In this document: piece by piece, positions 1 through 50,687 of the stretch
Layout of the letters: each line of letters begins with the position of its first letter
How positions within the stretch are numbered: position 1 is the first letter of the stretch
Source: a virus
Taxonomy: Duplodnaviria > Caudoviricetes
Length of the DNA stretch: 50,687 nucleotides
Reading direction: 5' to 3' (one strand)
Virus record (IMG/VR): IMGVR_UViG_3300017700_000359
Span: 1 to 50,687 of that record
The notes under the pieces: model-generated
Seen by the model: the letters and a program-made list of their open reading frames with translations, nothing else
Database searches by the model: none
Told to the model about the DNA's origin: nothing
Program-made: the position numbers and the translations under genes

Positions 1-123
1 GGTAAGGGCGTTAACCCAACGCGGGCGCGAATGTTCAAGGCATTATCAAGCACACCGTTGGGCAAAACGAAGGCGGTTATTCTTGGACAAGACCCTTACC
101 CCGACGCCGGCCACGCCACCGGA
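1..123. repeat. Terminal direct repeat (assembly overlap), left copy
   Basis: Identical to 50565-50687; lies inside the UDG reading frame, so it indicates circular assembly. Confidence 0.95.
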
Positions 124-696
124 CTTGCCTTCTCAGTCCCGGCCGATCTCGAACCAGCAGATTTCCCACCTACACTCCGAAGCATACTTCGGGAATACCA
201 GTCAGACCTCGGACATAACTATCCATCTTCGGGTGATCTTTCCCCTTGGGCATCGCGAGGTGTCCTACTGTGGAACACCATTCCTAGTTGCCGAAATGGT
301 AAGTCTCTTTCTCACGACTGGCCTGACGGATGCTGGGACTATCTTACCCGAGAAATCATCCAACGATGCGACGAACAAGGAGTCGTCTTCGCTTTCCTCG
401 GAGCCGTCGCTAAAAGGCACCTCCAAGAAGTCAAGAACTCGCCAGTCATCGTCACATCACACCCCTCTCCCAGAGGTTCAATTTCTGCCAAAAACCCCTT
501 CGTAGGGAGCAGACTGTTCTCTACGATTAACGCCAAGCTCGTAGAGATCGGCCATGAGCCGATTGATTGGAGGCTCGATGGTATTTCAGAACAACGATCT
601 CGTAGTGACGGAGATCGAAGGTCTCCCGGTGATGGGACACATCGTGTCCTTGTCAATGAAACCGGGGTCAGTCTCAGTCCTGTTCCGCACGCCTGA
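1..696 (+). CDS. ung: Uracil-DNA glycosylase family 1 (3' part; gene starts at 50478 and crosses the junction)
   Basis: GQDPY, GLAFS, GVLLWN, HPSP and IDW motifs; frame continuous with GTG at 50478. Confidence 0.93.
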   Translation, partial: GKGVNPTRARMFKALSSTPLGKTKAVILGQDPYPDAGHATGLAFSVPADLEPADFPPTLRSILREYQSDLGHNYPSSGDLSPWASRGVLLWNTIPSCRNGKSLSHDWPDGCWDYLTREIIQRCDEQGVVFAFLGAVAKRHLQEVKNSPVIVTSHPSPRGSISAKNPFVGSRLFSTINAKLVEIGHEPIDWRLDGISEQRSRSDGDRRSPGDGTHRVLVNETGVSLSPVPHA

Positions 697-769
697 GGGC
701 TTCCTTTTCGAGCAGGACCTCTATGCTTTGGAGAAGGTCTATGTCGCTCAGCTTGAAGCAGCGGCTTGA
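578..769 (+). CDS. Hypothetical protein (63 aa, ends EAAA), overlaps UDG 3' end
   Basis: GGAGG at 569-573 upstream of ATG 578. Confidence 0.65.
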   Translation: MVFQNNDLVVTEIEGLPVMGHIVSLSMKPGSVSVLFRTPEGFLFEQDLYALEKVYVAQLEAAA

Positions 770-986
770 CGCCGTCTGGAACGATCCAAGGGTAGCCTGT
801 CCTTCTCATCTTGTTCGGTGGAGAGAAGAGCCCTTCGGATATATCATCCACCGAGAACTCGGACTATACTACGACAAAGGCAGTCCGAGACATCCCAAGC
901 GAAAGAGGATTAAGACTGGGTATACATGGCTTTGCAAAGGCTATGGATTTTATTCCAGAATGGCCTGGCTTAACCTTAAAAGTTAG
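741..986 (+). CDS. Hypothetical basic protein
   Basis: GGAGAAGG upstream of ATG 741; ORF track. Confidence 0.5.
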   Translation: MSLSLKQRLDAVWNDPRVACPSHLVRWREEPFGYIIHRELGLYYDKGSPRHPKRKRIKTGYTWLCKGYGFYSRMAWLNLKS

Positions 987-1000
987 TCTCGGACCGTTTC

Positions 1001-1067
1001 CCCGCTACCACCCTAGCGGGCACCCCAGAATAACGCATCAGTGGGCTTCTAATAGCCTCCTAGAGGC
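1001..1067. repeat. Dispersed ~60 bp motif, copy 1
   Basis: CCCGCTACCACCCTA-N16-AACGCATCAGTGGGCTTC...GAGGC; related copies at 14063 and 39494. Confidence 0.75.
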
Positions 1068-1086
1068 CTTTTAAAACAGGTGGAGC

Positions 1087-1404
1087 ATGCTTAAATTGGT
1101 CGTGAATAACGAAATACTTGAGGATCAAGAAGCAGCACCCCGTCTGATGACTGGAGGCAAGGGTCCGCCGAAGAGTTGGGACTGGTTATCGCCGATGCCG
1201 GCAGGGACTGTGTTCCTGGCTCGGCCGAAGACCGGCCCCAATACTTGGATCATTTATGAGTTCGGTCATGGAGGAACTCATGCAGGGAATAACACCTTGC
1301 TTATTCCCAACAGGATGTACGACCAGCCGAGTAACTGGTTCTGGTGTGATCCTGTCGAGTTCAGCAAGGTCTACGAACTACGAGGAATACTCGAAGATGA
1401 GTAA
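1087..1404 (+). CDS. Hypothetical protein
   Basis: ORF with AGGTGGAG upstream; starts MLKLVVNN. Confidence 0.7.
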   Translation: MLKLVVNNEILEDQEAAPRLMTGGKGPPKSWDWLSPMPAGTVFLARPKTGPNTWIIYEFGHGGTHAGNNTLLIPNRMYDQPSNWFWCDPVEFSKVYELRGILEDE

Positions 1405-1591
1405 TATCATAAATATTGAAAATCAATTGATGGCGCGGAAGATGAACCAGGCCCGGCAGGGTCTGGCCTTCTATGCGAAGATTAATACTTCCGGTAAATA
1501 CGACGAAGCGATTAATCAGACACAGAAGTTACTTAGGTCTTTCTACCGAAAGGCTCTGGGCAAAGGTCCAGCGTTGGATGAAGCAGCATAG
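1397..1591 (+). CDS. Hypothetical protein (ends DEAA)
   Basis: GAGGA upstream of ATG 1397; overlaps previous stop. Confidence 0.6.
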   Translation: MSNIINIENQLMARKMNQARQGLAFYAKINTSGKYDEAINQTQKLLRSFYRKALGKGPALDEAA

Positions 1592-1599
1592 GAGAACGG

Positions 1600-1746
1600 A
1601 TGACCAAGGGAACTGAACTGTTGTTTGTCGGCGCACTCGTCGTCGGCATCATCGCTGCTGGTATTTACATCGGCAGTCATGTCTCTGCGAACTGCTACGA
1701 CTTCTGGCCCTTCAAGGGCAGTGCGTGCATTGTCACCACGAAGTAA
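1600..1746 (+). CDS. Small membrane protein (48 aa)
   Basis: AGGAG RBS; MTKGTELLFVGALVVGIIAAGIYIG, one TM segment (translated by hand). Confidence 0.6.
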   Translation: MTKGTELLFVGALVVGIIAAGIYIGSHVSANCYDFWPFKGSACIVTTK

Positions 1747-1753
1747 GCGAATA

Positions 1754-1793
1754 CCCGGTGGGGCCTGCCTCTCTTCCCCACCGGGTTACTTTG
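1754..1793 (+). terminator. Intrinsic terminator-like hairpin
   Basis: ACCCGGTGGGG/CCCCACCGGGT 11-bp stem followed by TACTTTG. Confidence 0.65.
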
Positions 1794-1947
1794 TCTGAGA
1801 AATAGAGCTGTCAAAAGTACCCTTGAGTGGGTATACGATCAGCGTTCGTGGAAAGGCCCTTTAAACGCAGGGCGTCGAGCACGCTGCTATTTCTCAGCAC
1901 TTTGTTAGTACTACCACTAACGATAAGATCTCCTCAAGGAGGCTACA

Positions 1948-2958
1948 ATGAGTACCGGTTTCGCTGCTGTCGCTCCCGAGCTGCCCAAGTCCCTCACGGA
2001 CCTGCAGTACATCCCTGTCCCCAATATGGAGCAGGACAGCCTTGGCTTTCTGCGCAAGGCAATCAATTCCCCCACGATGGACGAAGTCTATCAGATGATC
2101 TCTGAGAAGGTCATCGAGATGAACGTCCTCAACAAGATTGAGCTCAAGAAGGGCGACGAAGTTCGAATGCTGCCCGATGAGCCCCGTCACTACCTTTTCC
2201 CGGACATCCTGACGGCTGTCGACCAGAACATCCCTGTCGCTCTGATTGGCCCGGCTGGTGCTGGTAAGTCGACTGTGTGTAAGCAGATTGCTGATGCTCT
2301 CAAGCTGAAGTACTACCTGCAGAACGCGGTCTCCGGTGCCCATGAGCTAACTGGCTACATGGACGCACAGGGTCGGTATATCCCGACTTCCTTCCGTGAT
2401 GCATTCGAGAAGGGCGGCCTGATCCTGGTAGACGAGATGGACTCGTCCGATCCAGGCGCGCTGAAGTGGATGAACACCGCTCTGGCGAATGGCTATGCGA
2501 TGTTCCCGGATCATCCCGATGTGCTGTACAAGCATAAGGACTTCCGAGTGATCGCTGCGGCTAACACGTATGGTCAGGGTGCTGATCGTATGTATGTCGG
2601 TGCTAACCAGCTCGACGCGAGTACGCTGGATCGTTTCATCTCCTTCGACTTCAAGTACGACACCAAGATGGAACTCCTCGTTGCAGGTGACATCAAGTGG
2701 ACTGAGTATGTCCAGAAGCTGCGCAAGGCTTGTGAGACCGAGAACGTCCGCATCGTGATCTCCCCCCGTGCCTCGATCTATGGTGCCAAGCTTCTGAAGG
2801 CTGGTTGGCCTTGGGAGGTCGTGGAAAACCGTACGATCTGGAAGGGTACGGACATGGAGCTGCGTAACCGAGTCTATGCTGCTCTGAAGGGCAGCGAGAA
2901 GGTTGACGTTGCTGCCATGGCTAAGGACGCTAAGAAGCGTTTTGGAGGTAAGCTGTAA
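1948..2958 (+). CDS. MoxR/CobS/CbbQ-like AAA+ ATPase
   Basis: Walker A GPAGAGKS, Walker B LILVDE, FRVIAAANT, LDASTLDRF; AAGGAGG RBS. Confidence 0.9.
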   Translation: MSTGFAAVAPELPKSLTDLQYIPVPNMEQDSLGFLRKAINSPTMDEVYQMISEKVIEMNVLNKIELKKGDEVRMLPDEPRHYLFPDILTAVDQNIPVALIGPAGAGKSTVCKQIADALKLKYYLQNAVSGAHELTGYMDAQGRYIPTSFRDAFEKGGLILVDEMDSSDPGALKWMNTALANGYAMFPDHPDVLYKHKDFRVIAAANTYGQGADRMYVGANQLDASTLDRFISFDFKYDTKMELLVAGDIKWTEYVQKLRKACETENVRIVISPRASIYGAKLLKAGWPWEVVENRTIWKGTDMELRNRVYAALKGSEKVDVAAMAKDAKKRFGGKL

Positions 2959-3905
2959 TGGAACGGGTAATCGTTGGGAACGAGAAATCCCTAGCCGACT
3001 ACCTTCCGCCAATGAGGTTCGGTAGTTTCTGGAAGTCTCCCGAAAGCCTTGGAGAGTTCTTGAAGGACTTCAAGGGTAAACCTTGGGCTGATGCGGGGTT
3101 CGAAGATGATAATCCTAGTTGGGCTGGCTGTCGTACACTCACCGAGGCTATCTCTCTGGCTCAGACGGGTTGGAAGGAAGGTGTTCCGAAGGTCGTGAAG
3201 ATCCGGGACACGGTGAACGCTCTAAATCCTGTAGCCCCGAAGGCTATCAAGTACGGTATCTGCGGTGCTATTCCTGATGTGCCCCGAGCAATCTCTGGCA
3301 ACATCATGAATATGCGCCAGCTGGACAGTGCTTTTTCGAAGCGAAAACCTGTCATAACGTTGCTCTCAAGCATGGGAGCAAACTGTGGCACGTCTGGAGA
3401 TGCGATCACCAATCGCGCTGCGGTCGTTGCTGCCATCGTTGATCAGGTTGAAGCTCGTGGCTTTGCAGTCGAGGTCATCGCAATTGCCACTGCAAAGGCT
3501 GGCGGTAGTACCGCCGTCACTGCAGTACGTGTCAAGAGTGCAGGCCAGCCGGTAGACATCGGCAGACTTGCATACGGTGTCGGCCATGTCAGCATGTTCA
3601 GGAAGCTTATCTTTTCTTCCTGGACTGCCGACAAGGACGCCCAGTTCCTTGGCTCGTGCCTTGGCAGTAGCTACAACATGGACCTGAAGCAGCTAGAAGG
3701 CAAGAATGCCTACTACCTCCCTGGTCCTGAAGGAACGGATGTCTTCGACACCGAAGAAAGTGCTTGCAAACAGGGTCTGGATTATCTTATGAATAATCTC
3801 ATCGACCAGAAGTGTCCGCCTTTCAAAGGTATGACGAAGAAAGAAACCAAGGATAAGGGTAAGAGCATCTTCGATGACTTCCCAATCCCAATGCCCAAGT
3901 GGTAA
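2958..3905 (+). CDS. Putative VWA/CobT-like partner of the AAA+ ATPase
   Basis: Stop/start overlap with the ATPase; DVPRAISG then a beta-alpha core (VITLLSSMG...GFAVEV); MIDAS motif degenerate. Confidence 0.6.
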   Translation: MERVIVGNEKSLADYLPPMRFGSFWKSPESLGEFLKDFKGKPWADAGFEDDNPSWAGCRTLTEAISLAQTGWKEGVPKVVKIRDTVNALNPVAPKAIKYGICGAIPDVPRAISGNIMNMRQLDSAFSKRKPVITLLSSMGANCGTSGDAITNRAAVVAAIVDQVEARGFAVEVIAIATAKAGGSTAVTAVRVKSAGQPVDIGRLAYGVGHVSMFRKLIFSSWTADKDAQFLGSCLGSSYNMDLKQLEGKNAYYLPGPEGTDVFDTEESACKQGLDYLMNNLIDQKCPPFKGMTKKETKDKGKSIFDDFPIPMPKW

Positions 3906-3929
3906 TCTGGAGGTAAGGATGACGCCGCC

Positions 3930-5870
3930 TTGAGAATTGTAATAGACGTAGAAGCGAATGCTCTTGTGGACCCAACCCGAATATGGGTTGTGGTCTGCAA
4001 GGACATTGATACTAACCAATACCATATCTTTAGAGAGACAGAGAACTTAGATTTACTTAAGGACTTCCTAAGTACTTGTAGTCTTATTATAGGACATAAT
4101 ATACTAGGGTATGACCTACAGGTTCTTAATACTCTATTAAGTATAGACATAGAACAACGTAAGATATTAGATACACTTATAGTATCTAAGTTAGTAGACT
4201 ATCCTAGAGTAGGTCATAGTATAGAAAGTTATGGTATAGAATTCGGAATAGAGAAAGGTAAGTTCTTTGACTTTAGTAAGTATTCCAAATCTATGGAAGA
4301 GTATTGTATACGAGACGTGGATATCTGCCATCGTATTTATAATAAGTATCGTAAATATATCGATAAACCCGAGCATTCTAGCAGCCTTAGGCTTGAGCAT
4401 GAGTTTCAGTGCGTTGTTAATCAGCTGCACAGCAATGGGTTTGCTTTCAATGTTAAGAAAGCGGAAGGCCTCCTTGAAAGAGTTACAGCAGAGCTTGGAG
4501 TTCTAGACGATCAGATACTGTCTGCCTTCCCTCCTAGACTGAAACTTATCAGAGAGATAACCCCGAAGGAAACCAAGTATGGCACAATCAGTCTTACCAG
4601 CATCCCTAAGGGAATGCGGGAACATATTGCTGATCTTACCGTTGGCGCTCCTTTTTCCTATTGCACTTGGTCTGAGTTTAATCCTAGTAGTCATAAGCAG
4701 ATTATTGGGATCCTTAACGAAGCTGGGTGGAAGCCAGTAAACAAGACCAAGACACATCTGGAAACTGAGCGAGAGCTTGCTCGTCTGAAATATACAAAAT
4801 TCAGAGATAGTGAGCTTGACATAAGACTGAAAGAGTTAGATAATAAGCTTAATGATCTGAGGATCTCCGGCTGGAAAGTCGATGAAGAGAACCTCGATAC
4901 CTTGCCAGCGACTGCACCTCCTCCCTCGCGGTTGCTGGCTAAGCGCATCATGCTTGAGTCCAGACGCCGGACACTTACAGAGTGGCTGGAATTAACGGAC
5001 CTTGATGGACGCATCCACGGTAAGTTCTATGGCCTAGGTGCCTGGACTCATCGCATGGCGCACCAAAATCCCAACACTGCTAATATACCCAACGAGTTCG
5101 ATACTGCTGGCAAGAAGAAGTTATATGGCAAAGAACTTAGATCTTTGTGGATGGCACCCAAGAACCGTCTTCTTGTAGGTGTTGACGCCGAAGGAATTCA
5201 GCTGCGTATCTTCGCCCATTACATCGACGACCCTGAGTTTACTGAAGCTCTGGTCCGAGGTAAGAAGGAGGATAAAAGTGATCCTCACAGCCTTAACCAA
5301 AAGATCCTTGGAGACGTTTGCAAAACACGACAGGCGGCTAAGCGGTACATTTATGCCTTGCTTCTCGGCGCAGGTCCTGGAAAACTTGCCGAAATACTCG
5401 GATGTACAGCACATGAAGCTGAAGAGGCTTTCCAACGCCTTATTCGCAGATACGAAGGCTTTGCCCGGCTTAAGGAGACTAGGATACCAGCCGACGCGAG
5501 ACGAGGGTATTTCATTGGACTTGACGGTCGACTGGTTAGGATACCTGGAGACACGGTGGGATCACGACGACACCTCTGCATGTCTGGCTATTTGCAGAAT
5601 GGTGAAGCCGTAGTGATGAAACGTGCTACGTTGAAATGGCACGACAAACTAAAAGACTTGGATGCCAAACTTGTTAACTTTGTTCACGATGAATGGCAAA
5701 CTGAAGCTCCGAATAATCTTGACATCTGCTTGAAGATTGCTAAGATGCAAGCTGACAGTCTTGAAGAGGTTGGTAAGGAGCTCAATCTACTTTGTCCACT
5801 CGCTGGTTCATACTGGAACGATGACGACAAAGATTATACTATAGCCACTAACTGGAGTAAGACACATTGA
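3930..5870 (+). CDS. DNA polymerase family A (T7-like) with 3'-5' exonuclease
   Basis: IDVEA exo I, GHNILGYD exo II, YCIRDV exo III, motif A DAEGIQLR, motif B RQAAKRYIYA, motif C VHDEWQ. Confidence 0.97.
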   Translation: MRIVIDVEANALVDPTRIWVVVCKDIDTNQYHIFRETENLDLLKDFLSTCSLIIGHNILGYDLQVLNTLLSIDIEQRKILDTLIVSKLVDYPRVGHSIESYGIEFGIEKGKFFDFSKYSKSMEEYCIRDVDICHRIYNKYRKYIDKPEHSSSLRLEHEFQCVVNQLHSNGFAFNVKKAEGLLERVTAELGVLDDQILSAFPPRLKLIREITPKETKYGTISLTSIPKGMREHIADLTVGAPFSYCTWSEFNPSSHKQIIGILNEAGWKPVNKTKTHLETERELARLKYTKFRDSELDIRLKELDNKLNDLRISGWKVDEENLDTLPATAPPPSRLLAKRIMLESRRRTLTEWLELTDLDGRIHGKFYGLGAWTHRMAHQNPNTANIPNEFDTAGKKKLYGKELRSLWMAPKNRLLVGVDAEGIQLRIFAHYIDDPEFTEALVRGKKEDKSDPHSLNQKILGDVCKTRQAAKRYIYALLLGAGPGKLAEILGCTAHEAEEAFQRLIRRYEGFARLKETRIPADARRGYFIGLDGRLVRIPGDTVGSRRHLCMSGYLQNGEAVVMKRATLKWHDKLKDLDAKLVNFVHDEWQTEAPNNLDICLKIAKMQADSLEEVGKELNLLCPLAGSYWNDDDKDYTIATNWSKTH

Positions 5871-6034
5871 TTGAAGCTTATAATAGAAGCGGCTTTACCA
5901 AGGAAGACGTTGAAAGTCTTATCTTTTACTTCGAAGACTTTGTTCCGGATGCAGAACGTGTAACTCTAAATCGAAACAAAATAGAGCTATTAATCGACGC
6001 TCTAGAATATTACAAAGAGCAGTTATATACTTAA
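5867..6034 (+). CDS. Hypothetical protein (55 aa)
   Basis: TTG start overlapping the polymerase stop, GGAG upstream; fills the gap (translated by hand). Confidence 0.5.
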   Translation: MIEAYNRSGFTKEDVESLIFYFEDFVPDAERVTLNRNKIELLIDALEYYKEQLYT

Positions 6035-6044
6035 GGAATATCTT

Positions 6045-6236
6045 ATGATTTATGAAGCTGAAGTATCTTACATGATCCCCGAAGGCGGTTTCTACACCGT
6101 GGATGCTACCGACAAGGAGGATGCAGAATTCAAGATTATCGAAATGGTTAGGGAAGACTCTCCTGAGGCTGCGATGATTGTTGTTGATAACGTCAAGGAA
6201 GCAACTCCTCGCCGCGCTAAGGAAGTAATCCGATAA
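6045..6236 (+). CDS. Hypothetical protein
   Basis: AAGGA RBS; ORF track. Confidence 0.7.
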   Translation: MIYEAEVSYMIPEGGFYTVDATDKEDAEFKIIEMVREDSPEAAMIVVDNVKEATPRRAKEVIR

Positions 6237-6451
6237 TGCTACACGACAGTACTTTTGAATATCTCAACCCAAGGGCCACCCAACTCGAAGATATGAACTT
6301 TCTGCGTCAGCAGACAGCCGAGTATGCTAGAGTACTTCAGGAGAATATTCCTGATGGTCCAGATAAAACTTACATCTTAAGAAAGCTTCGTGAGCTTGCG
6401 ATGTGGATTAATGTCGCCATCACACGCGAAGCAGATGGAACTCCTCGATAA
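6236..6451 (+). CDS. Acb2/Tad1-like helical hairpin protein (putative immune-signal sponge)
   Basis: Pattern TFEYLNP...LR...YA...PDGPDK...LRKLRELAMWINVAITR resembles the Acb2/Tad1 hairpin family (from recall). Confidence 0.6.
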   Translation: MLHDSTFEYLNPRATQLEDMNFLRQQTAEYARVLQENIPDGPDKTYILRKLRELAMWINVAITREADGTPR

Positions 6452-6966
6452 TGGCTAATAATATCTTCAAACGAGAAACACACTTCCTTCGTGGAAAGTG
6501 TGCATGGTTTAGACTTCGTCAGGTTAATAAATTTGACAAGTGGTCTGTCGATCTCTACCCGATCAGGGAAGATCTCGATAAGATCAGAGACTGGCAGGCG
6601 GAAGGCGTAAAGAACGTCGTCAAGAAGAATGACGACAATGAGTATTACGTCACCTTCTCACGACCCGTCAAGAAGGAAACCAAAACGGGGAAGGTACTCG
6701 TCTTTCGTCCGCCATACGTCTTGCTTGTCAACGAGCAGGGTGTGAAGGAGCCCTACGAAGGCAATGTCGGAAATGGTTCTGACATTGAACTGGAACTAGA
6801 ACTATATGAACATCCTGTGCCTAACGGTGGCAAGGCCAAGGCAGTGCGTCTGGCTGGAGCTATCGTACACAATCTCGTACCTTTTGATGATCAGAAAGAC
6901 TTCAACAAGGATGAGTATACTGTTGTAAACAAGGCTGTCGATCAGCCAGAACCTCTATGGCATTAA
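6451..6966 (+). CDS. Single-stranded DNA-binding protein (T7 gp2.5-like)
   Basis: VGNGS..ELELY and VRL..AIVHNLV motifs, acidic tail, position downstream of the polymerase. Confidence 0.75.
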   Translation: MANNIFKRETHFLRGKCAWFRLRQVNKFDKWSVDLYPIREDLDKIRDWQAEGVKNVVKKNDDNEYYVTFSRPVKKETKTGKVLVFRPPYVLLVNEQGVKEPYEGNVGNGSDIELELELYEHPVPNGGKAKAVRLAGAIVHNLVPFDDQKDFNKDEYTVVNKAVDQPEPLWH

Positions 6967-7130
6967 ATCAACCTCTTGATATCGAAGTCGAAATTCTCAA
7001 GTCTCGCTTAGACAGCTTGGAGACCAACCAGAAATGGTTGACCTCCAACTGGGTAGGTTGGACATCTTCTACTAAAGACATGGGCCAAAAGATTATGATC
7101 GCCCTTGAGCAAATCGTTAAGGACAAATAA
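6957..7130 (+). CDS. Hypothetical protein (57 aa)
   Basis: Open frame MALNQPLDIEV...VKDK whose stop overlaps the next start (TAATG). Confidence 0.45.
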   Translation: MALNQPLDIEVEILKSRLDSLETNQKWLTSNWVGWTSSTKDMGQKIMIALEQIVKDK

Positions 7131-7405
7131 TGCAACTCTACTTAGTAGAACGTACTGACAAGTGGAGTTACGACGACTACGATAAGTTCGTATGTTGGGC
7201 TAACTCTGCTGAAGAAGCCAAGCGTATTCACGCCGATCCGAATGAATACTATGAATGGAAAGAAGACGGATGGTACTCCAAGTCTCATGGCACTAAAGAA
7301 AAGTACCATGCTTGGGTAGACAATCTAGACAATTTAAAGGTCTATGAGCTCTCACGTCCGCCTGAGAAGCCTACTGTAGTACTCGCATCTTTTAACGCAG
7401 GATAA
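7130..7405 (+). CDS. Hypothetical protein
   Basis: AAGGA RBS; ends VVLASFNAG. Confidence 0.75.
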   Translation: MQLYLVERTDKWSYDDYDKFVCWANSAEEAKRIHADPNEYYEWKEDGWYSKSHGTKEKYHAWVDNLDNLKVYELSRPPEKPTVVLASFNAG

Positions 7406-7408
7406 ATT

Positions 7409-7654
7409 ATGAACCCACTTATTCTAAATTACTCCCAGTGCATCAAGCAAGAAGCACATTGGGGATACGATAAATTCCACAACATCTGCACTGGTACTTG
7501 GAACACCGTCTCTTGGGGTTCCATGGACTGGACAACTACTATTGCTGGTAGTCTGGCATTTGCTGCACTGATGTTAGTCCCTCTTGTGATTGTCGTTGGG
7601 ATGATTGCTGCTGAGCGTGCTCAAGCTAAGATGCTTGAGAAGTTTAACTTCTAA
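7409..7654 (+). CDS. Hypothetical membrane protein
   Basis: AGGA RBS; hydrophobic segment IAGSLAFAALMLVPLVIVVGMIAA. Confidence 0.7.
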   Translation: MNPLILNYSQCIKQEAHWGYDKFHNICTGTWNTVSWGSMDWTTTIAGSLAFAALMLVPLVIVVGMIAAERAQAKMLEKFNF

Positions 7655-9490
7655 TATGAATACAGCTGAAGCATTCACGTGCTAATCTTACGCCAAACCG
7701 ACGAACTGCGTGAACTATCCGGCGAGGCAAGGGCCAGTCTACCAAACAGAGCCAGCTGTTATGACTTAGTTGATATAGTAAAACCTCCCCGGACAGAGGG
7801 ATACGCCACCCTCCCTCTCCCGCCTTCAGGAAGCGGATGTCAACACCAGGGCAAGTCCATATTGTCCGCTCCGATCTGAAAAGAACTGTCGTCAGGTGAC
7901 ACCGTTGTCTTCGTCAAGCTCTCACCAGAGAGTCCTACCAAGAGTGGGTTACACCGGGTGGGCAAACGACAGATGTAGGAAAAGGAGCACCGGTCCCATT
8001 AGCCGGTATAGAAGAGACACGTAAGCAAGGGTGTGGCGCTATGGTGCATAGCGTACAGGTGGTCACCATGCCATCCGTCTGCAGAGGTGGACAGCATCTG
8101 ACCTAGGCATAGGCTTGCTGAAATGTATTCGTATCTTGTCTTAAATGGCTATGGAGCTGAAGCGGTAACGTAGTGTGCGGAAGTAGACAACTCCACCGGA
8201 TAGGATACTGCCACCTCCGTTGTAATCCGGCGAGGGACAAGGAGCAGCTAGTTGAGGTTCGATGCCTCTAGAGCTTGGGTAGCATACGCTGCTGGGTACA
8301 CCTCGTAGTAGATTGATGGAGCACCGAGAGACCGGGCGGTCTGGTGGCGCTGGCGAATAAGCCAACCACGACAGCGTTGTCTCTGGAAAAGTCAAGGAAA
8401 CGCAGCAGGAGTGCAATCCTGTAATGTCAGTTCGAACCTGACCTATGTTTCAGGCCGTAATGCAGTAGGCTTCAGATAAAAGTACGAACGACCGACCCTG
8501 TCTGTATCATGAACGGGAACTCAGAGTCCCTGGGCGGTATACAAAACGGACAAGCTGTTAGCCGGTGCAGTCTCACCGACCGATCTAAGCGAACCTCCCC
8601 TAAGCCACGGACACCCTCCCCTCCACAGGCCACGGGATGCACTGATAGTACTGCAGCAAGCTGTTCGGGATGGTAACAAAGGATCCTTCTCACCGGAGAA
8701 GACCGGGACGATCATCACGAGGTAACCTTCTGAGGGCAGCCCATAACCTGTACTACTGGAGATTGGAAGTACTGCAATCCTTTACTCTACCGTCGTCTGT
8801 AAGTGGAACCTTGCAGCGCCGACCTAGAACAGAACCAGAGAAAGGTTCTTCCCAAATACCCGGTGGTAAAAGCGATGCCAATTGTCTCCCGCCCTGTAGG
8901 AGACAGAGCAGTAGGTAGGATAAGCCTCAAGCACTGGATTGTAGCTAGGTAGTCGTTTACTAGCCTAGCCAAAGACGGTTCCACAGGAACCGGGATTAGA
9001 CGTAACTCTCTGAGGCCAGATGTCTCGGAGGCGCAATCATCTCCTATAGCCGGCATGGGCAGGGTTATGAGACCTGCTAAGGTGTCGTTAGGGTCTAGGA
9101 CTTGAGACGCTGAGGAATAGTCTAGTCAAGCAACAGATGTTCTTGACAAAGCATACCGCTGAACGGGAATTGGCGTGACAACGCTAACACTAGGCATATG
9201 CTGCTTGGAAGTGTAAGACGTCGAGCGTAATGGGTAGATACACACCTGTGGCTCCATGCATCAAGCCAGTCAAGTCCGTCCAACAGATCCCCTGAGTCAG
9301 GGATGATATCAACACGCTGTGCTGTTCTTAGTGGCCCTCGCCAGATAAGCGAAAAGAGCCGCGAACTCAGACTAAGCGCACAGGAGATACGGACATGAGA
9401 ATTTCTTCTCGTGACCAAAAACCGAGGCCCCCTTAATGAATAAGAAGATGAACGGGAGAGGCCGCGTTCGAGCCTCTCCCAAGTTCACAG
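7655..9490 (+). ncRNA. Candidate giant structured non-coding RNA (one or several)
   Basis: No credible ORF over ~1.83 kb; many hairpins and nested long-range helices, T-loops at 8254 and 8426, GNRA-capped stem at 9170; G-U pairs favour the + strand. Confidence 0.7.
9449..9487 (+). promoter_or_regulatory. Long hairpin (processing site or terminator-like) just before the RBS of ORF 9500
   Basis: TGAAC-GGGAGAGGC/GCCTCTCCC-AA-GTTCA. Confidence 0.5.
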
Positions 9491-9499
9491 GAGGACGTC

Positions 9500-9820
9500 A
9501 TGTCTAAGAGCAACTACGGAGAAATCGTCGGACTGCTGGAGTACATGGACAAGGTCCGAAATGAGAAGCCAAAGAAGGGAATGTTCCGTCGCGAGAAGCG
9601 GCGTAGCTCTCCTGATGAGTTCTTCGACGAACTGCGTAAGTTCGAGGATACGAAGGAGAAGTACGAGAAGTGGATGAAGCAGCAGGCCAAGGAAGAGAAG
9701 AAGGAAGAAAAGAAGGGTTGGGACAAGTTGTCTCCCCTGCAGCAGGCAGCGTATCTGACCTTCGGGATGCAGATCATGTCGCTGATGTACTTCTCGTTCC
9801 TCATCAAGTTGCTGAAGTAA
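9500..9820 (+). CDS. Hypothetical charged protein with C-terminal hydrophobic segment
   Basis: AGGAGG RBS; strong codon bias. Confidence 0.8.
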   Translation: MSKSNYGEIVGLLEYMDKVRNEKPKKGMFRREKRRSSPDEFFDELRKFEDTKEKYEKWMKQQAKEEKKEEKKGWDKLSPLQQAAYLTFGMQIMSLMYFSFLIKLLK

Positions 9821-9830
9821 TGAAAGACAA

Positions 9831-10715
9831 ATGAAAGACATACACCAATTAATCCCGGACATCTACCGGATGCTAGAGAAGGACCAATGGTTCACCAATG
9901 ACTTGTCTAAAGAATTTAGCGGAGAAGTTGGATCCCGTCTCGTGGAAAGCTTTAAGCCCCGAGATGAAGTTTCTCGTCTCCGTCTATCTCAGATGGGAGT
10001 CCGCTGCCCGTGCCAATTGTGGCACTCAGTACATACCCCAATGGCTGCGGAGCGACTCCCACCCTGGGTCAGGATCAAGTTTGGATACGGACACATTATC
10101 GAAGCGCTTGTAATAGCGATGGCCAAGGCTGCCGGCCATACAGTAACGGGAGAGCAAGATGAAATTATTCTTGATGGAATTAAAGGTCATCGAGATTGCG
10201 TCATTGACGGCGCTATCGTGGATGTCAAGTCTTGCAGCAGTCGCCAGTTCGAGAAATACAAAACAAAGTCTGTCGATCAGAATGACAGCTTTGGTTATCT
10301 TGACCAACTTGATGGCTATGTTGTTGGCTCCGCTCTGGATCCTCGTGTGGAGGTGAAAGACCGGGGCTACATCCTAGCTGTCGACAAAACCTTAGGACAT
10401 CTGTGTTTATATGAGCATATTGCGCGCGAAGAAAGTATTAGACAACGCATCAGACATTTTAGAGACATCGTCGCTCTTGATCGACCTCCGAAATGCACTT
10501 GCGAAACAACACCCGACGGAGAGTCCGGAAATGTTAGACTGGGCGTTACAGCAAGCTATAATGCGTTTAAGTATCAATGTTTCCCACAGCTTCGAACCTT
10601 CCTCTACGCCGATGGGCCACGGTACTTAACCAAGGTAGTGAAGCGTCCTATGCGTACAGACCGTAGGACGCCAATACCAGAGATTGACAGATACGGGAAC
10701 TTTGTGTATACTTAA
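9831..10715 (+). CDS. PD-(D/E)XK exonuclease (Cas4/RecB-like phage exonuclease)
   Basis: RLSQMG..C.CQLW, GHIIE, GHRD....VDVKS, QLDGY motifs. Confidence 0.85.
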   Translation: MKDIHQLIPDIYRMLEKDQWFTNDLSKEFSGEVGSRLVESFKPRDEVSRLRLSQMGVRCPCQLWHSVHTPMAAERLPPWVRIKFGYGHIIEALVIAMAKAAGHTVTGEQDEIILDGIKGHRDCVIDGAIVDVKSCSSRQFEKYKTKSVDQNDSFGYLDQLDGYVVGSALDPRVEVKDRGYILAVDKTLGHLCLYEHIAREESIRQRIRHFRDIVALDRPPKCTCETTPDGESGNVRLGVTASYNAFKYQCFPQLRTFLYADGPRYLTKVVKRPMRTDRRTPIPEIDRYGNFVYT

Positions 10716-10717
10716 GT

Positions 10718-11047
10718 GTGACCAGGAACTCCCATTTACTTCGTAAATATGGCATTACGGAGAACGACTATGCAGACCTACTACGGAAGCAAGAAGGTCG
10801 TTGCGCAGTTTGTAAAAGAGATGCTGCTGTCTTTCGTAAGCGACTCTGTGTCGATCACGATCACAAGACAGGAGAAGTCAGAGGTCTACTGTGTATCCAT
10901 TGCAACAGATATGTCGTCGGAAGACATCGTCGAACATCTGGCGCGGATTTACTCCGTAGCGCTTTTGAATACCTCACCTCCGAGTATCCGGGATGGATAG
11001 TCCCTCCCAAGCGTAAGAAGAGAAAGAAACGTGTCAGAAGAAGATGA
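10718..11047 (+). CDS. Recombination endonuclease VII-like protein
   Basis: KYGIT...QEGRCAVC...VDHDHKTGEVRGLLCIHCN. Confidence 0.92.
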   Translation: MTRNSHLLRKYGITENDYADLLRKQEGRCAVCKRDAAVFRKRLCVDHDHKTGEVRGLLCIHCNRYVVGRHRRTSGADLLRSAFEYLTSEYPGWIVPPKRKKRKKRVRRR

Positions 11048-11156
11048 ATTTGGACAAGGATATACTCAGGGATATCGCAATGGGTTTTGGACCGGTAGTA
11101 TTGCTGCTTTTCTTGGGACTGTTGTCTTGCTATATCTAGTAGGGACTTTCCTATAA

Positions 11157-11309
11157 GTGAAGCTTGCTGAAGCAGAACATCTGCTTGAAACTTACGAATT
11201 AGAAGAAATACTTAACGAACAAGACTTGACATTAGCAGATGCTCTGTTGTATCTTGTGCAGACAGAGTTCATCGAGAAGCCTAAAGTAACCCCATTAGAG
11301 TTTGAATAA
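11157..11309 (+). CDS. Small acidic hypothetical protein
   Basis: GTG-started frame MKLAEAEHLLETYELEEIL... (translated by hand). Confidence 0.5.
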   Translation: MKLAEAEHLLETYELEEILNEQDLTLADALLYLVQTEFIEKPKVTPLEFE

Positions 11310-11397
11310 TGGAATACATAATCCTAGCTGCAATAGCAGTCCCAACCATATACGCATTAATACTTATATTAGACTTGGTTTTGTGGACCTGGGATAA

Positions 11398-11604
11398 ATG
11401 ATTAAACTCCATCACCCAAAAAACAGATATGAGCGTAGAAAACTAGCCTCCAAGAAATCTTTGAAAAGATTAGGAGCCAGTGATGCTCGGAGACAAATTC
11501 CTGCAGAAGAAGTATCGGCAGAAGAAACCGAAGCTATTGACAGTCTCCCTCCTCTCGTTGCTAGAGAGTTACGAGAGCATGCTAAGGACCCTGAAGGTTC
11601 TTAA
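11398..11604 (+). CDS. Hypothetical protein
   Basis: ORF track. Confidence 0.45.
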   Translation: MIKLHHPKNRYERRKLASKKSLKRLGASDARRQIPAEEVSAEETEAIDSLPPLVARELREHAKDPEGS

Positions 11605-11730
11605 CAACGGAGAACGTATCGTAGCGGTTGACATCGACGCCACCGATGGTATCGATGAGAACAACCTGAGACTCAAACTTTACACAAACAAGGAGGTACA
11701 GTCTAGGACCAGAAAAGACTAAAACAGACA

Positions 11731-12003
11731 TTGGTTAGAACAGACAGAAACTACGAACAGGAGGCCAAGTATGCCGCTCGGCCTGAACAAAAGAAGCGAC
11801 GAGCCGCTCGTAACAGAGCCCGACGTAAGGCAATCAGAGAAGGCAAGGCCCGCAAAGGTGACGGTAAGGAGCTCGACCACGTCGGGTACCATCGCACCGG
11901 AAGTCTGGATAATGTCCGGACTGTTGTTAAGTCTCGTTCAGCAAATCGTAAACGTCAACCTCCTACAAAGGCACGTGGCAAAGCCCGTGATAAATATGGA
12001 TAA
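11731..12003 (+). CDS. HNH-like basic protein
   Basis: RNRARR...KGDGKELDH...DNVR....SANR, typical of small phage HNH proteins. Confidence 0.75.
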   Translation: MVRTDRNYEQEAKYAARPEQKKRRAARNRARRKAIREGKARKGDGKELDHVGYHRTGSLDNVRTVVKSRSANRKRQPPTKARGKARDKYG

Positions 12004-12006
12004 ATA

Positions 12007-12210
12007 ATGGTAATGGATCGTAACGAAACAATCGAAATTCGTCCAGCCCAGAATGGCTACGTCGTCGAGTATTCCTACCGACTAGCCCGTGATGGCAAGG
12101 ATGGCGATTTCGACTACAAGTACATCTCCGAGAAATATATCTTCGCAAAGTGGGATGACGTCGTGAAGTACGTCACCGACAAGAAGCTCGAAGTCCCCGC
12201 AAAGCAATAA
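12007..12210 (+). CDS. Hypothetical protein
   Basis: ORF track; IEIRPAQNGYVV motif. Confidence 0.7.
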   Translation: MVMDRNETIEIRPAQNGYVVEYSYRLARDGKDGDFDYKYISEKYIFAKWDDVVKYVTDKKLEVPAKQ

Positions 12211-12496
12211 GTAAGCAAAGCTTACGTATCTAAGAAAAGAAAAATAATGAATGATCAAACTATTGAACAAGCTGAGAGCATGGTTGTCATCTCTGACGTC
12301 AAGCACTACGCCGTCGACATCGACGCAGACGGTAACGAAGTCCGTCGTGAAATCCCGGCGTTCGACATCCCGGAAACTGCCAGCCCCACTACCGCTGGCT
12401 AACGAGACCCTTGCTGCTGACGCCTCCCCGCGTACCTCCCAAGCAGTAAGGTAGACTTGGCGGAGTAAGTCCTCCGTCCTTTTGTTAATACTACCC

Positions 12497-12538
12497 AAAA
12501 TTAAACCCCCAGGTCCTTACGGGCTTGGGGGTTTTTTC
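12497..12538. terminator. Bidirectional intrinsic terminator between the convergent arms
   Basis: AAACCCCCAGGTCC-TTAC-GGGCTTGGGGGTTT stem with an A-tract before and a T-tract after. Confidence 0.9.
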
Positions 12539-12582
12539 GTGTTTATACGTCGATTTATCGACTTATGACAGGTTTTTGACGA

Positions 12583-14373
12583 TTATTTCAGCTTATCACG
12601 TTCATCTAAAAGCTTATTTAGTTGCTTCTGTAACCTGGCAGCTTCTAATTCAGTAGCAGTTTCTTGCTTCGATAAAATATCGTCTATTTTAGAATTTAAT
12701 TCATTTTGTTTTGCAAAGGTGCTCCATATAGATTCCATAGCATCATCGGCCTCTTTACTGCCAATCATATTCGGTTCACGAACATTGTATGGACGATCGG
12801 GATGTCCTTCTGGTAGATTATCGTTAGCTCCACGTCTGAAGTTTCTAGGCGGAGCATAAGACGGAGCTACGTCAGGTGTCTTAGTCGGACCGTATGGAGT
12901 AGTCCACATCGGTTCATCGACCACCGTCTGCAGATTCCTGGCAGTATCCTCAGTCAGCCACGGTGGTATTTCTCGACGTGCGTTCGGATTCAGGAGCGCT
13001 CGAGTCTCTACATTCCTAGCTTCGACTTCACCAGCCAGTCTCATATATTGGGATTCAGCTTCTTTGAAAGCCAATCCCTTACGAAGAGCATCGACTTCGA
13101 ATAGCCGTTTCAGTTCTTGGATACGTCCTTTGTCTTCTTTAGTCCAGCCTTTGAATGAATCAGATTCACGGTACTTAAGAAGTTGATTGGCTTCTATCTT
13201 AGCTATTCGCATCTCTTCTTCGAAACGAAGAGCGAACTGCTCTGCAGGAGAACCTCCTTTGGCGAAGCCTTCACGCTTTTGAATAGCATGTTGAACCTCG
13301 TGTAGGATGTCTTCTATAGTAAAATTCTTCCCAAGTTCAATCGTGTCGGCACTCGAATTGTAAGCAGCACGTCCGTATTGTCCTTCTGGAAACGGAACAA
13401 CCTCGACGTGCGCAAGATCTGGATAGGCTTTGAATAGTTCAGGATGATCGAGGACATCACTAAGAGATGCTGAGAACCTTCCATCATTAAGCTTTACCAA
13501 AGCTTCTTTCAGGTCATCGGGAAGATCTCTGAAAGGAACTTTATCCTCCGTCTTCCACTTTCTAACACTGTATATATTCTTTCCACCTTGTCCACGTCCG
13601 TATAGAGTATCTAAAGCATACCCTTGATCTTTGAACAGTTGTTCAGTATTTTTAAGAGGATCTATTGGCTTAGCTACAGCCTTTGAATCATCAATCTCTT
13701 GACGCCAGCGTTTATCGGGTCCTTTGAACACCCCAGTTCTGGTCCAGATCTCCTCGGCATCGAATCCTCTCTGCTCTAGAATCTGAGCTTGAGCTAGAAG
13801 ATTCTTATCGAAGGCCTTGGACTTGACACCCACCATAGTTCCAGTGCCAAAGGACATAGCTACATGCAGAGCTTCTGCCAGTCTTTCCTCATCTGTCTTT
13901 AGACTGCTTTTCTCCATATCTTCCTTGAACTGTTTAGGAATATTACGGAGAGTCTCAGGAAGACTTCTGATAGCTTCTTCCCTGCCTTTTACATAACTTT
14001 GTATGGCATTCCCCTCGGGAGGATTCAGTCCAAAGGGTTCTGGTCTAATAGGTTCACCATTCCCCGGTACCTGACCACCCTCTCCTGATTTTAACGCACC
14101 AGCGGGCTCCTCTGAGGCTTGGGGAGGCATTCCAGAGTCGACGGTACCCCCTGTTATTTCGACTCTTTTGAGTCCAATCGGGATTCCAGTACCAGTGCTT
14201 GGATCTTGCTCAGTCTTATCCATTTGCTGGTTGGTTCCCATCTGATTCGGAGTCACGACGTTGTCGTCGTTAGTCATGAACCTAGGATCAACATCAGGAT
14301 TGATTACAGGCTTGCGTACGGTGTACTCCCACCGGTCTTCAAAGTACTCGCCGTCAGAAGTACCGATAGGCAT
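12583..14373 (-). CDS. LPD23-domain / zincin metallopeptidase polyvalent protein (probably virion-delivered)
   Basis: IWTRTG.FKGPDKRWRQEIDDS (LPD23-like), HPELFKAYP, HEVQHAIQ (HExxH), LAGEVEARNV. Confidence 0.8.
   Translation of the reverse strand: MPIGTSDGEYFEDRWEYTVRKPVINPDVDPRFMTNDDNVVTPNQMGTNQQMDKTEQDPSTGTGIPIGLKRVEITGGTVDSGMPPQASEEPAGALKSGEGGQVPGNGEPIRPEPFGLNPPEGNAIQSYVKGREEAIRSLPETLRNIPKQFKEDMEKSSLKTDEERLAEALHVAMSFGTGTMVGVKSKAFDKNLLAQAQILEQRGFDAEEIWTRTGVFKGPDKRWRQEIDDSKAVAKPIDPLKNTEQLFKDQGYALDTLYGRGQGGKNIYSVRKWKTEDKVPFRDLPDDLKEALVKLNDGRFSASLSDVLDHPELFKAYPDLAHVEVVPFPEGQYGRAAYNSSADTIELGKNFTIEDILHEVQHAIQKREGFAKGGSPAEQFALRFEEEMRIAKIEANQLLKYRESDSFKGWTKEDKGRIQELKRLFEVDALRKGLAFKEAESQYMRLAGEVEARNVETRALLNPNARREIPPWLTEDTARNLQTVVDEPMWTTPYGPTKTPDVAPSYAPPRNFRRGANDNLPEGHPDRPYNVREPNMIGSKEADDAMESIWSTFAKQNELNSKIDDILSKQETATELEAARLQKQLNKLLDERDKLK
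14063..14118. repeat. Dispersed ~60 bp motif, copy 2 (diverged)
   Basis: CCCGGTACC...AACGCACCAGCGGGCTCCTCTGAGGC. Confidence 0.6.
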
Positions 14374-16550
14374 TACTTCTTACCCTTTGCAGCTTCGAAG
14401 GCTTCCTCGATACGGAGTTCTTTCTTCTTGCTGTTAGCGATAGCTTCGATTACCTTCTGAGGAAGATTGTTACCTTTCAGCCTGTCGTTAGGCGAGTAAC
14501 CCATCTGCATCAGACTATCCATCAGGTAGGAGTTAGTATCCATACCTTCCTTGTCATGCATGTAAGACAGATTGGACAAGCCTCTGTTGAGACGCATCAC
14601 ACCTTCTTGCATAGTCCTGAAGGCTTTATCAGCAGCAGGATTTCTAGCTAACAAAGCAGATTCCGAGGCAGACATACCAGCAGGCTTCTCACGTTCAACT
14701 GTGAACTGCTTGGTATCTGAATTCCACAGCACCTTCACCGGAGCATTGGCCAGCTGATTGAGAACTCCGATCTCTTCGGAGAAGAGTTTACGGAAGGAAA
14801 GTTCATTCCAGTCCCGATACTTTTGCCAGCTATCCTTATCCTTGGAAGCCCAGATCTGGTCGACAATACCTCGTCCAGTCAGCGTGTCATAGACAGCAAA
14901 CTTACCAGGATGTCGGACACCATCGGCGTCAGTGAAGTCTCGGGAGAACCGATCCATCAGCTTGCCATTCTTGGCAGGATCGTACATATAATCGATGACG
15001 TTCTTCTTGACGTTAGCGAACTGTTCCTCTGTAACCTTAGGAGGTGCACTCGGAAGAGTTAGTACTTTGACGTTACTGATTAGGTCATCATAGACCTTAC
15101 TCTCGGCAGGAACGTTAGCCTCCTGTACCTTCTTGATGTCATCGTAGATAGAACGAATATCAGCAGGATTACGAGGATCCTTAGGAGTACCAATCTTGAG
15201 TTTGGTATCCTGAATGAAGTCCTTCATACCACCGGTGACACCAGCCTTGAGGGCCTCAGCTTGGACGTAGTTAACCCAACCATCTCCACCGTGCCGTCTA
15301 GCAGCATCGATGAGACGTGTGTAAGCTCCCATGCTCTTATCGCTAAGCATCGAGACAGAGGTATCACTTTGGATCGATTGCATCCGGCGTTGATTGCCGA
15401 ACATCGTTCCATATTCTTTATTCTTTACGGCCTCGATCTGATCGTCGAAGAAACGCCCTTCCTCTGCGAGGATGGCATCTCTGTCAGCCTTATTAGGAAT
15501 GCTCTGCGTATAACCACGGTTACGCATGATCTCAACCGACTGACGTTGCCAAGTATCCTTAGCTAGTGTGGCTGCGTTCAACAGCGCACCATTCTGTTCA
15601 TCTGTGAGTGTGATACGACCAGCACGTTGGTCATCGATGAGAGACTGGATAGTCTTAGGAGCATTAAGCCCTGGAATCTCTACGACACCTTGCCAAGCCA
15701 TGTTAGCCTTAGACCGGATCTCCTTAGAGAATTGTACCGATTGATCTGTAGTATCATCTTCCTTACGCCAGTCACGCATCTTACGTTGACGTTCTAGTTC
15801 ATCGAACTTAGGCTTATCAGAAGCTACCCTGTTAATCCTGGATTCTAGGTTCTGGATAGCACCGGGCATTCCTTGACGGACTGCTTCGATGTAGCCAGGC
15901 ATATTAGGATCATAGCCAAGGTACTGCCGACCGAGAGCGATAGCCTTCTCAATCTCTGCTTTACCAGATGTAGCGTTACGATTGATGTCCGCTAGGAGGT
16001 TACTCATATACGCGTTAGCAGGATTGATGCCAGAGACTTCAGAGATCTTGTTGTCGATGTAGTCTCGGTAGCCTGGGTATTTATTCCTAAGCTCCTTGGT
16101 CAGAGCTGTGAGTGCTCCAGTATAAAGCGTATCGTTAGCCTTACCAGAGTTCTGCGTCATAGCAGTGCCAATAGCCTGTGCCTTAGCTACACCAGCCTTG
16201 ACACCTGCAGGTAGATTGTCTTCCCCGTCAGCTAGAGACGGAGCCTTGATGCCTGCCTCTCCTTGAGACTGTGGAGTAGGTATCAGACCTGCACCTGCTT
16301 GAGCGTCAGCTGTCTGGACTAGAGCTGAGGTGAATGCATCTCGTTGTTTATCGACACCTTCTGTGACTTCCTTGTTGATTTCACTCTTGAAGAGATCATC
16401 GCCTATCTTAGCCGCACCTTCGACCAATCCACCGATGGCAGATAGAAGCATTCCCTTGCTCTTATCAGCAGAGATGTCGGAGATAGGCCTAGAGTAGTTC
16501 AGGTAGTTGGGATCGTTAGTGGGAGCTACCTGTGGAGCAAAAGTTGTCAT
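14373..16550 (-). CDS. Putative internal virion (ejection) protein
   Basis: 725 aa helical protein; position after tail genes. Confidence 0.6.
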   Translation of the reverse strand: MTTFAPQVAPTNDPNYLNYSRPISDISADKSKGMLLSAIGGLVEGAAKIGDDLFKSEINKEVTEGVDKQRDAFTSALVQTADAQAGAGLIPTPQSQGEAGIKAPSLADGEDNLPAGVKAGVAKAQAIGTAMTQNSGKANDTLYTGALTALTKELRNKYPGYRDYIDNKISEVSGINPANAYMSNLLADINRNATSGKAEIEKAIALGRQYLGYDPNMPGYIEAVRQGMPGAIQNLESRINRVASDKPKFDELERQRKMRDWRKEDDTTDQSVQFSKEIRSKANMAWQGVVEIPGLNAPKTIQSLIDDQRAGRITLTDEQNGALLNAATLAKDTWQRQSVEIMRNRGYTQSIPNKADRDAILAEEGRFFDDQIEAVKNKEYGTMFGNQRRMQSIQSDTSVSMLSDKSMGAYTRLIDAARRHGGDGWVNYVQAEALKAGVTGGMKDFIQDTKLKIGTPKDPRNPADIRSIYDDIKKVQEANVPAESKVYDDLISNVKVLTLPSAPPKVTEEQFANVKKNVIDYMYDPAKNGKLMDRFSRDFTDADGVRHPGKFAVYDTLTGRGIVDQIWASKDKDSWQKYRDWNELSFRKLFSEEIGVLNQLANAPVKVLWNSDTKQFTVEREKPAGMSASESALLARNPAADKAFRTMQEGVMRLNRGLSNLSYMHDKEGMDTNSYLMDSLMQMGYSPNDRLKGNNLPQKVIEAIANSKKKELRIEEAFEAAKGKK

Positions 16551-19500
16551 TGATGTCTCTTGTCTTGAAGTTGAAGATACCGAGTATAGCTATCCATACG
16601 AGACTCTTCCTGACCTGCAGGTACAGCCTTGGTAGCCCAATACTTCTGTGAGGTATCGATTGTCTTTTCGTACCCACGTGTAGCCTTGCTGAGGATGTCA
16701 GCACGCATATCTAGTGGGATGTTATCGATGATCATCCTAGCACGTACTCGATTGAAGTAATCGGTAGCAGTGTTAGGATCGTTGTTGTCGGCAGCTTCTA
16801 TACCACGTTGGTAATCCTGAGTGATAGCCTTCTGAGCCTTAGCCCAGATCTTCTTCTCAGTATCCTTGATGTTCTTTACGGAGTAGATGTCGTCTTGTTC
16901 TTGAGGCTTAGTACCAGTGATCATAGCCATAAACGTGGCATTACTCGCAGAGACGTCATCGACGTATTGACCATTCTTGGTAATCCAGCGTCCTGTATTG
17001 AGTGCTCGATACCATCTGGTAGAAGCATCTACAGTAGACACCTCATTGAATAGATTGACGAAGTCATTGACCTTCAGCTTGAAGGTGTTGCCTTCCTCGT
17101 CATCACTCATAAGATGCTTAGCAGCTTTCCAAAAGGGATCAAGATTAGCGATAGTATTAACAATAGAGTTAACACCAGCACCACCAAAGATACTCCACAT
17201 AGTCTTATCAGTACGGAGAGACTCCCGGATTTGTGTAAATCCTTGCGAACCATAACGGTCCCCAATGTTATAGAAGTTCCCCTTCTGGAAGTCTCCTTTG
17301 CCTGTAATCATGGCGAGTGACATTGCCGGGATACCCTCCATCATCAGTGATGACAGGAATTTGTCACCTACCTGATAACCATTCGTGATGGCGTGCTCCC
17401 GGATCGAGTCCCCGAAGGGATAGCCCGTGATGCCTAGAGCAGATGGTGCGCCATACATGGCTGCATACATCGTCATAAGCCTAGCTCTAGCTAGGGTTCG
17501 CTCAGCCGTCGTCTCACCAATTCGCTTACCGAAGAATAACTCAGCCATTCGAAGTTGGTAGGATAGAAACTGAGTAGTAAGAGAAAGAACGCCCCCATGA
17601 AGAGCGCTACTACTAGCGCGAGACATGTTGACAGTAAGTAGGTCCGCTTTTTGTAGAATTCTTTGTCTATCGACATCAGTAATAACCTTTACCGGATTAG
17701 CATCCCTGAACTCTTTGAAAGCAGTATAGTAGGCACCAATACGCGAAGCCTTTTCACCTTCTCTAAAGAATACTTGTCCTGCTGAGAGGAAGTTGTTCCA
17801 CTCATTCTTGATTGTTTTATATTGCATCGCATCGTCTGCGATAGCGTGTTCACCACCGACATTCTCGAAACCAGTCCGAGCCAGCTCACGACGAGCCTCT
17901 GCCCATTCACCGGGTTTCCAGTTACTGCCGAATAGTTTCATCTTACTGGCATAGCGATCCATAGCCGCTAGGACTTCTGGATGACCATTCACCCTCGCCC
18001 AGCTATGGAGCATGTATGCGTACGTGCCAGCCATAGCTTGACGGGGATTGAGTGCAAAGATCGTAGTATACGTCTGTGCTTGTACTATGAACTGTGGTAG
18101 TGCGAAGATACCCAACTTGGCGTTGAATGCAAAGCTACGGATGGCAGACACAGGTTCCTTAACCTTATCTAGCATCCAGAGAGGAACTAGAGTGGCAGCC
18201 TTACCGACTACTCCTCGGGTGGCCTCTGGACCAAACTTCTCATAGAACTTGTCAGCCATAAGCTGCGTCAGTCCATGGATAGCTGTATCCATACTAGATG
18301 GAGTGCCAACGAATTGGTTAATCTTGTATCGATTAGATAGCAGGTTCCACCGGATAGACTCCGGAGTATCAGGTTTGAACGCACCCTTATCGGAAGCTGT
18401 ATTGAAGTGGTAGAAGGGAGCAGACCTTACCTCAGACTCAGAAGCCTTAAGGTGAGGGATAGCCTCAGTCAGCCAGTGCTCAACTGCGTAGATCTTGTAG
18501 TCGTCCATGAACGTACTATTGATTGCTCTGTTGAGAGCACGGTTCATGGTTGGAATAGGATCGACATAATCAGCAGGAACGTACTTATACAGAGGATTAC
18601 CTTGCGTACCTTCGTCACGGATTGTTTTGAGATTGCTGGAATCTCTGACTTCATTGTAAGCTACCTTGAATTGCAGAGCATCAGAACCAGACTTAGTTCC
18701 GTCTTTGAATAGACCGGCATGACGTTCTTCCAACGACTTATCGATGTCGAAGATCTTCTTGTTACGGGAGACTACATAGAACGGTTCATTAGGATTGATG
18801 CTGGGAGCAACAACCTTACCGTCTTTATCACGACTAGGCTTATACCAACTAGACAGCTCATCCCAGTCAATGCCTAGCGACTGGCCTTCAGCCTTAGCTA
18901 GATCTTCCTGACCAGATGCCATGTACTTGTTGATCTTGTTCATCTTCGCGACAATGTCAGTCCCCATTCGACGATTAGCAATAGGCATGAGAGTAGTATC
19001 GCCACGGTAAATGCGGCGAAACTTACTAGCAAGGTCCGGGTATAAACCCGTGGATTCGTCAACCATATTCGCCTGCTTGATGAAGAAGTCTGCGTCGACG
19101 TCGAAGTGGCCGCCGCCGCGTCTGTTGACGTGGTTGAAATCGAGCGGTTTAGTCTCAGATGAGTTGGTGATGACATAGCGGATACGTTTACTCCCTGCGA
19201 TGTCGGACATAGCCTTCAAGGGATTGCTATCCGGATCGTAGATTCTGATAACTCTTTGACGTCCTTCCTTGACAGCTTGTTCAAGTTTCTGACGTTCCTT
19301 GGTGGGAATATGCTGAAGGTTAAAGATCTTTTCCTCACCGAGACGTCCGCCCATCACGATGACATTGTCATCACCTCTGGGGAACTCTTGCTGGTGTATT
19401 CCATCAAAGAAGCCTGAAGCTACTCTGGTAGTTCCTTGTTGTACGTAGATCTGATGCTGCTCAGCTCCTAGTCGGGAGCGATTACGGAACTCAGCAATTT

Positions 19501-21841
19501 CAGATAGAACACGGTCAGCTTCAATCAGTCTGACGTGAGCGAAGTATGCCTCAACCTCAGGAACAGAAGGTGAACGTTGATACCAACGCTGGTAGTGATC
19601 CTCGAGATCACCTGGAGTTTTGAAGAAGGACCCGATCTCTCCCGTATCGGGATCAGGACGAGTCTTAGCGAACTTCAACGTATCATTCCACTGCTCAAAG
19701 ACTTCCTTATTAGAGAAGACCTTTCCGAGCCATGTCTGTGGCTTGTACCACTTAAATCTATTAGCGAGGTTCTCGATTAGCTGTGCATCATCCTTAGCCC
19801 ACTCACGGAGTAGACTCTGAGTATAGACAGCAGTCTTACGCTGTAGGCTTTCATTGAATGCTAACGTATCGTCAGCACCTCTGATCCAACCTAGGATAGA
19901 ATTCTTCCAGCCAGAGAAGCCTTCTCGAGATGCAGAGCTTGCACCCTCGCCGTAGAACTTACCACCTTCGTCTTTGTTGATATGCCACTTGCGTACGACG
20001 TCGTCTGTCTCCTTATAGGGACGGACAACCTTAAATGTGAAGCCTAAGCCATTCTGCTCGATGACAGGTTCGCCCATAGTTACACGGGTGTTGACGTCTT
20101 TCAGTCTGGCTTTCTCTTCCTTGAGAAACTCCTTAGCAAGTTTGAATTGCTCACGCGCAGCATCTCTGACTTCCTTAGTCAGAGTTTTATTATACGCCTT
20201 AGCCCGTTCACGGCGGACGAGATCCTCAGTCTTAGGAATAGACTTCTCTAGTCTTTCCTTAGTCCTGATGTCATCAGCCTTACCCTGGAACCTTGCGGCT
20301 TCTATTTCTACGGTACCTTCTGCCTTCACGACGCGAGGTTCGGCAAAGCCGTGGTCCTTCGCGTACGCTCGGGCTTTCTCGACTGAACTAAAGATCCGAC
20401 CGTCCCGATTGCCAAATGTAAATGCAATGTGATTGGTGTTGGTAACAGGATCATAGATAGGGTCTGAGATATCTAGAATTGAATTGTCTAGCCCTGGGAA
20501 GTCGTTCCTTGCTGCGACTTGGTACGCCTTGAGAGCGTCTTCTGTAGCCAGCGGTATAGGAGTACGGTTGACACGAAGAGCGTTGGTAATAGTCTCATAG
20601 AGGTTATTGCCTCTGGAGTAGAATGCATCCTTCATACGGGTCAGGATTTCTCTAGAGAGATAACCACTGCCGGGATTGGTATCGAAGACATCTCCATCGA
20701 GACGATAGTTCGATGTCATCTTTTCTTTGATGTCTTGGACAGGGTTGAGAGTACCGTCGAGTGTCCTCGTGATGTTCTCTGTAGCTCTAGTAATACCAGC
20801 TTGAGCGACGTTACCTGCACCTTCCTCAGCGACAGCCTTAGCAGGAATTTCCTTACCGACATTAGCAGAAGAAGCTACGACATCCTTGAATGCTTTGTTG
20901 ACTCTGTTGTTGAGTTCGACCTTACGGAGCAAAGACGGAGTCTTAGCAATAGCTGCGTAGTCCGCAGGCATGATTGCTGTGAAAATATTGTCAAGGACTC
21001 TCTGCCGAGTATTCGGAGCAGTCATGTAATCTAAGAACTGTGCAGCCAGAGTTGGATTGTCCTTACGCAGACCATCGACAATCTTTGTAACGCCTTCCTT
21101 AAACTTAGGATACGGAAGATCCCACAGTCTGTCGGCCTGCTCTTTGATGTTCTCACCAAGGAGAAGTCCACCAGAGACAACACCAACATCTGGATTGAGG
21201 CCGCGCATCTTGGCTTCGTTGTATGGCTGGATCATCATCTTGGCCTGATCAGCAGCCCAAGGCAGCCAGCCTTGATTGGAGAGGTCGTTGTCGACGTTCT
21301 CCTTCATAGTACGGAGAAGCTCGAAGCGAGTAGTTATCTCACTAGCCTTCTCTTGTGTCTTAGCCGTAGTCTCAGGAAGCTCTAGAATACCCTGTTCAAG
21401 TACTGTACCCTTCATGTACGTCGCTGCGGTATTAGCCATCGAGACATACTTCTCAGCGTAAGCCTTTTCGATGACGTCCCTTGGATCAGCACGACCATCA
21501 CGAGTGAACGGGTCTACCACACGGATAGCTTCGTCGATGGTCAGAGGACCACCCTTCTTGGCAGCCCAGTCTGTCAGCGCTTGGTCTCTTGCCATACTTC
21601 TTTCGAAATCGATCTTACTGGCGGAGACACGACGGAAGTCGTCTTCCTCGCCTGCTGCGATCTTGGCGTACATATCTTTGTAGGAGTCCCCGGTTACGGT
21701 GCCCAGACCCATCTCAGCCTTCTCTGCCCGCTTCCCTGCTTGTGCAGGAGGAAGAGGATCAGCAGGAGCGTTAGTCACAGGAGCCAGACCGGTAGGCGGT
21801 ACTGGAAGATTTTCAGGAGCTAGTGTTACCGGTTCCATCAC
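16547..21841 (-). CDS. Large internal virion (ejection) protein
   Basis: 1764 aa ORF; synteny with podovirus core proteins. Confidence 0.65.
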   Translation of the reverse strand: MMEPVTLAPENLPVPPTGLAPVTNAPADPLPPAQAGKRAEKAEMGLGTVTGDSYKDMYAKIAAGEEDDFRRVSASKIDFERSMARDQALTDWAAKKGGPLTIDEAIRVVDPFTRDGRADPRDVIEKAYAEKYVSMANTAATYMKGTVLEQGILELPETTAKTQEKASEITTRFELLRTMKENVDNDLSNQGWLPWAADQAKMMIQPYNEAKMRGLNPDVGVVSGGLLLGENIKEQADRLWDLPYPKFKEGVTKIVDGLRKDNPTLAAQFLDYMTAPNTRQRVLDNIFTAIMPADYAAIAKTPSLLRKVELNNRVNKAFKDVVASSANVGKEIPAKAVAEEGAGNVAQAGITRATENITRTLDGTLNPVQDIKEKMTSNYRLDGDVFDTNPGSGYLSREILTRMKDAFYSRGNNLYETITNALRVNRTPIPLATEDALKAYQVAARNDFPGLDNSILDISDPIYDPVTNTNHIAFTFGNRDGRIFSSVEKARAYAKDHGFAEPRVVKAEGTVEIEAARFQGKADDIRTKERLEKSIPKTEDLVRRERAKAYNKTLTKEVRDAAREQFKLAKEFLKEEKARLKDVNTRVTMGEPVIEQNGLGFTFKVVRPYKETDDVVRKWHINKDEGGKFYGEGASSASREGFSGWKNSILGWIRGADDTLAFNESLQRKTAVYTQSLLREWAKDDAQLIENLANRFKWYKPQTWLGKVFSNKEVFEQWNDTLKFAKTRPDPDTGEIGSFFKTPGDLEDHYQRWYQRSPSVPEVEAYFAHVRLIEADRVLSEIAEFRNRSRLGAEQHQIYVQQGTTRVASGFFDGIHQQEFPRGDDNVIVMGGRLGEEKIFNLQHIPTKERQKLEQAVKEGRQRVIRIYDPDSNPLKAMSDIAGSKRIRYVITNSSETKPLDFNHVNRRGGGHFDVDADFFIKQANMVDESTGLYPDLASKFRRIYRGDTTLMPIANRRMGTDIVAKMNKINKYMASGQEDLAKAEGQSLGIDWDELSSWYKPSRDKDGKVVAPSINPNEPFYVVSRNKKIFDIDKSLEERHAGLFKDGTKSGSDALQFKVAYNEVRDSSNLKTIRDEGTQGNPLYKYVPADYVDPIPTMNRALNRAINSTFMDDYKIYAVEHWLTEAIPHLKASESEVRSAPFYHFNTASDKGAFKPDTPESIRWNLLSNRYKINQFVGTPSSMDTAIHGLTQLMADKFYEKFGPEATRGVVGKAATLVPLWMLDKVKEPVSAIRSFAFNAKLGIFALPQFIVQAQTYTTIFALNPRQAMAGTYAYMLHSWARVNGHPEVLAAMDRYASKMKLFGSNWKPGEWAEARRELARTGFENVGGEHAIADDAMQYKTIKNEWNNFLSAGQVFFREGEKASRIGAYYTAFKEFRDANPVKVITDVDRQRILQKADLLTVNMSRASSSALHGGVLSLTTQFLSYQLRMAELFFGKRIGETTAERTLARARLMTMYAAMYGAPSALGITGYPFGDSIREHAITNGYQVGDKFLSSLMMEGIPAMSLAMITGKGDFQKGNFYNIGDRYGSQGFTQIRESLRTDKTMWSIFGGAGVNSIVNTIANLDPFWKAAKHLMSDDEEGNTFKLKVNDFVNLFNEVSTVDASTRWYRALNTGRWITKNGQYVDDVSASNATFMAMITGTKPQEQDDIYSVKNIKDTEKKIWAKAQKAITQDYQRGIEAADNNDPNTATDYFNRVRARMIIDNIPLDMRADILSKATRGYEKTIDTSQKYWATKAVPAGQEESRMDSYTRYLQLQDKRHQ

Positions 21842-22347
21842 GAAAACTTAAACAGGCTCTGACCCATCTTACCGAAGGTATCGGAAGACTTCATCAGAGA
21901 ACCGCCAAGGGAAGCCCAGCCGGCTGCTTCAGCCTGATCGGCTTCGACATCAGCGAGCTGCATCTTCTTGCTGGAGATATCGTTATTGATAGAGAATATG
22001 TTTTGTCCCAGTTCTACGTTTTGACTGATACCAAGACTGTTAAAGAAGCTTTGACCAGAGACTCCGGCTAAACCACCTTGTAAGCCAGAACCCAGGGAAG
22101 CTCCCTGATTAACAGCAGCAGCTGTAGCCATCGCACGTTGACGTTGCATGTTACGGAAGATTTCCATCTGCTTTCTAGAACTCTCTAGAAGCATCTGCTG
22201 ACGCTTCTGTTCATTGATCTTCTGTTCATCGCCTGCAATACCCTTCTTGATATTTGCAGCTTCCTGGGCACTCTCAGCACCACTGATAGCTCCGAAGACT
22301 TGCATCCCGAAACCGACTATATTTAATCCTGCTGAAATTGGATCCAT
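21838..22347 (-). CDS. Small internal virion protein (T7 gp14-like position)
   Basis: MDPIS start, Gly/Ala/Gln-rich; follows tail tube B. Confidence 0.65.
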   Translation of the reverse strand: MDPISAGLNIVGFGMQVFGAISGAESAQEAANIKKGIAGDEQKINEQKRQQMLLESSRKQMEIFRNMQRQRAMATAAAVNQGASLGSGLQGGLAGVSGQSFFNSLGISQNVELGQNIFSINNDISSKKMQLADVEADQAEAAGWASLGGSLMKSSDTFGKMGQSLFKFS

Positions 22348-24644
22348 TACGTACCTGCGTTAATAGTATCTACAGCAGCCCAACCTTGAATGTTAAAAGG
22401 CATACCGTCTATAGAGGATATTTTAAATTGAAGAGCGTATCCGTGACCTCGGATCTTATGTCTTCGAAAAGCTGTGTCAGCACGAGTCAATCCATTTACT
22501 ACACGTTGTAAAGAACTCCAGCGCCCAGAGTTTCGATTATTACTGAAATCCCATATACCTTGAATGTAATATCCATTGGCTGCCCCATATACTCCAGAGT
22601 AAACTTGAATATACTGAGGTTGGAATTTCTTTATGGCTTGCCCTCTGATTTTGAAGCCAGTAATAAAGAAACTCTCATAATTTGTAGGATCGACTTCATT
22701 CCAATCTACATAGTTTTCATTATGCAGATCAGCCAGGGTAAAACTGGTGATATTACCTGCCAAATACTTAAACATAGGTTCTAAATCGGTATTAGCAGTA
22801 ATGCCAGATATATACTGGATGCTATTAATGCTAGCTACATTTGTAGAGAAGGAGTAGGGGAAGAAAGCTTTATTGTAGACGTTGTAGCTTAATATTCTAT
22901 TAAACGCGTATCTATCGGTGACGCTGGTTTCATCAGTATCTTTGTAAATCCATTCAATTACATATTCGATTGGATTGTAAGCACCTTTGACATATTTTTT
23001 ATTATTAGGAGGAATGGCGTCGAAGAAAACCTGAATAGTACTTACAGTAATTGGCTCGACAGCTAGGCCTCCACCCTGTTGCTGTTTGACCTGATAGATA
23101 CCTTCTTCGTTCCAGAAGAAAGGCATGCCAAGAACGTCAACAAAACTGCTTCCACTTATACTTTGAATATTGCTAATTTTAGTTATGGTGTAATCTGTAG
23201 CTGTGAAACCAATACCCTGGCTACCTGTGATAAACCACACTCCGTTGGCAGCAAACACAAGCATACCATTCTGCACTGGGAATAACTTGAAGATATTGCC
23301 AGCGCCTTGAATTGTTATCACGCCACCATCAGTGGGAAGAATATCAAAGAAGGTTTCACTAGTAGGATCGTTAGTCTGGTAGCATTTGCCAAAGTCTGTA
23401 TAATTATTCACAATCTGGGAGAAATAGATATTCTCGGTCCAGGTGTAGAAGTCACTGCCAGAGGTATACGAAGCATCTGTTCCGGTGTACCACACACGGC
23501 CTTGGAACCATGTACCCGTACGTGGGCGAACTGTAGTTGATATGACGGGAAGTCCGTCAACGCCTGAGACCGAACTTCTGTCAATTGTGAAGGCAGGAAC
23601 TATATAGTGCCCTTTGCCCGCAGGAGAAGAGGGAGGGATCACATTTCCAATTGTGGTAGAAGGGCTGAACACTCCAGAGGCATCTTTATAGAGCCACCAC
23701 ACATCTGCATTGCTCGGATAGTTTCCGATAGCAGTATTCCAAGTGGTGATCAAACCTCTGTTATAAGGCAGGACGTAGAAGCTAGTAAACGTAGAGCCTA
23801 GTGCTGGTGCGTAGACAGAAGTGACATTGATAGTAATGCTAGTGCCTGCGTAGGCAGTGACATTACCGGTCATGATATTAGTGCCGGCTGGTATTCCTTT
23901 AAACGAAGCGACTTGATTTTCAATAGCTACTAGTTCGCCTAACGTTACTGAAAGACCAGCTTGTACAGTCAGAGTGATTGAGCCTACTTGAGCGGTCCTA
24001 GTATCCGAAGAAATACCTGACCAAGGATTTCCACCGCTCCAACCTTGATTGTTTATGTTGTAGGAATGAGCAGCAGTAAGTGCCGTGGGTCTAAAATTAT
24101 CCGCTATGCCTGTTTCTACAATGCCATTGACATCTCTGATAGAGACTTGTATTGGATTGCCTGTGATTGTTCCTGCGCTATAACTGCAGTAAATAGGATC
24201 ACAGGTAGGATTAAAAACAAATAGATAACCATTTCCGCTGGTGAATTCACACTCGATCGTAGAATCAAAACTGGCAGTGAAGGAACTCAAATCAACTATG
24301 CTGCTTAAGATTTGAGCAGACATAGGAAACTCTTTAGAAGCATCTGAAATACGATAGAAGCGAAGGATACCTCCTATTTGAACAACTAAGATTTGAGTAT
24401 TACCATCTCCTCCGACATTGTTCCAGACATAAGTAGTCACTGCCTGTCCTGCGCGGTCAGCCAGCGTGATTTCGAAATTCTCTTCGTAATCAATTCCTAG
24501 ACGTCTTAAGACATCTCCGGTAAGAGTGTATTCGCAGTTATCAGTATCTGTCGCAGCATTCTCAGGAAAGTTCAAAGCCGTAGCTTCGGTAATCAAACCT
24601 TTAGTAAAGTTGCTTTCGACGTTTACAGTTGCTTGCTGGGGCAT
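22347..24644 (-). CDS. Tail tubular protein B / nozzle (head stabilisation)
   Basis: NFTKGLITEAT.LNFPENA start, FQGRVWY, beta-rich, KIRGHG.ALQF near the end. Confidence 0.8.
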   Translation of the reverse strand: MPQQATVNVESNFTKGLITEATALNFPENAATDTDNCEYTLTGDVLRRLGIDYEENFEITLADRAGQAVTTYVWNNVGGDGNTQILVVQIGGILRFYRISDASKEFPMSAQILSSIVDLSSFTASFDSTIECEFTSGNGYLFVFNPTCDPIYCSYSAGTITGNPIQVSIRDVNGIVETGIADNFRPTALTAAHSYNINNQGWSGGNPWSGISSDTRTAQVGSITLTVQAGLSVTLGELVAIENQVASFKGIPAGTNIMTGNVTAYAGTSITINVTSVYAPALGSTFTSFYVLPYNRGLITTWNTAIGNYPSNADVWWLYKDASGVFSPSTTIGNVIPPSSPAGKGHYIVPAFTIDRSSVSGVDGLPVISTTVRPRTGTWFQGRVWYTGTDASYTSGSDFYTWTENIYFSQIVNNYTDFGKCYQTNDPTSETFFDILPTDGGVITIQGAGNIFKLFPVQNGMLVFAANGVWFITGSQGIGFTATDYTITKISNIQSISGSSFVDVLGMPFFWNEEGIYQVKQQQGGGLAVEPITVSTIQVFFDAIPPNNKKYVKGAYNPIEYVIEWIYKDTDETSVTDRYAFNRILSYNVYNKAFFPYSFSTNVASINSIQYISGITANTDLEPMFKYLAGNITSFTLADLHNENYVDWNEVDPTNYESFFITGFKIRGQAIKKFQPQYIQVYSGVYGAANGYYIQGIWDFSNNRNSGRWSSLQRVVNGLTRADTAFRRHKIRGHGYALQFKISSIDGMPFNIQGWAAVDTINAGT

Positions 24645-24931
24645 TAATCTTTTACTTGCGTGATCTTGACGTTACGCCTACGGAAGTAATCCTCTGCATG
24701 TTTGATTGCTGCCTTGAAGCCTGTAAACCTTCCTTCGAGACCCCCGGGAAGTAGTCCATTCTTTTCCCACTGGCAATACCAGAGACTAGTAGAAGGATCC
24801 ATTTTGATATGAAGTTTTTGCTCGCCGGTAAACAATCTCTTATCGGGCTGCCCTTGAGCAGACAAAGCTGTTGCGTTATCCACAGGAGCCAACTCTAGAA
24901 TCCGGTCTTTACTTCTTACATTATCGTTCAT
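24644..24931 (-). CDS. Hypothetical protein
   Basis: ORF between the tail tube genes; GLLPGGLEGRFT. Confidence 0.75.
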   Translation of the reverse strand: MNDNVRSKDRILELAPVDNATALSAQGQPDKRLFTGEQKLHIKMDPSTSLWYCQWEKNGLLPGGLEGRFTGFKAAIKHAEDYFRRRNVKITQVKD

Positions 24932-25803
24932 CTATCCCATCCTAAGGATTTAAAGAGACTAACAGGCGCTCGAGCACCGATGCCACGACGACCAAAATTA
25001 GGTAGGGCGTCAAAATAGCTAGGAGATTCATGTACAGCCTTATCACGCTGGACTGCCGATCTGCCGCGTTTGATTTCTCGTTCGGCTAAAGGGTGTGGGG
25101 TCTGTTTGAGTTCAAAGAAAGCCAGTGACTTAGCTTCATTGAGAAGCAAGGGAAACTGCTCGTCGTTCAGATCTGGGATGAACTCATCTGTGTTAGACCA
25201 GGTCGGTTTGATCTGTCCAAATGCCATGCTCTTGGAGGCTTGGAGCGTACTATCCTGGGAACTGTCGAAGCTATCAAAGATAACGTAGTTATTGCTAAGG
25301 ATGGTACAGTACTGAGGCTGCTTGCCACTCTTGTAGTAGAATGTGTATTTGTTGTTGAGAGTGAACGAAAAGACATCAGTTTCCGATGGGTTAAAACCGT
25401 TAGTCATATCAATGAATTGACGAATCGGAAGTATAGTCACATACTCATACCCAGGAGTGGTCATAGTTCCGACATCTGGATCGGAGATAATATCGACATT
25501 GATATCATGCCCACCGCCAGTAGAATCGCTGAATACATTGGTATTGAAATACTTGATCCAATCGATCTTAGCTACGCCAGAAGGAACGTACATAAGAACA
25601 GGAGCATCTATGTCTAGACTAGGCTGTAGCTGTACAAGTTGCCAAGTCTCAGGGAGGTCAAGCTTGTCGATGATATTAAAATACGACTGGCGAATGATCT
25701 CTAAGACCTGAAGACTTTCAGGACTATCAGATACCGAGTTAACCTCATCAGCTCCAAGGGAGGAGAGGATACTCTGCGTCATCTGAAGATTAGTTAGTTT
25801 CAT
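24928..25803 (-). CDS. Tail tubular protein A / adaptor
   Basis: MKLT.L.MTQSILSSLGADEVNSVSD..ES; start refined to 25803 (GAGG RBS). Confidence 0.8.
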   Translation of the reverse strand: MKLTNLQMTQSILSSLGADEVNSVSDSPESLQVLEIIRQSYFNIIDKLDLPETWQLVQLQPSLDIDAPVLMYVPSGVAKIDWIKYFNTNVFSDSTGGGHDINVDIISDPDVGTMTTPGYEYVTILPIRQFIDMTNGFNPSETDVFSFTLNNKYTFYYKSGKQPQYCTILSNNYVIFDSFDSSQDSTLQASKSMAFGQIKPTWSNTDEFIPDLNDEQFPLLLNEAKSLAFFELKQTPHPLAEREIKRGRSAVQRDKAVHESPSYFDALPNFGRRGIGARAPVSLFKSLGWDR

Positions 25804-26201
25804 GGTTTGCCTCTGTAGGCTGTGACGAATAGATACGCAATGATAGCGTATGGAATGTATTGCATACCTTCGACCGGAGGGTCTACGTTCCAGACGTGAT
25901 CCGGGATTAACCCCTTGAACGTCAGACAATAGAAGTAGAACATACTCCAGACAGCTACTGGATACATAATTAGGTCCCGCATCAGCTTAACCCCAAGGTC
26001 ATCCTTGGTAGCTAGTGCTAATGCGAGCCTAGTTTGTAATACAGCGACGTCTGTCTTGTTAGTATCGACTTGCTTGCCCAGCGCAGTCTTGTTGGCATCG
26101 AGTGTTTTCTGGAGGTCTACGTCAGCTTTCTGCTTGAATAGATCCACCACGCCCTGAATTATAGGACCGATGACAGGTATTACGCTGAGAATGCTAAGCA
26201 T
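25800..26201 (-). CDS. Membrane protein, holin-like (lysis cassette)
   Basis: Hydrophobic N-terminus and two further TM segments; downstream of the lysin. Confidence 0.5.
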   Translation of the reverse strand: MLSILSVIPVIGPIIQGVVDLFKQKADVDLQKTLDANKTALGKQVDTNKTDVAVLQTRLALALATKDDLGVKLMRDLIMYPVAVWSMFYFYCLTFKGLIPDHVWNVDPPVEGMQYIPYAIIAYLFVTAYRGKP

Positions 26202-26458
26202 TAGAAGGTTGCATTCCTACGGCGAGCGAGTTCATCGACGATGCCCTTGAAGAACAGTCCGATGCCTAGCCAGATAGTTTGCTTATACGAGAAGCCCGTA
26301 TCCATGCCTAGAAGATTGAACACTGGAGACCAATCGACAGCACCTACCGTAGCTACGATCAAACCGATGAAGGATTGCAATCGAGCAATGAAGATCGTCT
26401 CAGAGTACTTGAAGAAAGCCTTGACTTCCTCCCACCAGAGTTTAAGACGAAGTAGCAT
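26201..26458 (-). CDS. Two-TM membrane protein, holin candidate
   Basis: Start refined to MLLRLKLWW; two TM segments; basic C-terminus. Confidence 0.5.
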   Translation of the reverse strand: MLLRLKLWWEEVKAFFKYSETIFIARLQSFIGLIVATVGAVDWSPVFNLLGMDTGFSYKQTIWLGIGLFFKGIVDELARRRNATF

Positions 26459-27170
26459 TGAGTTTCTTATTCTGTAAGTAAGAGTAAATATCGAAGGCCA
26501 GGAAGGAGACCAAGGCCAGACCGAAGGTACAACCGATGATCCAGGGCAGATAGTTAGTCGGGGCAGTAACCGCTGCACCAGCGCCAGCTGCAACTACAGT
26601 ACCTGCAGCAACAGCTCCACCAGCACCACTGCGATTGAAGACACCGAGGAACTTCAGAATGCCAGCGCCACCAAGCTGAGTATCAACATGATCAGGATCA
26701 TACACATGATCAGCAATATACTTACCTTTGATGTACTGGTCTGTACCAGCCCAGACATACGGTGACGGAACCCCTTTACCAGCATAGCCTAGTCCGTTAT
26801 ATTCTTCGAACTTAGTGAGCGCACCGGCAGCAGACCAGTCTTTGTTCTTGGCTGCATGGGGAGCACAGTTAACGAGAGCATCTACGGCAGCATCTTCGAA
26901 GGAGTTAAACGGACCACGTCCTTTAGGAACAATAGTCGTCTTCTTGTTAAAGGGTTGGCCATTAGCGATGTTGGTGCTCATATTGAGGTTAGACTCACGG
27001 TAGTGCACCATTCCGATGAACCACCAAGGCACACCGGTTAGTTTTTCAATCTTATCGTATACAGCCTTGTTCGCCTTGATGCGATTAGCAACCATAGCGA
27101 AGGCAGGGCCCTTGTCAGCAGGAACCTTACAGTTCTGCCAACGGATTTTATTTTGTTCTAGGAGAGACAT
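26442..27170 (-). CDS. Endolysin (COG5526-type lysozyme family) with C-terminal TM helix
   Basis: GVPWWFIG.VHYRES, EEYNGLGY, PSPYVWAGT, GKY.AD..YD....D.QLG. Confidence 0.8.
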   Translation of the reverse strand: MSLLEQNKIRWQNCKVPADKGPAFAMVANRIKANKAVYDKIEKLTGVPWWFIGMVHYRESNLNMSTNIANGQPFNKKTTIVPKGRGPFNSFEDAAVDALVNCAPHAAKNKDWSAAGALTKFEEYNGLGYAGKGVPSPYVWAGTDQYIKGKYIADHVYDPDHVDTQLGGAGILKFLGVFNRSGAGGAVAAGTVVAAGAGAAVTAPTNYLPWIIGCTFGLALVSFLAFDIYSYLQNKKLNATSS

Positions 27171-28453
27171 TATCTAACTCGTCTTGCGTTGATGTATCCA
27201 TAAGCACCGTTAGTGCTTACTGTGAATGTAGACATAGCTGTTAAGTAGACCGTTGTCGTGGCAGATACGTTGACCCGACGTCGTGCTATCCCATAGCCAC
27301 CGAAGGGGGCTGCGGGAACGAAAGCGGCCATTCTATGCGACCAAGCATAGGTGCCGTCAGTAGTTGCTGAAGTTAAACTTATAGAGCCAATTATAGCAGT
27401 AATAGAAGTTGTAGCACCAGGATTGAGAATAATCATTCCTTCGACATCCCAGTCGCCTGCAGTAAGAGATATACTTGTGACGTTAGCTGTGACAGCCGTT
27501 GTAAGGGCTACTGGAGAACCTGAAGGTACTACAGATTCAATATACTCGCCGACACTGCCTGCGCTGGCATTGCCTACTGCGGTAGTGCCTACAATATTTG
27601 GAGTAGTAATAGTAGGAGAAGTACCGAAGACAGCTACACCTGTTCCAGTCTCATCTGTAAGAGCTGTCGCAAGATTGGCTGAGCTTGGGGTAGCAAGGAA
27701 TGTAGCAACACCAGTACCAAGACCAGAGATACCAGTCGAAACTGGTAGCCCAGTAAGATTGGTAGCAGTACCGCTCGCAGGAGTTCCTAGAGCACCGCCA
27801 ACGAAGTATGCAGCACCAGTACCAACTCCATCGGTAAGAGCAGCACGCAGATTAGCAGAAGAGGGTGTAGTCAAGAATGACGTGACGTTCGCCCCCATCC
27901 CCGTCACACTTGTAACAGGAAGATTGGTAGCATTAGTCAGAATAGCTACAGATGGAGTCCCTAGATTAGGAGTTACCAACGTAGGAGAAGTAGCTCTTAC
28001 TAAAGCTCCAGTACCTGTCGGAGGAGTGGCAAAGCTTGCTGTCAAAGTCCCAGTGCCAGTAACAGGGCTACCACTGACTGAGAAGTCTGCAGGAAGAGAT
28101 AATCCTACTGAAGAAACTATGTCGCCCCAGGAGACATCGTAGTCTACGTTAGTATCTTTCTTAAGCGCTTGTCCTGTGGTACCTCCAGCTGGGATGGCTT
28201 GGATGGTGCCTCCACCGATGAAATCGTTGAGATCTTGAAGACGGAGGGGAGAAGTAGGAGTGATGGGGTTAGGAAGATTGACAATACTATTGGAGTTCAT
28301 ATCCAAAGTACTTTCCATCTGGTTAGGAGCTGTTCCGTCTCTAGATAGAGTATTTTCGAAAGCAGTTTCTATAGCATCACTATTATTGTTAATAGTGGTT
28401 TCAGCCGTAGTAGCGTCTATAATACTGCCTACATTGTTTAATGTTATTTTCAT
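27170..28453 (-). CDS. Tail fibre/spike 2
   Basis: NTLSRDGT.PNQM...LDMN N-terminal anchor; Thr/Gly-rich repeats; AGSVGEYI and SLTAGDWDV distal domain. Confidence 0.8.
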   Translation of the reverse strand: MKITLNNVGSIIDATTAETTINNNSDAIETAFENTLSRDGTAPNQMESTLDMNSNSIVNLPNPITPTSPLRLQDLNDFIGGGTIQAIPAGGTTGQALKKDTNVDYDVSWGDIVSSVGLSLPADFSVSGSPVTGTGTLTASFATPPTGTGALVRATSPTLVTPNLGTPSVAILTNATNLPVTSVTGMGANVTSFLTTPSSANLRAALTDGVGTGAAYFVGGALGTPASGTATNLTGLPVSTGISGLGTGVATFLATPSSANLATALTDETGTGVAVFGTSPTITTPNIVGTTAVGNASAGSVGEYIESVVPSGSPVALTTAVTANVTSISLTAGDWDVEGMIILNPGATTSITAIIGSISLTSATTDGTYAWSHRMAAFVPAAPFGGYGIARRRVNVSATTTVYLTAMSTFTVSTNGAYGYINARRVR

Positions 28454-28455
28454 GA

Positions 28456-29256
28456 TTAACTCAACAGTGAATTCCACATAGAAGCAAAGGCATCAGCGCC
28501 TGTGGCATTCCAGTGAATGTTATCGTATCTGAATAAGGAAGTCAGACTGTCTGCGTCTGGGCCTGCCAGAACTCCGGAAGTTAGAACAGCAGCCTGTGCA
28601 CTTGTAACGGCACTAGAAGTAATACCTTGATAGTAAGATTGTTTGGCAATATACATAGGTACCGAAGTCCCAAAGGAAGTCTTACAAGAAGAAATAATAG
28701 AGTTCAGATAAGACGTACACTTTGCTTGAGCGGTTCCAAATACATTGTCGGACTCACCTTGACACCAGACGATGTAATTAGCAGAGAGACCTACTGAAGC
28801 TAAACGCGCAGCTGCTACAGCAATACGAGAGTTCTGAGAACCTCCGGAAGCATAGTCTGCGAAGCTTACTGAAGACACTCCGATTGGAACTATGATTACA
28901 CGTTGGTACTTACCGTCTGTAATCATCTTGTCTGCCAGACGTTTCATCCAACAATCCATATCGCCGCCAGCACCTGGAAGAGGTGTTCCACCTACTTGGT
29001 AGACACCTCCGTTGTAGATATCGAGAACTTCAACTTTAGCATTGACAGGGGTGAAGGATGTCTGCGCATAATTAGAGATATTACTCTGCCCTCCGCCAAC
29101 GATGACACAAGTCGTTTCACCTCCGACTAATGTGGGCAGAATCTGAGTAAGACCATCATAACCACGGTAACCGGGTTTTATAGTCATATCAGATTTAGCT
29201 TGAGCTGGCTCTATAATACGATCATAAGGATCTGGAGCTGATAGACTGGAGATCAT
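28456..29256 (-). CDS. SGNH-type sialate O-acetylesterase-like protein
   Basis: GQSN, WCQGESD, DNIHW catalytic blocks. Confidence 0.85.
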   Translation of the reverse strand: MISSLSAPDPYDRIIEPAQAKSDMTIKPGYRGYDGLTQILPTLVGGETTCVIVGGGQSNISNYAQTSFTPVNAKVEVLDIYNGGVYQVGGTPLPGAGGDMDCWMKRLADKMITDGKYQRVIIVPIGVSSVSFADYASGGSQNSRIAVAAARLASVGLSANYIVWCQGESDNVFGTAQAKCTSYLNSIISSCKTSFGTSVPMYIAKQSYYQGITSSAVTSAQAAVLTSGVLAGPDADSLTSLFRYDNIHWNATGADAFASMWNSLLS

Positions 29257-30599
29257 GCAAAGATGCTTCCAACCATACCTGCTTGGTAATCTGCAGAGGT
29301 ACCAAACCAAGTCTGAGTATCAAATCCAGCGCCTTTTTCTAGCCAAGCCATGTAGTGGTAGCCTAGAGAAGCATACCCTGTGAAGTAAGCTTTACTCACT
29401 GCAGAAGGAACAGTAGCATCTCCAACTCTCGCGAAGTCACCTGTAGTACGGCTATTGACAGCTGTGCTGTCGACACCTACGCCAGTGTAAACGATGCGAG
29501 CGGTAGTGGTGCTGTTAAGAGGAATACTAGAGACCATCAGATCAATCATTCCGCCGGTCAGACCAGCAACGTACTGAACTTTGTTGGCAGCATTGGCATT
29601 CGCTTGGCGATAAGTCGCTGTTGAATAGTTCCAGCTTGCTGTCAGTTCTTGACGGACAAAGGTTCTCTTAGATTGATTGTAAGCATTAAATACAAACCTA
29701 TTGACAGTGCTGTCTTCGGTCTGTCCATTAGCGGTAGTTCGTAGCGTACCTACGTAGGTTGCCTGGTTAGCAGGCACTGTAGTAGTGTCGGTAGAACCGC
29801 TTCCCCATCTAATCAGTGTAGCATTCTTATTAGTAAACAAACCATTGATAAGTTGGAGCTCTGTACTTCCTAATCCCGTACCCCTTGCAGTGTCAGAACC
29901 AGCAACAGCACCAGCAGTCCAATCAGGACCTGTGCCAAGGCGGATAGTGCCTGCATTATTGAATACAAAGAGATCGAAGTTCTTGTTAGCGGCATGGTAA
30001 TTGGTGTGGCTTCCGTTAGAGTCTAAAGCCAGAGTAAGCTCGGTAAACGTCGTGGGAACCATGACAGTCCCACTGTATATAGGAATTTGATTTCCTTGGG
30101 AGAAGGTGTAGTAGATTGAAGTCGCGCCTGTGACATCTGCAGTAGTAACTGCTGTGCCTGATGTCAGTGTAAGCCTACCCAGCGGAGAAGTCGCTATGAT
30201 GACATCGCCAGTTTGACTGTTAACGCCTGTGACAGAGCTGGGAGGGGGAGTAGGTATTGTCTGCCAAGAGTCGTCGTAATCAGTATTACTATTCTTAGTA
30301 AGAACCTGTCCGGTAGTACCACCAACAGGGACTGCATTGAAAGTAACAACACCTCCTGTAGCATAGTCAGCTAGATCTTGTAAACGAACAGGCTCATCAG
30401 CTGAAGCTGCCGAGGGAAGATTAAGAATTCTATTACCATTCATATCGAGATTGGCACCCATCTGATTAGGAGAAGTGCCATCCCGAGATAGTGTGTTTTC
30501 CATTGCTACCTCTATGGCAGCATTATTATTGTTAATAGCGTTAACCGCAGTTGTTTCATTCTGGAGGTTAACTAGATCGGTCAACGTTATTTTTGCCAT
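29253..30599 (-). CDS. Tail fibre/spike 1
   Basis: Same N-terminal anchor as fibre 2; GRLTLTSG.AV..D beta-rich body. Confidence 0.8.
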   Translation of the reverse strand: MAKITLTDLVNLQNETTAVNAINNNNAAIEVAMENTLSRDGTSPNQMGANLDMNGNRILNLPSAASADEPVRLQDLADYATGGVVTFNAVPVGGTTGQVLTKNSNTDYDDSWQTIPTPPPSSVTGVNSQTGDVIIATSPLGRLTLTSGTAVTTADVTGATSIYYTFSQGNQIPIYSGTVMVPTTFTELTLALDSNGSHTNYHAANKNFDLFVFNNAGTIRLGTGPDWTAGAVAGSDTARGTGLGSTELQLINGLFTNKNATLIRWGSGSTDTTTVPANQATYVGTLRTTANGQTEDSTVNRFVFNAYNQSKRTFVRQELTASWNYSTATYRQANANAANKVQYVAGLTGGMIDLMVSSIPLNSTTTARIVYTGVGVDSTAVNSRTTGDFARVGDATVPSAVSKAYFTGYASLGYHYMAWLEKGAGFDTQTWFGTSADYQAGMVGSIFA

Positions 30600-30856
30600 T
30601 AGCTTGCCGTAGTAATAGCAACCCAGTTCGTTGTACCATTATTGATGTACAGACGAGTAGCGGTTGTAGAACCAGTTAGATTGAGGTATAGAGAGCCCTT
30701 GATTGCAGAGAAAGTGGGAGCACCTGTGCCTGCAGTGACTGACGGCTGTGTTGCAGCTGGGATCGCGACGTTAGTCATCGAGTCCCAAGCAATCGTAAGC
30801 CCGTCGTTGAGCATCTGATTGCCGGTTAGATCTAGAGTTTTATTAGAAATTACCAT
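30599..30856 (-). CDS. Small virion structural protein
   Basis: GTGAPT.SA.KGSLYL....RLYINN....W fibre-like motif. Confidence 0.65.
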   Translation of the reverse strand: MVISNKTLDLTGNQMLNDGLTIAWDSMTNVAIPAATQPSVTAGTGAPTFSAIKGSLYLNLTGSTTATRLYINNGTTNWVAITTAS

Positions 30857-30870
30857 TTGTTTTCCTTATG

Positions 30871-30895
30871 AAAAAGGGGAGGGGTTAGCCTCCCC
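30871..30895 (-). terminator. Terminator after the capsid/decoration genes
   Basis: GGGGAGG/CCTCCCC stem with a T5 tail on the - strand. Confidence 0.8.
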
Positions 30896-30902
30896 GAGTT
30901 CA

Positions 30903-31418
30903 TTACTGAGTGATCGTACCGATACCGCGATAGCGAATCCGAACCTTCACGGAGCCTGCAGTATGCGTACCAACTGTCGTAGCAGTGATATACGCAAACC
31001 CATCAGGGAATGAAGTCGTGGTTCCAACAATACCACCGGTGAAGATAGTGTTGTTGTAACCAGCCACTAGCGTTGCGTCGACAATGACAGCAGCACCCGT
31101 GGAAAGGTTAAGATTAGAGATAGCAGTCGTGCGGTCTGCACGCATAGTACCGAAGCCAATGTTAGTACCACCTGCGAAGGCAGTCTCAACCGAGTAGTTT
31201 ACACTCTCGATGAAAACACCCGTAGGAAGCATCGTGGTGTTACCCATGATGTAGGTACCCGCAGTAGCGAGGGGTTGTCCAGTAGCGACGTTAGCCGTGA
31301 ATTCAATATCACGCCATTCGCCGAGGGACATGAAGTCTCCCATCGTAGTAGGAACAGCTTTCGATGTTCCGTACTGGATGAAGAGACCGTCGTTGTTAAG
31401 CCAATTTCCACCAACCAT
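30903..31418 (-). CDS. Capsid-associated (decoration/minor head) protein
   Basis: W.N.DGL...YG start, beta-rich; directly after the capsid gene and before its terminator. Confidence 0.6.
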   Translation of the reverse strand: MVGGNWLNNDGLFIQYGTSKAVPTTMGDFMSLGEWRDIEFTANVATGQPLATAGTYIMGNTTMLPTGVFIESVNYSVETAFAGGTNIGFGTMRADRTTAISNLNLSTGAAVIVDATLVAGYNNTIFTGGIVGTTTSFPDGFAYITATTVGTHTAGSVKVRIRYRGIGTITQ

Positions 31419-31433
31419 GTTATATCCTTTCTA

Positions 31434-32393
31434 TTAGGCAGGCACAACAGAGGTGCTGGTGAGGACGGTGACCATATTCTCCGGCCGATAGAGCTTGAAG
31501 CCCCATTCAGCAATCGTCAGATACTCAGTCTGCTGCAGGTCCTTATTGAACTCGCTGTAGACGGTAGGCATCTGGCGGAAGCCACCAACCCAAGGACACG
31601 TGTCGCCTGGGGTTGCGGAGAAGAAGTAGTTGGCCACGCCGTTGGTAACAGCCACAGCGGAGACGGTTTCGGAGATACCACCGGGAAGGTAGTTCGATAC
31701 GTAGACGTCAAAGCCAAAGATGTTGAAACGGAACTTAAAGCCGGTAACGAGACCTTCATTGGAAACCGAACCCCACATTTGCTGCGGAGAAAGAAGGTTT
31801 ACCATGTTAGCCTGAGTAGCCAGCGTGTAGGCAACCGAGGGGTCAACGACCGCAACCAGATTCGTCAGAGGAACGTTAGCCTTTTGAAGGGCGAACTGTG
31901 CCTTGGCGAAATCCTGAATGGTAAGCGATTGGCCTGCGCCGCCTGCTACCCATCTGTGGGATGCCGTGTTGATCGTGTTGGGGTTAGATGCAGTTTGTCC
32001 AGCATTCGCCTTAGCGAAGATGTTAGTTTCAACCGCTTCCATAAGCGCACGATGTTCTCTGGGCAAGAATGCCGAGATTACATCAGAGCTGTAATAGCTG
32101 TCACGCTTGAATTTCTCGGAGATTGCGTTAGCTGAGTACTTGTAGTTATCGAACGAAAACTGGAAGTTACCAGTGTCCATCTGATTATACTTGATTGCCA
32201 TATTCTCATTGAAGTCGGCAACTTCAGCTTCACCAATCGACGGGATATTAACCGTGTAGCCATCCGGGAAGTCCTGGATGATACGGACAAACTTCATAGC
32301 AACCAATTCATCGAGCAGAAGCTCTTTGAGTTGGCGTGACCAGAGCTGAGTGCGAATCAGATGCTGGTTGTTGGCAGATGTAAAGCCAGCCAT
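31434..32393 (-). CDS. Major capsid protein
   Basis: LIRTQLWS..L, FPDG.TVNIPSIG, IFGFDVYVSN, GFKLYRPEN; follows the scaffold. Confidence 0.92.
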   Translation of the reverse strand: MAGFTSANNQHLIRTQLWSRQLKELLLDELVAMKFVRIIQDFPDGYTVNIPSIGEAEVADFNENMAIKYNQMDTGNFQFSFDNYKYSANAISEKFKRDSYYSSDVISAFLPREHRALMEAVETNIFAKANAGQTASNPNTINTASHRWVAGGAGQSLTIQDFAKAQFALQKANVPLTNLVAVVDPSVAYTLATQANMVNLLSPQQMWGSVSNEGLVTGFKFRFNIFGFDVYVSNYLPGGISETVSAVAVTNGVANYFFSATPGDTCPWVGGFRQMPTVYSEFNKDLQQTEYLTIAEWGFKLYRPENMVTVLTSTSVVPA

Positions 32394-32410
32394 TAGTTTG
32401 TAGTCCTGTG

Positions 32411-33151
32411 TTAGTCCTCAGGCATTCCGAAGCGTTCACCTAGGGCGATTGCGTCTTCGTGCATTTGGACGGCGATTTTGGGATCGAGATACATCCTAGG
32501 ATTACTCTTCTTCATCTCCTGGTAGTAATTCCAGTCGCGTACTGTCTGCTTGGGAGCAAACGAAGAGGGGCGGACGTTGCTACGAGGTGGAGCCCTGAAG
32601 GCATCCTGGTGTTGCTCTTCCAAACCGAATGTCTTAAAGAAGACAGTAGGATGGTTGCGAGCAAGCTCGTCTGCAAATTCCTGAGTTAATCCGAGTTCTT
32701 CTCGGCGTTGTTTAAGAACTTCTTGGTGGTTATCACCGAGACGTTCCCTTAGAGTGGCCTTGACTGTATTGAAGTTGTTTTCCTGCTTACGCTGAAGGTC
32801 TACTTCAGAAAGCTTCTTTTGGACTATCGCTTCGATATCTTCAGGCTTAAACGACGGCTGCTGGTTATCATCCCTTTGTTGGTTCTGCTGGGAATTGTTA
32901 GCCTGTCCTTCTCCACGTTTCTCTAGACGGTCAATGAGATCTTGGAGTTGGGCCTTCGCTTTGGACTCTTCCATCAGTTGTAGATGATCCTTGGTTAGGT
33001 CATCCATACGCGATGTGAGGGTCTTAATGTAAAGATCGGACTCGACTTTAGCGGCGAGTACTTCTTCGGGGGTTTTGGCCTTCCACTTTTCGAGGAGGGC
33101 TGTGCGGTCTGCGTTGTCGTCTGGGTCATTATTGAATAGGCTGTCGGCCAT
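32411..33151 (-). CDS. Capsid scaffolding protein
   Basis: Acidic coiled coil, KVESDLYIKTL; between portal and capsid; start refined to MADSLF. Confidence 0.8.
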   Translation of the reverse strand: MADSLFNNDPDDNADRTALLEKWKAKTPEEVLAAKVESDLYIKTLTSRMDDLTKDHLQLMEESKAKAQLQDLIDRLEKRGEGQANNSQQNQQRDDNQQPSFKPEDIEAIVQKKLSEVDLQRKQENNFNTVKATLRERLGDNHQEVLKQRREELGLTQEFADELARNHPTVFFKTFGLEEQHQDAFRAPPRSNVRPSSFAPKQTVRDWNYYQEMKKSNPRMYLDPKIAVQMHEDAIALGERFGMPED

Positions 33152-33410
33152 TATATTCCTTGGGGTCAATGTATATTAGGTTGCTCACCATCTTTAATGC
33201 TGCCTTAAAGCCATTGCCATAAGCGCATCTGTAGTCCCAATTGGGTGAGTCAAATATCTTGGGACTGATTTCGGCGGCGTCCAGGGAGTTCTTTTCTTCG
33301 TCTAGAAGTTCCTGCAGACGCTCTAAGATAACTCTGCTTGACAGCAGGTGTCTCTTGAATTTGTCCTGGTCATCCTGTGATGACAGGTTTTTGGTCCATG
33401 CTGAGATCAT
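33129..33410 (-). CDS. Hypothetical head-module protein
   Basis: FDSPNWDY..AY.NG; position after the portal. Confidence 0.75.
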   Translation of the reverse strand: MISAWTKNLSSQDDQDKFKRHLLSSRVILERLQELLDEEKNSLDAAEISPKIFDSPNWDYRCAYGNGFKAALKMVSNLIYIDPKEYNGRQPIQ

Positions 33411-33529
33411 CAGTGTCCTCGGTAACCCTTGACCTTCTTGTCTTTCTTCTTGTCTTTAGAAGAGCCTTCTTTGATGCCCTTCTTGCGATCCTTGGCGTGA
33501 TCCTTTTTCATTGCCATCGGCATTGCCAT
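33410..33529 (-). CDS. Small very basic protein (39 aa)
   Basis: MAMPMAMKKDHAKDRKKGIKEGSSKDKKKDKKVKGYRGH; AAGGA RBS; stop overlaps the next start. Confidence 0.55.
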   Translation of the reverse strand: MAMPMAMKKDHAKDRKKGIKEGSSKDKKKDKKVKGYRGH

Positions 33530-33533
33530 GTTA

Positions 33534-35360
33534 TTATCCTTGTGCTAGTGGATCCGCGGAAGACTGCGCCGGTGGTGAGAAGTTGCCAGCACCGTCAACA
33601 TCATAGTCAGCTCCCATGCCTGTCGCTGTGCCCATCTCTTGATGGAGCTGTTCTTGCATAGCTTGGACATACCGCTGGGCGTCTGCTTGTTCGGCGAGAT
33701 TGATGTATGGAGTAACAACACCATAATCTTTAAGGTCGAAAGTATTCTCAAGGACCTTAGCAAGAACAATGCCTGAGAAGTGCGGCTGCACGACGGGCCA
33801 GAGGCCAGAGCCTGTGAGAGCTGTAAGGTTCTGGACCAGCTCAGCTTGTTCTGCAAAATGTCGAGCTCCAACTGGTTTAATTCTTCCCATACCTGTGATG
33901 TCGTCGACAGTGAGATTCTGAAACGTAACGGTTTGGAATTCGTCATCAAATACTTTAATAGAGGTTGAACCGCTCATGTTGCGGCGGGCTAGTTCGAGCA
34001 TATAGTTAAGGAGCTGTTCCAGCAGCTCGGAGAACTGGAAGATCTTATTTTGGAAGAGTCGCGAGCTAGCGTTCTGAAGCTGTTGAACTTCATACTTGGT
34101 TTTTTCGCCTGGGCTACGTATGCCCATTGCTTCTCTAGGCGCACCCGCCATCTCTTCCATCAGCATCTGAAGCTTTTCAACCTTCATGTCAGACTGGAAG
34201 ATATTGACATCCGGTTGAACGAGCTCTACATCTCCTTCTTCAGAGACGAATATCTTCTCACCTGGTTGCCACGTGAATTCTTCTACGAATCCCTTTACCT
34301 TTTGGACAGGATATGTAACCAGGTCCCAGATGTCTGCTGCCATATTCTCGATATGATCGAGACGGTATTGCATACCAACTAGATTAGCTAGTGGACCCAT
34401 GCCCCAGAGGTTGTCCTGCTTACGACGCCACGGAGAGTGGACGATTGGAGGATAGCCAAAGAAGGAAGCATTGGGTTCGTTGCTGATAAGCTTGTGCCTA
34501 TCTACAACAGTGATGACACGGTTCTTTTCGAACGTGTCTTCGTAAGGATCATACCAATCACCGTAGAAGGTTAGGACTTCACAGTAATCAGATTGTAGGT
34601 AAGCACGATAGCTAGTGAAGCCATCCATTGCATAGAGATTGTCCTTCTGCTGCCAGTCCGCTGAGGACTCACGAGCATGGAAGCGGATCTCTTTGAGATA
34701 GTTATATAGGTCTTCGTAGGTCTGACGATTCTCATCGTTAGACATCTTAGCCAGCATCTCCTTCAGCTCTCCAAGGGAAATCACCGAACGGATGATCTTA
34801 GGAGAAGACGTGAAGCTTTCAGCTGTGGGATTGAAGACGATGTCTAGAGGAGAGATACGACGAATGGCAGGACCGACGTAACCGACTTGAGTACGACCAC
34901 GCTGTTCTACACGCTGGTCTACCCACTCTACAGTGGCAAAGCAGTTTCCGAAGTCGATGTAGTCTTGAACGACCTTCTCCATCTCGGACTTAAACTCGGG
35001 CTGTTCGATAGCCCAGGACATGTAATTGACGATAGCATCGCGCTTGGCGACATCATTACTGTCTTTGTCGTTAGCTTCCCAGACAAGCCATTTACGCTTA
35101 GGAAAGAGAGTCGCGATATAGTTCGCGAAGAGGTTGTCTCGGATTTGACAGAGCTTCGGGATTGTGGTTTTGTTCTTCCACGGAAGAGAAGCATTCGAAG
35201 TCTGTGAAGTATCTGTTGCATAGACATAACGGCGGACTTCTTCCCAATCGTTCTTAGCGACCTGACGCATACCATCCCACGTAATGAAACGTTCGGTGAT
35301 ACGAGTAGCGAGCAGATCCGGTGATATGACGTTCTCTAACGCAAGTACCTTACCGGTCAT
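33534..35360 (-). CDS. Portal protein
   Basis: 608 aa after the terminase; PWKNKTT.PKLCQIRDNL, RISPLDIVFNP, GIRSPGEKT..EVQ. Confidence 0.9.
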   Translation of the reverse strand: MTGKVLALENVISPDLLATRITERFITWDGMRQVAKNDWEEVRRYVYATDTSQTSNASLPWKNKTTIPKLCQIRDNLFANYIATLFPKRKWLVWEANDKDSNDVAKRDAIVNYMSWAIEQPEFKSEMEKVVQDYIDFGNCFATVEWVDQRVEQRGRTQVGYVGPAIRRISPLDIVFNPTAESFTSSPKIIRSVISLGELKEMLAKMSNDENRQTYEDLYNYLKEIRFHARESSADWQQKDNLYAMDGFTSYRAYLQSDYCEVLTFYGDWYDPYEDTFEKNRVITVVDRHKLISNEPNASFFGYPPIVHSPWRRKQDNLWGMGPLANLVGMQYRLDHIENMAADIWDLVTYPVQKVKGFVEEFTWQPGEKIFVSEEGDVELVQPDVNIFQSDMKVEKLQMLMEEMAGAPREAMGIRSPGEKTKYEVQQLQNASSRLFQNKIFQFSELLEQLLNYMLELARRNMSGSTSIKVFDDEFQTVTFQNLTVDDITGMGRIKPVGARHFAEQAELVQNLTALTGSGLWPVVQPHFSGIVLAKVLENTFDLKDYGVVTPYINLAEQADAQRYVQAMQEQLHQEMGTATGMGADYDVDGAGNFSPPAQSSADPLAQG

Positions 35361-36937
35361 GCGACGCCTCCCCAGCGGGAGTTATATGTAAAAGCAGGCA
35401 ATGCTTGTTTTCTCATTCTGAGGTAGTTCATAGGAGGGACAGCAAAATCGATAGCAGAAGCTAGTGCGTCTTTGACGTCATCATGGGCGGGATTAGTAAA
35501 TATAAGCTCTTCTTCGAGGATCTGAGTATTACCAGAAGGGTAGTGCCAGATCTGGCCGTTAGCATATCGAGGCTCTAGGACAGCAAGGATGCGTTCCTCT
35601 TTAGTGCCTTCCCTTACTGTGGGACGGAACTCGTCGACTGATAGACTGAGGCCGTATGGGCGAATGTAGTTGTCCTTTAGATCCTTTACGATAACCTTCT
35701 GTGCCACCGAGACTTCGCATCTGATACGTCTGAACCCCCAATAGTTGTGGAGCTTAAGGATGTGATTAAAATACTCCGAGATCTTATCAGTCTTGAACCG
35801 ATCGATCTCTAGGATGTAGTAGTTGTTGCTACTGTCTGTTCCAATGACGACGATGCTTGTGCTGTCAGCTCCTTTTGTAGTGCTGTAAGCGAAGTCGACT
35901 GCTGCACAGACATTGAGAGGTTCTCCTTTGAAATACCATCGAAAGTCCCGCTTCGTGAGATGGGAGACTTCGTAGTATTGGAAGAGGCTGCGATCAATTG
36001 GAGAGCTGTCGGAGTCGTGAGGATCGTTGTAATATTGGGCACGGAAATGGACCTGGTTTAAGTACTGAGACTTCTTTGTACGTAGAATGCCGTCATCAAA
36101 GCCAAACCACTTACCATCAGAACGCTGTTGACGCGGCCAAAGAAACTGACCAGTACCGTCTCCAGCTGACTCGACTGGGTATTCTTTGGTATCGAAGAGA
36201 TCGACTGTTTTATTGACATTGCCTAACTCATCATAAAAAGGAATCTTCATCCCAAGTAGATCAGCATAAAGATCAAGAGGATGGTAGCGCGTACCAACAA
36301 CCCATTCACGAGCGTTGACACTTTCGATCGAGGAAAGATAGCCATACTGGTCTCTTACTCGCTGTCTACCGTCTTCAGTATAAGCGTTTCCTGTGACGAC
36401 AACGTCATCGAGGACAGCAATATCGCAATGCATTCCGATGATATTACTAGTAAGACCAGCAGTGAAGATGCTTGGGTCGCGAATAGACTCTGCACGACGT
36501 CGGGGGTCATCGAGTGATATTTCCCTTTCAGTCCACTTCTCGCGCTTGGCTTCTTCCTTGTTGACCATCTCAGGCCAATACAGACGGTAAGTATCGTCTG
36601 TGAAGATATCCTTTATGAACTTAAGCTGCTTGGTTGCTAGATTAGACGTCGACGAGATGTATAGAACTCTTAGAGTCGGGTCTTTAGTTAGTTCCCATGC
36701 CACACGGTAGGCAATCAGCGCCGACTTCATGTGGTCTCGAGGCAGAAGAAGCAACTGGTGTGACTTCGCGCCGTTGCTGGTCCACCATGAAATTACTTCC
36801 CTGTGAATGTTTCCTAGCAGACGTTTCGGATGTACGAGATTTATGAACTCTTCGAGAGAAGACTCGGCTAGTTCTCTTCGTTCCGCGCGCAGTTGTTCTA
36901 CTTCGGATTTCTTTGGTCTCCCGACTTTACCAGCCAT
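35357..36937 (-). CDS. Terminase large subunit
   Basis: LLPRDHMKS Walker A variant, VLDDVV Walker B, GTRYH, VDFA and HDDVKDA nuclease motifs. Confidence 0.93.
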   Translation of the reverse strand: MAGKVGRPKKSEVEQLRAERRELAESSLEEFINLVHPKRLLGNIHREVISWWTSNGAKSHQLLLLPRDHMKSALIAYRVAWELTKDPTLRVLYISSTSNLATKQLKFIKDIFTDDTYRLYWPEMVNKEEAKREKWTEREISLDDPRRRAESIRDPSIFTAGLTSNIIGMHCDIAVLDDVVVTGNAYTEDGRQRVRDQYGYLSSIESVNAREWVVGTRYHPLDLYADLLGMKIPFYDELGNVNKTVDLFDTKEYPVESAGDGTGQFLWPRQQRSDGKWFGFDDGILRTKKSQYLNQVHFRAQYYNDPHDSDSSPIDRSLFQYYEVSHLTKRDFRWYFKGEPLNVCAAVDFAYSTTKGADSTSIVVIGTDSSNNYYILEIDRFKTDKISEYFNHILKLHNYWGFRRIRCEVSVAQKVIVKDLKDNYIRPYGLSLSVDEFRPTVREGTKEERILAVLEPRYANGQIWHYPSGNTQILEEELIFTNPAHDDVKDALASAIDFAVPPMNYLRMRKQALPAFTYNSRWGGVA

Positions 36938-37251
36938 CAGGCTAACACGCCTGCAACAACCGTGACATACCTAGCTCCATTAGGAGCAGTAGCCCCCACA
37001 GGAGTAGTAGGAGCAGCATTAGTCGAAACATTCATTGCTCCACAGGCATGATATATACCGACAGGATTAGCTTCTGCAGTAGCGTTAACGATGTTTATCG
37101 CCCCGCTTGGATGATTCCAGCCTTGGGGAGTAGTCAGACTACCACCTGTGACTTGAAAACAATTAAAGCTGCCATCAGCCGCGTATTTGCCTACGTAAGT
37201 AAGACCGTCGACTATAGTTATATTCCAAGAGCCATCTGCGGCGGTTGTCAT
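36937..37251 (-). CDS. Hypothetical protein (possibly virion-associated)
   Basis: Internal AADGS.N repeats. Confidence 0.65.
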   Translation of the reverse strand: MTTAADGSWNITIVDGLTYVGKYAADGSFNCFQVTGGSLTTPQGWNHPSGAINIVNATAEANPVGIYHACGAMNVSTNAAPTTPVGATAPNGARYVTVVAGVLA

Positions 37252-37679
37252 GCTTGAAGCCTTACGAAGATAGCCACGACTACGCCGATGACACCGATGA
37301 TACCTACGAGGTATCCGCCTAGTGCTGCATAGTTCTTACTGGACAATTCAGCCATTCTTTCTTTGAGGTCATTGATCTTCTCATCAAGACCATCGATTTG
37401 TTTAGTAAACGATGCTGCTGCTTTGTCGGCAGCCAGTGTATTACTTTGGTTTTGCTGCGCTACGGCGGCTTCTGCTGCCTTGAACGCTGCTGCGAGAGCG
37501 ATGTCTCTCATTGTGAATTCGGTTGCTACGCCTATGAACTTCTGATCGAATAGTTCACGTAGAGACGCGAGACGTATATCAAGTTCTTCCTTGGCACGGT
37601 CTACCGCGTCGGTAGTAAGCTTAGTAGGATCCGGGACTGGGATACTACTCAAGGGTAAGCTGCCCCCAGCAGAGGTCAC
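37248..37679 (-). CDS. Coiled-coil protein with C-terminal TM
   Basis: ORF track; hydrophobic C-terminus. Confidence 0.7.
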   Translation of the reverse strand: MTSAGGSLPLSSIPVPDPTKLTTDAVDRAKEELDIRLASLRELFDQKFIGVATEFTMRDIALAAAFKAAEAAVAQQNQSNTLAADKAAASFTKQIDGLDEKINDLKERMAELSSKNYAALGGYLVGIIGVIGVVVAIFVRLQA

Positions 37680-37942
37680 TTCACGTAACCCTTACCATGA
37701 GACAGCTCATCAAGCTTTTTTTCAATCATAGACAATCGAGTGTCCTGTACCGCTACTGAAGTGAGGACCCTACCCATTGTGGAAAAGGCCTCTGTCATAG
37801 TTTCTTGCGTCTTCTCTAGATGTGCGACATCATTCTGTAGAAGGACGATGTCTGATTTCATGTTATAAACCAAGCCGATGACACTAGCAATTACGGTAAG
37901 TATCGTTATGATATTACCTAGAGATACAGTCCAGTCGATCAC
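37676..37942 (-). CDS. N-terminal TM plus coiled-coil protein
   Basis: IDWTVSLGNIITI; GTG start. Confidence 0.7.
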   Translation of the reverse strand: MIDWTVSLGNIITILTVIASVIGLVYNMKSDIVLLQNDVAHLEKTQETMTEAFSTMGRVLTSVAVQDTRLSMIEKKLDELSHGKGYVK

Positions 37943-37947
37943 GGGAG

Positions 37948-38265
37948 TTATGCGTTAGTAGGTGTAGGAATAGAATCCGGCACTTTGTCATCGATTGCCT
38001 GAAGACGCGTAGCGATAGCTGTTGCCGATTCTACTGCAGAATCGATAGCAGCTTGCTGTTCAAGTGTCATACCACCGGTCGGGATATTAGCGAGTTGAGA
38101 GAGCAGGTTGTCGGTGTCGGCTGAAACCTTGTCGACTTCAGACGAGATTGCAGAGAGAACGGTAGTAAGGTCTTGGACTGTAGCCATAATTTGATCTTCC
38201 TTTTTTAGAATCTTCTTTAGTAAACGAATAACCTCCAAATCGTGGAGATAGACGTGTACATCCAT
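37948..38265 (-). CDS. Hypothetical coiled-coil protein
   Basis: ORF track. Confidence 0.65.
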   Translation of the reverse strand: MDVHVYLHDLEVIRLLKKILKKEDQIMATVQDLTTVLSAISSEVDKVSADTDNLLSQLANIPTGGMTLEQQAAIDSAVESATAIATRLQAIDDKVPDSIPTPTNA

Positions 38266-38405
38266 CACTCAGGTATCATGCACCAAGCGATGCCACCCAC
38301 GAAGAGGGGTTGAGCGAGCTGGGGTGCAAGCCATAGTGCGACCGTACCCGCAACGATGAATCCGACTGCGAATATGATCTTAACGATGTGAAGGGCTTGG
38401 GTCAT
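38265..38405 (-). CDS. Small two-TM protein (46 aa)
   Basis: MTQALHIVKIIFAVGFIVAG...; start and stop overlap both neighbours (translated by hand). Confidence 0.55.
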   Translation of the reverse strand: MTQALHIVKIIFAVGFIVAGTVALWLAPQLAQPLFVGGIAWCMIPE

Positions 38406-38827
38406 GCTTTGATTGCCTTCCCTGGGACGTTGGTTGTCTGGACGGGAGCAGGCTTGGCATTTACCTTAGCATCGAAGTTCTTCTTGGCTTCGTCTTCTGC
38501 CTTCTTCTGGAGTTCAGACTGCTTCTTCACTTGTTCGTCACGTTGAACACGGGCTTCAGCAGCTTCCTTGTAGGAAGGATCGGACGGAGGAGTTACACCG
38601 ATACGAACGGCTTCGACGTCTTCCTTAGAAGCGACGGCGACGTTCTCGAAACGGGAAGGATTGTCCTTGATGAGGGCTTTCTTCTCGTCTTCGGTGAAGT
38701 AGACTTGGGAGAGGGGAACGTTGTCACGCATACCGTTCGTATAGGAGACGGCTACGAGATCGACGTTAGTGTTAGAAGGCACGAAGGTCGATACGAGACC
38801 CACTTCGCGGTTTTTATAGATTGCCAT
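38402..38827 (-). CDS. Hypothetical protein
   Basis: Strong codon bias; ORF track. Confidence 0.75.
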   Translation of the reverse strand: MAIYKNREVGLVSTFVPSNTNVDLVAVSYTNGMRDNVPLSQVYFTEDEKKALIKDNPSRFENVAVASKEDVEAVRIGVTPPSDPSYKEAAEARVQRDEQVKKQSELQKKAEDEAKKNFDAKVNAKPAPVQTTNVPGKAIKA

Positions 38828-38878
38828 AGGGTTACTTTCTTGTTAGAGGAGGCACGGGTTGCTGTAGTCGCGCATCGA

Positions 38879-39067
38879 TCAGCTGTTAGGCCCTGTTATT
38901 AACCCTTTAGTCGGAGTCACTATACTCGGCGCCGTAGGCACCTCTAGCTTTGGTTTAGACTTCTTTTCGTTCTCGTCTTCGAGAAGTTCGATAGCTCTCT
39001 TGCCAAGCATGGCCTGCATTACGAGAATCCCTCGTTGATCGAGGGCATTTATTAGTTGTTCAAGCAT
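38879..39067 (-). CDS. Hypothetical protein, first gene of the structural arm
   Basis: AGGAG RBS before MLEQLINAL. Confidence 0.6.
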   Translation of the reverse strand: MLEQLINALDQRGILVMQAMLGKRAIELLEDENEKKSKPKLEVPTAPSIVTPTKGLITGPNS

Positions 39068-39076
39068 GTTTACTCC

Positions 39077-39114
39077 TTGACATAAGTATACACTACGCGT
39101 AGTATACTTGTCAA
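39077..39114. promoter_or_regulatory. Overlapping divergent sigma70-type promoters in one palindrome
   Basis: + strand TTGACA-17-TAGTAT; - strand TTGACA-18-TATACT; AGGAG RBS on each side. Confidence 0.8.
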
Positions 39115-39161
39115 CATAGGAGTACTCATGGAAGAAATGGAGATTAGATATTACAAAGGAA

Positions 39162-39362
39162 TTGAAACAGACGAAGACGGAAATACCTTCTGGTACCCCG
39201 TCGTCAAAGAAAGACAAAGAGAAAGCAATAGCTAACTATATGGAATGGGCCTATGCAGACCCTAAGTACCGAGAGTTTACAGACCAGATGGTTAAGGAAT
39301 ATCTCGAGACTGGAGTCCGCCCAGATGTAGAGAAAAGGTTCAAGGAATACCTCAGTGACTGA
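39162..39362 (+). CDS. Hypothetical protein
   Basis: ORF track; AAGGA upstream. Confidence 0.5.
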   Translation: MKQTKTEIPSGTPSSKKDKEKAIANYMEWAYADPKYREFTDQMVKEYLETGVRPDVEKRFKEYLSD

Positions 39363-39741
39363 TTTCTTTATAAAACCCGTTCCACTGCCTATTCCGAGGC
39401 CTTTGATGGAGGAAGTCGTACCAGGAGGCTCCATCGCTTCTAGAATGCCTCTAGAAGCCACAGAGAAGGCCGTGGATGCGTTTTCAGAGGGTGCCCGCTA
39501 CCACCCTACCTTCGAGGGTACAAAACGCATCAGTGAGCTTCCTAGAGGCTCGGAGACACTAATGGAGAAAATACACGAAATGAACGCACAATTCTATGGT
39601 TGGAGTACTGATCCTGAGACTACCAACTACATCGATATCCTGCTGTTCCTATTTGCACTGGGTGTTCTGACTATCGTCGGGATGGTTATTTGGACAGCTA
39701 TACGATTATTCGTAGAGTGGGTAGTAGGTAACAAGGACTAA
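39355..39741 (+). CDS. Hypothetical protein with C-terminal TM
   Basis: ORF track; overlaps motif copy 3. Confidence 0.45.
   Translation: MTDFFIKPVPLPIPRPLMEEVVPGGSIASRMPLEATEKAVDAFSEGARYHPTFEGTKRISELPRGSETLMEKIHEMNAQFYGWSTDPETTNYIDILLFLFALGVLTIVGMVIWTAIRLFVEWVVGNKD
39494..39549. repeat. Dispersed ~60 bp motif, copy 3
   Basis: CCCGCTACCACCCTA-N15-AACGCATCAGTGAGCTTCCTAGAGGC. Confidence 0.75.
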
Positions 39742-39980
39742 AAATTTCTGTTCGATATTTATGAGGGGTAATTCAAAGCGCGCTAAGGCCGGGGGCACCC
39801 CCGACATCGAGTTCTGGCATGCAAGATGCCACTGATTTGCAAATTAGAAGCGTTCTAAGACTCTGGCCGTGTCTGACTGGCATACAAGATACTGTATTAC
39901 ATAGAACAGGAATACCCTATGCCAGTACTGTTGAATACCATACGGATTAATACAGTATACCCTATGGTATCCTTACGGTA

Positions 39981-40107
39981 AGACATAAGAGAATAATATT
40001 CTAAGGCTATGACAATTATAGCCGTAGGCATTTATTCTCTATCATCTGTCGTTTAGACATAAGAAAAGAATAACATTCTACAGAATAAACAAATTATAGA
40101 ATAACAT
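39981..40107. repeat. AT-rich short direct repeats in the non-coding interval
   Basis: AGACATAAGA..GAATAAYATTCTA at 39981 and 40055; AGAATAA at 40082 and 40098. Confidence 0.7.
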
Positions 40108-40408
40108 GGCTTTACATAAGGATTGTTGCCCTCTATGATGATTGAAGGTTAAGGGTTAGTTGATAGAGGCAAATACGGAACTGAGTTCCCGGCGCTTTAT
40201 CCCTGTCCTTGGCTAGTTGCTCTTGCCAGCTATGGTTCGGCCATAGCCCCGCCCTGCACTGATGATGGGCGCGGAAAAGGGCAAGGAACTATTCTGTCTG
40301 GTAGGCATTGGTATGTCGTCGCATGTATTTGCGGCCAAGCCATGTCTGGTTTCCAGCGGCGATCTACGGGCCACGCGTAACGTGGCATTCAAAAGAGAGG
40401 CAATGACA

Positions 40409-41443
40409 ATGACTGAACTCAACAAATCGCTTGGTCAGAAGCAAATCGAAGCTGCCCGTTTCGCTGCATCCCATGTTCCTCCCGAGTTCCTGTCGTCCGT
40501 GTCAACGGTCGTCAAGGCAAAGGAAGATTGGGAAGGCGGGCCGGTCACAATCTGGCAGGCAACCGTCAAGTTCTACAGTGGCGACGCTTTCGATAGCTTC
40601 CCTGATCCTCAGTCGAAGGAAGGCGAAGGCGAGAACAACCCGTGCAAGTTCAATGTGATGGAACCCAGCGGGAAGGATGGCAAGCTAAAGGCGAAAGAGA
40701 AGGACTATTACAACATCTTCGCCGATAACCTGCCTCCGGCCGTCACTCTCTACCAAGAGAAGGATTGGCTTGAACGTCTCGGAAACGACAAGATGAAAAC
40801 GGATGGCATCCCCGCCGAGTTCATCGCCGAGTATGGTGGTGCCTCGCATTCCAAGCTGGTTGCTCGCGATGCAAGGCTTGCCAAGGTCAAGAACCGGATC
40901 AACTACTACCGGGCCACGATCAAGGCCGGCTTTGGGCTGCGGTTCCAACTCGAAAAGGTCAACGAGTTGAGCGGCGTTCATGCTGAAGTTGTTCCGTCAG
41001 CTGACGGCAAGGGCTATGAGAACCGCGTTCGCGTGCGGTCTACCATGGTCGGCCGGGAGCTGGAGGACAACGAGGGCATGACGATCAAAGCATTCATGAA
41101 ACTGGATGCAATGATTGCGTTCAAGAATGGCGCTACCTTCCATGCCTTGATGGCAACGAAGAAGCGCCAGCAAGAAGAGAATGCGGCTGAAGGTCGTATC
41201 ACTACGGCAGAAGCTGCACGCAACGCCTTCCTTTCGCTGCACGATTATCTCGATACGATCGTGACCGACAGCAAGCAGGAACAGTACTCATCTTGGGTCA
41301 AGTTCCTCAATACCAAGGCGGGCGATGATACCTTCATGACGCTGTGTGATATCCGTGATATCATCAATGGCATGATCGAGAAGACCAGCAAGCCAGGCGA
41401 GCGTCGGCAAGCTATCGCCGCACGTATGGCGGATGCTGCTTAA
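40409..41443 (+). CDS. Hypothetical early protein (ends DAA)
   Basis: GAGAGG RBS at 40395; GC3-rich codons; start refined from 40262. Confidence 0.8.
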   Translation: MTELNKSLGQKQIEAARFAASHVPPEFLSSVSTVVKAKEDWEGGPVTIWQATVKFYSGDAFDSFPDPQSKEGEGENNPCKFNVMEPSGKDGKLKAKEKDYYNIFADNLPPAVTLYQEKDWLERLGNDKMKTDGIPAEFIAEYGGASHSKLVARDARLAKVKNRINYYRATIKAGFGLRFQLEKVNELSGVHAEVVPSADGKGYENRVRVRSTMVGRELEDNEGMTIKAFMKLDAMIAFKNGATFHALMATKKRQQEENAAEGRITTAEAARNAFLSLHDYLDTIVTDSKQEQYSSWVKFLNTKAGDDTFMTLCDIRDIINGMIEKTSKPGERRQAIAARMADAA

Positions 41444-41464
41444 TCCCTCTAGGGTTGCAAGCCT

Positions 41465-41488
41465 CCCCGCATCAGCAATGGTGCGGGG
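41465..41488 (+). promoter_or_regulatory. GC-rich hairpin downstream of the early gene
   Basis: CCCCGCATC/GGTGCGGGG stem. Confidence 0.45.
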
Positions 41489-41542
41489 TAGCGTGCAACA
41501 AAACCTGTCATAGTGGCGGGTTGGCACGACGAGGGAACTACC

Positions 41543-41845
41543 ATGAAATACGTTGTCCTTTGCAATACCATTCGCCGCGACTTCGAACAGCAGCGGGAAC
41601 ACATGACAACGCATACCATGCTGGTTTGCGTCAACAAGAAGGAAGCGCGACGAATTCAGGAAGCGCTGTCCAAAGCAGACTGGCAGGAACAAAAGGACGG
41701 GCCGAACTACATTCAACGGACATATGAGGTTGCGGTGCAACTCTATGCCGGGACCGTCAAGCGGCAGAAGATCACTCTCTCCGAAAGCGATCTCGAAATG
41801 ATCGCCTGCGAATTCACCGCACCGCAGCAGATCGCGGCCGAGTGA
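41543..41845 (+). CDS. Hypothetical protein
   Basis: GAGGG RBS before MKYVVL. Confidence 0.7.
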   Translation: MKYVVLCNTIRRDFEQQREHMTTHTMLVCVNKKEARRIQEALSKADWQEQKDGPNYIQRTYEVAVQLYAGTVKRQKITLSESDLEMIACEFTAPQQIAAE

Positions 41846-42128
41846 TCTAGGTCACACAGTGACCGTGATATAAATACCACACCCTGTGATGTATTTGCAA
41901 CAGTGTTGCATTTATGTCACAGGGTTTTTTTTTGTCTGATGACAGGTTTTGCGGTGCGGTATGTGGGTATGGCATGGTGTGTACGTGTGTCATATACACC
42001 ACTAATCCAGGTGATGATAGGTTTTTCAGGCCGTGTATGTGCACGTTTAAGGGATTGTGGTGGCGACCATGAAATCATATGGCACAGGGCTGGTTTGTGC
42101 AGGGATTTGTTTACGACGGTAAGTGTGG

Positions 42129-42157
42129 TTGACCTAAGGACGCGTATTTGAGATAAT
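42129..42157 (+). promoter_or_regulatory. Sigma70-type early promoter
   Basis: TTGACC-17-GATAAT. Confidence 0.7.
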
Positions 42158-42203
42158 GTATGTACAGTCGGAGAGCGGCTCTGGCTGGTGAGGGAGAACT
42201 CTT

Positions 42204-42443
42204 ATGTATATGATTATGACGGACAGAGGTTGGCGTCCATTCCACGAGCTGAACAAGCCGTGTCCAAATAGCAACGATCTCGAAGGCGTGCATCAAAGGC
42301 ATGATCTTGAGATTGTACGTGACTTTATGACCGCACGTGCTACGCGTTTCGCTGTTGCACTCGATACCGATCAGTTCGGTATGTCGTTCAACGGTGATCG
42401 CTTCAATGAGCCGTTGTTCGGAGCATTCGGGGAGAAGCTCTGA
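42204..42443 (+). CDS. Hypothetical protein
   Basis: GAGGGAG RBS. Confidence 0.7.
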   Translation: MYMIMTDRGWRPFHELNKPCPNSNDLEGVHQRHDLEIVRDFMTARATRFAVALDTDQFGMSFNGDRFNEPLFGAFGEKL

Positions 42444-42652
42444 TGCGTAAACGTGGGCACACTCAAGGGTTGGACCAACTTGGCCCGACCCAAGTATGGA
42501 AGGATGGAGAAAAGCTTAGATTGCCATCCACACTTGGATTGCGTCACAGCATTTCTTCACGGGTCTTGTCTTCATCTCGGCACAGGAAGGTGAAGATTAC
42601 CTTATCCGATCATCTGTTTTCTTCGGATGAGATCAAGACGAAGGAGGATTAG
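42443..42652 (+). CDS. Hypothetical protein
   Basis: TGATG coupling to the upstream gene. Confidence 0.55.
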   Translation: MRKRGHTQGLDQLGPTQVWKDGEKLRLPSTLGLRHSISSRVLSSSRHRKVKITLSDHLFSSDEIKTKED

Positions 42653-42982
42653 ATGCGTGAGTCAGATTCAAGGATGATCATCTTCTGGATGTTCATCATG
42701 ATTGTAGCTATAGCAACAGCTATACTTCTTAAGGTTGTACTTAGCTGACTTGTCTTGCGATGTCAGCCTCTGGCGGGTACGCCCGTTTCAGTTCAGTTCG
42801 TGGCTACACTAGCCGAGATAGTGTCACCCTAGGAAGATAGTCTATCTGAGGGGTATAAACCCGGAGCTGGGCGTCTCCGCAACTTCCGCCTACCTATTTG
42901 GAGGTACTATGCAACACGATCATCACATCGTAGCGTATCGTTCGTGGTTATATCAACTGATCCATCTACTGAGGAGACGGGC

Positions 42983-43201
42983 ATGAAACATATTCAGATA
43001 CGGATGAAGACATCGAAGGATGCTCTTCGTGAGTGTGAGAGGCGTGACCAAGACTGGCAGTTATACTTCGAAGGCTATACTCGGCCTCACTTCAAGCTGC
43101 CTGTTGTTGCGAGTCATCTTGACTTCATTGCAGCTGAGCCACTGACTGCAATGGAAGACTTCAGGGCTATTGGTTGGCATGGTAGGAGGAGGGTCCTTTG
43201 A
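42983..43201 (+). CDS. Hypothetical protein
   Basis: GAGGAG RBS before MKHIQI. Confidence 0.6.
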   Translation: MKHIQIRMKTSKDALRECERRDQDWQLYFEGYTRPHFKLPVVASHLDFIAAEPLTAMEDFRAIGWHGRRRVL

Positions 43202-43740
43202 AACGTGCAGCACTGCTGATTGATGGAAGCAATGCCTATGCCAGTGGCATGGCGTTGGGATTCCAGATTGATTACGTCAAGTTCCTATCTTTCTTTCGTA
43301 AGAGGTATGATATCAATCGTGCGTTGTACTTTACTGCTCTTCCTCCGAAGGACATGGTGTCACCACTGCGTCCGATGACTACATTCCTTGAGCACAACGG
43401 CTATACCGTTGTATCCAAGGAGACCAAAGACTACATCAACCATGCAGGTGAGAAGAAGCGTAAGGGTAACATGGACTGTGAGATTGCAGTCTATGCTACC
43501 AAGTATGCCGAAGTGGTTGATGAGATGGTGTTGTTTTCTGGAGACGGAGACTTCCGCTGTGTTGTAGAACGTGTGCAAGAGCTGGGCACACGTGTGACTG
43601 TTCTGTCTACTCTCGTTGGTCACATGGTTGCTGACAGTCTACGTCGGCAGGCTGATGAGTTCATCGAACTCGATAGTATGCGCGCTGACATAGAGCACAT
43701 GAAGAATGGTGCTGTCAAGCGCTATACCCTGAAGGAGTAG
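43198..43740 (+). CDS. NYN-domain (LabA/DUF88, PIN-like) putative ribonuclease
   Basis: LLIDGSN, KGNMDCEIA, LFSGDGDF, LRRQADEFIEL. Confidence 0.93.
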   Translation: MKRAALLIDGSNAYASGMALGFQIDYVKFLSFFRKRYDINRALYFTALPPKDMVSPLRPMTTFLEHNGYTVVSKETKDYINHAGEKKRKGNMDCEIAVYATKYAEVVDEMVLFSGDGDFRCVVERVQELGTRVTVLSTLVGHMVADSLRRQADEFIELDSMRADIEHMKNGAVKRYTLKE

Positions 43741-43742
43741 TC

Positions 43743-43997
43743 ATGAAGTTCACCTTCATTGGTACTGTCCTTGGTTGTGATAATTACGGTGCAACCGAAG
43801 GGCAGTTCTCTTTCATAATAGGACATATCAAAGATATGGGTTGGGTGGCGTCCTATAAGGATCGTTTCTATCAGGGAGGACAAAGCAGTCACTTCATTCT
43901 CAATGAAGGTAAGCGTAGCATCGATAACCCATTCAAGACAAGAGACCAAGCGGAAGCTGCCTGTCGGCGTAAGATGAAGGAACTTAGACTGTCTTAG
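43743..43997 (+). CDS. Hypothetical protein
   Basis: AAGGAG RBS; PFKTRDQAEAAC. Confidence 0.7.
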   Translation: MKFTFIGTVLGCDNYGATEGQFSFIIGHIKDMGWVASYKDRFYQGGQSSHFILNEGKRSIDNPFKTRDQAEAACRRKMKELRLS

Positions 43998-44024
43998 ATA
44001 TCAAACCGGCGGCGGATAAGCACG

Positions 44025-44053
44025 CTTATACACACCGTTTGTCTGTCTGTCAA
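44025..44053 (-). promoter_or_regulatory. Antisense sigma70-type promoter
   Basis: - strand TTGACA-17-TATAAG. Confidence 0.6.
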
Positions 44054-44103
44054 GGGTAAATATGCACTTATGACAGGTTTTTCGGCCTGCGTATGGAGGT
44101 TTT

Positions 44104-44295
44104 ATGTACCCCGATCAGTGGTGCCTAAAGGCTGGTAAGCCTGCGCTTGCCCGTAAGACGGCTTGTAGGCGTGCCCGCAGGAAGAAGAAGGTTCAATTGT
44201 ATTACTATAAGTGCCCTCACTGCGATGGCTGGCACGTAACTAGCCTACAATTGTACCAAGGTAAGGAGAACATCAAACCACCCCGTGTAACCTGA
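44104..44295 (+). CDS. Small putative Zn-binding protein
   Basis: GGAGG RBS; C...K...YKCPHCDGWHVTS. Confidence 0.75.
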   Translation: MYPDQWCLKAGKPALARKTACRRARRKKKVQLYYYKCPHCDGWHVTSLQLYQGKENIKPPRVT

Positions 44296-44331
44296 GTTAA
44301 TCGGGAGATTTGTTTTCAAGACTAAGTGTGG

Positions 44332-44360
44332 TTGACGTAAGAGATGGCATGTCCTATACT
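44332..44360 (+). promoter_or_regulatory. Sigma70-type early promoter
   Basis: TTGACG-17-TATACT. Confidence 0.75.
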
Positions 44361-44385
44361 GTAAGGACAATGAGGGAGGCGATGA

Positions 44386-44940
44386 ATGGGAAATAGGAAC
44401 ATCGCAGCCAAGCGGAGAAAGCTGCAGAAACATATCTCCGCATTACCCCGTGTCATCACGTATGACACTCCGGGTACGTTCACTACGTGGGAGGGCAGCA
44501 AGATGCCCGACCGACTCAAGGCAGAACGTGTGTCTGCTCCGGGAGGCATGAACCGTGAAGTAATGCTCACCCTAAAGAACGGTGTGAAATCCCTTGGTGT
44601 GTCCATGGGTGAGATCGATGAGATGATCCTCCGTATGTACGGGAGATTGTTCATCGGTACACCAGCAGGCAAGGCTGAGGTACGGGACACCATCATGCGT
44701 CTCCGTAAGGAGAAGATGGTTAATCACTTTGTTAACCTACGTGACAACGCTTACGAGCGTGTCAGACTGTATTATCGGGAAGATAGGACGAAGTTCATCC
44801 TTGTAAGGGACGACAAACGAAGACTGACAGTTCAAATCAGCTTACCCTACCCCGATAAGTCATTGGCCCTGCGTAGCTGGACACTCGATCGTGTACGCTG
44901 GGTTGAAAAGACCACTTCGGTTGCCCCTCCCGAAGTGTAG
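44386..44940 (+). CDS. Hypothetical basic protein
   Basis: GGGAGG RBS. Confidence 0.7.
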   Translation: MGNRNIAAKRRKLQKHISALPRVITYDTPGTFTTWEGSKMPDRLKAERVSAPGGMNREVMLTLKNGVKSLGVSMGEIDEMILRMYGRLFIGTPAGKAEVRDTIMRLRKEKMVNHFVNLRDNAYERVRLYYREDRTKFILVRDDKRRLTVQISLPYPDKSLALRSWTLDRVRWVEKTTSVAPPEV

Positions 44941-44962
44941 CGTGGCCGCACCGCGCAGGTAG

Positions 44963-44990
44963 CCCTCGGAGAGAAATCTCCGGGGGTTTT
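44963..44990 (+). terminator. Intrinsic terminator
   Basis: CCCTCGGAGA-GAAA-TCTCCGGGGG then TTTT. Confidence 0.8.
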
Positions 44991-45031
44991 ACTTTGTTAA
45001 TACCAAGAAGAAGCAACAATGGGAGTAACCC

Positions 45032-45355
45032 ATGTACGTCTATCGTGTAGAGCACAAGGAAATTGGGATCGGTCCTTATCAGTGTTGTGCAGCATGCGAT
45101 CCCCGTCTGTATGATGATGATCATCCGTCTCCCACTCAGAGTGGTATCACGATGGAGCCAGATGATTTCTCCTGCTTCGCTAAACCGACTGACCTGACGA
45201 AGTGGTTTCGCTCTTCGGACATGACCAACTTTAAGAAGGCTGGCTTTGATGTCTTTCGCTATGAGGTCAAGGCTGATCACGTCAAGCTTGGTGATAAGCA
45301 GGCTGCGTTCAAGAAGGACAAGGCCTACAAAAGGGAAAGGGTAACGGTGCACTGA
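45032..45355 (+). CDS. Hypothetical protein (remote ADP-ribosyltransferase-like pattern possible)
   Basis: VYRVEH...GPY...H..P...CF...L.KWF...GF..Y.V...Q..F. Confidence 0.7.
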   Translation: MYVYRVEHKEIGIGPYQCCAACDPRLYDDDHPSPTQSGITMEPDDFSCFAKPTDLTKWFRSSDMTNFKKAGFDVFRYEVKADHVKLGDKQAAFKKDKAYKRERVTVH

Positions 45356-45660
45356 TGGGCATCAAGGAAGCTATCGCAGCATTCAAGCAGGCAGCTGCTG
45401 AGCCTGAGAGATTCGACCTGTATATGCTCGGCCATCTGGTCGGCACGTATACGAACTGGTGCATGACGGAGGATCAGGATCTGTACCTGTACTCTGACTT
45501 CTATCCGCGTGCTCCCAAGGGTATCTTCCCGATCGGCAACATCGCTGTCGATTACGCGGAAGGTGAGGTGTATTTGTTCGAAGAGGACAAAGAACAGGAG
45601 GTGGAGATCGACTACGACAGTGCCGTCAATATCATTGAGGCAATCGCAAAGGAGCTTTAG
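45355..45660 (+). CDS. Hypothetical acidic protein
   Basis: TGATG coupling to the upstream gene. Confidence 0.7.
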   Translation: MGIKEAIAAFKQAAAEPERFDLYMLGHLVGTYTNWCMTEDQDLYLYSDFYPRAPKGIFPIGNIAVDYAEGEVYLFEEDKEQEVEIDYDSAVNIIEAIAKEL

Positions 45661-46284
45661 ATGTGGGAGTTCTTTCAGGATGTCGCCGGTGTAGTACTGG
45701 GCCTCCTGTATATCACCGGACAATGGTTGTCCATCATCTATGAGGCCGGCCGCCTTCGGGCGTTCGAGAATTCCGAGATCATCTATGGTCTTGGAGCAGC
45801 CATCATTGCGTGCGGCTTGGTGGCTTTGATGCTACGGGCTGTGTGGCAGCGTTGGCTGCGTGATAAGGTCAGGCCGATATACTGGAAGCTCATTCAGCGT
45901 CCGGCTCATCGCATCCTTGGCCCTGTCCGTCGTCTTCATCGTCGCTGGTCCGAAAGGAATCAGGAGAAGAGGATGGCAAAGTGGAAGGCAGGAGCTCTAG
46001 CCGACATCGTTGGTGATGCCTTGCTGGAAGCTAACGTGGTCGGTGTGATATCCGATCAGGAGTATCGGGCATATATGCAGAAGGCTGGTAAGGCTCTTGG
46101 TCTTCCCGATCTTGTGCGTATCTCCAACAACAAGTTGGCTATCGCTCACCGTGTCAAGAAGAATGACACGTCCAAGCATGGCCCGAAGGGTAAGCTCCCC
46201 GGCGGTAAACCCGGCGAGGATATCGTTCCTCACTATGAGGGACTCGGTGATCGCTTCTTGAAGCGTCACAGAAAGACAGCTTAA
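45661..46284 (+). CDS. Hypothetical membrane protein
   Basis: AAGGAG RBS; two N-terminal TM segments. Confidence 0.65.
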   Translation: MWEFFQDVAGVVLGLLYITGQWLSIIYEAGRLRAFENSEIIYGLGAAIIACGLVALMLRAVWQRWLRDKVRPIYWKLIQRPAHRILGPVRRLHRRWSERNQEKRMAKWKAGALADIVGDALLEANVVGVISDQEYRAYMQKAGKALGLPDLVRISNNKLAIAHRVKKNDTSKHGPKGKLPGGKPGEDIVPHYEGLGDRFLKRHRKTA

Positions 46285-46361
46285 AACCTGTCATAACGTG
46301 GCGTACGCGCCGCGTCAGGCTGTTTCACAGGGCATGTGCCCACTAACAGAAGAGAGAGACA

Positions 46362-47927
46362 ATGAATTTATCAACAATCCTCGAGAAGAAGCCCGGTCAT
46401 ATCGTCCCCGAGGCGATGGTCGACCACGTCAACAAGCTGCGTGGTACGGTGTCCGGCTTCGCTATCAGGCATGCCGACAATGGCAAGCCCGAGATCGACT
46501 TCGAGTTCGCCGAGACCGCTCAAGCGACCAAGCAGTTCATGAAACTGATGGACGCCAGCAAGGACAACTCGTTGTTCCTGTTCTTCAGCGACAAGTCCGG
46601 GAAGTTCGACACCAAGAAGGACATCCAGCCCTTCGTTCTGACCGACGGCGACGATGCCATGCTGGCTGTCTTCCTCGAAGGTGACTTTCCAAAGTACGCC
46701 AACCCCGACGGGACTCGTTCCGACGAGGGCAACTTCTGGGAGCAGTTCCTCGAACCCATGCTGGTCGAACTCGCCGGTGACAGTAAGTCGCTCGACGATT
46801 TCTACACCAAGCTGCGCAGGAAGACGTTCCAGGATACTCTGATCAATTCCAGCCACAATCGTTGCGTCTTCGGCTTCCTGCCGTTGACCGGCGAACCCAT
46901 CCTGTTCGGCAATAACGAACTCGGCAAGCCCTACGAGTGGGGCAATATCTCGGACAACATGGGCTTCGGCGAGGTCAAGGACAAGCACATCGTCGCTCAA
47001 GCTGCATCCGCCGTTGCGGAGGTGGCGAAGTCGACGAAGCGCCGTTTTTTCTCCGCGAGCGAAGCCTCCCCTGCGCCCGAGGTTACACCGCCGGTCGCCC
47101 CGACGGCTCCTGAGACCAAGCATTCTGTTCCTACTCCGGCGCCCGGTGATGCCCCAAAGACCGATACGGCTATCTCTGCCGGCTCTGTCTGGATGGCTCC
47201 GCCTGAAGGTGCTGAACGTGGTGTTCGGAACATGTGGTACCGGACCTTCAACTCCTCGCATCCAAACCAGCTTCCGAAGGAGCACGACAAGCGCCCGAAG
47301 ATCCTGGTTGCTCCCCACCATATTGAGTTCGCCAAGCGGCCGATCAAGTCTGCCAACGAACTCAAGATCCTCGTCGCTGACATGAAGAACGGATCGAAGA
47401 TCATCGCTCCGAAGGACTTCAAGCACGCTCACGAGACCATCGAGAAGACCCCCGACATCGAAGTCAACGTCACTGGCAAGCAGCCGGCGAGTACTCAGCT
47501 CAAGGTCGTGCCCCAGAACGTGTCCGACTACATTCCGGACATGAAGAACGACGAGGTCACCAAGGCGATGGAGCTGGCTGTCAGCTTCATGGGTGATCCA
47601 ATGCAACGCCCGACCCTCCTGGACCTGCAACGGATCGAGGAAGGCTGGCCGAAGTTCAGCGCGAAGATCGGCATCCCTCTCGCCGATACGATGTACTGGA
47701 CGCCGGATCAGCTGATGCAGCTCGACAAGAAGGCTCTTGTTCAGCTCCTCAACGAGTTCAAGACCGCCTTCCGTACGACGGCCGAGTTCAAGGACATGGT
47801 CGACAAGGAGACTATCGCTCGGACCAACGTTGCCAAGGCCGTCCATACGGCGGCCAAGGAAGAGTTGGCCCCGGAACCTACGAAGGTTGCTGCCTCTGGC
47901 GGCGGCAAGCGTCGGTTCTTCAGCTAA
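46362..47927 (+). CDS. Large protein with a probable degenerate class II glutamine amidotransferase-like N-terminal domain
   Basis: KKPG.IVP, SGFAI, IQPF, FLEG, RSDE..F...L.P pattern but no N-terminal Cys; Pro/Ala/Thr linker; strong GC3 bias. Confidence 0.5.
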   Translation: MNLSTILEKKPGHIVPEAMVDHVNKLRGTVSGFAIRHADNGKPEIDFEFAETAQATKQFMKLMDASKDNSLFLFFSDKSGKFDTKKDIQPFVLTDGDDAMLAVFLEGDFPKYANPDGTRSDEGNFWEQFLEPMLVELAGDSKSLDDFYTKLRRKTFQDTLINSSHNRCVFGFLPLTGEPILFGNNELGKPYEWGNISDNMGFGEVKDKHIVAQAASAVAEVAKSTKRRFFSASEASPAPEVTPPVAPTAPETKHSVPTPAPGDAPKTDTAISAGSVWMAPPEGAERGVRNMWYRTFNSSHPNQLPKEHDKRPKILVAPHHIEFAKRPIKSANELKILVADMKNGSKIIAPKDFKHAHETIEKTPDIEVNVTGKQPASTQLKVVPQNVSDYIPDMKNDEVTKAMELAVSFMGDPMQRPTLLDLQRIEEGWPKFSAKIGIPLADTMYWTPDQLMQLDKKALVQLLNEFKTAFRTTAEFKDMVDKETIARTNVAKAVHTAAKEELAPEPTKVAASGGGKRRFFS

Positions 47928-47978
47928 GGCACAGTCAGAAGAGGCTGTGGTAACTACCGGGTAGAAGAACCCGGACAC

Positions 47979-48022
47979 GGGGAGAGGCAGAACGTTAGCC
48001 TGGAAGGCAGTTCTCCTCTCCC
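47979..48022 (+). promoter_or_regulatory. Long imperfect hairpin (processing or terminator-like)
   Basis: GGGAGAGG..AGAAC/GTTCT..CCTCTCCC. Confidence 0.5.
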
Positions 48023-48040
48023 TCCTTCCTGGAGGGTGAC

Positions 48041-48691
48041 ATGGATATTTCTGATCCGAGAGAAATCAGGGCTATGAACCTGATGATTCGTATGCAGACC
48101 AAGCATACGCCAGATTTCCCGGTCCTTCTGGACCTACAGGCTCACCTGTTCTTCGTCGTCGACGACCTCCAGACAGGATGCCGCAACGCTATAGCCGACA
48201 GCTATGGTTGTCGTGCCTATACGAATAGCGGCTTCGACTGCTACAGAGAAGTCTTGACAGACAAGGTCATTCCGTTCTATGGATACAGGAAGCCTGAGTT
48301 GGTTGATAAGATGCACTTCGCTCGTATGAAGGGTGAGGTCCATAAAGTCCCAACAAAAGATATTCCCAAGCTTGACACGGTGATGTCAAACGGAGTACAA
48401 TTCAAACGTACCCGTATTCTCCTCCTTGCTCCCGAGACGCTTCACGTCTGCGTCGACAACGGCAAGCTCGACTATGTGACTGGCAAGCCACTGCCTTGGA
48501 TACTTCAAGGCTTCAAGCACCATGTCGGCCCCGAGCGAACCATCATCCTTCGGGCTTGGATGTATGTCGCAATGCGCGACTACTGGAACCCCCTCATCGA
48601 CGGACTGAACTTCGATCGATTGGAGATGCAAGACAGTCCACGTCCGTGGCTGCGTCGATACTACCAATTCAACAAGAGACGGAATGAGTAA
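48041..48691 (+). CDS. Gamma-glutamylcyclotransferase (AIG2)-like protein, divergent
   Basis: LFFVVDDL (for FVYGTL), GEVHKV, LD....GVQFKRTRI, AWMYV. Confidence 0.55.
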   Translation: MDISDPREIRAMNLMIRMQTKHTPDFPVLLDLQAHLFFVVDDLQTGCRNAIADSYGCRAYTNSGFDCYREVLTDKVIPFYGYRKPELVDKMHFARMKGEVHKVPTKDIPKLDTVMSNGVQFKRTRILLLAPETLHVCVDNGKLDYVTGKPLPWILQGFKHHVGPERTIILRAWMYVAMRDYWNPLIDGLNFDRLEMQDSPRPWLRRYYQFNKRRNE

Positions 48692-50240
48692 GATACTCGA
48701 GAGACATATCGAATGCCCTGACTGTGGTTCGTCTGATGCGTTATGCGTATACGAGGACGGCCACAGTTACTGCTTTAGTTGTTTGAATTACACTCCACCT
48801 GAGAGAAATACTTTGTCTGACTTAGAGAATTTTTCCTTCGAATACCTGTCATCACGCGGAATTACCCGCGAAGCGATGATGAAATACGATGTCAAGACTA
48901 GGATATCTGCCGATGGTAGGCCTAAGGACATGGGCTTTCAGTATCCTAATGGCAGCTATAAGATCCGTACTTTAGATAAAAAGGGTTTCTATACCCAAGG
49001 TGATATCTCCAAGGCTGGTTTATTTGGTCGTAATAAGTTTGCGGCCTCTAGTCACAAGACTGTGACGATCACAGAGGGAGAACTCGATGCTCTATCGCTT
49101 TGGCAGACTATACGCGCGCCTGTCGTCAGTGTTCACAGCGCTTCTAGTGCTGGGACTGACTGCAGCGTGGATCGATCCTGGCTTAACTCATTCGAGAGAA
49201 TTGTACTCGCGTTTGATGGTGATGAAGCAGGACGTCAAGCAGCATCTAAAGTGGCAAAGCTGTTTGATTACAACAAGGTTTACATGGTGTCCTTCCCTGG
49301 GGGTACCAGAAAAGACGCCAACGATTACGTTGCCGCCGGCGAGGATGGAGAACTGGCAGCAATTTGGACCAATGCACGGAGATATCTCCCGGAGAGCATA
49401 GTCTCTTCGTTCTCCGAGTTCGACAAGATCATCAGGGAGACGCCTCGCAAGGGCGTCCCCTACCCCTTCCCTACGTTAAATTATATGACCTACGGTATTC
49501 GTACCGGAGAGAGTGTACTTATAACCGCCCAAGAGGGCATTGGTAAGACGGAGGTGATGCATGCTATCGAACATCAGCTACTTAAGGAAACCAACGATCC
49601 AATCGGCGCTATCTTCCTCGAAGAGCCTAAGCGTCGCCATCTTCAAGCGATTGCAGGCATTCAGCTACAACTTCCCGTCCACCTGCCAGACAGCGGTGTC
49701 GATCATGAACAAACACTCAAGGCCGTTCAAGAAGCTGTTAGGGTGGACGAGCGTCTTCACATCTATAGCCATTTTGGATCAGATGATCCTGAAGTCATTC
49801 TCGATACCATTAGATTTCTGGTATCCGCGCGCGGTTGTCGTTATATTCTTCTCGACCACCTTACCATGGTTGTCTCTGGAGCTCGAGGGTCGGATGAGCG
49901 AACTTCGCTCGATTATCTTTCGACGCGACTAGAGATGATGGTGAAGGAGCTCGACTTCGCGCTTGTCGTCGTGTCCCACGTCAACGATGACGGCCTGACC
50001 AGAGGATCGCGGAACATCTCCAAGATCGCTGACATCAGGATTGATCTTTCCCGCGACGTCGAGTCTCCGGATCCAGTCGTCAGAAGGACTACCCATCTGA
50101 TGATTTCAAAGAACAGGTTCTGTGGAAGAACAGGGCCAGCAGGTGAGTTACTTTTCGATCCAGTTACATATACTTTGTCTGAATTCCTTGAACCCGACAA
50201 CGATAACTGGAACCCCTATGTCAATATGGAAGCAGCGTGA
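48684..50240 (+). CDS. Primase-helicase (T7 gp4-like)
   Basis: Zn finger CPDC..CFSC, TOPRIM TEGELDA and FDGDEAG, helicase AQEGIGKT, LDHL, SHV, KNRF.G.TG. Confidence 0.96.
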   Translation: MSKILERHIECPDCGSSDALCVYEDGHSYCFSCLNYTPPERNTLSDLENFSFEYLSSRGITREAMMKYDVKTRISADGRPKDMGFQYPNGSYKIRTLDKKGFYTQGDISKAGLFGRNKFAASSHKTVTITEGELDALSLWQTIRAPVVSVHSASSAGTDCSVDRSWLNSFERIVLAFDGDEAGRQAASKVAKLFDYNKVYMVSFPGGTRKDANDYVAAGEDGELAAIWTNARRYLPESIVSSFSEFDKIIRETPRKGVPYPFPTLNYMTYGIRTGESVLITAQEGIGKTEVMHAIEHQLLKETNDPIGAIFLEEPKRRHLQAIAGIQLQLPVHLPDSGVDHEQTLKAVQEAVRVDERLHIYSHFGSDDPEVILDTIRFLVSARGCRYILLDHLTMVVSGARGSDERTSLDYLSTRLEMMVKELDFALVVVSHVNDDGLTRGSRNISKIADIRIDLSRDVESPDPVVRRTTHLMISKNRFCGRTGPAGELLFDPVTYTLSEFLEPDNDNWNPYVNMEAA

Positions 50241-50481
50241 ATGCGTCGTCGTTGTAGCTACGCTTACGCGTTGGTATCTCGATGACAGCCACAATGCCGT
50301 CACTGGCATCATCCATAATTCAATAAACCAAAGGGAATACCCTGAAGGTGAAAGGTACACTATCTTGAACGTGACTTTATCACACACCTACCCGCTGAGT
50401 AATCAGTACGGTGTAGCACACATAATCGCAACAACCCCGGCGGGTAACTCCTTCCGTCTAGATGTGGAGGATGAGCGGTGA
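50218..50481 (+). CDS. Hypothetical protein
   Basis: Distal part of ORF 50122-50481; start uncertain; stop overlaps the UDG GTG. Confidence 0.5.
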   Translation: MSIWKQRECVVVVATLTRWYLDDSHNAVTGIIHNSINQREYPEGERYTILNVTLSHTYPLSNQYGVAHIIATTPAGNSFRLDVEDER

Positions 50482-50687
50482 CATACCCATGGTCAGACTT
50501 GAAGTTCTGGAACTCCGGTGAGTTTCAATTAGCGAGGGAGCGGATCGATGACGATATCAAGAAGGGTAAGGGCGTTAACCCAACGCGGGCGCGAATGTTC
50601 AAGGCATTATCAAGCACACCGTTGGGCAAAACGAAGGCGGTTATTCTTGGACAAGACCCTTACCCCGACGCCGGCCACGCCACCGGA
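50478..50687 (+). CDS. ung: Uracil-DNA glycosylase, 5' part
   Basis: GGAGG RBS at 50466; GTG start MTYPWSDLKFWNSGEF... in frame with 1-696. Confidence 0.85.
   Translation, partial: MTYPWSDLKFWNSGEFQLARERIDDDIKKGKGVNPTRARMFKALSSTPLGKTKAVILGQDPYPDAGHATG
50565..50687. repeat. Terminal direct repeat (assembly overlap), right copy
   Basis: Identical to 1-123. Confidence 0.95.

Follow-up and report, generated by a model that had tools for sequence, protein, structure and literature searches.

Upstream of an exonuclease gene in the replication module, the window (the whole stretch analyzed, an entire viral record of 50,687 bp with direct terminal repeats) contains a long gap without evident genes, which raises the question of what this DNA encodes. 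The initial annotation had proposed a very large structured RNA here, of a class it did not recognize. Its description of the gap as free of ORFs was borne out: no ORF longer than 98 aa is present in 7655-9499 on either strand, giving a gap of 1.85 kb, and 6967-9484 is the largest uncovered stretch of the genome when ORFs of at least 100 aa are counted. GC content was 0.50-0.53 in the gap and 0.45-0.47 just upstream. Each of the six frames is interrupted by two or more kinds of stop codon, and five of them by all three; an alternative genetic code or a hidden ORF was rejected because of these multi-kind stops in each frame and the absence of codon periodicity. For the neighboring genes, the label "exonuclease" agreed with a PHROG match (Cas4-domain exonuclease, E 1e-23), the protein being at most 42% identical to those of cultured phages, and the label "SSB" for 6451-6966 found no support in Pfam, PHROGs or PDB sequence searches.

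The gap was compared with that of the closest relative, L002. Over 7780-9481 the two are 83% identical, and the gap is conserved at least as well as the genes on either side. Mismatches were distributed over the codon phases as 92/85/104 and 4 of 26 indels were multiples of three, whereas three flanking ORFs showed an excess at third positions (13/7/30, 28/14/63 and 23/15/63). Substitutions in the gap thus lack the codon periodicity of its flanks, in agreement with the earlier remark that the gap shows no coding-like bias; judged by this comparison, the stretch is non-coding yet under purifying selection. The first 113 bases (7655-7767) did not align to L002, and conservation started at 7768-7769. 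The conserved element accordingly begins near 7768-7780 rather than at 7655, where its start had been placed before. The candidate extended -10 box at this point (Table 1) is aligned to TGATAATGT in L002; it was not listed by a consensus promoter scan, and promoter-like sites in 5800-11200 were found at chance number (6 versus 6.1±2.4).

Related uncultured phages with contigs of ~51 kb (L002, L006, L007, L008, L017, L019, L028, L029 and L037) carry homologous non-coding stretches of ~1.1-1.8 kb at the same locus, before the Cas4-like exonuclease gene. In all cases the family occupies the replication module, where a small ORF and the Cas4-like exonuclease gene follow it, and its carriers are soil and freshwater phages. 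Members of a more distant clade are 60-65% alike among themselves over 1.0-1.3 kb, and the conserved blocks of the window are colinear with those of five more distant homologues. Among 80 loci examined out of ~210 IMG/VR relatives, an ORF-free gap of at least 700 nt on the + strand was present in 62 of 77 (three loci without upstream DNA were excluded), a crude count, as chance ORFs split real gaps and a gap need not be the same element; the gaps reach 2.2 kb. By blastn, the gap had no match in 50,697 phage records. Of 24 sequencing runs screened by shared words, one contained 0.99 of the words and may be the source sample, and the other 23 contained 0.06-0.14; such small shares alone do not bear on habitat. 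Contigs from four of these 23 runs (X2, X3, X4 and X8), which do not bear on transcription, contained relatives 80-99% alike with the same order across gap parts and flanks, and one 31-kb contig of X8 covers 8072-9502 and continues into the exonuclease gene.

Table 1. Features of the gap and its margins, in window coordinates. R1 is the covariance model of the core; "both-sided" denotes base pairs that change on both sides.
Feature	Position	Strand	Evidence or remark
Proposed large structured RNA, ~1.70 kb	7780-9481	+	Ends set by conservation alone
Variable spacer	7655-7767	+	After the stop of an 81-aa ORF; outside the conserved element
Candidate extended -10 box TGATATAGT	7771-7779	+	Weak candidate, read from sequence
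5' hairpin GAGG[G]/[C]CCTC, loop with conserved C-rich ACGCCACCCUCC	7796-7817	+	Covariation
Hairpin CCGC/GCGG, conserved loop with UCAGG	7820-7836	+	4 pairs, 3 both-sided, 100% paired
5' strand of long-range core-closing helix, conserved CUUAAAUGGCU..CUGAAGCGG	8140-8165	+	Pairs with 8455-8482
Core module, R1 match	8245-8476	+	114.4 bits, E 6e-42
T-loop-type hairpin A, GAGG-UUCGAUG-CCUC	8254-8268	+	4 pairs, 3 covarying (18 sequences)
Expansion in the clade of window and L002	8330-8395	+	Gap in all other alignment rows
Hairpin GCAGGA/UCCUGU, GNRA-type loop GUGCAA	8405-8422	+	6/6 pairs both-sided, 94% paired (50 sequences)
T-loop-type hairpin B, GUCAG-UUCGAAC-CUGAC	8426-8442	+	5/5 pairs both-sided, 94% paired (50 sequences)
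3' strand of core-closing helix, CGUAAUGCAGUAGG-N5-GAUAAAAG	8455-8482	+	Most conserved primary-sequence block
Expansion in the clade of window and L002	8490-8590	+	Gap in the other five rows; 73-96% identical to L002
Domain closed by 8642-8653/8748-8759, inner helix 8660-8663/8737-8740	8642-8759	+	Window 10/10 and 4/4 pairs
Expansion in the clade of window and L002, nearly invariant between both	8768-8880	+	Absent from the other clade
Two adjacent hairpins, GCTAGG/CCTAGC and CGGTTCC/GGAACCG of the initial annotation	8941-8992	+	4/4 pairs of one helix both-sided
Hairpin domain closed by AGCAUA..GCU/GGC..UAUGCU	9150-9202	+	Window 9/9 pairs
Branched domain, 9205-9209/9279-9283 and 9217-9226/9251-9271	9205-9283	+	15 pairs, 6 both-sided
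Anti-Shine-Dalgarno-like motif CCCCCUUAA	9428-9436	+	Read from sequence; CCUCCUUAA in most relatives
3' hairpin GGGAGAGGC-CGCGUUCGA-GCCUCUCCC	9454-9480	+	11 pairs, 7 both-sided, 100% paired
Shine-Dalgarno GGAGGA and ATG of a 106-aa ORF	9490-9502	+	Sequence

The structural case had been made from complementary arms within the single sequence. All 15 arm pairs listed are present, within a few bases of where they had been placed; as evidence of structure, however, they do not count, because their frequency is that expected by chance: 7655-9490 contains 416, 98 and 18 perfect complements of 6, 7 and 8 nt, and 100 dinucleotide shuffles of it contain 409±28, 102±13 and 25±7. Folding energy was likewise no better than that of shuffles, with MFE z-scores of +0.54 (7655-8650) and -1.12 (8500-9499). 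In L002, two of the 15 pairs are lost (7662/7753 and the 8037 hairpin), the 9170 hairpin is deleted, three lose one base pair through a change, three stay fully paired despite a one-sided change and five are invariant. The remaining one, the 8976 hairpin, carries a compensatory change: CGGUUCC/GGAACCG in the window is CGUCUCC/GGAGGCG in L002, with 7/7 paired after four changes. When the MFE fold of the window was compared with L002, 58 of 133 changed pairs were canonical (slid controls: 48-70 of 137-146), and signal was seen in the class changed on both sides alone (21/40 versus 6-12 of 22-29). The single-sequence MFE structure was not upheld by L002 and was rejected as a guide. What the initial annotation proposed, a very large structured RNA of a non-Rfam class in the replication module, is nevertheless favored by the comparative evidence, while its helix list and folding stability stayed at chance level. 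The case shows that folding statistics of single sequences can overlook RNA genes within large intergenic gaps of phage genomes.

Comparison of the intervals of related phages, proposed earlier as a check, revealed covariation beyond both kinds of control. In a MAFFT alignment of seven sequences, both partners change in 101 of 221 predicted pairs, compared with 54.6±4.8 in shuffles (none of 500 reached the observed value) and 21-38 in slid controls; the shuffle counts should not be read as probabilities, since the sequences share ancestry and the structure was scored on the very alignment from which it was derived. Paired cells amounted to 87.2% (slid: 38-41%), and many helices covary. A structure taken from the five rows of the other clade alone was kept in the window at 161 of 272 pairs (slid controls: 86-110 of 260-268) and in L002 at 178 of 285 (controls: 99-126); pairs changed on both sides yet still paired numbered 35 and 38, respectively. 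The + strand is fixed by an excess of G-U over A-C cells (170 versus 54, ~3:1), and the T-loop and GNRA loops are legible as such on this strand only. The RNAalifold energy was uninformative on strand (-305.6 for + and -310.5 for the reverse complement). Of the generic features of structured non-coding RNAs, compensatory changes above controls and absence of a coding signal were thus found, and stability above shuffles was not.

A decayed coding sequence or a DNA-level element (a replication origin or a packaging site, for example) would fit the location in the replication module, and the RNA reading draws on sequence comparison. Against this stand the compensatory changes with their 3:1 bias on one strand, conservation at least equal to that of the flanking genes without codon periodicity, a GC content above, not below, that of the neighbors, and the lack of direct repeats or iterons in the gap (self-comparison gave no match below E 1.5). 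We regard such a non-RNA origin as hardly credible, and a real, conserved structured RNA element as very likely from the aligned homologues.

The view that the class is not a recognized one held up against Rfam. Rfam 15 gave no match at gathering score over the whole window and nothing relevant in 7300-9800 at E up to 10 (GOLLD, ROOL, OLE and raiA were not matched), nor was anything relevant found in the loci of 10 relatives at E up to 1 or 0.1. Neither tRNA nor tmRNA was detected in the window or in these 10 loci (ARAGORN; Rfam), and no group I intron, RNase P RNA or rRNA model matched the window. An ORF-less group I or II intron, or another self-splicing or mobile ribozyme in the replication module, would be compatible in size, and cmscan placed a plastid group II domain-5 model weakly at 9393-9412 (21.6 bits versus a gathering score of 61; E 0.099). 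This match, however, is on the minus strand, covers 20 of 49 model positions and corresponds to the hairpin CAUGAGAA/UUCUCGUG; no other group I or II model matched even at E 10. Moreover, no gene is split, the flanking ORFs having their own stop, Shine-Dalgarno and ATG, no maturase or homing endonuclease lies within the gap, and in two cultured distant relatives without the gap the genes beside it are also separate. The intron reading is close to refuted already, and its probability is minimal. A search of the literature on large, ornate or structured intergenic phage RNAs found no description of such an RNA, and in bioRxiv 10.64898/2026.10.21.760802 the words "phage", "GOLLD" and "ROOL" do not occur. 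From these comparisons, 7780-9481 (+) probably encodes one member of an RNA family not described before, whose members are very large, structured and multi-domain. The RNA would be transcribed together with the early/replication genes and would remain untranslated, forming a compactly folded body that may act as a scaffold, sensor or ribozyme.

Within this proposed RNA, the core (8140-8482), as read from the aligned sequences, is closed by a long-range helix and contains one GNRA-type hairpin and two T-loop hairpins of the tRNA type. In the window 13/13 and 4/4 pairs of the closing helix form, and in the seven-sequence alignment its 14 pairs include 6 with both-sided changes (96% paired). The exact pattern of 8455-8482 was found in seven stretches of IMG/VR, all of this phage group, and in none of 185,579 species genomes. 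R1, a covariance model of 162 positions built from 18 sequences with the window among them, had a single match in the whole window. At 20 bits or more it matched the window and 41 of the 80 relatives' loci, 24 of the 41 not having been used in building, and all these matches preceded the exonuclease gene and lay on the + strand. On the two cultured relatives without the gap R1 scored at most 8.4 bits; because control loci reach this value, matches below ~15 bits were not counted. Among 50 distinct R1-matched sequences, 94% of cells were paired (slid: 31-49%) and 235 cells changed on both sides (shuffles: 62±8). Hairpin A was 94% paired in this set. Hairpin B reads GUCGG..CCGAU in L002, with a G-U pair possible on the + strand only, and among family members the 8405-8422 loop reads GUGAAA, GUGCAA or UUGCAA. 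Tertiary contacts of the T-loops and the GNRA loop may hold the body together, as in other large ornate RNAs.

Outside the core, covariation was found in several further domains. The 7796-7817 hairpin retains its loop motif CC(A/C)(A/C)CCUCC, with arms that vary among all seven sequences (4 pairs, 2 with both-sided changes, 91% of cells paired). The helices of 8642-8759 comprise 14 pairs with 6 both-sided changes in the same alignment, and the closing helix of 9150-9202 comprises 9, of which 5 change on both sides (98% paired). The expansions of the window clade (~600 nt) rest on two sequences, and any structure in them is tentative: across 8490-9110, 8 both-sided changes separate the window from L002, 6 of them canonical, and 8768-8867 is 97% identical between the two, versus 80-88% in flanking genes. 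An internal duplication, suggested by CCUCCCC..CCCUCC motifs at 7786 and 8594, was rejected (self-BLAST best E 1.5).

Pairing between the distant parts is sparse. The sole predicted pairing that joins both ends has 3 bp, and long-range helices that span ~800 nt form weakly in the window (6/9, 3/4 and 6/8 pairs), which makes a single unit tentative. A string of smaller RNAs and cis elements (a 5' hairpin, a ~340-nt core RNA, hairpin domains and a 3' translational operator), co-transcribed and then cut apart or acting independently, would account for the finding that well-supported helices are local or close domains of ~50-340 nt, with no strongly supported helix joining the 5' and 3' parts. Hairpin A and its neighbor are deleted in L008 and L019, the large expansions are confined to the window clade, and the phage encodes an NYN-domain protein, a predicted RNase. 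Among 47 core-bearing sources the 3' motif was found in 28 and the 5' motif in 16, but these counts use strict patterns that would miss diverged members. Also at odds with a string of elements, the order of conserved blocks is identical in all seven full-length homologues, and no internal promoter or terminator stands out in a scan of the gap. This arrangement is possible, though we would not bet on it; a single RNA unit seems to us slightly better than an even guess.

At its 3' end, according to the alignment, the element finishes with a conserved anti-Shine-Dalgarno motif and a covarying clamp hairpin, followed by the ribosome-binding site of the next gene. Exact CCTCCTTAA was present in 24 of the 80 relatives' loci, against a chance expectation of ~1.5 matches by our own arithmetic, and was soon followed by a hairpin and, mostly, a start codon. 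The 9454-9480 hairpin scores as terminator-like on the minus strand. Applied to the other-clade alignment, RNAalifold predicts that CCUCCUU base-pairs with the AAGGAG site on the far side of the hairpin; in the window, CCCCCUU forms 5 of 6 pairs with AGGAGG, and CCCCCUUAA leaves a C-A mismatch against GGAGG. Both motifs are nearly invariant, and the U-to-C variant is uncompensated in the Shine-Dalgarno site. Given this mismatch, and as the Shine-Dalgarno site cannot covary, occlusion of the site is argued from complementarity alone, and we give it an even chance. If it occurs, the 3' module would pair with the downstream Shine-Dalgarno and thereby gate translation of the following cistron(s).

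The same module suggests a giant cis-acting leader, a T-box- or riboswitch-like sensor with expression of the downstream small ORF and exonuclease operon as its sole output. The anti-Shine-Dalgarno motif, clamp hairpin and Shine-Dalgarno stand directly before the next start codon and are the most widely kept primary-sequence feature, and the element keeps a constant placement with respect to the genes that follow. Like Shine-Dalgarno-sequestering leaders, the element has a CCUCC-type motif ~55 nt upstream of the Shine-Dalgarno with a stable hairpin between; it also has T-loops, the motifs by which T-box leaders dock tRNA. At 1.1-1.8 kb, however, it is several-fold larger than any bacterial leader we know of. 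Furthermore, no aptamer, riboswitch, T-box or leader family of Rfam matches it, the gene just 3' differs among relatives that keep the 3' motif, and no alternative on/off pairing was noticed. A leader of this kind is in our view unlikely.

Returning to the large RNA of our preferred reading, its 3' motif also recalls 16S rRNA, whose 3' end carries the anti-Shine-Dalgarno CCUCCUUA. The best-kept motif of the family, CCUCCUUAA, has the same letters and is located close to the 3' end of a proposed RNA that approximates 16S rRNA in size. In contrast to 16S rRNA, the motif precedes a terminal hairpin, the window copy has C for the middle U, and no small-subunit rRNA model matched at E up to 10. One might speculate on a stand-alone RNA particle built on the T-loop/GNRA core that displays 16S-like anti-Shine-Dalgarno sequences (5' loop CCACCCUCC and 3' CCUCCUUAA) and captures ribosome-binding sites in trans, or forms a higher-order RNA or RNP complex during infection. 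We consider this improbable; if true, no larger class of structured RNA, ribosomal RNAs and introns aside, would yet have been seen in phages or bacteria, and the element would be a phage device acting on host translation beyond a mere leader.

To our knowledge, only a handful of bacterial or phage RNAs above 500 nt have conserved intricate structure (GOLLD, ROOL, OLE and raiA), each structurally unprecedented. GOLLD and ROOL measure ~0.6-0.8 kb; the present element, at ~1.1-1.8 kb, is roughly twice that size, and such a family would enlarge the class. It is widespread in an abundant uncultured phage group of soil and freshwater, is modular in architecture with an evident physical coupling to translation of the gene that follows, and is tractable, as in vitro transcription for SHAPE and cryo-EM is possible without knowing the host. 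GOLLD and ROOL are giant ornate RNAs of phages, prophages and bacteria that form RNA-only multimeric cages and whose function is unknown (Kretsch et al. Nature 2025, PMC12286853). The element resembles them in being phage-borne, non-coding and multi-domain, with near-invariant blocks between variable covarying hairpins. It differs in having no Rfam match and no adjoining tRNA genes and in ending in an anti-Shine-Dalgarno module coupled to the next gene. OLE, the ornate large extremophilic RNA of ~600 nt, is part of a membrane-bound RNP (PMC9723947, PMC10898510). The product of the gene downstream of the element is small and rich in Lys and Glu and has a hydrophobic helix at its C terminus, which recalls the membrane protein partners of that likewise large, ornate RNA; a partnership of RNA and protein here is pure conjecture by analogy, and in contrast to OLE the element has no Rfam match, another host range and context, and a downstream gene that varies. 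Single hairpins of the element may be among the 10,006 viral candidate RNAs of 29-151 nt reported from IMG/VR (PMC10690425).

The record is a complete viral one, 50,687 bp long, and has direct terminal repeats. On the plus strand of its left arm lie genes for a uracil-DNA glycosylase, an AAA ATPase, a DUF7192 protein and a family-A DNA polymerase, and a row of small ORFs; past a gap come a 106-aa ORF, a Cas4-domain exonuclease (PHROG, E 1e-23) and an endonuclease VII, also on the plus strand. The gap runs from the stop codon of an 81-aa ORF at 7654 to an ATG at 9500. No ORF longer than 98 aa was found between these limits on either strand, at least two of the three stop codons occur in each of the six frames, and at a threshold of 100-aa ORFs this is the largest uncovered stretch genome-wide; the coding gap described in the initial annotation is therefore real, with a length of 1.85 kb. 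For the ORF at 6451–6966, searches of Pfam, PHROGs and PDB sequences gave no match and so no support for its earlier label, SSB. This 171-aa plus-strand ORF is conserved in the close relative L002 (80% DNA identity), and its place is taken by a 162–164-aa ORF in relatives. Elsewhere, 471 nt at 39742–40212 lack any ORF of at least 60 aa where minus-strand structural genes switch to plus-strand genes; this is probably a divergent promoter region.

Homologous loci were recovered by searches with the flanking genes and with two conserved DNA patterns, and related contigs of ~51.4 kb carry the same locus. The exonuclease of L002 is 90% identical to that of the window, and those of a more distant clade (L006, L007, L008, L017, and L019) are 62–63% identical. 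In every one of these loci the corresponding stretch is poor in ORFs. Within the distant clade this stretch is 60–65% alike over 1.0–1.3 kb, and colinear conserved blocks are common to the window and that clade. Between 5′ motif and 3′ hairpin the estimated length is ~1.1–1.4 kb in the distant clade and ~1.7–1.76 kb in the window and L002. Four more metagenome runs, three from soil and one from freshwater, contain contigs of relatives that are 80–99% alike and keep the gene order surrounding the element.

Positions 7768–9499 are non-coding yet kept by selection. Their identity to L002 is 83%, with mismatches shared about equally among the three codon phases (92/85/104), and only 4 of the 26 indels are multiples of three; three flanking ORFs compared with L002 show a third-position excess and almost no indels. 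Conservation is patchy, as is typical of structured RNAs: identity per 100-nt window ranges from 64–67% in some to 96–97% in others, the latter exceeding the flanking genes. As the first 113 nt past the upstream stop show no conservation with L002, the element starts near 7768–7780 and not at 7655, where it had been placed.

All 15 pairs of complementary arms listed in the initial annotation are present; they are nevertheless uninformative, as complementary 6-, 7-, and 8-mers in the gap (416, 98, and 18) stand at the level of dinucleotide shuffles (409 ± 28, 102 ± 13, and 25 ± 7). The same annotation took folding energy no better than shuffles as speaking against its claim; the MFE z-scores were +0.54 and −1.12, so that by its own measure the claim would fail. 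Nor is the window’s own MFE fold upheld by L002, in which 58 of 133 changed pairs are still canonical, compared to 48–70 of 137–146 in the slid control (pairing partner shifted along the alignment). The case for a structured RNA, a prediction from sequence, rests entirely on comparative data.

The cleaner evidence is a cross-clade test, in which RNAalifold was run on the five distant-clade rows only and the resulting 333 pairs were then scored in the window and L002. Canonical pairing holds in the window for 161 of 272 scorable pairs, compared to 86–110 of 260–268 when slid by 1–3 columns; for L002 the values are 178 of 285 and 99–126. Both sides differ from the other clade’s commonest pair, yet still pair, in 35 pairs of the window and 38 of L002. 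When the alignment of all seven rows is scored on the RNAalifold structure predicted from it, with 221 pairs in 42 helices, it has 87.2% of cells paired (slid 38–41%), 101 pairs changed on both sides (shuffles 54.6 ± 4.8, 0 of 500 as high; slid 21–38) and a covariation score of 0.399 against 0.08–0.10, counts that are not probabilities, since the structure derives from the alignment on which it is scored and the sequences are related. Covariation among homologues, above slid and shuffled controls, thus supports the structured RNA first proposed. On the plus strand the seven-row structure has 170 G-U cells vs. 54 A-C cells, hairpin loops of T-loop type (UUCGANY) and of GNRA type (GUGAAA/GUGCAA) are readable on that strand only, and the genes flanking the RNA lie on it too.

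Predicted anatomy of the element in window coordinates
Feature	Position	Strand	Remarks
5′ hairpin	7796–7817	+	conserved C-rich loop CC[A/C][A/C]CCUCC
Second hairpin	7820–7836	+	UCAGG loop
Core domain	8140–8482	+	closed by long-range helix 8140–8165 / 8455–8482; 17/17 pairs formed in window, 6/14 covary
T-loop hairpin A	8254–8268	+	inside core domain
GNRA-type hairpin	8405–8422	+	inside core domain
T-loop hairpin B	8426–8442	+	inside core domain
Best-kept block of the family, CGUAAUGCAGUAGG-N5-GAUAAAAG	8456–8482	+	3′ strand of core-closing helix
Domain	8642–8759	+	10-bp closing helix
Two hairpins	8941–8992	+	
Further domain	9150–9202	+	
Further domain	9205–9283	+	
3′ module, motif CCCCCUUAA	9428–9436	+	
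3′ module, 9–11-bp hairpin	9454–9480	+	7/11 pairs covary, 100% paired
GGAGGA	9490–9495	+	then ATG at 9500
Expansions in window and L002	~8330–8395, 8490–8590, 8768–8880, parts of 8990–9100		missing from other clade

Both hairpins at 8941–8992 are among those listed in the initial annotation, and the second shows a textbook compensatory change in L002. The expansions are highly conserved between the window and L002; for their structure these two sequences offer little, with eight changes on both sides over 8490–9110, six of them canonical. An additional 5′ hairpin, missing from the window, is present in three homologues (3115–3135 in L006, aligned places in L017 and L019). Its loop reads UAAGGAG in L006 and L019, complementary to the 3′ CCUCCUUAA motif, and UAAGAAG in L017, with one mismatch; in this subclade, loop and motif may form a long-range contact.

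An alignment of six exonucleases gave 210 relatives in IMG/VR, and 80 loci around the exonuclease gene were fetched. With a sequence profile of the seven RNAs, 17 of the 80 loci were matched at first, and five iterations raised the number to 31. R1, a covariance model of the core only, was built from 18 sequences and spans 162 positions with three hairpins. The window scores 20 bits or more with R1, as do 41 of the 80 loci; 24 of these 41 were outside the model-building set, and every such match lies on the plus strand upstream of the exonuclease gene. Among 50 distinct R1-matched sequences, in an alignment fitted to and leaning towards the model, 94% of cells are paired (slid 31–49%), and 235 cells are changed on both sides vs. 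62 ± 8 in shuffles. In a Zobellviridae phage and in Roseobacter phage CRP-13, both cultured and distantly related, R1 scores do not exceed 8.4 bits, and polymerase, small ORFs and exonuclease are tightly packed with no gap. The element therefore characterizes an uncultured clade of soil and freshwater phages. By a crude measure, a plus-strand ORF-free stretch of at least 700 nt, up to 2.2 kb, lies upstream of the exonuclease in 62 of 77 loci. The larger stretches (2.1–2.2 kb) include L080 (1533–3772), with no core match at E up to 0.01, and L043 (2252–4363), with a strong one (88 bits).

Of the 80 loci, 24 contain the nonamer CCTCCTTAA exactly and ~10 more contain near variants; by our arithmetic ~1.5 exact matches are expected by chance. 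A stable but variable hairpin comes after the motif and, in most of these loci, an AGGAG-type ribosome-binding site and start codon come next. The motif has the letters of the 16S rRNA 3′ end. In the RNAalifold prediction it base-pairs, across the hairpin, to the Shine-Dalgarno site downstream. The simplest reading, from complementarity only, is that the RNA end would occlude the ribosome-binding site of the next cistron. Motif and Shine-Dalgarno site are both near-invariant, and the window’s U-to-C variant is without compensation. The protein encoded by the downstream 106-aa ORF (9500–9820, plus strand) is rich in Lys and Glu in its N-terminal part, has a hydrophobic helix at the C terminus and belongs to no Pfam family. 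Versions of 95–109 aa follow the RNA in L002, L005, L006, L007, L017, and L019; other relatives have different genes just downstream. On the minus strand at 9453–9481, the RNA’s 3′ hairpin precedes a run rich in T; this arrangement has the score of an intrinsic terminator and might stop antisense transcription into the RNA gene.

In line with the earlier remark that the class was not recognized, cmscan with all 4,227 Rfam 15 models gave no match reaching gathering score anywhere in the window. With the limit relaxed to E 10, 7300–9800 gave two matches only, both chance-level, one of them to a plastid group II domain-5 model (20 nt, minus strand, 21.6 bits, gathering score 61). There was no Rfam match in the homologous stretch of ten relatives’ loci, no tRNA or tmRNA by ARAGORN in the window or six relatives’ loci, and no blastn match of the gap in 50,697 deposited phage genomes. 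An intron, a decayed gene or a DNA element is close to excluded by the complete flanking ORFs, Rfam, self-comparison, the lack of codon periodicity and the G-U excess. We are confident that the element is a conserved, structured RNA whose family lies outside Rfam, and to that extent the initial reading stands. A single molecule of all 1.7 kb is only slightly favored: supported helices close domains of 50–340 nt, modules are gained and lost among relatives, and no strong helix in the predicted structure joins the two ends. Neither full-text literature searches nor an IMG/VR-wide survey of viral structured RNAs (PMC10690425), with candidates of 29–151 nt, gave a description of the element; single hairpins could be among the survey’s supplementary candidate lists.

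Most likely, the mechanism has two parts: an untranslated, compactly folded RNA body would be made with the replication-module transcript, and the 3′ module would then gate downstream translation. The body could be a scaffold or particle like ROOL and GOLLD, a sensor, or a ribozyme. Giant ornate phage RNAs of unknown function are a kind already known; the family is new, about twice the size of GOLLD and putatively coupled to a translational operator. The same phage encodes a 180-aa NYN-domain protein (PF01936, E 7e-28; 43198–43740, plus strand), a predicted ribonuclease that could process the large RNA.
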